From Craspedostauros australis (taxonomy: Eukaryota), in the NCBI GenBank assembly GCA_030167865.1, contig JALAGF010002807.1, forward strand, positions 1 through 58,566: DNA of 58,566 bases, read 5' to 3'. The first letter of the stretch is position 1; every line of letters starts with the position of its first letter. Below, piece by piece: positions 1-58,566 of the stretch. The notes beneath the pieces were generated by a model. The model was not told the origin of the DNA. It saw only the letters and a program-made list of their open reading frames with translations, and did no database searches. The translations under genes and the position numbers were made by a program.

Positions 1-259
1 GATAGATGAACTAATAATAATGCGTGTAACCCCAGGCTTCTGCCACAGTACATGTATGTGCAATATCCTCTATAACGCTAGCACCAGACGTAGTACACGC
101 CACCAATACAACAAAGGTTACAACGCATTGGAAGGAGAAGCTGCAACGTCGGGACAGTTTATGTCGTAAGAATAACACGACAAAACACGCAGTGTGTAAA
201 ACATCACGAGGAATCAGTGAAAAGATGGAGGTTGGGCGAGTCGAACTATTCCAATCTCA

Positions 260-1450
260 GAGAGGGGGTATTCTGACGAGTCATTTTGTGCTCGTAAGTG
301 GATTGGTGAGTCCACTTACGTAACTGGATCGGTGAGTCCACTTACCACGAAGGTGTCAAAATAAGTGGATCGGTGAGTCCACTTACGAGAACACCGCACA
401 AAATTTTCCTTACGGATATGTGTATGTGCATCGCTCAACCATTGTTCTCTTATACTCTACGCGCAAGCGGCACAAATATTTGTGTCGACAGTGAACTGTG
501 ATTGATCGAAATCACATCACGAATTCGCTCACATCGAAACATTCAGAATTTCGGGAGGAAATTTGTAAACGATAAAAAATGAGAGCATCAGGAATCCTGT
601 CTGTCCATCAACCAACAGAAACGCATGGCGTTCAGCAAGAATCGATGTACTTCCCAACTAAACCTCAAATGACAATATCCTTGCCAGACCACTGCATCAT
701 CAATGGAATATGGAATCAGAAGGACTGTGGAAGCCAACAGCTGATGTCGACAAGATGTCACTGTGTCACCATGTTGGCAGCTGTGTCCACATCAGATCAA
801 GAAGGTGAAGATTCAATGACCAGAGTGACATCAAGATCATGGATATACAAAGAGGAATTTGGACAAGACATTTGGTGATTACTTGTGGAGTAATGCACCA
901 GTAGAGGACAAGATGACTGAATATGCATCAAATACAGAGTATGTATCAAGTACAGAATATCACATAGTACCAACATGCAAGAGAGAGAAAGAGAATACAA
1001 GTAATAGCAAGAGAGCATCTCACATGCCCACTCATAGTTGGGAGACACCAAGAGTATTGGAAGACTCTGAGAGGCATCGGAACAACGTAATGAAATAGCA
1101 AACGAAATCGTAACAACCACCACCACCACTGTCAACAGTCGCAAGAGTATCCATGAGCGGAACTTGCCAACAGATCAGTACAAACAACACTAATGTACTC
1201 ATTTTCAGCACTACTACTTCCCATACGGTCACCCCTCACTAACTGCATCAAACAGTCTCTCCGAAACTGGCAGTCAGCAAGGTCTTCCCTTCCAGATCGT
1301 GTCACAACAGCACACGAAATCCAACTCTGGTCATAGATATATGCAATAACTAACTTGTTAACCATGAGGCCCAGGATCTTTTAACTTTGCAGAAATACCA
1401 TGCACAGCATGATAGGATGATCTAGGTCCTCTTATTTACAATCGTCAGGA
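260..1450. mobile_element. Probable decayed transposable-element remnant (class unresolved)
   Basis: AT-richer and strongly CpG-depleted (one CG counted in 661-1070, CA/TG abundant). Only short broken ORFs. A purine tract agagggggta at ~261 is followed by subterminal palindromic repeats. No transposase or RT motif recognised. Confidence 0.4.
287..393. repeat. Three ~26-28 bp palindromic repeat units (consensus gtaagtggatcggtgagtccacttac) bounded by a 12-16 bp inverted repeat
   Basis: Units at about 293-320, 320-346 and 361-389. The consensus has gtaagtgga/tccacttac arms. Outer ctcgtaagtgga (291-302) is the exact reverse complement of tccacttacgag (378-389). Confidence 0.9.
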
Positions 1451-1717
1451 ACTTACTATCGTATCCTGAATAGGGCAGATTGTCGAGTCGTGGGTGAGCG
1501 ATATACGTCTGTCCGTACTTCCATGGCTAACTTCGTTGTTCCTCCAACCATCATGAAACCGCATCAAAAGAATGAATTGTCATGGTTTGACACACGCGCA
1601 AACGGAGCGAATTGGGAACCGAACCAAGAGCCAGAGCAAGAGCACAACTTGTTGAGTAGAATACTCTGCAGAGGACATCTCAAGAATCAGGAGCAAGCAA
1701 CAAGACAAGAACGAAAG

Positions 1718-3921
1718 ATGGTCGAGAAGGGCAACAAGCGCAAGGGAGGATCGTCGTCCGGCGGCTCGAGCAAATCCAAGAAGCCCAAGGGCGGAGATGC
1801 CGCCGAATCGATGACAAAGTCCGCGCAGAAGCGTCAGGTTCGCAAGGACCGACAATCGCAGAGGCGGCACGCGGATGTGGTGGAGGAAGCCAAGGCGTTG
1901 TGGAACAAGCTGCGGCTCAAGACGAATACGACGAAGGACACGAAGAAGCTGGTGGAGAAGTTGATGGATCTGATCACCGGGAAGATCAGCGAAATTGCCT
2001 TGCAGCATGATGCATCGCGCGTGGTGCAGGCCGCGATTCAGTTCGGCAACATGGAACAGCGCAAGATCATCCTCGGAGAGCTGTGCACGAAGGAGAGCGG
2101 GTCGTTGCCGGAGCTTGCCAAGATCCAGTACGCGCACTTTTGCTGTCTCAAGCTGATCAAGTACTGCCACCGTGATGCAGAGTGCGCCAAGACGATCGTC
2201 AGGGTGAGTGTTGTTATCATGTTGTCATGCCGTTGTGCTGTGAGATTGTGTGTCTGCTGAATTGTATCCGTACTCTGGTGCTATGCATGTGTTGCAGCAT
2301 GAAAGTTCAAACAAAATATGCACATGATCACCTGTGCATGTTGCATGCATGTCCCACCGTCGAATCACATGTGCGTGTTGTTAGTACATCGTACATCGCA
2401 AAGGCTCGCCAACTAACGAACTAACCAACCAACTAACCAACCACTGACAACAACATCGTTATGACAATTCCCGGGCACCACTGCCAGGAATTCAAGGGCC
2501 ACATCTCCAAACTGGCGGTGCACGCAGTGGCAGCACGTGTGATCGAGTCCCTCTTCCTCACCATGCCACCGAGACTGATAGTCGGATTGAAACAAGAATT
2601 CTACGGTCCCCACTTCGCATTGTTCGCACCACAACCATCCACGGCGGGCAAAGGCAAGAAGGACGCAAAGAATCTCGGCCCCATCCTCCCCACGCTGAGC
2701 GGCGTGCTGCAGGATGCGACCGACAGCCAGAAAAAGAATGCGATCAACTTCGTGAAGGAGATGGTGAACAAGACCATCCAGAAGGAATTCTTCGGCTACG
2801 CCTTCTTCCAGGACCTGTTCTGCGAGTACGCCGACGTGGCCGACGGGTCCGATCTGCGCCCGCTGATTCCCAGCGTCGCGGATCACGCGCTGCACATGCT
2901 GTCGACGCGGTCCGGGGCCAAGGCCGTGGCGAGCTGCGCGTCGTATGGCACGCCGAAGGATCGCAAGAGGTTGTTGAAGAGCCTGAAGGGATACACACGG
3001 TCGTCGCTGATGCATCGAGATGCGTACTTCAGCATCCTGCGGTTGGTGCAGGTGACGGACGATACCGTGTCCGTGCACAAGAGTTTGCTCAATGAGATTC
3101 TGACAGCCGCGGCGGATGGTGATGAGAAGGATGGCGATGACAACGCCGAAAAAGAAGAAACGCCGGTCTCTCCGTTGTTGGAGTTGGCGTTGGATGAAAA
3201 TGCGTCGAAGCTGTTCCTTCTTCTGCTGCCGAAGGATGACAAGATCCGAATGAAGTACTTCGATCCGTGGGAGCGCGACATACTTGGTTCCATGCCCACC
3301 ATCCGCGAGAACGGGGCGGACGTGCCCACATCGAAGAAGGATCCTGAGATCCGGCAGCGCGAGTTGCTCTCCCACCTGAAGCCAGCGCTGTTGGAAATGT
3401 GCGTTAACCATGCCGACGAATTGATGCGTTCCTTGCCGGGATCGCGCGTGTTGAAGGAGGTGTACGCCGCGTGGTCGCCCACCAACGTGATCGATGCCAC
3501 GGTGAGCGCCTGCGTGGCATCGTTGGACAGCGATGCGAATGGTGCTGATGAGGACGGCTCAACACAAGACGCACCGTCGTCCGTCTTCGAGGATCCCGCC
3601 GGACACTTGATCATCAAGCACATGGTGCTTTTGGATGCGGAGCGCACATCGCAAGCCAACAAGAGCAGCAGTGATGGTGACGATGGTGATGAGCACGAAC
3701 CCGCCTTCAGCAAGGCTCTGTTCGAGAAGGTTTGCGATCGATTTACTGACGTCGCTTCATCCAACCGAGGCGCGTTCGTGATGACGGCGCTGTGCAAGGT
3801 GGAGTCGCTCGCAAAGCAAGTGAAGTCCAAGCTGAAGCCCGAGATGAAGGAATGGAAGAAGCTGTCCAAAGGCAAGGGCGCGACGGCAGGATACGCGGCC
3901 TTGTTGAAGGAAATCTCATGA
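1718..3921 (+). CDS. PUM3: Pumilio homology domain protein 3 / Puf6-like nucleolar RNA-binding protein, ~639 aa; exons 1718-2203 and 2488-3921
   Basis: Basic N-terminus and PUF-A-type motifs (LWNKLR, ALQHDASRVVQAAIQFG, QEFYGPHF, GTPKDRKRLLKSLKG, TDDTV, SKKDPEIRQRELL, NRGAFV). A phase-0 intron 2204-2487 (GTGAGT...CTGAC...CAG) joins KTIVR to EFKGH in frame. Confidence 0.9.
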
Positions 3922-5019
3922 GTGATTGTGGCAAGTACTCGTGCTGGAGTACCGCGGCGCTGCAGGAGTGCGGAGTATGCAATTCTAAAACTGTACTCGT
4001 AATAGATCGTAATTCAGAGATGGTCTTCTCGCTCGTTTCCTTGCTTGCGAAAGGAGGAAGAGGGTGGAGAGTGGCAGAGGGGTGGGAATCTCTGTGGTAT
4101 CTTTGACTCCAGTCATGAATGTCTCCCTCTTGTGACACCTTCCGTGTTTTGCGCGGGAAGCAATCTTTGATCACAACCACCAAGACGAGATAAACACTGT
4201 GCGAGGTGAGGATCGCATCACATCGAATCTGCGACAAAGCGACCCGAAACGTGTTGGTGTCAATGCTCCAGGTTCCCAAACACGCAGCGAGTTTCTCCCT
4301 TTCTCTCTCTCTGCTTGGTTGGCGTGGAGCGATCGGGTGGACACGATCTATCCGTGGGATACCCCACACACTGCGTCACACCGTGGCTCGTGCAATACTT
4401 CCGAAAGTCCTGTCCACCACACGCTCAAACGTGCAATTGCAACTGCCAGTGCTCTGTTGCTCAAGAGGTTGGAGGAGCCACCTGTGCATACCCTCCTCTC
4501 AATCAACCATTCCTTGTCACGGAAGCGAAGAAGGAGAGAAAAGCAACGCATCACTGACCGCATTGTGAATCTTTGCGAACTTGCAGTCACACACATGGCA
4601 CCTGTACTTGTACGAATAGTAAGATACGAGCAGATCTGCCCAACCACTTCACGCAGCATCACCAACAGCGACACCATCACATCGCATCACATCGCATCAC
4701 ACAACAGAGAGCAAACGAGAAGCAACGCACAGCGCGAGGTAAAAACACGAACAGAGAGCACTCACCAGACGTGCGATCTCGCAGAAGCTGCATCAAGCAA
4801 CATCAGTGACGGACGCCAAGCCACAGAGCATCACCAAACACGTTGCAGACACAGCCAGGGCCGTGCGTCATTTCAGCAAAACAGAGTGCTCTCTCCTTCT
4901 CTTCAGAGAGCATCATACGATTAGGCAAGGAAGAGTCCGACGCCCACATTGCACAAGTCTTCAGTTCCAACCTTCATACAAATTCGAGAGCACTCCATCG
5001 GATAGAGACAGTTGGAAAG

Positions 5020-7728
5020 ATGTGGAAGCAGCGCCGCGTGGTATCTTCCATGCTCCAGAGGAGGTTGGCCACGTCTGGCGGCCGCAATCAGCCTCATCGC
5101 GATCAGAAACGCTGGGCTACTAACGTTCACCCCAATCATTCTTCTGGCAAGTCCATAAGCAACCGATTCCACTCCACGAATTCGCAGCGCACACCGTGGA
5201 ATTCCCACAACGCTCCTCTCTTGATGGCAGGCATTGGGTTGTCTGCTGCTGTCTTGTCGGAGATCAACAAGGATGCCCAGAATGATGCCAAGAATGACGC
5301 CCAGAATAACAACCACACCAAGGACGATCGTGGCATGCAGGAGGGCCAGCAATCAATCCGGGCTCCCCAGCATGCGCTCAATGGAAGAGTCCACGGCAAG
5401 ACCGGCATCATGAGTAATGAGTGCAGAGGGCATGGTGCGACCAATGGTTCCACCATCGCAAACACTGCTGTCACCGCCACCGTGAACGTGCCAGGCGCTG
5501 CCGAGTTGGGGATCATGGCGCACACCACGTCTTGCGATGATGACAGATCGACAACGTCGCTGGTGGCGAAGTTCCTGGGAAGCAGGAGAACCTCTGGATT
5601 CCTGTCTCAGCACCAGTCGCCACATGTGCGCCGAATAAAGATGCCTTACAGCTCAAAGACGCTGGAACGCAAGTATGATGTCCAATGGAACACCAACATT
5701 GGCGAAGGCACCTTCGGCACTATCTTTCGCGCCAAAAACAGAGAGACCGGCAAGATGGTGGCCATCAAGAAAATACCCAAACGGTACACCCAGCGCGACC
5801 AATTCTTCGCCGAGATGGATGCCCTCTTGCATCTGCGGCAGAACGGTGGCCATCCCGGCATCAACTCGCTCATCGAATACTTCAACGAGAGAGGGAATTA
5901 CTACCTGGTGCTCGACCTCATTGATGGCATCGAGCTCTTCGAGCATCTGGTGGATCAGGGGGCCTATTCGGAGGCCGACGCCTCGCGGCTGATGCGGGAG
6001 GTGGCCGCCGCTCTCACCTTCCTCCATGGCATCGGCATCACCCACGGCGATCTCAAGCCAGAGAATTTGATGCTCAGCTCCAAGGACTCCAACGAGGCTG
6101 TCATCAAGCTCGTGGATTTTGGCTGCTCGCAGGTCGACCATGTGGACCACGAGCTTGCCGAAGATCACCCCGCCGCTCAGAGGAATCAGAGCGACCGCGA
6201 CGACAAGGTCTCGCTGGCGGGCAAGACGTTGGCGTACAGCCCTCCGGAAATCCTAGACCCGGCAGCGCGAAAGCGACTGGCCAAGCTCGATCCCTCGTTG
6301 GACATGTGGGCCCTCGGGGTCATCCTCTACATCATGCTCACCGGCTTCCACCCCTACGACCTCAACGGGCAGGCATCCGACGAGGAGGTCACCACCGCCA
6401 TCATCAGCGACGAGGAACCGCCGATCCGGGGCTCGCCAATGACCGCACATCTTTCCGAATCCGCCATCGATCTCATCGAACGCCTCATGTGTCGAGATCC
6501 TGCGAAGCGTCTCACCGCCTTCGACATGCTGCACCATAGCTGGGTGAAGGGAGAGACCGCGAACACCCTCAAGATGCAGACAACGAGCGAAAAGCTGGCC
6601 GGCTACAGAAAGCACAAGACCAAGCTCGCACACTATTATCTCACGCATCTACTCAATGATGAAAGTGCCAACAACTCCGATTCTCTCACGGAAAGCGCGC
6701 TTTCGGCGTTCAACAGCGACAAGGACAGGTTTCCTGGGATCGTCTCGTCGAACGACAACAATGAACCGCTCACGCTGTCTAACTTCTCGTCAGTACTGCG
6801 AGAGAACATGGCCGATGTGCACTTCCCTCCAGGCAGCGTGATATACAGGGAAGGCGAGATCGGCAACAACATGTTCTTCATCGAATCCGGCATCGTGTCG
6901 ATCGAAACATCGACAGGATTTCACAGCCGACGCAAGCGAGGCAACTACTTCGGGGAGGGGGCGCTCTTCGATCCATCCAAGCGACGTTCCGCCACCGTCC
7001 GATCCGTGACGCCTGTCCACACGCGTCGCATACGCCGCGAATTCTTCGAAGATTTCCTGGAGGACTCCGACCCCAACTTGTTCTTGAAGATGAGGGAGAA
7101 GGACAAGGTGCGCAAGCGCAATCGAATGCGTTCCATCCTTAGTTTGCAGAGGGACCTCATTTTGAAGGAGTACCGGAACGGCGACTTCTTGTTCCGCGAT
7201 GGCGACGACGGCGATTCGTTGTTCATCGTCAAGGAAGGCAAGGTCGCCATCGAAGCGAATGGCAAGCACGTTCTCTCAGCGACGCCGGGAAACATCATCG
7301 GCGAGCACGCGATGCTCACGAGGCAGCCACGGAACTGCACGGCTCTGTGCGATGAAAAGACGGGATGCATCGTGCATCAATTTCTCGGCCAGAAGCTGCG
7401 AGTTCTCATGGAAGAGGCTCCGTACATTGAAACCACCCTGAAGGAGATGTGCATCCGCAGGGACTTCAAGAAGGCCGTCGTGCTGCGTCTCAACAAGGAG
7501 TTCCCGTACGACAATCCACGCGAAGCATTCGATGCCATTCAAGCCGGGGATTCGGAATTCCTGGATGCCGCGTCCGTGGGACCGCTGATGCGCATGCTGC
7601 ATCCCTACACCGATGAGGAGGTTGATGAGATCATACGAACGATCGACCTGAATCATTCAGGCTCCATTTCTTACGACGAATTCAAGACCGTCTTCGTCGC
7701 CAACAGACGTGAGTCGGATTCCATGTGA
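5020..7728 (+). CDS. Ser/Thr kinase (CaMK/CDPK-like) with two cNMP-binding domains and a C-terminal EF-hand, ~902 aa; putative mitochondrial presequence
   Basis: Kinase motifs IGEGTFG, VAIKKI, HGDLKPEN, DFG, YSPPE, DMWALGVILY. cNMP cassettes GNYFGEGAL...RRSATVRS and GNIIGEHAML...PRNCTA. EF loop DLNHSGSISYDEF. First ATG in frame at 5020. Confidence 0.9.
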   Translation: MWKQRRVVSSMLQRRLATSGGRNQPHRDQKRWATNVHPNHSSGKSISNRFHSTNSQRTPWNSHNAPLLMAGIGLSAAVLSEINKDAQNDAKNDAQNNNHTKDDRGMQEGQQSIRAPQHALNGRVHGKTGIMSNECRGHGATNGSTIANTAVTATVNVPGAAELGIMAHTTSCDDDRSTTSLVAKFLGSRRTSGFLSQHQSPHVRRIKMPYSSKTLERKYDVQWNTNIGEGTFGTIFRAKNRETGKMVAIKKIPKRYTQRDQFFAEMDALLHLRQNGGHPGINSLIEYFNERGNYYLVLDLIDGIELFEHLVDQGAYSEADASRLMREVAAALTFLHGIGITHGDLKPENLMLSSKDSNEAVIKLVDFGCSQVDHVDHELAEDHPAAQRNQSDRDDKVSLAGKTLAYSPPEILDPAARKRLAKLDPSLDMWALGVILYIMLTGFHPYDLNGQASDEEVTTAIISDEEPPIRGSPMTAHLSESAIDLIERLMCRDPAKRLTAFDMLHHSWVKGETANTLKMQTTSEKLAGYRKHKTKLAHYYLTHLLNDESANNSDSLTESALSAFNSDKDRFPGIVSSNDNNEPLTLSNFSSVLRENMADVHFPPGSVIYREGEIGNNMFFIESGIVSIETSTGFHSRRKRGNYFGEGALFDPSKRRSATVRSVTPVHTRRIRREFFEDFLEDSDPNLFLKMREKDKVRKRNRMRSILSLQRDLILKEYRNGDFLFRDGDDGDSLFIVKEGKVAIEANGKHVLSATPGNIIGEHAMLTRQPRNCTALCDEKTGCIVHQFLGQKLRVLMEEAPYIETTLKEMCIRRDFKKAVVLRLNKEFPYDNPREAFDAIQAGDSEFLDAASVGPLMRMLHPYTDEEVDEIIRTIDLNHSGSISYDEFKTVFVANRRESDSM

Positions 7729-8015
7729 AGCGGCAGGCATGTACTAGTACGTATGGTATACTCGTAGTTTTGGTAAAATATGTACGCTACATTTTTGAAT
7801 ACTTGCGTACCTGCGTGCCTGTTGCACCATGTGATGACTGTCTTCATGTGTACTCCTACGTAGTCGTACCCTAACGAAATGTGCAGTGTTCTACTCGAGC
7901 AGAGTGCTCTACGTACGTATTCTATCTCGTACAACCGGTGTACTCGTGCACGTGCCTAAAGCGTTCGTGCGGTACCACACTTGTATTGCGTCGTTATGCC
8001 GTATGACTATTCCAT

Positions 8016-9848
8016 CTACAACGTGTACTGCGGATGGGCTGTCGCGATGGCCTCAAACGCGAACATGAGCAACAGAACCATGGTGAACATCATTATCTGC
8101 CGCCTCGAGCATAGCTGTTCCTTGGAGGGCAGCGGGTTCGAGAAGAAGTACACCGATGCAATGATCAGCGTTGCGCCGACCAAAAAGCCTCCCGTTAGCT
8201 TCATCCCCATGAACAGTATGCTGAATGCCGTGGCCAACAGCACGCTGAACCCGGTGGCCAGTCCCTTCATGACGCTGTCGGCGTACTTGATAACGGACGC
8301 CACGACGAGTCCTCCGACCGCGAGCCATACCACCTGAATCCAGACCAAGCCTCGGAATCCATGGAAGAAGGGTTGTTGCTCGGATTCGGGCGTGTTGAGT
8401 CTGGCATGCACCACTCTCATGTTCGCCACGATGATGGAGAAGAACGCGAGCTGTATGTTCCGCATCCAAATGGACGTCGGCGGTTTGGATGGCTCAGACG
8501 ATGCATCGTCTGCATTCGACTCCTTAACTTTCGCAGCCGCATTCGTAGCCGTTGGCTTGCCAATATGCTGGTTGCTGATGCTGTCATCATCCGTCATGCT
8601 GGCTAAGCTGGAATTGATTCGACGCAGCGCCGTGCTGCTCTTCTTCGATTGCGCGCCTTCCAGGTCGATGGAATGCTGCCGTTTCATAGCATCTCCTGGC
8701 ATCGACTTATCCTTCTTTCCGGCAGACAGTTGCCTCTGTTTGAGGACGATCTCGAAGAACACTGTGGCCATGGATCCGGAAAAGCAAGCAGCTGCAACCG
8801 CGACAATCCCCACGAAAGTTGACTGCTTCGGTGCGGTCGACGTGGAGATAGCGTTTGCTGCTGCTGCAGTTGCTGTAATGTTGCGCTTCGCCTGTTCGAG
8901 AATAGCATTTGGCGATTCGGCAAGACCGCTTGTTGATACCACGGGGGAGATGAATCCCATAATCCATTCGAAGGATGCACCAAGGCTGGCCGATGCACTT
9001 TCTCCCACCACGACAATCGCAACGCCGACCGTCAAAGCCAAGAGGCACAACCATTGTCGGAAGACGTATTTGCGCTGCAGGAAGCAGACGCTGAGAAACG
9101 CCGTCATCAGCAACTTGACCTGCAGCAGGACCTGAAACACCGGGGCTGAAAGGTTGGAGATGGCGACGTAGGCCATGTTGTTCCCGATCCAATAGAGGAT
9201 GGCAGGGATGGCCATCTTCCATCCGTCCTTGCAGTGGTCCTTGCATCGCAGCATCGCGCTGCTCAGCGTCGTGAGCTGCTTCGATGGCGATGTTGATTTG
9301 TCGTTCTGTCTGTACATGAAGTAGAGCTCCAAGACGCAGCTGAAGAGCAGCTTGAAGTATTCCACCATCAGCAGCATCGTGTTGATGTCGTACAGCTCAT
9401 CTTCTGGCACCGACGAACGATTATACCTGCCCAGCAGCGTTTGGCTGGAGCTCTGCAGCACGAGCCAGACCAGGAGAAACAGCCTGAAGGATGCGGCTGC
9501 TGCTGAAGCCGCTGTCGTCGTTGCTGACGATGCTGCTGGCTTCTCCATATTTGAGCCACTCTGTTGTGCTTCTGCATTCGTTGTTGATGTGGATGTTGTT
9601 GACGTTGCTATTGATGTTGGAACCTGCGTTAATGCCGATGATCTCGTGGTCACCTCCACCAGCGGTAGCACCTCCGATAATGACTCCTGATTCGTGATGG
9701 TCCATGACGACGACGATGATGGCGCCGATGGGATGGTACCCCTCTTGTTAGTCGTCAGCATCGTGCGCACTTGTAACTGTGTCTGTCTTATGCAGCTTCT
9801 CTCTCTCTCCTTCGCTTCCTCTTCCGTATGGGTCTTGGCGTTGGTCAT
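8016..9848 (-). CDS. SLC35A-family nucleotide-sugar (UDP-Gal/UDP-GlcNAc/CMP-sialic acid-type) transporter; start could be 9761
   Basis: Multiple TM helices and family motifs (MVEYFKL, IPAILYWIGNNMAYVAISNL, FQVLLQVKLLMTA, VFFEIVLK, SIWMRNIQL, GGLVVASVIKYADSVMKG). Substrate cannot be determined from sequence. Confidence 0.88.
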   Translation of the reverse strand: MTNAKTHTEEEAKERERSCIRQTQLQVRTMLTTNKRGTIPSAPSSSSSWTITNQESLSEVLPLVEVTTRSSALTQVPTSIATSTTSTSTTNAEAQQSGSNMEKPAASSATTTAASAAAASFRLFLLVWLVLQSSSQTLLGRYNRSSVPEDELYDINTMLLMVEYFKLLFSCVLELYFMYRQNDKSTSPSKQLTTLSSAMLRCKDHCKDGWKMAIPAILYWIGNNMAYVAISNLSAPVFQVLLQVKLLMTAFLSVCFLQRKYVFRQWLCLLALTVGVAIVVVGESASASLGASFEWIMGFISPVVSTSGLAESPNAILEQAKRNITATAAAANAISTSTAPKQSTFVGIVAVAAACFSGSMATVFFEIVLKQRQLSAGKKDKSMPGDAMKRQHSIDLEGAQSKKSSTALRRINSSLASMTDDDSISNQHIGKPTATNAAAKVKESNADDASSEPSKPPTSIWMRNIQLAFFSIIVANMRVVHARLNTPESEQQPFFHGFRGLVWIQVVWLAVGGLVVASVIKYADSVMKGLATGFSVLLATAFSILFMGMKLTGGFLVGATLIIASVYFFSNPLPSKEQLCSRRQIMMFTMVLLLMFAFEAIATAHPQYTL

Positions 9849-9960
9849 TGAGGTTGAGTCCTTTGCTCATTGTCCATCGAAGTTGTTCACGTTCTTGCAT
9901 CGCCCCAACGCGTCGATGTGTTGGTTCTCGTCGATGGTGAGAAACAACACGGCAACCAAC

Positions 9961-9987
9961 AACAAGAACAAGAACAAGAACAAGAAC
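9961..9987. repeat. (AACAAG)n microsatellite
   Basis: Direct reading of the sequence. Confidence 0.85.
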
Positions 9988-10608
9988 ACGAACAATGACA
10001 AACATGCGAACAAGAAAGGATGACGTTGAATCCTGTGTACGATTGAGTCACTAATAAGACGCAGCGCCATTCTGATAGAGAGCAAGACTAAATATATGAT
10101 GATCAGATTGGGGTGTCGCGGTAATTTACAAATTAATATAAAACCAAACGTGACGAGAACATCGAACGCAGACATAGTCTCAAAACAAGGACGAAATAGT
10201 TCACCACACACCCAAAACAATGCCATATCGTGTCATATACAACTTGTAAAAATACATGACTCTTTTCACCCCAATTGTGTTGATTCAAGTGCTCATAATT
10301 GGATGGTATTGGGCTTCCATCAAAATCTGAAGGGCTAGGAAGAGACGCAAATCGTGTTTGTTCGCTTCCACCCAAACACAACACAAGCGTGGTGGACAAG
10401 ATTGTAACGACAAGCCACATCGCTGCGCACCCAAGATGGATTCTCACACCACAAAATCCAACAAGAGAGGTCACAGCCACAGAACAACCATTGGGAGACA
10501 GTGCATACTGCTGCGCTTGTTGGGACATCGCCCGCGATATACATACATACAAAGACGGATTGCCTGCGCACCTGCACATCTGCCCGTCTGCATACCTGCC
10601 AACAAGAC

Positions 10609-13600
10609 ATGACGAAGAGGAGGCAGAGATTGTGGAATGAACACAGAGGCGCACCAGACGCAAGAGGACAGCGACAGAAGGCGGATGGCCAAGATCAGGG
10701 CTTCCGGACATGGGTCAGGTCCTTGTCGGTCGATGACCTGCTGGATACCTTGGTCTGCGTGGTCCCCGATGACGAATTCGTGCTCTGGAAGGAGCTGGTG
10801 AGGTTGTGGAAGCCACCGTTGCCACCGGTCCACCCGCGCGCCATGGGCTACCGTCCGGTCGCAAGCCGCGAAGGCGCCCACCTCGATGTCGATTCCACCA
10901 GGGTGAGAGATCCCCCGCAACGCCTGTTCCAGTGGAAGTCCCGCAAGTCTATGCATGCAGATCGCGACAGCAATGGCCGACGACAACCGAGGAGGAGAAA
11001 CGCAAAAGGATCCGCATCCGCTGCATCAACGTCAGTATCAACGTCAATGTCGACCTCAGCAAATCCCACGCTCTACGATGTCGTGTCGAGACGGTTCGTG
11101 ACGGCATGCGGCGATCAGCTCAGCGTCCCGTCTTCACAATCGCAACGAGAGTCCGATGACTGGATCATTCGTCATTCCATGTTTCGCATGGGTCAATCCA
11201 ACGTGGATCGCCAACGACGGACGCGGACTTTCAGCCTCAAGAGACGAACACGCGACCATCTCCCGACCGCAGATGCACTCCTCCGCCACTTGAACAATGC
11301 AACGCGCGGGAACCTCTACACGGATCCATTAGGGGCGTCAAATTCCGATCCACAAGCAGCTGCGAGCGATATCGCAAACGCAGCAGCTACTCTTGACATG
11401 CCATCGTATGAACCATTTCAATCCAATTGGTTCCATCCAACGCAAGAGTGGGTGTCGCTCAGCAAGTGTCTGGCATGCAGGTATCATGCATGTCTATGGA
11501 TTCGGTATCATCATCAAGACGCGTGGGAGAGACAGATGGCGGATGTGAACGATTTTCATGATTCCAATTTCGCAGGCTACACGAGCAACAACCTCGAAAT
11601 TGTGCTGCCAAAGGCGGTTCAGTTCGCCATGAAAGAGTTGCTGCGGTCCATGGATCGCCAACAGATTCTATTTTTGCGTGACACTCTTCTGTGGACCATT
11701 CTGAGGGGCGTCACAGGCCCAACGAGCGCTCTTGTAACAACGCTACGGCTCGCAGAACGCCACTCAATGCATTATCCGTGTCAACCTCACCAGGAGGCAT
11801 GGCAAGATATCCCAATTCATCGAATCGGAACACTATGGGAATTGTTTCATGAGTCGGTGGTACGGCATGCCGAAGAGGAAATGGCCGTGCTCCTCCAGGC
11901 CCAGCTGTTGTTTGAGTTTGATGCCCAGCCGCGTCCCATCGCTGCGGCTGCTGTTGGTACAAGAAAAGGCTCGTCCCAACAGAATCAGCGCCACGGCGCC
12001 GCGTCAAGGAAGAAGACCAAGCAGAAGAAATCGAAACGACGCAGGAACAAGAAATCTGCCCCAACCCGCATGAAGCACCTTTCGACCATCGCAACAGTTC
12101 CTGAGGAGGAAGACTCGATTTCCGACAATGCTCCTTCCACGATTGACGCCAACAGCAACGCTGACAAGTCCGATGCGACGGATCGCAACGGCGCAGCTGC
12201 TACCACCAAGGATAAATCCGGAGATATCACAGCTGCGACGACGACGACGACGCGATCCAATTGGTACGATTGGAAGTTCCCCACCAAAGCGGCGTCCGCC
12301 AGAGAGCGCAATCAGAACATGATCACCGTTCTGACGATCCTCGAACAAGATGTCCTCAACCAAGTGTTCATCAAGGTTGGCTTGGATGCTGAACCAAATA
12401 CGTACGACGACAACAGCAGCAACAAGCATGTCAACAATGCTCACCAAGGAGCAACGCAAAATGGCAATCACTCTTCGTCCGGTGCTTCAGAGCCTCACGA
12501 TCCAACGTTGATGATGCTGAAGAAGGGAAAGCCCGTGCCGTTCCGACCGGAACAACACAAGAAACACAAGTCAAATTCGGGCCCCTTCCTCATCAAACCT
12601 TTGGCGCTTCGAAACAAGCACAAAGCTACTCGCAATCACTTGAACAAGATCCATCCCACGGCAGCAGCATCAGCCACCGTGCCTCCACCCGTGGCATTTG
12701 CTACACAAAGCAAAACGAATACCACGCAAGCAAAACAGCAGCCGCCGCACAAGGGTCAGCACCATCGAATTGTAGCACCAGCAGCTGTCAGACCGCCCGC
12801 AACGAAGCAGGCCGTGGTAAGCGCTGCCCGTGACACCGCAAGTCGCGACGCAAACATCGATTGGCCGTTGTTACCGGATATCGCCAAAGCAAGAAGCTTC
12901 GCCGAGAACGATCCAGGGATGACATGGAACAGCCGCGTCAATCCCTTTTCTCCATCCTCATCGACAACAGCGTTCACGCAGCTATCGTCAGATTTCTTCT
13001 CACCTCCGACAAAGGGATCCATGCCTCCTGCGTCGGCCCAGCTTCATGCTCCCACAGTCGGTTTCCCTTTCGGTATCATGAACGACCATTCCAACGGATC
13101 CGACGTTGATTGGCATTTCGTGAACAAGTATGCGGAACGCGAAAACAGCATCCTCGCCGATTTCTTCCTCACTCAATCCAAGCAGGACGCTGACGATGTT
13201 GAGAATCTTATGGCTGCCTCCACTGCGGCTTCCATTGCATCATCCAACTACAAGGATGCGGCGGCGGAAATCGAAATCGAAGTGGACGCGGACGCGGATC
13301 CTGATGTACATGGCGTGCGTTCGGAAGGAATGGATTCAAATCTAGAGGTCAGCACCATAGGCGACGTGGAGGAAGAGTTGGAGCTCTACGAATCGTCAAA
13401 GGAAGCGCAACACTCGGTTGACACGGTTGAATTCAACAATTCCAACAGCCTCCTCAGCATCCCCACGGACCCAAGTTCGATGCAGTCAGAGCCAGATATC
13501 ATCCTGGAGGAGGAAGAAGATGACGACGATGATGAAGACGACGACGAGGAAGAAATGAAGGAGCGCGATCCTGCGGATGATGCGAGGGGCCTTGGTGCTG

Positions 13601-16272
13601 ATGCCATGCATGCCAAGTTCGACACTGCTGCCAGCAAGGGTATTGCGGGAGCAAACGTGAAACTTGGAGGGGAAAACAATCACAAGACCAAAGATGCGAA
13701 GGCCTTGGAAGCAAAGAATGCCACGCTTGACCACGTTGCGATGAAATCGGGTGTGCCTGCCGCACGAGCGACCATGAAGGTTGCGGCGGTGGTGCGCGGG
13801 GGAGCATCGCCGATGATCACGGCAACAGCAGAAGCAGTGACTCCACCGACGCAGTCACCGGTGCCGATGGGTTGCAGGTCACCGTCACCCGAGGCGCCGG
13901 TCACACCGCCACCGACGCTATCGCCAATATTGGTGTCACTGGCAGATCTTCAAACGCTGAAGCGGTCCGCCTCGTTGACACCGGAGAGAATCGGGAACCA
14001 CAGCTTGAAGTCCAAGAGCGTCAGATCGTACTCTGCCATTGCGAGTGGCAGTCTGCCGGGCAGCCTTCCGAGCTCGCCCGTTCCATCCCAAGGCGCGACA
14101 CCGAAGGAGAGCAGGCCACGCGAAGATCTTTTCCGCAGATCCACGTTCCGCGACGACCACGACATCCGCCAGCGACGACCCATCCGCATGATCGAGCATC
14201 AGAACTCGTACCGCGCGACCGCCATGAAAGGCTTTGCCAAGCCTCTGAAGGCATCGAAGGGCAGCTTGGGTTTGCCATTTCTGGAGGCCGTGCGGAAGGC
14301 ATCACATCGAGAATCCTGCGTGCAGAGTGAAACGGCGGTCGAAGGACTCGCGCAGGATCAGCAATGGAATAGCGAATCGCGTCGGACGTATTCCAATGTA
14401 GCATCCCGGAGCATGACAGATGAACGATCCTTTGCGAAGGATGAAACCACCACGATCACATCTGCACTATCTCAGCGCGAACCGGAAGAGGTGGCGCAAT
14501 TGAGGGAAGAGCGCAACACATTCCGTGACCTGTGCTTGACGTACGGAGCGGAGGTCGCCAAACTGCGATCCATGCTCGCTGCGCAGCAAACGACGCCGAC
14601 GCATCCGGCGTTAGATTACGCTCAAGGCGGGTTCAATGCACCGCATGTGTTCGTGCCGGAGCATGTGGATCCGCATGGAATGCCTGCCTTCTTCCATGGC
14701 AGCATGCAGCAGCATCGCAAGCGGCTCGGTCCCATGAGCGATGCTGGCATTCACCGCTCGGGCGATCACGAATCGCAGGTCAGCGAAGATGAGATGTACG
14801 ATGTGCGTTCTCGCTCGCGTGCGGATACGCTGCGCGGACTGTCGTCGAATCAAACCACCGCAGGTTCAGACGCGTCGGTTGAACCCACGAGCTCTGGTCC
14901 TCTGAATATCAGCAACCTTCAAGCTGGCGTCTCGGTGGGAATGGTGCCCATCACAGATCCTCTCATGAATTCGCATGAGCTGCAATCGCGATTGACGAAG
15001 GATATCTTCCGATTCCTGAACTCCATCAACGGGCAGCTGCGGAAGCAGGCAGCCAAACGTCGCATGGCAATCGAGCGTTTCACACGATTCGTGACCACCA
15101 TCTGGCCTCGCGCGCAAGTGAAGCTGTACGGCAGCCACATGTCCGGGTTGTGTCTGCCGAGCTCTGATCTCGATTTCGTGGTGTGTCTACCCGCTGTACA
15201 CAAGAACGCGCCTGCCTTGGCCCCCGGTGTGCTGGAGGGACGCAATGCCATCAATGAAACGTCGCAGAAGCTCATGGCACGCCAACTCAAGGGCGAATCC
15301 TGGATCGATCCACGATCCATCAAGCTAATCGAACGGACCGTCGTCCCTGTCATCAAGGTCTCCACGAAGGACACGCGCGCGAGGATGCTGCAGCTGGATG
15401 TGAGCTTTGATAGCCCCGAGCACCATGGTCTGGAAGCCAACGAGATGGTCGCGCAGATCCTTGAGGAGATGCCGATGATCCGGCCGCTCGTTCTGCTGCT
15501 GAAGCAGTTCTTGCTGGATCGTAACTTGTTGACAGCGTACACAGGTGGACTATCGTCGTACTGTCTGTTCCTAATGGTGGCACGGTACCTGCAAGATCAG
15601 CCAGCCACCGTCGGCGATTGCGGATCGTTGCTGATGGGATTTCTTGACTTTTACGGCAACTGCTTCAACCCACGAGCGACCGGCATCAGCGTCCGATGTC
15701 GCCAGTACTTCCCGCGGCCATGGACGGTCACACCGTACCAATCTCAGCAGCAACCAGCGCCACCACCGCAGCCTCCGAAAGCACAGCCCGAGTTTTACCG
15801 CCGCAATAGCGAAAGCAGCAAACTATCGCGCAAAACAAGCTTTGCACAAGCGGCACAACAACCGCAGCACCATCCCAGGAAGCAGGAAGCGCAGCAACAT
15901 CCGAAAGCGCAAACGAGGCCGCAATCTCGATCGCAGCATCATCATCAGCAGCACCAGCGCACATTCCATGGCAACCTGGATCACACGAACCGCCCTTTCA
16001 CATTCGATCCGCTGTTCGTGGAGGACCCGCTAAGCCCTGGCAACAACGTCGGACGCAACGCTTTTCGCGTCTTCCAAATCCAACGCGCATTCTCAGATGC
16101 CCACCGTGCCTTGCTGGCCAGTCTGGAATGGGATAGCCACTCCACTGGCGAGGTGTTGCCCACCGACAACGACGACGAGAACACGGGCGGCGGTGCCTTC
16201 TTCGGCGGTATCGAATCGTATCCATTGCTCAAGTGCCTGTTGCAAAGTGAAGACGTGCTCTACGAATTGTAG
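10609..16272 (+). CDS. TRF4/PAPD5 (TENT4)-like non-canonical poly(A) polymerase with very long N-terminal extension, ~1887 aa
   Basis: C-terminal Pol-beta NTase motifs YGSHMSGLCLPSSDLDFVV and LDVSFD, then RPLVLLLKQFL, YTGGLSSYCL and the PAP-associated LFVEDPLSPGNNVGRNAF. Single uninterrupted ORF; first ATG at 10609. Confidence 0.85.
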   Translation: MTKRRQRLWNEHRGAPDARGQRQKADGQDQGFRTWVRSLSVDDLLDTLVCVVPDDEFVLWKELVRLWKPPLPPVHPRAMGYRPVASREGAHLDVDSTRVRDPPQRLFQWKSRKSMHADRDSNGRRQPRRRNAKGSASAASTSVSTSMSTSANPTLYDVVSRRFVTACGDQLSVPSSQSQRESDDWIIRHSMFRMGQSNVDRQRRTRTFSLKRRTRDHLPTADALLRHLNNATRGNLYTDPLGASNSDPQAAASDIANAAATLDMPSYEPFQSNWFHPTQEWVSLSKCLACRYHACLWIRYHHQDAWERQMADVNDFHDSNFAGYTSNNLEIVLPKAVQFAMKELLRSMDRQQILFLRDTLLWTILRGVTGPTSALVTTLRLAERHSMHYPCQPHQEAWQDIPIHRIGTLWELFHESVVRHAEEEMAVLLQAQLLFEFDAQPRPIAAAAVGTRKGSSQQNQRHGAASRKKTKQKKSKRRRNKKSAPTRMKHLSTIATVPEEEDSISDNAPSTIDANSNADKSDATDRNGAAATTKDKSGDITAATTTTTRSNWYDWKFPTKAASARERNQNMITVLTILEQDVLNQVFIKVGLDAEPNTYDDNSSNKHVNNAHQGATQNGNHSSSGASEPHDPTLMMLKKGKPVPFRPEQHKKHKSNSGPFLIKPLALRNKHKATRNHLNKIHPTAAASATVPPPVAFATQSKTNTTQAKQQPPHKGQHHRIVAPAAVRPPATKQAVVSAARDTASRDANIDWPLLPDIAKARSFAENDPGMTWNSRVNPFSPSSSTTAFTQLSSDFFSPPTKGSMPPASAQLHAPTVGFPFGIMNDHSNGSDVDWHFVNKYAERENSILADFFLTQSKQDADDVENLMAASTAASIASSNYKDAAAEIEIEVDADADPDVHGVRSEGMDSNLEVSTIGDVEEELELYESSKEAQHSVDTVEFNNSNSLLSIPTDPSSMQSEPDIILEEEEDDDDDEDDDEEEMKERDPADDARGLGADAMHAKFDTAASKGIAGANVKLGGENNHKTKDAKALEAKNATLDHVAMKSGVPAARATMKVAAVVRGGASPMITATAEAVTPPTQSPVPMGCRSPSPEAPVTPPPTLSPILVSLADLQTLKRSASLTPERIGNHSLKSKSVRSYSAIASGSLPGSLPSSPVPSQGATPKESRPREDLFRRSTFRDDHDIRQRRPIRMIEHQNSYRATAMKGFAKPLKASKGSLGLPFLEAVRKASHRESCVQSETAVEGLAQDQQWNSESRRTYSNVASRSMTDERSFAKDETTTITSALSQREPEEVAQLREERNTFRDLCLTYGAEVAKLRSMLAAQQTTPTHPALDYAQGGFNAPHVFVPEHVDPHGMPAFFHGSMQQHRKRLGPMSDAGIHRSGDHESQVSEDEMYDVRSRSRADTLRGLSSNQTTAGSDASVEPTSSGPLNISNLQAGVSVGMVPITDPLMNSHELQSRLTKDIFRFLNSINGQLRKQAAKRRMAIERFTRFVTTIWPRAQVKLYGSHMSGLCLPSSDLDFVVCLPAVHKNAPALAPGVLEGRNAINETSQKLMARQLKGESWIDPRSIKLIERTVVPVIKVSTKDTRARMLQLDVSFDSPEHHGLEANEMVAQILEEMPMIRPLVLLLKQFLLDRNLLTAYTGGLSSYCLFLMVARYLQDQPATVGDCGSLLMGFLDFYGNCFNPRATGISVRCRQYFPRPWTVTPYQSQQQPAPPPQPPKAQPEFYRRNSESSKLSRKTSFAQAAQQPQHHPRKQEAQQHPKAQTRPQSRSQHHHQQHQRTFHGNLDHTNRPFTFDPLFVEDPLSPGNNVGRNAFRVFQIQRAFSDAHRALLASLEWDSHSTGEVLPTDNDDENTGGGAFFGGIESYPLLKCLLQSEDVLYEL

Positions 16273-16676
16273 ATGTAGATGGGTACTTCGGAGGTTACGA
16301 TAGCCAATCAACTGAGAAGCAGAGCATCCATTTTGACGTTCAGTACAAAGCTAAAACGGGTAAGATCGAAAGAGTACTTGATCTGGCATTCAATGGGGCC
16401 TTCCCATCATCATCAGAGAACTAATGGCGGAAGCCCATCTGCGTTTCCATTCATCAATTGTTGCATTCATTCAATTGTTAGTTTGTGGTGTATTTACATT
16501 GGAAGATGCATCCATGCAGAGCCATGATTGCCATTCTCTGTGGATGACACCGTCGTGATGTCTGTCATCTCTCATCTTGTGTCTGAAAAGGAGGGATGTA
16601 ATAGAGCAGTTGGTCCCCTTTGCCATCCTCCACCACGCCTGTCTGGATTCGCTGGATGGTAATCGTTCTGCACGAT

Positions 16677-18173
16677 TCATCGAGCAGTTTGACACAGCGC
16701 ATTGTAGTGCTGATGCCTGTGATTGCTTGATGGCAGCGACTGCTGATGTTGCGCAGCGTGGTTGCTGATCTTGTCGTTTGGCGGAATCACGAAAGGTTGC
16801 TCCTGCATTGGAACCGATTGAGGCGGGATCAATGTCCCGTTGCCCACGACGGACGGCATGTTCGATCTGCTGCTGTTCACGTTGACTTCGCTGTATGGAT
16901 ATCCAGGCGGGAGCATAGTGGGCGAATGAGCCTGCGGCTGCTGGAACGGGGTGCCCGAAATCGCGGCTGGCTGTTGCGCCGCCGCCAAGGTTGGGACGTG
17001 CACCGAGTTGCGTGGCGTCGAACTGCCGGAATGCGAACCGCCGTTCCATTGAGGATGCGGCATGCCGATGTTGGCAGGTGACGCCCTGTCCATGACGCCG
17101 GAAGCAGGAGGTCCCAGCGTCATCGCGGACATGCTGGATGCCACTGAATCCATTCTGTTCAACGACATGGCCGACGAGACTGGCGTGAGGAGGGGAGACA
17201 CCCTGGAGATGTTGTGCGGCGTGACCCAGACGGGCTGCGAGGCCTTGAGATGTATTTCCAGATCGTCGCTCGTGACGAGCTCGTACATGTAGTCTCCGTA
17301 GAGCGCAAGCGCGGCCTGATGACGCGCCATACCACGATCCGCACAGGAGTCGGTGACGAGGATGGTGCGATAGCCAGCCTCGAAGAGACCGAAGGCGGAG
17401 TGCTGCACGCAGACGGAGGTGATGAGGCCGCAGACCAGCACGGTGTCGATGCCCGACATGCGCAGGACGTCCATGAGGGAGGTGTTGCTGGTGGAGGACC
17501 ACGAGGACTTGGGGATGATGACATCCCCGCCCTGCGGCGTCGCGAAGGTCTCCCACGTGAAGTCGGCGGAATTTGGATCGCAGGGGATTTCATCGCGCAT
17601 GGTCTTGCTCTCGAAGATCTTCATCTGGTGGATGCGGGCGAACTGGACCAGCCATGGAGAATGCGAGTAGCGGTAGTCTGCGCGGACCCAAATGATCTTG
17701 TTGATGTTGCGCTTGCGGCAGGTCTCCACGGTCTGCGCGAGCTTGTCCGGGAAGTGCGGAAAGTCCTCTCGAACGGCCGGGCAGTGCGACCAGTACTCCG
17801 GTTGGACATCGACAACGAGCAGCGCAGTGTTGTCGGCATGCAGTGGCATGGTCGCAATGGTGGATGATGACACTGTCGCGGTCGCGTTCGTTGTTGCATT
17901 TGTTGTTGCCTTTGCATTTGTGCTTGCGGCCATAGTTGCAGCATTGGCCGAAGTCTCTGGTGCAGCAGCACCGTCAGTCATACTTTCGGCTGATGCGTGC
18001 TTGATTGGCAGGGCATCTTTGCCATCGTCAGCAACACAATCGATGGATGCGTTGGATGAGCTGCCAGAAATGTTGGCTCCGCCATCGTCCTCATCATTTG
18101 GTGGGATTTTAATCAGCTGTTCGGAATTCAGCGGAAGCGCGCTGTTCCATTTGAGTTCTGTGTAGACCTCCAT
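16677..18173 (-). CDS. Isochorismatase/cysteine hydrolase family protein, 498 aa
   Basis: ALLVVDVQ (catalytic D), IIPKSSWS (K) and CGLITSVCVQHSA (C) form the D-K-C triad; low-complexity N- and C-terminal tails. Confidence 0.88.
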   Translation of the reverse strand: MEVYTELKWNSALPLNSEQLIKIPPNDEDDGGANISGSSSNASIDCVADDGKDALPIKHASAESMTDGAAAPETSANAATMAASTNAKATTNATTNATATVSSSTIATMPLHADNTALLVVDVQPEYWSHCPAVREDFPHFPDKLAQTVETCRKRNINKIIWVRADYRYSHSPWLVQFARIHQMKIFESKTMRDEIPCDPNSADFTWETFATPQGGDVIIPKSSWSSTSNTSLMDVLRMSGIDTVLVCGLITSVCVQHSAFGLFEAGYRTILVTDSCADRGMARHQAALALYGDYMYELVTSDDLEIHLKASQPVWVTPHNISRVSPLLTPVSSAMSLNRMDSVASSMSAMTLGPPASGVMDRASPANIGMPHPQWNGGSHSGSSTPRNSVHVPTLAAAQQPAAISGTPFQQPQAHSPTMLPPGYPYSEVNVNSSRSNMPSVVGNGTLIPPQSVPMQEQPFVIPPNDKISNHAAQHQQSLPSSNHRHQHYNALCQTAR

Positions 18174-19637
18174 CTTGCGTCGTTCTGTTCTCGCTGTTGC
18201 TCTATATGGTTGCTTTGATGCTGCGATGTCACGCTTGGCCGTGCTTCAACTTCCTCTCAAATGAGTGTGCTCGTCAATGAGTGTTTGCCAATGTCGTGCG
18301 ATGATCCAGATTCGAACTGATCCACGCTTCGTCCTTTCTTGTTTCAATGGGAGATGGCCGAGCGGAGAAAAGTGCGCATCCAAGTTGAGGGTGCATGGAA
18401 TGAGGCAAACATCGGTGAGAGAATGCATGTGCGTGCGAGAGAGACAGGTTGAGCATTCCGATGGGAACATGAGAGCGTGTTTCGTTGAGTGTATGAAATG
18501 ATCACCTACGCAACGCTCCGTCTCCAGAGCTGCCCCCGTCAGCAAGCACACAAACGATTGATTGGGAGTTGCACCATTGTCCTGCCCCCATCGCTTCGTG
18601 ACCTACTTTATCGTTGGCCTTCGTTGACTTTTGTGGTTGCACTGTTCGTGATCTGGTCTCTGGGTGAGGTTGAGGTTGTTGCGCTCAACGAGGTCGACGG
18701 TGATGGCGGCCGTGAATGTTGGGCTTGGGGAGTGTTGTCGCTCGTCGCAGTTTGATATTATGAGGTGACGGAGCGTGGGTGCAGGAGGGTTTCGATGGAG
18801 GGCGAAGAAAGCAGAGTTCTCGCTTGATGGGGTTTATGAATGTGCCGATCGGCAGACGAGAAAAGGAAGGTGTCGTCCCACACGCTGTGTTATGACTGTG
18901 CGGTGTTATGACTTGCTGTGTTGTGATGGAGCGATGTCGACAGGACCCAGAATCCCTCACGACAGCTGTCCACCGATTCTTCTTGCTCTCTCCCATTGCG
19001 CCGCGAACGAGCTCCTTTCCCCACTTTCCCAGCCTTGTTGTCCTCAGACCAGTTGCCGAAAGAAGGATCGGCAGATGGAGACCTGAGCCATCTGGTTGGA
19101 GAATTGTTCCGGGCGCTCCGTAACTGAGACCGCTGATACGGCACGGTCCACCAAGAGAACAATCCCAACAACAGAATTTCGTTTTGGAACAAACCTCTTC
19201 TTCCAAATTCGCAATTCGTGGGTCTCGGTTCTTCTTCCCATTATCCCTATCTATATCAATCGCAAACTAACACATATATTATTTGTACTCGATCTGAAAT
19301 GCTAGGGATACCTACATGTTTCCTCAAAAAAGGAGATTCAGGAATGATGTCAGGCACGTCTCGAAAAACGCGACCTGTTCGGTGACTTTCATCAGGGGTC
19401 GAGGAATCACTTTGATGTGGAATGCTCTGTGCGGCTTTTGTGTCCCGTCTGTGTTCGTCGATGCCAATCAAGATGTGGGTTGTCTCCAAAGCGCGAGCTG
19501 CTCCACGATCTACTGGTGTGTACAACAATGATGCGAGATCGATAAATCTCGTTTGATGTACGCGTATTAGAGTATTATAGTTCATACCTATTGTAGGTAC
19601 TGCCTCTCTCTGGTATGCACCACACCCATGCAAGACC

Positions 19638-20270
19638 ATGGAAATGGCAAGTCGATCGTCTCATAAATCTGTCGATCGTGGAAGGTGGCCCAGACGGCTT
19701 CGCGCATCGTTCGATTGTGGTGCGGTTTGCACGTCCAGAGACTGGTGCGCTTCTTGCCTGACATCTTTGCGCGATCACGACCTTCCCCTTTCTGAACGCT
19801 GTCATCTGTGTATCCATACTCGTACGTACATGGGAGACCATCGTCATTCTTGCGTTTCTCACATCAATCGGCGCGCGATGCTCTTCTCCTTTCCTGTACT
19901 GCGCTGACAATCCGTCGCATTCCTGTGTGGCAGATCGATCTCATCAAAGTCCTTGCAGCGTGCCGGATTGGCGCCATCGTCCACTTCCGCTCCATTCTGC
20001 CACGGCTCTGAACGTTTGGCACACGAAGCAGCGCAGCACAAACAAGCACAATACCACCTCCTCAAGGATGTTTGCATCGCTCAAGGATCGGGTTGAAAGA
20101 AAGATCAACACTTTCAGGTACGAACTAATTGCTCTTGGCATGTGAAGGCGATGGTCAGAGCATGATGAGGTACTGCGAGTAGCCAATCTGTGCTGACCTG
20201 GTCCATCCTTGCGCACTGACATAGGAATTGTAGGCAATGGAGACAGCAGTGGCGATGGGACAAATGCTGA
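19638..20270 (+). other. Putative 3-exon transcript (19638-19821, 19934-20117, 20225-20270): 137-aa orphan ORF or non-coding snoRNA host gene
   Basis: Two intron-like segments, 19822-19933 (GTACGT, pyrimidine run, CTGAC, CAG) and 20118-20224 (GTACGA, CTGAC, TAG). Removing both keeps one frame open from ATG 19638 to TGA 20268-20270. No protein family recognised. Confidence 0.3.
20162..20219 (+). ncRNA. Candidate box C/D guide RNA targeting U6 snRNA
   Basis: Box C ATGATGA 20162-20168, CTGA 20193-20196 and box D CTGA 20216-20219. The 12 nt directly 5' of box D (CATCCTTGCGCA, 20204-20215) are the reverse complement of conserved U6 UGCGCAAGGAUG. No clear C' box or terminal stem. Confidence 0.5.
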
Positions 20271-20751
20271 AGTACCAATAGAGGGCGGATACGAGTGGAG
20301 GAACGGAATAGTCCATCCTTCCTCTCACTCCTGTCGCGCCATGGTGAAGTCGACGCGACCCATCACATCGCTTGCCCATCCAACCGCCCATAAATCCCAA
20401 CACACCATGATCGTATCCAAATCATTCATCCACAAAAACGCGTCCGTTGGTGATGTGCGTCGCGACCATCTTTTTCGTCAGTCGCGGTTGTGAAGGGTCA
20501 CAACCCAAAGAAATGACCAAACCAATGCTCGTCTGAGCACGCGTGACTACGACTCTTTGACTCACGGATACTCGTACATCAAAGATCGCCCACACGCATG
20601 GCACCACCGAGAACAGAACAACAACATCAACGGTATCGACAGAACCAAGGACACCCAAACCACAAGGCAAATACCAGAGCTGGAGAGAGAGAGGGGTGCT
20701 GCAGCAAAAATCATCGCAAGGTTGCCAACGCATTCCAAGTATTCAGCAGGC

Positions 20752-22494
20752 ATGGTTATCAAACGTCGCAGCTGTTGGTCCTTCGAAGCCACTCCGACTG
20801 CAGCGGCAGTCTACTTCATCGCAGGCGTCTTCCTGGTGTCATCCGTGGGCATTCATCTCCTGCACTCAATCTACGGGTACTCGTATGAACATCTGTACAA
20901 ATATGTCGATCCCTGCCTCGTTCCATCCTCTGCTCGGAAAGATGATGGGGCGGAACCAAGCCAGAATGCCATCGTCCGGGATCAGCCACAAACGAGCTCA
21001 CGTGGAGGAGGCGCTGCCTTCTCGGGTGAAGATGGAACGATCCACAGCCGGTTGGATGAGGCAGCTCCTTTGCTGCCGCTGAATAGGCTCGCACACACGA
21101 TGGCGGATGTTCGGGCTTTGGCGACCTTTCGCAAGGCTCCGCCGTCGATCCTCTCCAATCAGCAGCAGCAGCAACAGCAGCAACAACAACAACAACAACA
21201 ACAATTGAATGAGAACATCCAAAAGAGACCGTATTTGTATCATCCGCCGGGCAGACACTTTGTCACTCCTTCGATCCAACCGCTCATGGGTACGCACCAT
21301 CCAGATTCGGATGCCGTCTTCTGCTTCGTGAAGGGCTTCGGACTCTCTGTCTTCCTCACGCTCATTGAGACTCTGCTGGACACGGGTTACACCGGGGACA
21401 TCGTAGTCGGAGTCAAGTTCCGGAGGAAAGTGGACGCCCGGTTGAAGGACTACCTGCGGTACAGAACGAAATCCACCAATAACACCATCATCGTCTACGA
21501 GATCGGAGGGTGCGACAAGAACATCGACCCAACGAAGATCCGCTGCAGCATGGACGATGTCTACACGCACCCACATACTGGTACGACGCAATCCGGAGCC
21601 GCTGATTTGACTGGCCGCCCGCGCATCGCGAAACGAGTGCGGTACGAGTACTACTGGTTGTGGTCACGGCACTACAATCCGGCCAAGAGCCGCATCCTGC
21701 TGGTGGATGCACGTGATCTGTATTTCCAACTCGATCCGTTTCAACATCAGACTGCCTTCTTTGCTGGGAAGGATGGCTCGGCGCCTCGTCCTCCTTTCCG
21801 TACTCCTGCGAGTGATTCGCGTCTCATTGGGAGCAACGACAACAAAGCGAAAAGCGACGTAGACACTGAGACGATGAGATCAGCAGATCCCACCACCACA
21901 TTCCAAACAGCAGGCATTACTCCAACCACAATACAAGTCTTCGAAGAGAGTCTGGTACAAAAATTGGAAGGATCGCCGATCAACAAGGTCTGGCTTACCA
22001 TGCTCTACAGTTCGTCCATGTTCGAGCAGCTCCGCACATCCGCAAGGATCTGCTCCGGCGTCACCATCGGTGGTGTCGTCGCGATGCAACAGTACTTGCT
22101 GCTCATGCTGCACGATATTGACAACACGCAGGGCACCTACCTGACTGCAGGCGATCAAGGTGTCCACAACGTCCTGGTGCACACCCAGCAGCTGCACAGC
22201 CAGACGGGAATTGACCGTGTCGAGATCGTTCCGAATCGATTCGGTATCGTCTCCACGAACGGCAAGGACAATCCGTTGGAAGGGTTCCGGAATGGAACAG
22301 GGATGGTGCACAACAAGGACGGCACGGTGTCCCCCATCGTGCATCAGTTCGATCGCAGCGAACGTCTGTCCAGCCTCATGAACATGAAAATCAAAGTGTA
22401 TCGTCAACGCGTCATGTCCTGGCTTCGTCAAGAGGAAAAAGGCGAAGAGGCAGCAGAAGCAGAACAAGAAGACGGAGCGCAACAAGGCCAGTGA
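20752..22494 (+). CDS. Type II membrane putative glycosyltransferase (GT-A-like, resembles ESAG3-type proteins), ~580 aa
   Basis: Signal-anchor AAAVYFIAGVFLVSSVGIHLL and a stem containing polyQ; motifs RYEYY, ILLVDARDLYFQLDPF, ICSGVTIG, DQGVHN, IVHQFDR. Confidence 0.75.
   Translation: MVIKRRSCWSFEATPTAAAVYFIAGVFLVSSVGIHLLHSIYGYSYEHLYKYVDPCLVPSSARKDDGAEPSQNAIVRDQPQTSSRGGGAAFSGEDGTIHSRLDEAAPLLPLNRLAHTMADVRALATFRKAPPSILSNQQQQQQQQQQQQQQQLNENIQKRPYLYHPPGRHFVTPSIQPLMGTHHPDSDAVFCFVKGFGLSVFLTLIETLLDTGYTGDIVVGVKFRRKVDARLKDYLRYRTKSTNNTIIVYEIGGCDKNIDPTKIRCSMDDVYTHPHTGTTQSGAADLTGRPRIAKRVRYEYYWLWSRHYNPAKSRILLVDARDLYFQLDPFQHQTAFFAGKDGSAPRPPFRTPASDSRLIGSNDNKAKSDVDTETMRSADPTTTFQTAGITPTTIQVFEESLVQKLEGSPINKVWLTMLYSSSMFEQLRTSARICSGVTIGGVVAMQQYLLLMLHDIDNTQGTYLTAGDQGVHNVLVHTQQLHSQTGIDRVEIVPNRFGIVSTNGKDNPLEGFRNGTGMVHNKDGTVSPIVHQFDRSERLSSLMNMKIKVYRQRVMSWLRQEEKGEEAAEAEQEDGAQQGQ
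21160..21204 (+). repeat. CAG/CAA polyglutamine tract within the glycosyltransferase stem
   Basis: Direct reading; encodes a run of Q. Confidence 0.9.
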
Positions 22495-22850
22495 CGAAGA
22501 ACAGTACATCCTCGTACTGGCAGGGTTCCGTGTTGGGCGAAGGGAGCATGTCGACGCGAATAAATTCTGTCGCTGTCTTCTTATCCCATCTCATCTTTCT
22601 CTCTCTCTTTCTTTCTCTCTAGTAGAGAGATTGAGGGTGCTGATAGAGTGTAGTTGGAATCGATAGTGGATCAGGAGCACTGTGGTTGGGATTGTGCTCA
22701 CACACTCTGTCTCTGAGGAGTGTGCTCTCTCACCTTGTATCCTCACAAAATGATCACAATCGCAGCAAAATTGGGTCTGTATCTCTGGAATCTTGATTGT
22801 GGTCGTAGTGTTCATTGACAGTACTTACTTAGGCCCTTTGTTTTGAATTA

Positions 22851-22865
22851 TTTTTGGCGCGCCAA
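22851..22865. promoter_or_regulatory. Palindromic E2F-like site upstream of H2A.Z
   Basis: TTTTTGGCGCGCCAA contains the perfect 12-bp palindrome TTGGCGCGCCAA and matches TTTSSCGC; ~120 bp before the ATG at 22981. Confidence 0.5.
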
Positions 22866-22980
22866 CACCCGGAGTAGTAAGTCCCGGCGCGCGAAGGTTC
22901 CACCATGGTCTGCCACAAACGGCAAAAACAGGACCGAACCCGTTACGCATCACAACTCAACAACAAACTCTTCTGCAACA

Positions 22981-24257
22981 ATGGTAAGTCGGAGCCAAGC
23001 GGATCGGAGGGCATCATCGTGTGCGCAGCATTGTTGGTCGAAGGACGGTGCTACTTTCAACGTGATCCGACCGATATTGAAGGAGAAATCGAGTTTTGAA
23101 GGCCCCAACGACCATGACAGGTTTTTGAACGCGGCGCGAAACTGTTCTGCTGAGCTGTTGTTGCTGGTGGGTTCGTGTACGCAACGGACGCTGTGCGGTG
23201 CGGCGAAACGAGACGCCAAGATGGAGACAGACACATCCGCAGTCAGCTTCGCCCACTGATGCTGATCGGCACCGACAGCACAGGGCCACAACAGAAACCA
23301 CCATGTCGAAGCGCCACGCGTGATGTCAGCCCCGCCGTTGCTGCTACCGCTTCTGTTGAGCGTCAGAGTAGCAATCAGCGATGGCAATGGCCGTCTTCGC
23401 TCTTTTCGAGAGCATCGCAGCGCCATCTGCGTGCTTCTCTGTACACGTGGACCACAGCAACAACAGCAGCAGCAACAACAACAATGCACATCCTGCGTCA
23501 ACTCTCGCAACCATGAACGGCGCACTGGCTAACTCCACCATCCTCCTGCATTCTCCTCTCCTCCATCGTCGTCGCCGTCGATGTTGTTCGCATGCTGCTG
23601 TGTGGGCCTTGCGAACATCGCATGCCTGCCGCCTGCATCTATGTGTGGTATGCGCGTTTGTGTGAATCTGACATGATTGCGTTCGTTCGTTCGTTGATTC
23701 TCCCAATTGCGTTCTCCCTCGTTGCTGCGACGTCCGTTACGCCTGTGGGAACACCACACCACGGAAACAACGACCATTGCAACACGAAATGACGTAAACA
23801 ATCAACCATGAACACTGCACCATGAACTGCGCAATGCTCGCACGAGCAGTCAGGAAAAGGCGGAAAGGGAGGCAAAGGTGGCAAGGGCGGCAAAGCCCCA
23901 ACGAGCAAGAAGGCCCCGCAATCCAGAAGTTCCAAGGCCGGCCTTCAGTTCCCAGTCGGTCGTGTGCACCGCTTCCTGAAGAACTCCGTCCACCAGGGGC
24001 ATCGCGTCGGAGCCACAGCCGCTGTGTACACGTCCGCCATCCTCGAATACCTCACTGCCGAGGTGTTGGAGCTTGCCGGAAATGCATGCAAGGATCTGAA
24101 GGTGAAGCGCATCACTCCGCGTCACTTGCAGCTCGCCATTCGGGGAGATGAAGAGCTGGATGCCCTGATCAAGGCCACGATCGCAGGAGGTGGTGTCATC
24201 CCGCATATCCACAAGAGTCTCATCAACAAGTCCGGGAAGGCCAAGAAGAAGTTCTAA
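22981..24257 (+). CDS. H2A.Z: Histone variant H2A.Z, ~136 aa; exons 22981-22983 (ATG only) and 23850-24257
   Basis: [32 protein letters not shown] and [44 protein letters not shown] are diagnostic. CAG acceptor at 23847-23849 precedes SGKGGK. The best upstream donor found is ATG|GTAAGT at 22981-22989; the exon-1 position is less certain than the gene identity. Confidence 0.93.
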
Positions 24258-24937
24258 AAGTGCGACAGCTGAGAGCAGGAAAGACGAGAAAAGAAAAACA
24301 AGTTTGGGTTTGTGAAGTGATGTACCACGTGTCTAACAACAATAATAACCGTCAGCAGCGATCGCTCTCTCTCTTTCATCGGTGCCGTCGTCCACTGGAA
24401 GCGATCGGTCCCTCCTGCAGGCCAACGAAACAAAACGAACGATGGCCACCCGACCATTCGATCACTACGGCAAGACAGCACTCTGCGCTTTCGAGAGGGA
24501 TCACGTAAAATACTCATATGCCCGACAGGACACGCCATGAGTGAGCAATGAAGACTCCAAGAATGAAGGTCCACCGCGAGGGCATGAGATGAGAGGGAGA
24601 GAGAAAGAGAGAGAGATGCCAGTTGATCGAAATAAACAGTAAGCATGAGACTATGTATAGATGATGGTCATACTCGTAGATACGCAGATTTGCGCGGAGC
24701 ATCGATGAACACGTTCACCATCAACGAACACAATGGTCGTACATTCTGTGCATGTGTGCGTTCACCTGTTTGTTTTCGCGAAAGAGACAACTTGCGAAGG
24801 GCATTCCAGTGCGAACGCCGAACGAGTATCGATAGAGGAAGGAGTAGAGTAGCTCGTGCCATACACGATCACTCAACAAATCAAAGTGTGCACGAGTGGT
24901 GTTTCTGGAGTAAGTATGGATTAGAATGCAAGGATGC

Positions 24938-27340
24938 CTATTTGGACGATGCGATGGAAGGAATGGGGACGGTCGGCCCGGAGGATGAACCCGTGTTCTG
25001 CTTCTTGTTGGAATCTGCCGATTTGTCGGCGGCTGAACCGCCTGTGCTCCTTCCTCCGCCAGCTGACTTGCGCTTCGTCGAGGTCGACCTTGACTTGAGG
25101 CCTGCGTTGGAAGCAGAGGTGGATGCAGCAGCGCTCGTGGATGCTCGCTTCGTCTGAAACGTCGGCAGGCCCATCCCCGGGATGACGATCTTCCAGTACT
25201 TCGCAAGCACCAGCTGCAGGTCCTGCACATCGAGGATCTTGCTGCCGCGGTGCTGCGCCACGCGAATTGCTTGGCGCGTGACCTTATCGAGGAAGTCATC
25301 CGCGAGATGCAGCACCTGCTCCTCCGCCTCGGCGTCGAGCTCGTAGTTGGGATCGATGTCGTGGAGCAAATCAGAGAGCCGTTCGCCCATCAGCGGTGCT
25401 AAGTGAGCAGCTCCCATGGGCGTGGGACCGCCACTGGCAGCTGAGTTCTTGGCAGCTGCGATCGCATGTGCCGCTGTGAAAGACAGCCGTCCTTCTTGCA
25501 CCTTCGGCTCCGGGGTGTTGGTCGACTTGGAGGTTGCCTTTGAGTTCGCACTCCCGCTGCTGCCACTTGCGGTTGCGGACGTGGGTTTGCTCGTCTTGGA
25601 GGTAGATCTGGAGGTTGAGGTTTGGCGGCTCCGTGCTGCTGCCGTCATTGTGCCCGATGCAGATGACGACGCACGGCTTGGCGTTGGCTGTGCCCGCGAT
25701 TGAGACTGCGTCTTGGACGTGGAGCTCTGCGCCTGAGATCTGGCCTGGCTCTGACTCTGCGACCGTGATTGCTGGGTCTGGGAACTGCGCTGTTGCTGTG
25801 GCTGCTTCTTTGGTTGCGACTGCGTTTTCTGCTGCTGCGGCTTTGGTTGTGGCTGCTTTTGCTGTTGCTGCTGCGGCTGCTTCTGCTGTGGTGATGGCTG
25901 TTGAGACTGCTGGTGCTGCCGGGACTGCTGTTGTTGAAGCTGCTGTTGGCGAGGTTGTTGCTGCGATTGCGATTGTGACGGCGACTGCTGGTACTGAGAC
26001 TGTGGTTTTCGTTGCTGGATGGTCATTTGCGGTGAGCGGTATTGTTGTGATTGCTGCGGTTGCGGACGTGTTGGTTGTGGGGATGCCTTCGTTGTCGGGT
26101 GCGAAGTTTGGCGTTTTGGAGGAGAGAAACCCGTGGAGACATGGCCGGGCCTCGATGCAGCAAGAACAGGAGCTGAAATTGCGGAGGCGACGGGAGCAGC
26201 TGCTGGTACTGGGGCGGGAGGAGCTGCGGTTACGGCTGTGGCGGCGGGGATGGCGGCAGCGGTGGTAGAGGGAGCGGCGAGCTGATCGTAGGTCAGAGGT
26301 GGCAGACCTGCAGCCTTTCTTGCGCCTGCTTTGATGCGTTGCTCCCGTAGCTTGGCCTCGAGCTCTCGCTGCGCCATGGATCCCGGCGCTGACGAGGACG
26401 TGGGTCCTGGACCAGCCGTGGACGGTGCTCCAGGTGCAAGTGAGGTATTGGACCTGTTCTGCACCGCCCCTGGAGCATGCGCAGAGACTGGCCCAGGCGC
26501 AGGGTTCGGATTCGCAACGGGTGTCGGTCGGAAGGATGGTGATTTCGTCTGCGCTTGCGACATGCTTGCACCCATGCGATTTGCCATGGCGGAGAAATCC
26601 TTACCCTTTGGCTTGCTGGCAATGTGTTGTTGTTGTTGTTGCTGCGGTTGCGCTGAAGCTGGAGCACTGGCAGGTGCATACGTGGAAGGCTGCGCGGTTC
26701 GAGGTCCAGTGCTGGCACCAGCGTGCGCACCAGTTGAAGCAGACGCCATTGACTGTCCCGCATGCGGCTGATTCTGATTCCCAGCCACGGCTGGTGCTGG
26801 TGCCGGGGTCGGTGCTGGAGATGCGCTGGCCTTTGCTGACATTGCCATGGCCGCAAAGTCCTTTCCCTTGGGTCGTCCCATCGGTTGTGCCTGGGCAACC
26901 TGCGCCGTTGGCCTCGATTGCTGTTGCTGCTGCTGTTGCGGGGGTTGCTGTGGCTGAGCTTGTGGAACCGCCGCGGCGGGTGGCCGTGAGGCCGCATGTT
27001 CTCTTCCTTGAGACGAGGCCATCAATTGCGCTGCAGACTTGCCGGGTCGAGGATTGGGATTGATCGCCTGAACTTGGGCCTGCGCCTGCTGCATCTGAGC
27101 GGGATTTGCTGTCATTGGCTGTCCTGGGGCTGGTGCGCCCGCTGGTGCCCCAACGGGTGGAGCAGCTGCAGCGGCAGCATTGCTCGCGTTCCGAAGTCTT
27201 TGCTGCATCAGCAGGATCGACTTTCCACCGCTCCCGCCACCTCCGCCGCCTGATGCGCTGCCCGCGCTCGATGGCGCAGGGGCTGGTGCGCCTTGTCCTT
27301 GCCCCGGATTTCCAGGCGGTTGGTTTGGCGGCGCAGACAT
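24938..27340 (-). CDS. TAF12: TFIID/SAGA subunit TAF12 with long Q/P/S/A-rich N-terminal region, 800 aa
   Basis: C-terminal histone fold LSDLLHDIDPNYELDAEAEEQVLHLADDFLDKVTRQAIRVAQHRGSKILDVQDLQLVLAKYWKIVIPG. Confidence 0.9.
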   Translation of the reverse strand: MSAPPNQPPGNPGQGQGAPAPAPSSAGSASGGGGGGSGGKSILLMQQRLRNASNAAAAAAPPVGAPAGAPAPGQPMTANPAQMQQAQAQVQAINPNPRPGKSAAQLMASSQGREHAASRPPAAAVPQAQPQQPPQQQQQQQSRPTAQVAQAQPMGRPKGKDFAAMAMSAKASASPAPTPAPAPAVAGNQNQPHAGQSMASASTGAHAGASTGPRTAQPSTYAPASAPASAQPQQQQQQHIASKPKGKDFSAMANRMGASMSQAQTKSPSFRPTPVANPNPAPGPVSAHAPGAVQNRSNTSLAPGAPSTAGPGPTSSSAPGSMAQRELEAKLREQRIKAGARKAAGLPPLTYDQLAAPSTTAAAIPAATAVTAAPPAPVPAAAPVASAISAPVLAASRPGHVSTGFSPPKRQTSHPTTKASPQPTRPQPQQSQQYRSPQMTIQQRKPQSQYQQSPSQSQSQQQPRQQQLQQQQSRQHQQSQQPSPQQKQPQQQQQKQPQPKPQQQKTQSQPKKQPQQQRSSQTQQSRSQSQSQARSQAQSSTSKTQSQSRAQPTPSRASSSASGTMTAAARSRQTSTSRSTSKTSKPTSATASGSSGSANSKATSKSTNTPEPKVQEGRLSFTAAHAIAAAKNSAASGGPTPMGAAHLAPLMGERLSDLLHDIDPNYELDAEAEEQVLHLADDFLDKVTRQAIRVAQHRGSKILDVQDLQLVLAKYWKIVIPGMGLPTFQTKRASTSAAASTSASNAGLKSRSTSTKRKSAGGGRSTGGSAADKSADSNKKQNTGSSSGPTVPIPSIASSK

Positions 27341-27530
27341 CCTTTAAGCTGGTATGGATAACGACTATTTTACTTTGGAGGATAGTATGTATGGTGTATT
27401 ACAGAGATGGGCTTCGCTCTATGATTGTGTCTCCTGCGAGCTATGGGCTGAGTGTGCGACCTACTCGTACACGTATCTCCACTTCGACTTCCTTTCCCTC
27501 GTTGGGGATTGTGATGGTGGTGGGCGATTC

Positions 27531-27576
27531 GCAACAACAACAGCAACAGCAACAACAACAGCAACAACAACAGCAA
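27531..27576. repeat. (CAA/CAG)n microsatellite in the TAF12-DDX41 divergent intergenic region
   Basis: Direct reading. Confidence 0.85.
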
Positions 27577-28011
27577 GAAAAGAGAGGAACGGCGGTTTCG
27601 TCATGGTCGCTGCCAAAATCCATCATTCGTGACTCGGATGCAAATCACTCGTGTTGAAGAAACTGCTTTTCATTCGCCTTGATCAATTGGATCCAATTGA
27701 TCGAGCCTCCATCTCCAACAACGACCAACCAATCGACCGCAAAACTACCACCGACTCCCAAAAAGAGCACCAAAACGCGAAACTCAGAACGTGGAAACGT
27801 GCAACAAACACATCAACCCCAACTGAACAACCATCGAGAAAAGTGAGGGCTGTTGGTGATGCTCTTGGATTTGGCGCGCAGCCCCACCATCATGCGAGAC
27901 GGAGATGGGACGCACCCACACCGTACGCTCGAGCACTGCCAACCACATCCAACTTGAAGGACTGACAGCATTCACGGCAACAAAAGAAAGGAAGCGAATA
28001 GAGCAGACACG

Positions 28012-30048
28012 ATGGGAGGCGAATCAGACGCAAGAGCAGCGTGGAAGGCCAAGCGAGAGGCGCGCAGGCGTCAGCAGGAGGAGAAGAAGCCCGACGATGA
28101 CTTTGATATGATGGCGATGATGGGCGCCGCCGACGACGACCGCGCAGGCAATCATGATGATGATGATGGCAACGTGCCGGAGTACATGGCGGCTGCGAAG
28201 CGCCGCAAGATGGAAGAGATGGAGCTGCTCAATGAGTACGGCAGCAAGTTCTCGGACGAGCGACGCAAGCAGATCCTCGGAAACAGCGTGGACGTGCTGT
28301 ACGGCGACAGAAAGGGCAAGGCAGCCAAGGGTGCCGCAGCTGGAAATGACAATGACGGCAACAGCAGCAGCGATGACGAGGATGACGACGACAAGGACGC
28401 GGACGAGGCCGCCCAGACCTTGCTGGATACGGCAGCCGCGCTGCAGTCGAAGCTCACGGAGGAGGAGAAGGCGGACAAGCAGCGCAAGGACGAAGAGGCG
28501 CGCATTCTGAGGGAGGCCACCAAGATCCAGACGAACGCGCTGCAGGCCGCATCCGAGCTGGCCAAGGGCGTCAGCTACAACGAGCCGCTGCCATCCACGT
28601 GGACTGCGCCAAAGGCGATATTGAAGCAGGGCGAGGACACGTGGAATCAGGTCCGCAAGGAATGGCACATGGAGATCGAGGGCGAGGACATTCCTCCGCC
28701 GATGAAGCGATTCGTCGACATGAAATTCCCCAAGCCCATCATAGATTCATTGCACAGCAAGAATATGCGACGGCCCACGCCCATCCAAATGCAGGGACTC
28801 ACCGTCGCGCTGGCCAGCAGGGACATGATTGGCATTGCCTTCACCGGTAGCGGGAAGACGCTCACCTTCTCGCTGCCGCTGGTCATGGTGGCGCTCGAGG
28901 AGGAGCTCCGCATGCCCCTCATCGCCAACGAAGGCCCCGTGGGGATCATCCTGGCGCCTTCCCGCGAACTGGCACGGCAGACGTACGACGTCGTCAGCGG
29001 TTTCTGCGATTCCGTCACCAAGTCCCCGGGCTATCCAGCGCTGCGTTGTCAGCTCCTGATCGGCGGTGAGAGCGTGAGAGACCAGATGGAGATGTGCGAA
29101 TCATCCGGCGTGCACTGCGTCGTCGCGACCCCAGGTCGACTCCGTGATGTGCTCAAGCGCAAATCGATGACACTCAGCATCTGCCGATTTATCTGCCTGG
29201 ACGAAGCCGATCGCATGCTCGATCTTGGGTTCGACGAGGAGGTCAGCGAGATCATGAACAACTTCCCCCACCAGCGACAAACGCTGCTCTTCAGTGCCAC
29301 CTTCCCGAAGAAGTTCCAGGACTTTGCCCGTGAAACGCTGGTGAAGCCCGTCGTGGTCAACGTCGGACGAGCCGGAGCTGCCAACCTCGACGTCATCCAG
29401 GAAGTCGAGTACGTCAAGCACGAAGCCAAGATCGTGTACCTGCTGCATTGCTTGCAGAAGACCGCGCCACCCGTCGTCATCTTTTGCGAACGCAAGGGTG
29501 ATGTGGATGACATCCATGAGTACTTGCTGCTCAAGGGCGTCGAAGCTGTGTCCATTCACGGAGACAAGGATCAGGTGGAGCGTAATGAAGCCATCCAGCT
29601 CTACAAGGGGGGAAAGAAGGACGTGCTCGTCGCCACCGACGTTGCTGCCAAGGGTCTGGATTTCAGCGACATCAAGCACGTCATCAACTTCGACATGCCC
29701 AGCGAAATCGAGAACTACGTCCACAGAATCGGTCGTACAGGACGTGCAGGAAAGACGGGTGTGGCAACCACGTTCATCAACAAGAGCGTTCCCGAAACTG
29801 CCCTGCTGGATCTCAAGCATCTCCTGAAGGAGGCCAAGCAGCGACTTCCACCAGTGCTCATGATGCTGGACGATCCAAGAGAGCAGGCGGAGGAGGCCAA
29901 CGGGGGAACAGTTGGGTGTTCGTACTGCGGCGGTCTTGGTCACACCATCGTCAACTGTCCCAAGATCGACAAGAACGCCCGACAAGTGGCGGGAGGGCAC
30001 AGGGATGTGCTGGTATCATCAGGAGGTGGTTACGGTGGAGATTGGTAA
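28012..30048 (+). CDS. DDX41: DEAD-box RNA helicase DDX41/abstrakt, 678 aa
   Basis: PTPIQMQG, IGIAFTGSGKT, PSRELARQ, LDEADRM, FSAT, DVIQEVEYVK, DIHEYLLLKGVEAVSIHG, HRIGRTGR and the C-terminal zinc knuckle CSYCGGLGHTIVNCPK. Confidence 0.95.
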   Translation: MGGESDARAAWKAKREARRRQQEEKKPDDDFDMMAMMGAADDDRAGNHDDDDGNVPEYMAAAKRRKMEEMELLNEYGSKFSDERRKQILGNSVDVLYGDRKGKAAKGAAAGNDNDGNSSSDDEDDDDKDADEAAQTLLDTAAALQSKLTEEEKADKQRKDEEARILREATKIQTNALQAASELAKGVSYNEPLPSTWTAPKAILKQGEDTWNQVRKEWHMEIEGEDIPPPMKRFVDMKFPKPIIDSLHSKNMRRPTPIQMQGLTVALASRDMIGIAFTGSGKTLTFSLPLVMVALEEELRMPLIANEGPVGIILAPSRELARQTYDVVSGFCDSVTKSPGYPALRCQLLIGGESVRDQMEMCESSGVHCVVATPGRLRDVLKRKSMTLSICRFICLDEADRMLDLGFDEEVSEIMNNFPHQRQTLLFSATFPKKFQDFARETLVKPVVVNVGRAGAANLDVIQEVEYVKHEAKIVYLLHCLQKTAPPVVIFCERKGDVDDIHEYLLLKGVEAVSIHGDKDQVERNEAIQLYKGGKKDVLVATDVAAKGLDFSDIKHVINFDMPSEIENYVHRIGRTGRAGKTGVATTFINKSVPETALLDLKHLLKEAKQRLPPVLMMLDDPREQAEEANGGTVGCSYCGGLGHTIVNCPKIDKNARQVAGGHRDVLVSSGGGYGGDW

Positions 30049-31259
30049 CGGTGCTGTCGTCCCATTGCTTTCGATGTTACTGCAATCGCGATGGCTCGTG
30101 AAAATGACAATGATAGTAGCGGTAGCGGAAATGGCAACGGTCATGGCAGAGAAGGCACCGTACCGCCTTTCGTACAAAAACACCGCAACATTTGTTTCGG
30201 TTTGACTTCACAGTCATTCTACCCACACAAGTATGAATGCACCATGGTTTCGAACAGGCACGAACACGCTCTAAAGCCATCCTACTTGTATCGCATGTAT
30301 GAGTACTACTACTACTACATTCCTCTTACTCGAATCTCTGTAAATACATCCTTCTTGAATTGTGGCTTTCGTCCTGGCATCAATGGCTTGAGTACAGCGT
30401 CAGAATCTAAACGGCTGCGAAATACAATAGACCACGATCTTGATGGCTAACCCGGTCCTCGTCGTTGGCGTGTGCATCGTCATGAGACCATCAAGAGCGC
30501 AGTCATGGTGGATCGTGCTGCAAGTTAATTGCTCTTCGAACCTCAACGGAGAGGTTGCCCACATCGCGACGTCCCTCCCGTGCGAAAAAGGCAGCAAAGC
30601 AAAGCAGATACACTTTCGGCGTCGTGCTTCGCTGTCATCAAGAAATCCGTCGGTATGCCACGCGTTAGCACCTTCAAGCGAGTTCCTGCTTCCTGCTATG
30701 CCTCCTTGTACCCTGCCTTCCATGCCCCTGCCGCATCTCGTTTGTGTTGGCCGGACGGGCAAAGGAGCAGACTAAGCTCAGAATGCCATCCCGCGGTTCT
30801 GACGTCCATTGGCTATTCGCTTACCAGACAAGAACCGTAGCCGCTTTGCCCCTTGTCCACGCTCAGTCGAGCTTCGATTTGAATCGAACAGCTCTAATTC
30901 GAGCGTAGGACATGAACCATGCGTCTCGCTTTGCCAGACAATCGACCAACGACCGAGAGGACCCGTAATTCATCCATCTATCGGTTGCTTGACCCGACAC
31001 TGCCCATGCATCCCATTGATACCTTGTCACCCCGCACCATCCTCCGCCACTGCCGATGCCATCGTTCGATGAGAGCCATCGCACGGTGCTCGGCTTGTCC
31101 CTTCCACCACATCCTGGTTACCATACTCGTACTGTTGTGGCGATTGCACGCGAGTAGCTTGTCGCCTTGTACTTCTTCCTTGTGAGACGCGTGCTGAATC
31201 TAGTCATCGCAATCAATGGTAGTGATAGTGATGTCGCCACAAACCCTACAGATGCGTCT

Positions 31260-32018
31260 CTATCCGTGGTTCACTAGATGATATCGTTGGTTGGTGTCGT
31301 GGTGTGACATCACCTTGAACATCATCCGGAATCTCGCCAACCTGCTTTCCGTGTCCATACTGCCGTCGCTGTCTTCGGGGAGTTGATCGCCCCTCGATTC
31401 TTCGCCAGCCGTTCTTGGCGAGTCGTCCTTCGGCTGCTGCGTGCCGGTTCTGTCTCGAGCGGTCGCCTGTAACTGCGGGTTCGGCATGATGATCAGATCC
31501 AGGGACTCGGGTCCGTTGACCAGTTCTGCCGATAATCTGGAATCGAGGCCTATGACCATGACGTTGTTGGGCGAGAAGACACCCGTGTGCGAGGCGTATC
31601 GGATGAGGTGAATGACGCCCTCGCCTCCCGCGTACTCGGATGCGTCGATGCTGAGCTTGGGCGAGCTGTCCTCATCGAGCACAAGTTCGCCCTCGATGTT
31701 GATCGCTTCCGTGGGTCCGTTGTAGGACAGCACAAAGTTGATGAGACCGGAGACGTGCATGTCGAGCGCGAAGAGAGAAGCTTCGTCGCCCTCGATGGCA
31801 AGGATGCCCTTCTTGACGATCTTGACGTCTCCTAGGATGGTAATCTGGTCGAAGGATGACACGAGCGTGAGGTCGTCGATGATCAGACTTCCTTCCGTCG
31901 GCCACGACGATCTCGATCGCAGAAGGCTGGTGCCGGAGACGGGCCTCGCTGACTGCACGATGTAGTATAGCAATACGAAGAACGCGAAGACGCCTTGAGT
32001 TGGCTGTCTCGCCATCAT
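31260..32018 (-). CDS. Hypothetical secreted protein with a beta-rich domain, ~252 aa
   Basis: Signal-peptide-like MMARQPTQGVFAFFVLLYYIVQSA; coding-type third-position GC bias; alternating hydrophobic/polar beta pattern. Gene boundaries uncertain. Confidence 0.65.
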   Translation of the reverse strand: MMARQPTQGVFAFFVLLYYIVQSARPVSGTSLLRSRSSWPTEGSLIIDDLTLVSSFDQITILGDVKIVKKGILAIEGDEASLFALDMHVSGLINFVLSYNGPTEAINIEGELVLDEDSSPKLSIDASEYAGGEGVIHLIRYASHTGVFSPNNVMVIGLDSRLSAELVNGPESLDLIIMPNPQLQATARDRTGTQQPKDDSPRTAGEESRGDQLPEDSDGSMDTESRLARFRMMFKVMSHHDTNQRYHLVNHG

Positions 32019-34162
32019 TCCTTCTGTCTTGTAGTGGAGGAGGGCTGGGACACTGTGCGCAGTGCAGTGACTCGTACGTGACACTCGTCTGGGTGGGGTG
32101 CTTGTTGGCTTTTGCTTTCCCCGAATGTCAAACTTGTGTGGACGATGCGTCGAGTATGTCGAATGGACGGGAAATGTATGACTGTGGTTGTGGTTGTGGT
32201 TGTTGGTCTTGATACGAGTATCGTCGTTGGCTTCGGTGCGTGCGGTGGTGCAACAATACCCAATTACACCGCGTGGTATGAATGCGTGCGATCAATGTGA
32301 TTGTCGCTGTAGATAGATAGAGGCCTGGGTGCTGAATGCCGATCACCGACGCCTTTTGTGCTTGGACAGGTTTCTTGCAACGGGACATCTTTGCCTCTGC
32401 GTTCATGTGAAGTCTTTTCCCTCACCTTACCTCACCTTACCTTACCTCGCTGTTGGCCTTGGTCCTCTCGTCTGGCTGGTCTTGGTTTGGTCTTAATTTG
32501 ACTGTTGGGGATTGCTGTGGCTGCAAGCACCTTAATCGAGTGCGGCATGGTACACACCGTACGCTCGGTTGAGTTGCTTGGAGGTGGCAGCACTGATGAC
32601 GCAACGAGGCTCCTTTGTGTGGTCTCCAATGTGCGTTGTCATTTCATCACACACGCAGATGGACCTTTTGGTGATTTGTTGATGTCGGAGAATACTTGCA
32701 CGCACTCGTATTCTTATGACTGCAATGCGAGTACTCAGCATGGAAGGGGAACAATCGCAGAGCATTGCGTGGTCGCGCAGCCCTTCCTCCTTTGCCTGCG
32801 GGGCTTTGTGGTCGTCGTCATTGTGATCGTCGAGATGTTTGCGCGGGTGAACTTCACTTCCGACAATGACCAGCCATCGATGTGTTGCACTTCCTTCTTC
32901 GCTTCGTCCCGTTTGGCTGTTCGAGTGTTGCATCGCGGACGGGACCAACCAAGCGAAGTCGATGCCGCCGATGTCGCCGAAGCATCCTTCAAAGACAGTA
33001 TCGCTGTCAATAGCATGCTATGCATACGTAGAGCAGTGTGGGCACGACGTAGAGTGCTGCTGAGACCCTCTCTGCCACGACAAAAAGCTGAAAGGATGTC
33101 GGAGTACTTGCTCTCTCCAGCTCTGGCTCTATTCCCCTGGAGAGGAAAGGAATCCAGCTCACGAACATACCATACACGTAACTGGCGCACTTATCGCCTC
33201 CAATTCTGTCATCACCTCTGACGCCGGTATGCTCACCACCGAATCCCAATGGCCGCCACACAAGCATAACCCGCCGCGGAGTGGAGCTGGTTGCGGAGGC
33301 ACTTCTTCCAACTCTTCGGGATTCTCCCTTCGCCGGATTGTTCGCCAGCGCGTGAACGGTTTGTTGCATCGTGCCTGTTACAACGAGACACGATACTCGT
33401 ACCGTTGTTGTTGTTGTTCTTCTTGATTGATTGATTGATTGTCTCGTGGATGTCAACCAAACCCCCGGAGTTACACAAGGCAATGCCCTTGCTGCTGTCG
33501 GTTCGGAGGTTCGGTCTGCCATCCATGCTCTGGAATGCGCAGTGCCACATTGTCCAGCGAAGCACAGCGCCGCAAGCCTTTCTCCGAAAACGCTCTCGAG
33601 GCGCCATCATTTCCGCGTTTGCCTTTTTCATCTTCGCTGATCGATGTGTTTGAGCTCTGTACGAGGACGATCTATTGTCATCCTTCCAGATGTGAGCGCC
33701 CCACATATGTCCATCGGCAACCTGAAGATGTGTGTCTGTCCAACAAGGAAGGTCAGCAGCGTACTGTACTATTCTAGAATAGGTAGTACGGAGTACCCAT
33801 CTGTGCTCGTATGGTATCGTTGTTGTTCTTGCGATTCAGCCATGAGCAGCAAGGAATTCATCGCCCAACAGAACATTCACAACTTTGGGCGCATCCCATT
33901 TGAATTCAAGGAAAGGAAAACCAGAGTAGAGTGATGAAGGTATTATAGTAAGTACGTAATGGAGAGTGCTTGGCAATCAGAATGAATTGCTCGACTCTCC
34001 TCTTATGGAGCATCAAATGGAGTGGAGTAGAGCATAGTGTTGGCCCACACCGCACAATCTCTCAATTATGTAAAAGCGCCACCTGACGCAGTTCATTTCG
34101 AGCCCCCAAGAGTGTGTTTGATGCTCGTATGCATGGTAGTCGCACACGGCACAGATTCAAGT

Positions 34163-37100
34163 TCAACCAATGCGCTGTCTCTTCGGATTGGTATTGCTGA
34201 TGTTGCTATCCCGATTGCTGCCATCAGACGCCTCGGCGGATCGCTTCAGCCCGCCACCGATTCCAATGGCATCCAAATAGCCCCAGAGATTCCATACGCT
34301 CTTGTCTGGCGACGAGTTGGCATCCGATGGTGGCCTCACCGCTGCGCTTCCACCCTGCCGCGCATTTGCTCTGGTCTGGCGTGGGGTTAGCACGCTTCCG
34401 CCTGCGTTTGCGCTGGGTGCAGTCTGTCGGTGCTGGCGTTGCGCGGGCATGTTCGTTGGCGCCGCTCGCATCGCCGCGTCATGGAGCTGCTGTTCGCGGC
34501 GGAGTTCTTGCTGCTCCGCATCGCGTTCTGCATTTTGCTGCTGTCTCCGTGCCATCGCAGCCTCGAGCTCATTGCGGAATCCAACAAACGGAACGACTAT
34601 AGCTTTGGTAAAGCGGTTCGTGAGGGCGCTCAGAATTATCTTGCCCTGTTCCTCGAATCGCTTTGGATCTTGACAGTTTGGGATGGTTGCAGCGACCAAG
34701 AAGATGACGTCATTGACCCACACGATCTCATAGTTCACTCTGTTGTTGTTGGAATCCACCAAGTTCGACAGCGCGCTCACGATGTGTCTTGTGGACACAG
34801 AGGGATCGATGTCGGAGACGCGGTAAATGGCTGACTTGTGCATGTCCCGAGCGAGCGGATCCTCTTCGCTGCCGCTTTCGAGATCGATCGTGTAGGGTGA
34901 CAAGTGGAAGTAGAGCTTGTTGCGACCGTACACCCACTTCGCCTGGGCATCGTCGGGGCGCAAATTCCAAACCTCCACTCGTCTGCCGCCAACGCTGCTC
35001 CCAGTCCGCCCTGCGCCTCCGGCGACATCATCGGCTTCTCTTCGGACTTGTTGCGGTGACTGATAGCTCCCAACACTCGTCAACGGTGGGTAGTTGTACT
35101 GCTCTTGCAGCGTGTACGTCAGCGCACAAAAGGCTGCGCCAGTCATGTAGGCATCGTAGGATGCCTCGTGCTCCTGCCTGTCCGTTGCTTGCTGCTGTTG
35201 CTGCCTCTGATGTTGAAGACGGCGCTGTTCTCCGTGATTGCTGGATGATGGAGATGCGAGGAAGCCATCGTACGTGGGGTTTTGAAGGGTGAAAGCGTCC
35301 TGCCATTGCGCTTGGTTGGTGATGGCGCGTTCGTAGACGGCGCTCAAGTGGGTGTGGTGACGAGCATTGGGCTGCCGTTTCTGGTGCTCCACCGAGAGCG
35401 TCTTCGTGTCGTAAATGACGGGAAAGTGATGGTGGATGAGCCGCTTGCAATCCGCCCAGTTCTCAGGCAATGTCCGTGAATGAAAATGCGTCATGAGGAA
35501 CATCAGGTCCTGCAACCCATTGTGCACAATCAGGGGGATCTTGCGACCAGCTGGATGGATTGATTTGACGGGAGACGACGCGATGGCGAACGAATGGCTT
35601 GGTGTGGACGGGTATTTCAACGCTTGCGCTGCGTTGAAGGAAAGTGCCACGTGCTCTTCCAATGACTTCGCCTGATCCGTCAACGGCCCAGAAGCCAGTG
35701 TTCGCAGCCCGTCGAATTCTCCCCGGCACGCCATGCTCAACGCAGCGAACACACGCCACATTCCCACAGTCTCGACGAACAGCTTCTCCCATCCCTCGCG
35801 GCGTAAGCGTTCCTGCCGCAGCTGCTTTTCGAGCTTGGAGAGCCTCCAGACACGGATCTGGTTCTGGTTGGACACCGTCTCCAGGACCAGATCTGGGTAC
35901 TCGCGGTCGATGCTCTCGTACAACGCACGTCGAAGGAAGGAGTTGCAGGGTGGCATGCAGTACGATGCGCCCTCCGGATCTTCCTCTCGTGGGACGATCG
36001 CTGCGTCGATCCATTCTCGCAGGCCTGCCATCGCGCGAGCATGGAACGTTTTGTCATCCTGCGCAGTCAGGGTGATGGAACGGCGGGGTGTGCCCTTGGA
36101 TGACGACGATGACGCCTTACCTGTTCTCTCATCCCGTTGCTCCTTCAAGATCTTGCTCTCCTTTTCGAAGTACTTTTGGATGATATCCTTCGCCATCTCG
36201 GTGGTGACGAATGGGATTCCTTTCGCAGCCCAGGAATCCAAATTCAGGCCGTGCTGCTGCAGAAAGTGCATGCTTGACGGGTTCATGGTGACCTCCCGCG
36301 TAATCCAATTATCCGTCGGTGGGAACATCGTAAAGTTGAACCGTCTCTGTCCTCGTGAATGAGCAGGAGAGAAATCGTGAGCATGATTATGGGTGCGCAT
36401 GTGCATGTGCACACGCACAGGTTCAATCAGGTGTTAACGCCAAGAGACGCGGTGATATCCAACGTTCCAAGCCAAGACGGCAAACAGAGATGCGTCGGTA
36501 CAAATAGTACGCAGCAGCGCGTTTGACGAGTGACGCATCGCACGTGAGTCAATTGAGTTCGTAACGAACGATCCGCATGTGCAGGGACGCAACTAGGCAA
36601 GATGAATGTCAACATGGGGTCTCACTCATGCACATGATGGGTTTCGGTAGGCGATCAATCAAGAAAATCCGCAAACACCTTGTTCACGTACAACGTGGTA
36701 ATGGGCACGGTCATACGGAGATGATAGAGGAATCCGCCCCTCCCTGGCATGGGCATCATCCGCTGCTTCATTTCCTTCTCTCTGATCCGCGTCACGGACG
36801 TCTCCCTCATCATCGTTGTCATCATTGTCGTTTTCTCCTCGAACGGGCGCTCGTGGCGCTGACGACGCTGCATGCGGAGAGGAACCGTGATCAGCCTTCT
36901 TCGTGAAGAGGCAGATTCCCAACTGGATGATGGAGTATCGCTCCGGCACCTTCTTGAGCGAAGGGTACCGATTGGCGGGAGAATCCTCCTTCGATGGCTT
37001 TGTGCTGTTCCCGCCTGCTGGCGGCAGCACGATCCCCGTCATCTCCTCGTCGATGCTGATCAAGGAGGCATGAGGCAGATGCCGCAGCAGCTCATTGCTT

Positions 37101-37505
37101 TGCTGCGTTCCGTCGAGGCCAAACGTTCGTGTGCAACAAAACAATGCGTGGAAGCGTACAGAGAGTGTGTTCCCATCACCATTGCAAAATTGGAGTTGAG
37201 GAGACAGCAAGAATGAAAAAAACAAGGTCGGTATGGCATTGAGTGAGAAACGAAGTGTCCTGGTTCCCCCCAGGCAACGGCAAGAACAACAGAAGCGACA
37301 ACAGCCGCAAGGACCAGGGCACTGAGAGCAATAGCATCAGCATCAGCATCAGCGACAACGAACAGTGATGGCAATCGGGCTGGCAAAGATCCCAAACATG
37401 ATGCCACATGTCCCAAATCGCAAGTCTCAAATTCCAACAATAACTCCTCAACGTGACCCAACATGCTCGTACCTCGATGAAATTAGACTTGAATACATTC
37501 ACCAT
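34163..37505 (-). CDS. PARN: Poly(A)-specific ribonuclease PARN (CAF1/DEDDh family), ~875 aa; exons 37505-37473, 37102-36692, 36346-34163
   Basis: Spliced product MVNVFKSNFIE-QSNELL...ISIDEEMTGI, IIQLGICLF, FNFTMFP, R3H-like CNSFLRRALYE, HNGLQDL, YDTK, HEASYDAYMTG and a C-terminal RRM-like region. Both introns are phase 0 GT-AG and keep frame. Confidence 0.88.
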
Positions 37506-38124
37506 GTTGGACTACTCCATATCATTCAGGGAGATGTTGGGACAGCAAGTGACAGTGATGCCTTTTTTCCTTTCTTGTTCTTCTCTGGTCGGGGTTGTCT
37601 TGGGTTGACTCTTCCTTGTTTGATTTGCTGGCGTGTCTCTGATTTGTGGCTTTCTCGCTCAGGCCTGAAAATGCGAGCAAAACACTCGTGCTCAAATCAG
37701 CGCAGCACAACGACACACAAACAGCGATTGGGATGACAACAGGCGATTCCGCACGCTGTTTGCACCGTCAATCCGGTGATTGGGAATTCTCACCAAATTC
37801 CGCGCCAAAGTCCGAAAGAGCATTTGTTCAGATGAGTCGATCACAAAAACAAAGTCAATTGTATTTCACCGTAACCCCCTTCGTACTCGTTTCCTCTCAG
37901 TCGTGTTTCGCACCCTCCTTCATGGTCACGTCTCATCCAAACGCAAGAGTCTTGAATGTGGTGCGGCCCGTGGCACGAGAATTAAGAGTGGCTCACTCGA
38001 TAATCGCCAAGTAGAGAAGTCAATCTCCAGACGCCAACAACATGATAGAGGTGCTAAGGTGTTTGTCTGGTCCACGTAGAATAGATTATGGTGCTATGCA
38101 GATGTTCTTAGGATGGTATTTCTC

Positions 38125-38150
38125 GTTGCGTTGCGTTGCGTTGCGTTACG
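38125..38150. repeat. (GTTGC)n pentanucleotide repeat just past the stop of the CAP-C gene
   Basis: Direct reading. Confidence 0.8.
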
Positions 38151-38160
38151 TTGGTGTTGC

Positions 38161-41100
38161 TTATGGGTTGGTTGAGCGAGTGGTGCTGACGCTGTCGCTC
38201 TGGAAGGTCATGTGATGTGCGTTGCTGGACACGTTGTTGCCGCCAGAGATCTTGTGCACGACGTGTTCTGGGAGCGGGAACTCGTGGCGTTCTTCACTGT
38301 CTTCCCCGTCGGGGACGCTGATGGTGATCTTGGTGCACTTGTTGGTAACGATGTCTGACATCTGCATGCCATCCTCTGACAGCCAGAGGGTGAGGACGTC
38401 GGTTTTGTCGAGTTGGTAGGCTGGACAGGTTCCCGTGCCTTGCAACGCAAGCTTCTTGCACTTCAACACCTTGCAGTCCTTGGTGATGCTGTCAAACACG
38501 ACGTTGATCTTGGTGCACTTCTCCACCAGCAGCGACTTCATCATGCAACCATGGATCTGCACACAGACATCGTGACAGTTGACGATGTGCACCTTCTGGG
38601 TTGGATCGAAGACATGGACAGTGACGACCATCTTCTCGCCTTGGTCAGCGCTGCTGTGTCCCTTGTTCTTCTTGGACTTGCTGCCGAAGATTCCGCGGTT
38701 GCCTCCCATGGGCTTTTGATTGGCGATGATCCACTTCCTGTTTTCCTCGCGGAACAGGACCATGGGACTGTTGGTGACCTTGCCGTGCTTCTGTCCTCGC
38801 TGCAACAGCGACATCGGACTGGTGGACTTGCTTCCCACGCTGTTGCCGCTGCTGATGTGCTTGCTCTTCGACACCGGTGACATTGCCGACGGTGCTCCGG
38901 CTGGTTGGTAGTTCTGGGAGCGGAAGTTACGATCGTTTCGTGCCGCTAGACCCGACGACTGATGTTGATGTTGCTGCTGGTGGATGGGTTCGTCGTTGAA
39001 AGAGGACGTGAAGGCGAAGTGCGCGCCAGAGTTCACTGGAAATCCCGGTGTATCATGCATGTTCTGCTTCGAATTCAGATGGCGCTGTTGCTGCGCACGG
39101 GTTGGGGATCCGTATCTGTTCATGCGCCGAGATGATGGCAGGCTCTGGGACTCGCCGTAGTATCCCATTCCACCTTGGTGGTCGGATGGTCGGCTGCCCT
39201 CAAAACGTTCGCCGTTGGCCAACGATTCCGGGAAGTCGAAGCGATCACCCTCGCTTGGTGCTGCATGTCCGCGCTGATGCACCTCGTTGTTGCGAGGCGA
39301 AATGAAGTGTTCGTCTTGACCGTCGATGGCTGCATTGAAGTCGCCAGCATGTTTGTGCTCGCTGCTCGCCATGGGTTCCTCTCGATGACTGGCATCCTGA
39401 GCTTCCGATTGGCGATCTCCACGACGAGATCTTGGCGGTTGCAGAGGCGGGCGTCCTGGGACAATGTTTCTCTTGGGGGTGTCTGGATCGTTGTCAATGG
39501 TTGACTTCTTGCCGCCGAACATTCCCAGAAAACCGCCTCGAGATTTACGTTTGGTGTTCGACTTCTGTTTCTCATCCTCCTTCACTTCGGACGATGCTGT
39601 TGCTGCATCGATTGGTTCCTCAGACTTGGTCTCCTCGGCCCCGGCAGACTGCAATAAATAGACGTGTGTATTGAGCAGGCATGTGTTAGTTGAGAGGAAG
39701 ACAATCGTATGTTAGAGGAGAAATTGATCAGAGGAACATAGTTCAACAACAGCATTGCCGTATTTGTTGCTGCATTTGTTTCGCACCACTCATCTTGTAT
39801 GGTGTGTATCAGCATGTTGTCGCACAAACGTGAAACTGCGGTCCATCCAGCGATATCGAGTGCATCCACATTTGATCGACACTGCACGCATCATGCCAAG
39901 TGCACAATCATCGTCTCACTTACCTTTTGGGTCGCCGTCACTTCGCCGCCGATGTCTACGTCAATCTCCTCGTTGATTTGTTCCACTTCCATCCCGGTGT
40001 CACTGTCGAACAGCATGCCGTCACGCCCGGCGACGGGAGTGGAGACGTCTCCGGATGCCCCCATGTATTCGCTGAGGAGTGCATGCACGCATTCGTTGCT
40101 GGTGCCCTCGTGACACTTGTTCATCAGTGCGGGAGTTTTCTTGGGCGTAAGCTCGAGCAACAAGGCGACGCAAGCGAGGTTCTTCGTTGCCCCGATCTTG
40201 CAGGCGTAGAACAGGGCCGTGTTGTCGTGCTGATCAGTGGCCGTCCAGTCCGTCCATCGCTCGGTGTTCAGCATCTGAAGGGCATCGAAGTCACCAGCCT
40301 TGGCTGCATCCCACTGCGTGATGATCTGACCGGGAGTCTTGTCGGTGTTGAAGCTTTTCATCGAGGCCGCAGCCTTGCTGGCCGTTCCAACAGAACCGCT
40401 GGTCTTCTTGGAGGCGACGGACTTCGTATCTGCATCCTCGGCCTCGGCTTCTGGAGCTGCAGCCTCTTCTGCATCAGTATTCGCGCTTGGCGAGGTCACT
40501 ATACTGCCGGTGATTGCGGACATCATGCTCTTGGCCATCGAGGCGACGCTGCCGACGTCAATGGAATCCAGGGCGTCGACGATGTTCCTTGGGACGTCTT
40601 CGGGCAGCTCCGTGTTGCTCTCTGCGGTAGCCTTTTCGGACTTGTCGGCGGCCGTCGCCTTCTCTTCGACCGCCTGTTCTTGAACTGCCTCTTCGGCGGC
40701 ATTGGCCGTTGGCATGTCAGCAACCGGTGGGGATGGTTGATCGGCCTCGAGATTGCCAGGAGCCGTGATGGGTGCACTCGGCGGTGCCGCCTCTTCGACC
40801 TTGCTTGGTACGCGGGAGGCCACACTTGCTTTGGATCTGGCAGATGCCGCAGTCGCCTTCGACTTCTGCGAGGCGACCGACGCCTTCGACTTGCGAGAAG
40901 CAGAAGACGCCTTGGACCGTTTCGACAGGGCGGACATCTTCGAGAGGAAGGAGGACTTTGACGCTTTCGAAGAGACCGATGCGGTATCACCGCCGTCCTG
41001 AATCTCGGTATCTTTCTTGAATGCCACAGACTTGGTGTCAGTGGATGTGACACCTGCATCATTCGCGCCATCATCGGCGGTTGCATTGGACAATGCCACG

Positions 41101-42479
41101 CTGTTGCTCGCGCCGGCGCTGTCAACCTTGGCAGACGCTGTTGATTTGGCGGATTTCGTCGACTTGACGGAATGCTTACTCTTCACGCTGACCGTGCTGG
41201 CGTTGTCAGCCTTGGCAGAAGCTGCCGATTTGGCGGATTTCGTCGACTTGACGGAATGATTGCTCTTCACGCTGACCGTGCTGGCGCAGTCAGCCTTGGC
41301 AGAAGCTGCTGACTTGGCGGATTTCGTCGACTTGACGGAATGATTGCTCTTCACGCTGACCGTGCTGGCATCACATTGGGCCGGCTCTTGCGTTGAGACG
41401 GCCGCTGACTGGATAGACTTTTCTTCCGCCGACGCAACTGGGACTGGCGGAGGCTTTGTGGAATTCTTGGATGCCGATGATGCAAAGCTGACGAAGCTAC
41501 CTGCCTTCTTCAGAGCATCGGGCTTTGGAGAACCAGGGGCTGCGGCCTCAGGCTTGCTGATGGTGGCCTTCTTTGCGGAGGTTGCCTTGGATGACTTCGA
41601 TAGGATAGACTTGAATGGTGTGGTGGACTTGCGAGACTTGCCTGACATGAACGACTTGGCAGACTTCGTCGATTTCACAGATTTCTGTGACTTTGCGGAC
41701 ACAACGCTGACGTCGCTCTTGACGTTTCGCAAAAGAGCAGGAGACGGTGAAGAATCCAGCTTGTTGAGGGCGGACTCGGCGGTGTCCACAGATTGGCCTG
41801 GCGGATCGGTACCGTCGGTTTTGGCGATGGCAACAGCAGCAGGTGTGCCTTCCGTTGACGCGGACAGCGTGCTGATCTCAGTCGCCCGTGCACCGGTAGG
41901 GGTGTCCTCGATCAGAGTTACCTCGAGCTTGTAGGTCTCCTTGGAGATATCGGATTGAATAGGTGCGAATTCCTCCAATGTGCTGGCTGCCGGTGGTTGG
42001 TCTCGCTCTTGGGTTTGGGTGTGTGCCTGCTTGGCGACGGATGCTGCGGCAGTATTCACCCCAGAAGAAGCCGCTGATGTGCCAGCGGCTGGGACGGTTG
42101 GGGCTACCGTGTCCTGCTGCGTGGGCGACCCGATGAATGGGGCCATGAAGTTGGCTGCGGCAACTGTGTAGTCCTGTGGCGTCTCTCCGCCGTCCTCGCC
42201 ATCGTCTCGGCCCTCTTCCTCCAGCAGTGGGATTCCCAAGGTTGATCTCATGGAGTACAGGTAGGACACGAACTCGTTCGCCTGCTGGTACGTTTTGTCG
42301 ATCGCCACCTCGATCTCCGACTTGATGGGCGTGCGGTTGTCGATCTTCTGGGTGTCGAAACTCTCCATGCTGGCACATTGGAACATACCCGCGACGACGC
42401 TCGCATTCGATGGTGGAGACGACGTCACCGTGAGGCCGTCCTTCCCATTGATCGTCTCCTTGGGGGCTGTGGGGGTCAT
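38161..42479 (-). CDS. Large low-complexity protein with ankyrin repeats and a C-terminal cyclase-associated protein (CAP_C/CARP) domain, ~1347 aa; exons 42479-39924 and 39648-38161
   Basis: A phase-0 intron 39923-39649 (AAG|GTAAGT...TTGCAG|TCT) joins two ORFs, and the downstream ORF has no ATG near its 5' end. Ankyrin-like WDAAKAGDFDALQML and DQHDNTALFYAC; CAP_C-like VHIVNCHDVCVQIHG...LVEKCTKINVVFDS...QGTGTCPAYQLDKTD...EFPLPE. Confidence 0.8.
41121..41369 (-). repeat. Three tandem 84-bp coding repeats (28 aa, ASTVSVKSNHSVKSTKSAKSAASAKAD-x)
   Basis: Units start at 41121, 41205 and 41289 and are near-identical in DNA. Confidence 0.95.
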
Positions 42480-43665
42480 TGTGCTCTCCTCCTACTGCTG
42501 CGAGGCTCCGTCCTTTGCTCTGGTACAGCTCGAGGTCGCGCCCTTGCTTCCTCTATCGATGTTGTGCGGATGTGCGTTTGTGGGGGGAAGATGTGTGTTG
42601 TGTGGTACTTTGTGACGAAAGGTTGTGGTGAGGTATGTATGGGGACTGTGCTGCAGCCTCTTGCGCGTTGGACGATGGCTCCTTCGCTGTTGATTCCTTC
42701 CGTTGCGTTCCAATTGAAGCCAATCGGTTTGTGTCGGAGGAGTTGTGGCCCCACCGAAGGTTGGATGCAGTTGTCAGCTCCTGTCCCTGGTCTTGTTGCT
42801 GTTTCGGTCTCGTTTTCGCGGTCTTATTCTCGATCAGCACGGCGGTTTGGTTGATTGTGTGAGTTGGGCGTCATCATTTCACATTGGTCGCGTTGCGCGT
42901 TCGTGCCTTGTGCTTTGATTTCTGTTGTCCGTCCGTGTCCGCCCAACGGATGGATTGTGTTCTCTCGGGTGATATAGACGTTTACAGACGTTATTTGTAA
43001 TAATAAAATCAAGATTCAGCGACGGCACATCGTTGCTCACTTCGCTATGTACTCTCCTCAACGGAGAATATGCGAGAAGTTTAGCTTGCGCAACTCCCGC
43101 CAAATCCGTCGAGGCCAGGCGGACAGAGAGGAGATTGGAGGATTGTCACTTTTTGGCGGTGGCAAAAGTTACGTTTCCTCACTTCGCGCATAGGAAGCGT
43201 TTCAACGTCCCCAAAGAGTGATGGTTGGCTGTTTCGTGTGGTCAAGTAGTTCTCATGTCACGAGGCTATCGCTATTGGAAGGGGATCAATGCTTCACAGG
43301 ACACCTCTCTCTCTCTCTCTCTACCCAGGCGCAGGAAGTCATAAGTAACTTCTTGAACGGTACCAGAAATCAAAGCAGAATGTGCAGAGCAGAGAAACAT
43401 AGAGTGAGACCTGTGGTACTATTCCATTATTACATATTGCTACACGGAGAGTAGAGAGAAGGACTTTGCGCAATTTAGAGTACGTACGTATTCTCTCTGC
43501 TGGTAGAGCGCAGCTATACAGCATGTACGAAGATAACGTATACTTCTCTAGGACGAATAATCTCGTAGACGCTGCCAGCCAGAGTACAAGCTAATCCACT
43601 CCACATACTCTCCTCGACCATGTTCGGACAACACCACCACCGTGCCTTTGGATTGGCACCACCAG

Positions 43666-46326
43666 TTATTGTTCCCATTCCGACGAGCTGCTGGTCTCGT
43701 GCGACACATCGTCGTCGTCGTCAACGTCATCATTGTCGTCACTGCCTTCGTTGCTGTTGTTATTGTTGTTGTCGCAGTCAAGACGTGCGCGAGCCCGCGT
43801 CGTGCGACGGGTTTCGGGAAGGTGCAACGATGGTGTGGCAGGATTGTCGCGTCGGTAGAGTTTGCGCGAATCGCGGAATGCTTGCGCTGTCTTCATGAAG
43901 CATCGGTTGATGTCGAATTCCAACCAAAGATGCTCGTCCCTGGACCATTCCAGAAACGATCCATTGGCGGCGAACACTGCGCTGCAGACTCTCGATGTGA
44001 CATTCTTCTTGCCGTTCGGGAGCTTGGTGGTGTCGTACTCCCTGCCCCATAGATTCAGAAGTTTGTGGAAGTAGCGATTCCCCGGCCAGTGCATGGAGAT
44101 GGTGAGATGCGAGCGGCCGCAGATGACGTCTTCCAAAGTGGGCAACCGCCCATTCTTGTCCTCCAACCCCTTCCAGGTCTCCTGGGGGTCTGGTACCTGA
44201 TCGAGCTCGCCGAGAAATTCCTCGAAGGTGGGTGCCCCGCCGAGACTGACCGAGTCAAGATCTATCGATGGAGATGTCTTCACGGATCGTTCCGGTGTTG
44301 CCGATGTATCGGGTGATTGCGACATCGATGATGCCTTGCGCCTCTTGCGGAGACTGCGTCGCGCTGGTTGAGTATCGATGCTCTCGTGGTCGCGGTCATC
44401 GGCCGAGTCTCGATCGCTGTCGTTGTCGGCTCGTTCATTCTCGGCGAGGGTGCCTCGGAGCCGTTTCGATCGTTGTCCTGGGGTCTTCGGGTTGCTGTGG
44501 TGTTCGATCGTATCACCAGCGCTCTTGCGTTTAGCGCGTTGTTTTCTTGGGGTTGATGTCGGAAACGTCTTCCGCCTGGTCCTCCGTGCTGGCAAGACGA
44601 AGGAGTCGTCGCTGCTTTCATGCATGGTCGAGCTATCGTCAGCCTCGTGAGCATCGCCGTCGCCTTCTTCGTCTTCTCCCCGCGATTTGCGCGTCGATAT
44701 AGCTGATGGTACAGATAATCTCTCTGGTGGGCGCTTCTTTCGACCTGTAGATCTCCTTTGAGGCGTAATTCTGGTAGATGCCGATTGTTTGGTGTCAATC
44801 TGATCGGGGTCACCAGTGTCTTCATCAGCGTCTTTATCAACCTCCTCGGTAACACCCTTCTCAGCCTGTTCGTCGGCCTCGCCGCCAGCATCTGCCTCGT
44901 TGTCGCTGCTGGCATCTGGCTGTGCCTTGGCAGGTGTGCCAGTCTTGCTGCTCTCGGCATCACTGGTACCTCTGTCTACAACTGTTTTGGAAAAGAGTGC
45001 ACCATCATACAGGACTTTCGATCGCAGATCGTCTTCGTCGGCTTTCGGGATGTCCCATCGGCTGCCCCGTAAGATGCTGTCGTTGTTGTTACTGTTCCTG
45101 CCTCCTCGTTGTCGAAGTCGTCTTGATCGCCTCACACGAAACGGGGGCATGCGAGCAATCCTCTCAGCAGGCGTGGTCGCGGAAGGTGGCACGCCCAGTG
45201 CTTCCATGACCAGAATTGGGTCTGCATGCCCAATTTCATTACCCACAGACCCTCCTGCATGTCCTTTTTCGGCTGGCACCAACAGTTCTGACAAACTCGG
45301 TAACTCATGCGACGCCTCGACCAATGGCTGGCTGAATAGATCTTGTGCGGTTTCGTTGATCGCCATCTCGTCAGCTGGTTGATCGCGACGCATCGCAACT
45401 TGCTTCCTGTGTCGCAAAACTCGATGATGCAAGAACTTATCCCACCGCCCAGGTGCCGATATGGCCATGTTATGGACAAGACTGGGATCCCTCCGCAGGT
45501 TCTCGAATGCCAATCCCGTGCTGAGGTAGTGGCGCAGCCGTGGCTGCAGACGCTGCTCGAGCGACGCTCCAAGAATCGATGGATCGTTGATGACGAAGGT
45601 CCTGGTGGTCTCCCAGCTCCCCTCGAGGCACTTGTGCTGCACGAACTGGATGGCTGGCTCCATGTTCTTTTCCGGATGATACTTGACCAACGTCGGGTGG
45701 GCGATGAGCATGGCACCCAGCCGTTCGTCCGATACGAACAGACGCTGTTGCAGCCACATGAGGCGCGGTTCCAAATCCTCCTCCAGATCCCAATCGACGA
45801 TGTGCGGACAGTGCTTCACGATGTTGTCGATGGCCTCCTTCCCCAGCTTGAACCACCGATGGAAGTACTCGTGAACATGGGTCCAGTTGCCATGATCCGC
45901 CAACGATTCCAGCCAGCTGTTCGGATGACAGGTCCTGTCGGTCCTGTTCTTAGCAACGCGTCTCCTCGTGGCCCTTTTCGTGAACCTCCCTCCCGTCCCG
46001 ATGGCCGCCGCATCCATCGTCGCGTCCATCGACGCTGATGCGTTTGCGGTATTGTTGGTGGTGGTGGCCGTGGATGCGGATCCCAAGGCTGCTGTTGCAT
46101 CATCGAAGATGCTTCTGCTTGGCCCTGTCGATATGGCATGGCCGGTGCCCGATGAATCAAATGTGCTACTCGTTGTACGATCATCGGTTTCATCCAGAAA
46201 CGACCAATGATCGGCTTCGGCAGAACTGCCAGCCTGCGACGGATGGGATGATTCGTGCAGAATGCTTGGGAGGTAGCGAACGCAGAAAGGTGCGGAGACA
46301 GGCTCCGTTGCTCCAAATGTGCTCAT
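43666..46326 (-). CDS. Protein with mTERF-like repeats and a C-terminal DUF6824-like domain, 886 aa
   Basis: mTERF-like LEEDLEPRLMWLQ, HPTLVKYHPEKNMEPAIQFVQ and DPSILGASLEQRLQPRL; DUF6824-like DVICGR...HWPGNRYF...GSFL...W...KTAQAFRD; basic/acidic linker. Confidence 0.78.
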   Translation of the reverse strand: MSTFGATEPVSAPFCVRYLPSILHESSHPSQAGSSAEADHWSFLDETDDRTTSSTFDSSGTGHAISTGPSRSIFDDATAALGSASTATTTNNTANASASMDATMDAAAIGTGGRFTKRATRRRVAKNRTDRTCHPNSWLESLADHGNWTHVHEYFHRWFKLGKEAIDNIVKHCPHIVDWDLEEDLEPRLMWLQQRLFVSDERLGAMLIAHPTLVKYHPEKNMEPAIQFVQHKCLEGSWETTRTFVINDPSILGASLEQRLQPRLRHYLSTGLAFENLRRDPSLVHNMAISAPGRWDKFLHHRVLRHRKQVAMRRDQPADEMAINETAQDLFSQPLVEASHELPSLSELLVPAEKGHAGGSVGNEIGHADPILVMEALGVPPSATTPAERIARMPPFRVRRSRRLRQRGGRNSNNNDSILRGSRWDIPKADEDDLRSKVLYDGALFSKTVVDRGTSDAESSKTGTPAKAQPDASSDNEADAGGEADEQAEKGVTEEVDKDADEDTGDPDQIDTKQSASTRITPQRRSTGRKKRPPERLSVPSAISTRKSRGEDEEGDGDAHEADDSSTMHESSDDSFVLPARRTRRKTFPTSTPRKQRAKRKSAGDTIEHHSNPKTPGQRSKRLRGTLAENERADNDSDRDSADDRDHESIDTQPARRSLRKRRKASSMSQSPDTSATPERSVKTSPSIDLDSVSLGGAPTFEEFLGELDQVPDPQETWKGLEDKNGRLPTLEDVICGRSHLTISMHWPGNRYFHKLLNLWGREYDTTKLPNGKKNVTSRVCSAVFAANGSFLEWSRDEHLWLEFDINRCFMKTAQAFRDSRKLYRRDNPATPSLHLPETRRTTRARARLDCDNNNNNSNEGSDDNDDVDDDDDVSHETSSSSEWEQ

Positions 46327-47078
46327 CTTGCCGCTGCCGTTGCCGTTGCCGTTGGCTGTGGTAGCGTGGAGGAACGGAGCAGAGCAATATTACACTTTTC
46401 GTAATCGCGGAACGTTCTGCGCTTGTGCTGGTTCGACGAGTCCTCCGCCAGAATCTTCAATGGTTGGATCAGTGCAAGTGAATAACATCTGTCGTTTCGT
46501 CTCGCAAAGGCGATGGTGTTGATCGTGTTGAACGTGTTGAACGTGTTGACGTTGTTCAAAGGAGAGCACCAAGGGCAGATTGTGGTGCTCTCCACACAAG
46601 GGGAGGACAACGGGTTGTTCCTCTCCTTGGTTCGTGCGCCCCCTGCTGGCGTTGCAGAGGCGTTTGGGTTCCAAAACAGAGACCAAACTGTGGATTTGTG
46701 TTCTGTTCTTCGTCTCGGAAACGCGAATTGCTTTTTGTGTGAGCATTTTACGATCAACGAGTGCGAGGAGAAGAAGACGGACAGATGAAGTCCCAATCGA
46801 TCATGAATCGATGTTGCGTTTTGGATCTTGTTGACACCTCCACGTACTACTACTATTCCACATGCGAGTCGGACGAGATAGCGTCACTGTATTCCTCTTT
46901 TGTGATGTTCATCGTTGTGGTGGTGATACACGTACATCCCCACAGGGATGGCAAGTCCCCATCACATCCATCACAACTATCGCAACTCGCACAGCTAACA
47001 CAAACAACATCACAATCAGCAATCAGCAATCGAAGGCCAAAAAGAAGCACAACAATACCCACGACAAATACAAGAACA

Positions 47079-47735
47079 ATGATGCGCTCGAGATCTGCTT
47101 CTCCTCAATCCGCTGTGATGGTCATGTTCCGCACTGTCGCTACCCTGCTGATGTTCGTGGCCGTCGCCACGGCTGCCAAAGACAAGGCGACCGGCCTCTC
47201 CTTCCCCGATAAGCTCGGCGGCAACAAGCTTTGGGGCACGGGCGTGCGTACCAAGGGCCCCATCAAGGTGTACGCGGTGGGAGCGTACGGACCTGACGCC
47301 AACATCAAGAAACGCCTGGCCGACCTCTCCGCCAAGTCCGACAAGAAGAAGGCGCTCAGCGAATTGTCCAAGGCAGCTACGGACAGTTCCAGCATGACCT
47401 TCCTTCTCAAGTTCACCTTCCCTGTCAGCGCCGAGAAGGTTGCGGCCTCCATCTCCGACTCCGTCGCCACGAGGTATCCCAGCGGGTCGGCCGAGATCGC
47501 GCAGTTCAAGAATGTCCTGTGCGACGGCGTGGGAGAGAAGGGTGCCAAGAAGGGCACCACAATCCAGTTCGATTGCAGCAAGCGCGGCGGCATCAAGGTT
47601 GCGTTGGATGGAAAATCGTTGGGCGCGGTCGGTGGCAAGGGCTTGTCGCAGGCTCTGTGCAAGGTGTACACGGATGAGAAGGCCGTCAGTCCAGCATTGC
47701 GCCTGTCCTGTTTGGCGAACTTCTGTGGTTTGTAG
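47079..47735 (+). CDS. Chalcone-isomerase-fold (fatty-acid-binding protein-like) protein with signal peptide, paralog 1, ~218 aa
   Basis: DKATGLSFP...GTGVRTKGPIKVYAVGAY, KKGTTIQF and LSQALCKVYTDEKAVSPALR; hydrophobic N-terminus. Start may be a slightly later Met. Confidence 0.82.
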   Translation: MMRSRSASPQSAVMVMFRTVATLLMFVAVATAAKDKATGLSFPDKLGGNKLWGTGVRTKGPIKVYAVGAYGPDANIKKRLADLSAKSDKKKALSELSKAATDSSSMTFLLKFTFPVSAEKVAASISDSVATRYPSGSAEIAQFKNVLCDGVGEKGAKKGTTIQFDCSKRGGIKVALDGKSLGAVGGKGLSQALCKVYTDEKAVSPALRLSCLANFCGL

Positions 47736-48462
47736 CTCGTTTAATAGATGACGATGACGATCATGATGATGACGATGACAGTAGAGAGATTTCTAACCAC
47801 AGCCACCCCACATACGAGTACGAGTAGGGAGCAGGTCTTCGAAACGAAATGAAACAAACTCAGTTCACATCCTGCGTTGTTCGCTTTCATTCGTTCATCG
47901 ATAATACCACATCGTTGCCTTCTCCAACCTTGGTGGAAGCGGAACATCGGATACCAGGAGAAGACGTTCCAACGGAGAGGACTCTATCATTATAGAATAC
48001 ATGATATCATGTGATGCTTTATACATTTACTATATTTACTATTCGGGCCACAGGTCGTACACGGCTTGTCGCACTCTGCTCTCCAGTCAAACGCCACGTT
48101 GTCATCCTTCGCGTTTCGATTTTGGCGCCAGGTGGAAGTTGAAGTTGTCCACGATGATACCTCTTCGTGAATGACGAGTCACATGCAAGAATCGAAAGAT
48201 TTGAGTTGACACGGACATGCCAACCCTCTTCCTTTGTGACATCCTCTCTTGACGAGACAGCAGCGATGGTTCCCTAGTCGTAGCTACTCGCGTGGCCACA
48301 TGACTGCGCCGAAGAGCGTTGGGAACCACGTCCGACTAATCGTACAATTGCTATCCTCTGCATCCCAACCTGCTTCGTACGGCTTTCATTCGGTGCCTTT
48401 CCCCAATCTTCGGCATACTCCAACCCCCTCTCCCTCCATCAGCATCAGCATTGTCCAGAAAG

Positions 48463-49167
48463 ATGAAGACGACAGCCACATACCTGAGCTTCTGCGCGAT
48501 CATTCTGTCATGTCTGCTGCTGCAGCTGCAGTTGACGACGGTGGCCGGAAGCCTGACAGATAGGGCCACCGGCATTCCGTTCGCTGCCAAGCTGAGGGAG
48601 CTGGAGCTGTTCGGGGTCGGCGTCCGCAAGAAGGGACCCATCAAGGTCTACAGCGTCGGCATGTACTGCAGCAACACCATCAAGGCCTCGCTTGCCGGCT
48701 TTTCCAAGTCGGCCGCAGGCAAGAAGGAGGCTCGGGCAGCTCTGTGCCAAGGCGCCAAGGAATCCAAGGAGGGCACGTCCTTCCTCCTACAGATGAACTT
48801 CAAGGTCGGCGCCGAGAAGATGGCGTCGGCCATCGCGGAATCGGTGGAGCCCAGACATTCGAGCCAAGCGGAGGTGGAGAGCCTGAAGGATCTCATCGCC
48901 AAGGGTGTTGCCGCCAAAGGAGCGGCCACGAAGGGCACCACCATCCGCTTTGATTGCAATTGCATCGCATCGGAAGGCGTGGAGGGCGAAGATGGCGAGA
49001 GCCAAGATGCTGTCGTTGGCGGGATCGGCGTTTCGGTGGACGGCAAAGAGCAGGGCATGGTGCCGAGCACGGAGCTGGCGAAGTCCTTCTGTGATGTCTA
49101 CCTCGATGACAAGTGCGTCAGCAAACCTCTTGTGGACAGCTGCATCGACAATTGCTGCGCGCCATAA
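48463..49167 (+). CDS. Chalcone-isomerase-fold protein with signal peptide, paralog 2, ~234 aa
   Basis: DRATGIPF...GVGVRKKGPIKVYSVGMY, TKGTTIRF and LAKSFCDVYLDDKCVSKPL; signal peptide MKTTATYLSFCAIILSCLLL. Confidence 0.82.
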   Translation: MKTTATYLSFCAIILSCLLLQLQLTTVAGSLTDRATGIPFAAKLRELELFGVGVRKKGPIKVYSVGMYCSNTIKASLAGFSKSAAGKKEARAALCQGAKESKEGTSFLLQMNFKVGAEKMASAIAESVEPRHSSQAEVESLKDLIAKGVAAKGAATKGTTIRFDCNCIASEGVEGEDGESQDAVVGGIGVSVDGKEQGMVPSTELAKSFCDVYLDDKCVSKPLVDSCIDNCCAP

Positions 49168-49650
49168 AAGAGGGCATGGAGCGTGGTCACTTTGTGGTTG
49201 CCTCACAATGGCAGTGCCAGTGGGGAAGTCCAAGTCGAAGTCAAAGTGAGAACTAGGAAATACGAGCGGTGAATGCCAGTCAGCAGCGGATGATACGCGA
49301 CCCATCCAAGCATCAATTGAGAAGGGAATGATCCCACAGTGCTACGAGTACACACGACCGTGGACGTCGACGGAACCAAGCGCAGAGCTGAAGAACTTCT
49401 TGAGTGGGTATTGGAACGTAATAAATGCCATGCTATGCCACACGTCACTGCAATCGTTCATTTTCGCACTTTGTATGGTAGCAGCTCTTGAAGTGTATAT
49501 TCGTGCGTGCTAGTTGGCCCTTCTTCAAGGAACCCACACACTGTGTTTAATTGGTACTGATATAACGAAACAGTAATTGCAGTATACTCATAATTCTCGA
49601 GTGTGGAATGCGGCACACCACGCGCCAGGTCGATGAATTGAGAGCGATGC

Positions 49651-49681
49651 CTCTCTCTCTCTCTCTCTCTCTCTCCCTCTC
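49651..49681. repeat. (CT)n microsatellite
   Basis: Direct reading. Confidence 0.9.
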
Positions 49682-49757
49682 CAGAGAGAGTAGGGTCACA
49701 TCAATCTGCTTGCCACAATGCCAGTCGCGCACGTTCGTCCACAGCCCTCTCATACCA

Positions 49758-51528
49758 TCAAGCCATCATGGAATCACCGGTTGTTGAAGCAGCTCCACCG
49801 GCCATCGAATTCCGTTCATCTTTGTAGGCCTGCAATCCGAAGAGCTCCCTTCGAATCTCCGGAGTGATCTTGTGATGGAAGTGCTTCTTCATCAACGCGC
49901 GCAAAGTTTCACGCACAGTGTCACCCTGCAGCGCATTCTTGTATCGCTGCACGAAGGTCAGCAATGCCTGGTGCCACAGCACGGGCAACGTCCGAGAATC
50001 TCCCAAGAAACTGCAGAAGTGCCGCACCAAACTGCTGATCACGGGAGCCGGCAGGGAGTACTTCTTGTTTAGCAACGTTCGGATGAAAATGGATGCCGCA
50101 CCGTTGTATTCCTTCATCTGCGCAAGCTTGTGAATGGCCACCGCGGAATGATGCACGGGTATGCTGACTCGTTGCAGCATGCTGGCGACGATGGCAGCCT
50201 CCCGCAACGTGCATTCGTCCTTGCACAGCGGCAGCAGGATGCCCTTGAAGAATGCGGCTGGTTTGTACACCGCCTTCTTCAGGCTCATGTAGTAGTGATA
50301 ATTCAGCTTCTTGTGCTGGTAGATATCCGCTCGCACCGCATCCAACAAGACGAGGTTGAAGAATCGTTGAGCCATCTTGGGATTCAGGTTGGAAGCGAAG
50401 ATACGCGTCGCGGCGAACATTGCCTGCGGCGTCCACATGTCAGGACGCGTCAAGTACAGCACCTGCTCCCAATTGGACAGGGAGGGAATGACCTTGAAGG
50501 CCTTGGGCAGTTTCCCGGACGTGTAGCCGTTCAATATTTTGCCAATGTCCGTGTACACTTCCACCACCTTGGTTGGCAGTGGTGGCAATCCGTCCTCATC
50601 AACGCCGGTGCCGTCACCTGCACCACCTTGTGCACCGCCTCCCGCTTCCTTTTCTGCAATTTTGGACAGGATCATGTCGGCCAACGTTTGGCGTTGTTCT
50701 CCGCCCTCGTTGCTGCTGCCTCCCATCATCGACTTGACGAGGGCTTCATCCTCCGGCGACATTCCCATGGCATCTTCCCGAATATCGACGTATCCCTTAT
50801 CGTTGGAGATGTAGCTGTTCCAGAAGGGAAAGATGTGGAGCACATAATAGTATCGCACACAAATTGTTGATTTCAATAGGTTGATTTCAACAGATTGATG
50901 ATCACAACAGCGATGGCAACAGCTTGATGGTCAGTGTACGATGTTTTGTGGAAATCACGGAGTATTGATCAAAGCTTCCATTCGCAACGCAATTCAACTT
51001 CTTTTGATGACTTGCATCATCGGCACCACCACCACCACCACCACCACCATTGGTATCATGACTGTTCTCACATGTTGACATTGCATCTCGTTTCGATATG
51101 CTCTGCTCCTGCCGAACATGCACCGCTGTTGGTACTTGCGCTGCTGCTTACTCTTCGTCTTCATCAAGGATGATCTCCTCGACCTCCTCTTCATTGCCTT
51201 CGTCTTCGTCATCGCTGTCCAACTTGGCAGCAGCCGGCATGCTCCTGCCTTGCTGCTTCGCAGCCGCCGCCTTCCTTCGATTTTTCGCATACTCCTCGCT
51301 CTCCATCTCCAGTTGCTGCTGACGCGTCATCTCCAGGATCTTCGAGGACGTCCTGTCATCCAGGAACTCTCCATCTGTGCCGTCCGCACCGCCCTTGGCC
51401 TTCTTGCCTCTGACGGGCGCAGCGAATTTGCCGCGGTTGGAGTCACGATCGATCGTCTGTCCCAGCGGTTCATGTCGCGCCTGCTCGGTGGCCAACGCGG
51501 CCGCGCGAATTCGTTTCACCTTGGGCAT
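49758..51528 (-). CDS. BYSL: Bystin/Enp1 pre-40S assembly factor, ~477 aa; exons 51528-51152 and 50814-49758
   Basis: SSKILEMTRQQQLE, TLADMILSKIAEKE, YTSGKLPKAFKVIP, ATRIFASNL, LKKAVYKPAAFFKG, LPVLWHQALLTFVQRYK and ITPEIRREL; phase-2 intron 51151-50815 (GTAAGC...CAG). Confidence 0.95.
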
Positions 51529-52127
51529 GCTGCTGTTGCGCTATCTGGTTGTGTTGCGTTGAATGGTTGCGGTTTGTTGGTCGGGTAGAGCCTCTTTGTG
51601 TCGATGTGGAAGTGATGGGTGATGATGTTCGCTCAGTTGTTGACAGAAAACGCGGAAACGAAAACGCCAAAAAGGAAATCATGGAGGAACGCAACCAATG
51701 TGGAAAACGACTTTTTGGTTGGAGGTTGCTCATTGTCGTCTGTCCTCCGTTGGTTGCCGCCAACCATGGTCTAACTCCAACAGCAGGCTTTCGACCCCAA
51801 CAGGTGCAACATGATCGACAGACAACAAGTCTGGACAGTTTCCCCAAGTACTACTACGGGGACCATGCAATGATCAAGACAACTCATCCATCTCTGTGGA
51901 AGGAGAGAGAGAGAGCTGCTGGTATATTCATCTCATGTCATGCAGAGTTGAGTGTCCAATGCTGTGGATACTTACACTCCACTCTGCAGATACAACCCCG
52001 TTCGTGCATCGTGATACTATGCTTTGTGTTCAATCGTTCCAGGCCTTCAGTTTCTTAAGTTGATTTGTGACTTATTCTAGCAAGAAGAGTGGAAAGATGT
52101 ACACTTTGTTTTGTTGGCTTAAGGAAT

Positions 52128-52991
52128 TTACCATTCGCTGGCACCGGCGGCGGCTCCTTGGTCACCCTCCCAGGATGCACCGTAGGCGGCAGCATCTCCA
52201 GCTGGGGCGGCCTCGAATCCAGTCTCGGCACCCTCGGCGGCTGGAGCTGGCTGCTCGGCGGGGATTGGCTCCTCGTACACTGGGGCGGCAGCGGCGGCGG
52301 CCGCAGCGGCAGCATCCTCGGCCTTCTGGGCCTGCTCCTCCTCGTTCTTCTTGAGCTCCTCGACGTCGCGGTGGAAGAAGAGATCGACTGGCACGTCCCA
52401 GTCGGTCTGTCTGTTGACGGCTCCTCTCAGGCGGAGGATCTCACGTGCCAAGAGCCAGTAGAGAAGACCGATGGAGTACTTTCCCTTGTTGTTGGCTGGG
52501 ATGGCAACATCGACGAACTGGAGCGGAGAGTCGGAGTCGCAGAAGGCGATGACTGGCAGGTTGACGTACGAGGCTTCCCTGACGGCCTGGGAATCGGTGC
52601 GTGGGTCGGTGACGACCAGCAGACGCGGCTCCTTGAACTGCTTGGTGATCTGGTTAGTGAAGGTTCCTGGGGTGAAGCGTCCGGCGATGGACTGGGATCC
52701 GGTGTAGTGGGCGAACTTGAGGACGGCGCGCATTCCGTACGGGCGGGCGGAGATGGCGATGACATCCTCTGGGTTCTCAATGGCGCAGATCACGCGGGCG
52801 GCGAGGATGATCTTCTCCCAGGTCATGCCGATGTTCAGGATGTGGACACCATCGTTGCGGCGGCGCCAGATGTACTCCTCCATTCCGGAGTCGGAGTTGC
52901 GGGTTCCGGTGTGCACTCCGGCGGAGAGCAGCATCTGGATGTCCTCCTCCTTGGGTTGGAGGACGGCTGGAAGGGAAGCAAAGGCAGACAT
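52128..52991 (-). CDS. RPSA: 40S ribosomal protein SA (uS2), 287 aa
   Basis: [52 protein letters not shown] and an acidic Ala-rich tail ending in W; strong codon bias. Confidence 0.97.
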
Positions 52992-54536
52992 GGTGGACGG
53001 TGTTTTGGATTTCGTCGGTGGTTGTGTGCGGCTGTGGGTGCGGCTTTACCTGTTGGTGTGGATTTCGTGTTGCGGTGAGAAGGATCCGTTGCGTCTGTTG
53101 ATGGTGCTGTTGCTGGCGCTGTTGCTGGTGATGATGCTCGTGGTGGTCTTGGTCGGTTGACGATGGTGTCGATCAACAACAAGGGGACATCGCTTGCGCT
53201 TCACCATCGTGGAACCAACCAACGACCACAACAACAAAGAGAGCAAAAACCAACACCGACAATTTCGCGGCAAACGACGCTTGCGTCTGTCAGGCCGTCC
53301 GCCATTTCGCCAAGAAGTAAGCGGTAAATGCAGTCGAGTGAGTCAATCGTCAGGTAGAAAAAATGGCGCCAAATTGAAATGATCGCGGTGACCAGGACCA
53401 ACAGAGCAGAGTGCTCTGTAGAGCATTAGGAGAGTATTATGTATTAGTCTATTATATAATATGATCTATGTACTTCACTCCAATCGCAACCCAAGAGGCA
53501 TGGGATGACATAATCCCTCTATCTGTATTATCATATGGTAGTAATGTAGCATAATAGTAGTCAAGAGAAGAGTGCAGCTTGTGGCCGAATCAGGCGATAA
53601 TCAAGTGTAGAGGGGTTGCTTCAACCAACTAACTCCATTCTTGTGCTTGGTGGCGTGCCGCGCAAGCTCGGTAATATTGTGAACGGTACTCGACTCTGTT
53701 GGATCAATTCGACGAAGGGCGGAGCGATGTGGGTACTTCGTACAATGCATGGGCAGCGCGCCATTCCATAGGTGGACAGTTGTACGAGATGCTCTGTTCC
53801 GAAATGCCTTCTTTGTGGTGAAAGACTTGCGATCGAGGTATGCGAGATGACTTAGATTATTCATAGAATACCTCCCTCGAGGGGCTCGTCAATGCAGGAG
53901 AGCAACTGCTTCCAACACGACGCACCAGTCTGCTTAGGAGACGCCTATGTATGTATTCGTATAGTAGTCGCTATGAGTTCCCTCAGTTGGCGATGCCATT
54001 TGAAACAGGTTGTAGTGATCTCTCAATCCGGAGTGCTGAGTCACGCGCGACGCCAAGATCTCGATTTCCAGCCTTCCAGTTGCGTCATCCTTCCCTTGAT
54101 GTGAAATTCTGTGTTGGCCAAACCAGTGTTCTGTGGAATCGCATCTTCATGGACATGCATTCTCAATCACACACATGCACTCTCAATACGTATTCGTAGC
54201 AACACCATAAAGGAATCGCACGATACCTCCTTCACCGACAACGCAAACGTCGTCATCTGCAACCCATCATCAGCAACGCTCGAGCAACATCGTTGAAGTC
54301 AGCTTGCCCCGCAGACGCAGAAGTCTTCGTTCCGTATCTTCTGTCATCAACACCCCCCAACCCATCCTGCCCCATCTCGTCTCGTCCCACCGCTGCATCC
54401 AAGTCGACACGCTTCAGCAGCGCACTCGTATCCGTACCAATACTCCATTCTCCATACTCCACGCTTCACATTCCACACTCCACACTCCGCCTCCATCTCT
54501 GCGACGACATTTGGCAACATCAACTGCAACAACGAG

Positions 54537-55835
54537 ATGGAATCGTTGACAATCACCAAAACGCTGCCATTGCCAGCATCTTCACCGGTGTTGGGCATGC
54601 CTGACAATCTGCTGCTGGAGATCATGGAGCACCTTCCTCTGAAGGATCGCAGGCGCTTCCTCGCAAGCTCGGGGCTGCTGTGGAGACAGCGTCGCGCCAT
54701 CGAGGCCTGCGTGCATCACATCACCGTCACACACACGGACAAGCGGGTCATCCCCACAGACATCGCAACGAACCTCGCTAAAGACGACGGTCTCGACCAT
54801 CCCATGACTCCCTTCCTCAGTCAGAAAGCATTCTGGCTCAATCCATCCTCCCTCGTCACACTGGACGTGCAGGGGTTCTGCACCGATGCGTTTCTGCGCT
54901 TCCTCGCCACGCTCCAGTTGCTGCCCAGCTTGCACCGCATTTCCATGCGCCGGTCGATGAGGGTCACGGACGAGGGTCTCAAATTGATGTCGGCCATGAC
55001 CAACCTGCAGTATGTGGACATCACGTACTGCCACAACACGACCTACGAGGGCACGGCCTTGATGAGGGAGAAGCTCACGGGGCTGCAGTGCATCCGACGC
55101 CAACCGGAATGGCTGGATGGCCATTTTTACACACCCTTCGGCGGCAACGACATCGATGCCTCCGGTGTGGAGGTGCACACGTACTGGCCGGATGGAACGT
55201 TCTCCTTCACGCGGTCCGACCAATCGCAGGGTTTCATCGTGGAGCTGGAGGAGTGGTGTCGCCCCTACTACAGTCAAACCGTCGACGATCAAACTGCCGT
55301 GAACAGTCAGCAACAGAATTGCAATGAACATGTTCGCAGCAAGCTGCAATACAACAATTTCGATCCACCGTGGCATTGGCCACAGTTGACTCGCTTCTGC
55401 TATCGACCAGGCGTCTCTCTATGGCGACTACACAGCAGCAACAGCAGCAGCAGCAACAATGAGGACGATAGCAACATCGGGAGCAGTAGCAGCAGTGATA
55501 ATGGCAACAATGAACAAGCAGTGCTGGTCGCACAAACCGTCGCAGGGCTGAGGCCACCGAATCGCAAAGAGTTGATGGAGCTGGCGGCCGATCTTGTACC
55601 TGTCGGTCAGACGCGGTATTTTGATAACAGCAATCAAATGTTGGAGGATGAACACTCCCAACTCAAACACATCATGGTGTCCAAGATCCGCCTCGAGCCG
55701 CTTCAAGAGCTTCTGGCGCCGTCTGATTTGGTGCGACGCAACATGGAGTTTTGCCAACGGCGAAATGCATTCGCTAAGCGCGCCGAGATTGAAGAGTCGG
55801 AGGATTTCTTGCATGGCATTCTGCTTGCGTTGTAG
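54537..55835 (+). CDS. F-box/LRR protein with an uncharacterised C-terminal domain, 432 aa
   Basis: F-box-like VLGMPDNLLLEIMEHLPLKDRRRFLASS; FBXL-type LRRs LPSLHRISMRRSMRVTDEGL and MTNLQYVDITYCHNTT. Confidence 0.78.
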   Translation: MESLTITKTLPLPASSPVLGMPDNLLLEIMEHLPLKDRRRFLASSGLLWRQRRAIEACVHHITVTHTDKRVIPTDIATNLAKDDGLDHPMTPFLSQKAFWLNPSSLVTLDVQGFCTDAFLRFLATLQLLPSLHRISMRRSMRVTDEGLKLMSAMTNLQYVDITYCHNTTYEGTALMREKLTGLQCIRRQPEWLDGHFYTPFGGNDIDASGVEVHTYWPDGTFSFTRSDQSQGFIVELEEWCRPYYSQTVDDQTAVNSQQQNCNEHVRSKLQYNNFDPPWHWPQLTRFCYRPGVSLWRLHSSNSSSSNNEDDSNIGSSSSSDNGNNEQAVLVAQTVAGLRPPNRKELMELAADLVPVGQTRYFDNSNQMLEDEHSQLKHIMVSKIRLEPLQELLAPSDLVRRNMEFCQRRNAFAKRAEIEESEDFLHGILLAL

Positions 55836-56126
55836 GCACTGATAGCGGGGGTGCGGTGCCAACGGACGCAAATATCTCCGCTCCAATCCATGGTACCAGC
55901 ATCGCATGATAAACACGATCAAGTCGCGAACACCAACTTCGCATCTTCCATCGGGAACGACCCTTTCTGTACTAGTAGAGCACCACTATTCACATCGATA
56001 CCATACTCTTATTCGTACTACATACGAGTAGTATTATCAAAATGGGACTGATCATGGCAACTGCGCTGGAAGAAAAAATGTCTTTCTCTCTCTCTCTTGC
56101 TTTTCTCTATTTGTGGAGTGAAACGT

Positions 56127-57557
56127 TTAGTCCTCCATGGTCTCGGCTTCATCATCGTCGCCAAGTTCATCAAGCTTGGCCTGCACATCTTCGATTTGGC
56201 ATATCAACTCTTCCAGCTGCTCCTCCAACTCGTCCTCTTCTTCATCTTCGGCATACTGCTGTTGCTGCTTGACTGCCTTCTGCGTGTCCACAAGCATCTC
56301 CATGGCGCGTTTCACGTAATGTCGTGCCGAGTCCTTGCTGCTGTTGTCGCTGCCCGCTTGCGCGCAGAATGCGCACCCGGTCAAGTACCAAATCTCAATC
56401 ACCTCGTCGTTCTGTGCCAACAAACTGCCGAGGACGGAGATGGCAGATGCTACGCAGGCCTGCTTCTGCCGTTCGGGGCAGTCCGGCAAAGCCGCACATT
56501 CCAGCAACAGTTTGGATGATTGACAACGGAATTCAAACTCTGGCAATGCGTTGGCAGCCTCGACTTCCTTCAATTCAAGTGCCTGGGTGTCCGTGTCGTT
56601 CGGTGGCAATCCAACAGATTTCGCTGTCTCTACTGCTCCCGATGGCGATGGCGTCAATCCTACCAACGAGGCCAATGCGTCGCATCCCTTCTGCATGCAC
56701 TGGAATGCATCCAGCATGTAACCAATGGCCTCCTTGCGTTTGCTTTCGTCTTGCGACAGTCGCAAGCTTGCCATGGTTTGCAATGCGTCTGGCATGGGAT
56801 TTCCATCCTGCTGGATCGCCAACGCCTTTTGCATGTACGATTCGCAATGCTCCTCGGCTTGTTCAGCAAAGCATAAGTCCGTCAAGTACAGTTCAGCGAC
56901 AGTGCAGTATGCACCAGACAGTTTCTGTCGGAGTTCTCTCAAGATTTCCTGTTTCGTGAGCGGGTGTTTAGTCGTCTTGCCATTCTCGTGGTCTTCGCCG
57001 TCGTCGTCGTTGCTATCATGCATCTCTTCGTCCTGAATATCGTCATTCTCCGTCTGTGCTTCCACCAACCGAATGCACGTCTCCAGACTCTGAATGCCTT
57101 TCTGGTACGCTTCCAACGCCTGGTCCTCCGAACATAGTTGACCCAAGTACATGGTGAAAGTCGACCGCGTCTCGTAGTAGAACATGTCCTTGGCAACGTC
57201 GCCCGGGTACTCGGCCTCAAGCACACTCAGCGCCTCCATCAAGTACTTCAGCGCACCCTCCTGATCGCCTTGGCCCACCTTGATTTCGGACAGCTTCTCC
57301 AGAACGTGGAGCAGATGCCGTTCGCGGATCCCATGCGTGGGCGATTGTCCCGAACGCAACAAGCTCGCTGCGGAGCTGTACAACTTCTCTGCTTGCTCGA
57401 TGTTCATGCGTTCCATCTCGCCTTGCGCGGCAACCAACACATCGTCGATGTTCAAGTTGGGTTTGCTTGGCGTGGGTCGGCTCTTGGCACCAGGTCGGTT
57501 GCCACGATTCCGCCGATCCTTTTTCCTGGACGTGGTGGTTCTGTGCGATGGCGGCAT
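56127..57557 (-). CDS. ACL4: Assembly chaperone of Rpl4 (TPR protein), ~476 aa
   Basis: YLGQLCSEDQALEAYQKGI, AYCTVAELYLTDLCFAEQAEEHCE, DALQTMASLRLSQ, LPEFEFR...KLLLE, NDEVIEIWYL and an acidic C-terminus; start chosen at MPPSHR (57557). Confidence 0.85.
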   Translation of the reverse strand: MPPSHRTTTSRKKDRRNRGNRPGAKSRPTPSKPNLNIDDVLVAAQGEMERMNIEQAEKLYSSAASLLRSGQSPTHGIRERHLLHVLEKLSEIKVGQGDQEGALKYLMEALSVLEAEYPGDVAKDMFYYETRSTFTMYLGQLCSEDQALEAYQKGIQSLETCIRLVEAQTENDDIQDEEMHDSNDDDGEDHENGKTTKHPLTKQEILRELRQKLSGAYCTVAELYLTDLCFAEQAEEHCESYMQKALAIQQDGNPMPDALQTMASLRLSQDESKRKEAIGYMLDAFQCMQKGCDALASLVGLTPSPSGAVETAKSVGLPPNDTDTQALELKEVEAANALPEFEFRCQSSKLLLECAALPDCPERQKQACVASAISVLGSLLAQNDEVIEIWYLTGCAFCAQAGSDNSSKDSARHYVKRAMEMLVDTQKAVKQQQQYAEDEEEDELEEQLEELICQIEDVQAKLDELGDDDEAETMED

Positions 57558-58409
57558 GGTGGATGATAGTTCAGTGCAAGTGTTCAAAGTGCTACGGAAT
57601 GATGTGCTGGCAATCTTGCTTGTTGTTGTGATCAGATTGCCCGATCCCGAGTCTGGTGCACAGACAATGGAGGTCGACAGATGTGCGATGTGTTCTGACC
57701 CTCCCCCCTTGGCTTTGCATTCCACGAAAATTGCGTGCAGAAAAGAAAAAGCGCAAACAGGCAACACCTCCACGAAAATGAGTGGCTGCATTGGGTCCCG
57801 TACACACCCTGAATCACGAACATCCACTTGTTGTTGTTGATCGGCTGAATCCATTTGCACATAATATGCATATTTATATATACTACCGCAGCTCCGTAAT
57901 CCAATCAAATCAACACGAATCTTCAGCAACCACCACACAGTTGCCCACCTGTACCAAAGGTCATACCAAGCCACCTCTCATCGCAGGGAGCCTGACCAGA
58001 CGGATGCAGCATCGTGGATGCGGCAGGTTCCCCACCTTCATACTCGCACGTGTATGTACTCCGGACGAAACCGCGAGCCGCAAGCCGCAATCCACAATCC
58101 GCGAGCCACTGACACCGCGCCATGCTGTGCCAACACAACGAATGCGAGCTACAACACACCCAACAGCGGCAGCTTGATATAGTGTAATACATCTCAATGC
58201 ACAGTATCTCAAGACGGTGATGTCGTCAATTGCTCAGGGCGATATTCCAGACTCTACGTGAAGATTCTACTGTTATATGCACGTGGTACTAGTATAGTAC
58301 TAGTATTATTGTAATATTATGTAAAATGGAATCAAAATCCTTTGGAAATTACGGGAGGCGGGGAGAGCCCTGCGACAATCCAGGCATGTTCCTGCTCGCG
58401 CTCCTACTC

Positions 58410-58565
58410 CTACTCATCAGCGCTGTCGCTGCTGCTGCTCTCCTCCATGGAGCTGAGGTGCTTCGATTCCTCGTACCTGCGAACGGACTGCTCCTTCGCT
58501 TCCGCCCATTGCTCGATGCTCTCGTCCTCGCCGTCCAACAACAGGAGCTCCCATCCCTCGAAGAA
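58410..58565 (-). CDS. 3' end of a gene continuing beyond the window (unknown product)
   Basis: Open frame FFEGWELLLLDGEDESIEQWAEAKEQSVRRYEESKHLSSMEESSSSDSADE* with coding-type codon bias; stop at 58410-58412. Confidence 0.65.
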   Translation of the reverse strand, partial: FFEGWELLLLDGEDESIEQWAEAKEQSVRRYEESKHLSSMEESSSSDSADE

Positions 58566-58566
58566 G

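Follow-up and report, generated by a model that had tools for sequence, protein, structure and literature searches.

A 58-nt segment of Craspedostauros australis DNA (nt 20162-20219, + strand) probably specifies an intron-borne, minimal box C/D RNA that would guide methylation of a C in the pentaloop of U6 snRNA; judged from its sequence, this reading is given a probability of about 0.6. The segment lies in contig JALAGF010002807.1, and the 58,566 nt of this contig that were analysed are referred to here as the window. The predicted RNA would most likely be archaeal-sized, about 58-62 nt, and of the small nucleolar or Cajal-body type. Box C/D guides for U6 are a known kind of RNA, and in a plant one has been assigned to the equivalent nucleotide. 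In favour of a guide are the rarity of the arrangement, the coincidence of the predicted target with a 2'-O-methylated nucleotide (Nm) of Arabidopsis, the clustering of Nm in the U6 internal stem-loop, and the non-coding, intron-like setting. Counted against a canonical guide are the missing terminal stem, the degenerate C' and D' boxes, the very short length and the crowded 3' splice site, together with the failure of P. tricornutum U6 to pair fully and the fact that C68, the corresponding human nucleotide, is not a human Nm site. The features of the locus, from left to right, are as follows.

nt 20068-20117, + strand: putative upstream mini-exon, starting at an ATG (from translation of both spliced forms)
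nt 20118-20233, + strand: putative spliceosomal intron (from sequence signals)
nt 20162-20168, + strand: box C, ATGATGA, a perfect RUGAUGA (read from the sequence)
nt 20169-20182, + strand: possible 5' spacer or second guide, GGTACTGCGAGTAG (aligns to the first guide of the archaeal sR33 and sR36 models)
nt 20183-20186, + strand: D' position, which reads CCAA and is degenerate, with 2/4 matches to CUGA (from the sR33 and sR36 alignments)
nt 20190-20196, + strand: C'-like box, GTGCTGA, with one mismatch to RUGAUGA (from the sR33 and sR36 alignments and the sequence)
nt 20201-20215, + strand: antisense element, with the core 20204-20215 = CATCCTTGCGCA (from complementarity to U6)
nt 20216-20219, + strand: box D, CTGA, which also reads as CTGAC (4 or 13 nt before two candidate acceptor AGs)
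nt 20752-22494, + strand: downstream protein gene, the possible host gene (from the ORF and its homologues)

Read along the + strand, nt 20162-20219 consists of ATGATGA, GGTACTGCGAGTAGCCAATCT, GTGCTGA, CCTGGTC, CATCCTTGCGCA and CTGA. Box C and box D are spaced 47 nt apart, the antisense element (12 of 12 positions complementary) abuts box D, and, counting upstream from the terminal CTGA, the fifth base is G20211. The motifs had been noticed in a first-pass annotation made from the letters alone, and the positions it gave are correct (ATGATGA at 20162-20168, CTGA at 20193-20196, CATCCTTGCGCA at 20204-20215 and CTGA at 20216-20219, all on the + strand), as is its remark that both CTGA boxes can be read as CTGAC, each being followed by a C. 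Its interpretation of these motifs as a U6 guide survives in part: the box layout, the 12-nt antisense element and the fifth-base target all stand, but the assumption that diatom U6 carries UGCGCAAGGAUG finds no support in the published diatom sequences, and a terminal stem is absent.

The reverse complement of nt 20204-20215 is identical to U64-G75 of human U6 (sequence from the PMC2396436 supplement). In the alignment of the same supplement, the corresponding segment of human, Arabidopsis and two Phytophthora U6 RNAs, GGCCCCUGCGCAAGGAUGAC, forms 12 of 12 pairs with the guide. Two additional pairs that had been suggested are feasible as well, since G20201 and T20202 can pair with C77 and A76 of U6 if C20203 bulges, giving 14 nt in total. 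Under the rule that the methylated nucleotide is the one paired to the fifth base upstream of box D, G20211 stands opposite the C equivalent to human U6 C68, and this earlier assignment was confirmed when the numbering was checked on human U6. In the internal stem-loop of U6, C68 occupies the fourth position of the pentaloop GCGCA. U64-A70 is a base pair of the U6 stem according to the available text of PMC13109388, and would be the pair that closes the loop.

The predicted target is also a mapped site of modification in a plant. Eight Nm were detected by RiboMeth-seq in Arabidopsis U6 (U27, A43, A48, C57, C63, A65, G75 and G84), and Cm63 was assigned to the C/D snoRNA SnoR26 (both from Table 3 of PMC8053127). 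When the Arabidopsis U6 numbering was rebuilt from the alignment rows, 8/8 listed Nm bases fell on the right letter, and C63 corresponds to the same loop C as human C68, and the human counterparts of C57 and A65 are C62 and A70. Human U6 likewise has eight Nm sites (A47, A53, G54, C60, C62, C63, A70 and C77) in the available part of PMC7960923, where C68 is absent from the list, and no paper on U6 Cm68 or C68 was found in the literature searched. The snoRNA tables of O. tauri give A45, A51 and U38 as the only U6 sites, and the loop C is not among them. More generally, snoRNA-guided Nm are concentrated in the internal stem-loop of U6 in human, S. pombe and Arabidopsis, as described in the accessible parts of PMC7960923, PMC10484740, PMC13109388 and PMC8053127.

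The first-pass annotation had treated UGCGCAAGGAUG as the sequence of U6 at this position, which is true of human, Arabidopsis and Phytophthora but not of T. pseudonana, which has UGUGCAAGGAUG, or of P. tricornutum, which has UGAGCAAGAAUG (PMC2396436 supplement). In the alignment from this supplement, T. pseudonana U6 (GGUCCCUGUGCAAGGAUGAC) forms 11 Watson-Crick pairs with the guide and one G-U pair at G20213, and P. tricornutum U6 (GGUCUCUGAGCAAGAAUGAC) forms 10/12 pairs. One of the two mismatches in P. tricornutum is only two positions away from the target; in this species U-A replaces both sides of the pair that is C62-G72 in human U6, and the loop contains an A. As a perfect match to canonical U6 is very unlikely to arise by chance, it is argued that position 66 in the U6 of C. 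australis would be C or U, and position 72 would be G. Across the stramenopiles of supplement file 3 of PMC2396436, the second base of the U6 pentaloop is C, U or A, and the catalytic U6 loop is less fixed in diatoms than is usually assumed.

Among the best 120 relatives of the DDX41-like helicase encoded in the window, all matches that name an organism are diatoms. In a quick, single-gene DDX41 tree of 27 rows, which did not include P. tricornutum and in which the nearest row has 87% identity, the organism of the window is placed among raphid pennates, beside Nitzschia, Fragilariopsis and Cylindrotheca. P. tricornutum is itself a raphid pennate.

The layout of the candidate is compact: box C, a 14-nt spacer, a degenerate D', 3 nt, a C' with one mismatch, a 19-nt spacer that carries the guide, and box D. 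The internal CTGA (20193-20196) sits inside GTGCTGA, and may also be read as a branch-point-like CTGAC. Of the two box assignments open to it, C' (as GTGCTGA) appears better than D', because the latter would stand just 7 nt ahead of the guide, with nowhere for a C' box to fit. The candidate had been described as lacking an obvious C' box; a C'-like GTGCTGA is in fact present at 20190-20196, but with one mismatch to the consensus. It had also been said to lack a terminal stem, and here the description is accurate, the best duplex between flanks of 4-12 nt having an energy of 0 to -1.0 kcal/mol. The wider flanks (the remaining intron) give a duplex of -13.9, whereas the shuffles average -16.8 (sd 3.4) and 81% of 500 of them do at least as well, and the fold of the whole region has z = +0.21 against shuffles. 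At 58 nt the candidate is shorter than the human U6 guides. The four snRNA-targeting C/D snoRNAs of O. tauri are 97-184 nt, and so far longer than the candidate.

A search of Rfam, which the first-pass annotation had named as a check, returned 0 matches at the gathering threshold anywhere in the window. This covers the U6-guide families snoU6-53, snoZ30 and SNORD94 (RF00377, RF00288 and RF00613) as well as every other Rfam C/D family. At E values up to 10, the only models to align are those of archaeal sR33 (RF01120) and sR36 (RF01124), with sub-threshold scores of 12.6 and 9.6 bits (gathering thresholds 37 and 55). Both are 55-nt models, and their order of C, guide, D', C', guide and D is in register with nt 20158-20221; the resemblance is, however, confined to the boxes, and unlike these archaeal RNAs the candidate is eukaryotic and has a spliceosomal RNA as its target. 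The spacer at 20169-20182, which the two models align to their first guide, showed no target in a by-eye comparison with U6 and U2, where it formed only 6-8 interrupted pairs.

The boxes had been placed in an intron-like segment, and at the level of splicing signals this is borne out: a GT (20118-20119) follows CAG, giving the 5' splice site CAG/GTACGA, and acceptor AGs are found at 20223-20224 and 20232-20233, for a putative intron of 107 or 116 nt. It contains two CTGAC branch-point-like motifs, both within the candidate RNA, and its polypyrimidine tract is weak. A search for a host splice consensus, from pairs of ORFs and motif scans in the window, gave no confident introns. The putative mini-exon, spliced to either acceptor, opens an ORF of only 28 or 31 codons, and is for this reason probably a non-coding leader or an upstream ORF. 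Of the 8 ORFs that surround or overlap the element, none has a Pfam match below E 0.05, in agreement with the earlier description of the region as apparently empty, and given that there is no Pfam-supported coding overlap the element lies in apparently non-coding DNA. The window as a whole encodes eukaryotic proteins of ordinary types, in long frames with almost no introns.

The setting is apparently, and most simply, the 5' leader of the gene at 20752, or otherwise a separate non-coding transcript. This gene belongs to a 666-codon frame, in which the first ATG (20752) is followed by a signal-anchor-like segment and no Pfam domain was found. Residues 262-666 of the protein have 7 weak homologues (28-30% identity), the sole organism-naming one of which is from a diatom transcriptome, and the family appears to be diatom-restricted. 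A first homology search with the ORF had returned no homologues. The ORF (20494-22494) includes a run of ~15 glutamine codons (about nt 21160-21205, + strand), and this run probably swamped the word index in that search. Upstream of the mini-exon there is a second intron-like segment (nt 19822-19933, + strand; 112 nt), with GTACGT, a pyrimidine-rich run, CTGAC and CAG but without box motifs, which suggests a multi-intron non-coding leader.

All of these features might be accidental, the locus being an ordinary short intron or an unspliced 5' leader that yields no stable RNA, and in which ATGATGA and a U6-complementary 12-mer happen to coincide. The 12-mer alone is indeed at the chance level: allowing up to one mismatch there is 1 match against an expectation of 0.58, and at least one match also turns up in 45 of 100 shuffles. 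Nor is a snoRNA required to explain a CTGA close to an intron's 3' end, as CTGAC fits the branch-point consensus, and one is to be expected here anyway because the only branch-point-like motifs lie inside the candidate RNA. The absent terminal stem, the structure that does not go beyond shuffles, the zero matches to Rfam families, the lack of a homologue among the listed metagenome matches and the mismatched U6 of P. tricornutum all fit this explanation, and very many windows were scanned, so that some coincidences at the ~1e-3 level are expected overall. Set against this, the 12-nt antisense element and the arrangement of the boxes, taken together, go beyond chance. The window has 24 ATGATGA on both strands, and 10 pairs (40 under relaxed criteria) of a C box and a CTGA spaced 35-125 nt apart; a perfect 12-mer against the ~100-nt U6 directly before such a CTGA is expected ~6e-5 times (2e-4 relaxed), and the figure becomes 4e-3 to 1.4e-2 when rRNAs and snRNAs of every kind, ~6000 nt in all, are admitted as targets. 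Even if all 410 CTGA of the window are counted and no C box is required, the expectation for U6 is 2e-3. The composite motif TGATGA-N20-50-CATCCTTGCGCACTGA, searched for in prokaryotic and viral sequences solely as a chance control, gave one match in 596 Gb of prokaryotic genomes (a Sulfuritalea MAG) and zero in the viral collection. The 16-mer of guide plus box D occurs at no fewer than 119 metagenome loci (at least), and among those listed 0 have TGATGA 20-80 nt upstream and one has it at 18 nt; the listed matches look bacterial, and carry little weight either way for diatoms. Finally, ~13 of the ~106 positions of U6 are Nm in human or Arabidopsis, as far as they are given in the sources cited above, so that a target would land on such a site by coincidence in ~1 of 8 cases, and the site predicted here is one that has been mapped in a plant. 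Coincidence is on balance an unlikely account of the locus, though one to be taken seriously.

A further explanation, which is considered quite improbable, is that the segment belongs to a C/D RNA of another build or with another target, such as a longer RNA of ~109 nt, an rRNA guide, an orphan, or a decayed relic with an inherited match to U6. Another CTGA (20267-20270) lies 105 nt after box C and would be usable as box D, in which case the U6 element would stand upstream of D'. In addition, the GGTACT that adjoins box C on its 3' side (20169-20174) can pair over its full length with AGTACC (20271-20276), which immediately follows this CTGA. A decaying copy would show just such degenerate C' and D' boxes and a missing terminal stem. 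As to targets, Arabidopsis SnoR26 was first assigned to rRNA sites that were later found to be unmethylated, according to the available text of PMC8053127. The 109-nt form would, however, have 47 nt between box C and D', and would run across both candidate acceptors. An RNA of this length, ending in the CTGA at 20267-20270, was rejected on its geometry: judged by the established geometry of K-turns, the 6-bp stem does not lie on the side of box C that a K-turn requires. A direct repeat of 10 nt, GTCCATCCTT, occurs at 20201-20210 and 20311-20320 (+ strand) and overlaps the 5' part of the guide. It is probably a chance repeat, ~0.7 of which are expected in 1.2 kb.

If the segment is a U6 guide, as is preferred here, the RNA would be carried in a short intron of a non-coding 5' leader upstream of the gene at 20752-22494. 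The intron would be spliced out and debranched, and exonucleases would trim it to the part shielded by a core of Snu13, Nop56, Nop58 and fibrillarin assembled on boxes C and D. The 12-nt element at 20204-20215 (14 nt with the one-base bulge) would then pair with U64-G75 in the opened internal stem-loop of free U6, and fibrillarin would methylate the 2'-OH of the pentaloop C opposite G20211 (human C68, Arabidopsis C63). A bolder version, which has little probability, would have an archaeal-size, stemless C/D RNA in which the D and C'-like boxes double as branch points of its own intron, and a guide that tracks the rapidly evolving pentaloop of diatom U6. The lariat branch would in that case form inside the guide RNA, and assembly of the snoRNP and splicing of the leader would either compete or be coupled. 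If true, it would supply a naturally occurring series in which a catalytic snRNA and the guide for its modification co-vary, with C, U or A as the second loop base.

Among known U6 guides, Arabidopsis SnoR26 shares the target nucleotide predicted for the candidate (C63), and the Arabidopsis U6 segment is the exact complement of nt 20204-20215 (target from the available text of PMC8053127). The D-box rule points to this pentaloop C, so at the level of the target the candidate would be functionally equivalent to SnoR26; the likeness is one of target site. The plant families of Rfam had no match in the window. A second comparison is with S. pombe sno530, which, in the part of PMC10484740 that is available, is likewise a guide for the internal stem-loop of U6; it pairs, through 12 complementary nt, with the part of U6 that the candidate would address, and its boxes are not closed by a hairpin. 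It was validated by knockout, and sets a precedent for a non-canonical U6 guide (same source). In contrast to the candidate, in which C' and D' are degenerate, sno530 has a degenerate C box (one base off the consensus); it targets Am64 (human A70), which lies 2 nt further 3' than the C predicted for the candidate, and it is an independent non-coding transcript (PMC10484740, available text). The human guides SNORD67 (Cm60), SNORD94 (Cm62), SNORD10 (Cm77), and SNORD7 and SNORD8/9 (A47, A53) resemble the candidate in being intron-borne C/D RNAs that act with fibrillarin and have U6 sites clustered in the internal stem-loop. They differ in that none targets C68 in the portions of the sources available, and no Rfam model of these families matches the window.

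Should the candidate be real, it would be the first diatom guide for U6 modification to be described in the literature searched; a catalogue of diatom snoRNAs was not found in the literature listing searched. The U6 pentaloop C, which the sources available show as methylated in Arabidopsis so far, would then be methylated in stramenopiles as well, pointing to an old modification that animals and yeasts have lost or in which it has gone unnoticed. The candidate would also be a useful extreme case for the minimum size of a eukaryotic C/D RNP, and for an intronic snoRNA with a branch point inside it. Since diatom U6 differs in the loop, the guide and its target could serve as a simple test of co-evolution. 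The small, stemless build may be worth a look.

Two other stretches of the window show C/D-like motifs. The nearer one (nt 20450-20536, + strand), ~230 nt downstream of the candidate, has GTGATGT, with one mismatch to box C, and a CTGA 77 nt later. Two copies of the palindrome ACGCGT flank it (20437-20544) and pair in the predicted fold, which has a z of -0.8, and the stretch is without Rfam support (the best match, to sR15, has 14 bits and E 3, and is offset). The other is on the - strand at about nt 42780-42877, between the minus-strand ORFs 39891-42491 and 43666-46389, and has an ATGATGA with CTGA both 40 and 100 nt downstream; this may be another C/D candidate, in a leader or an intergenic region.
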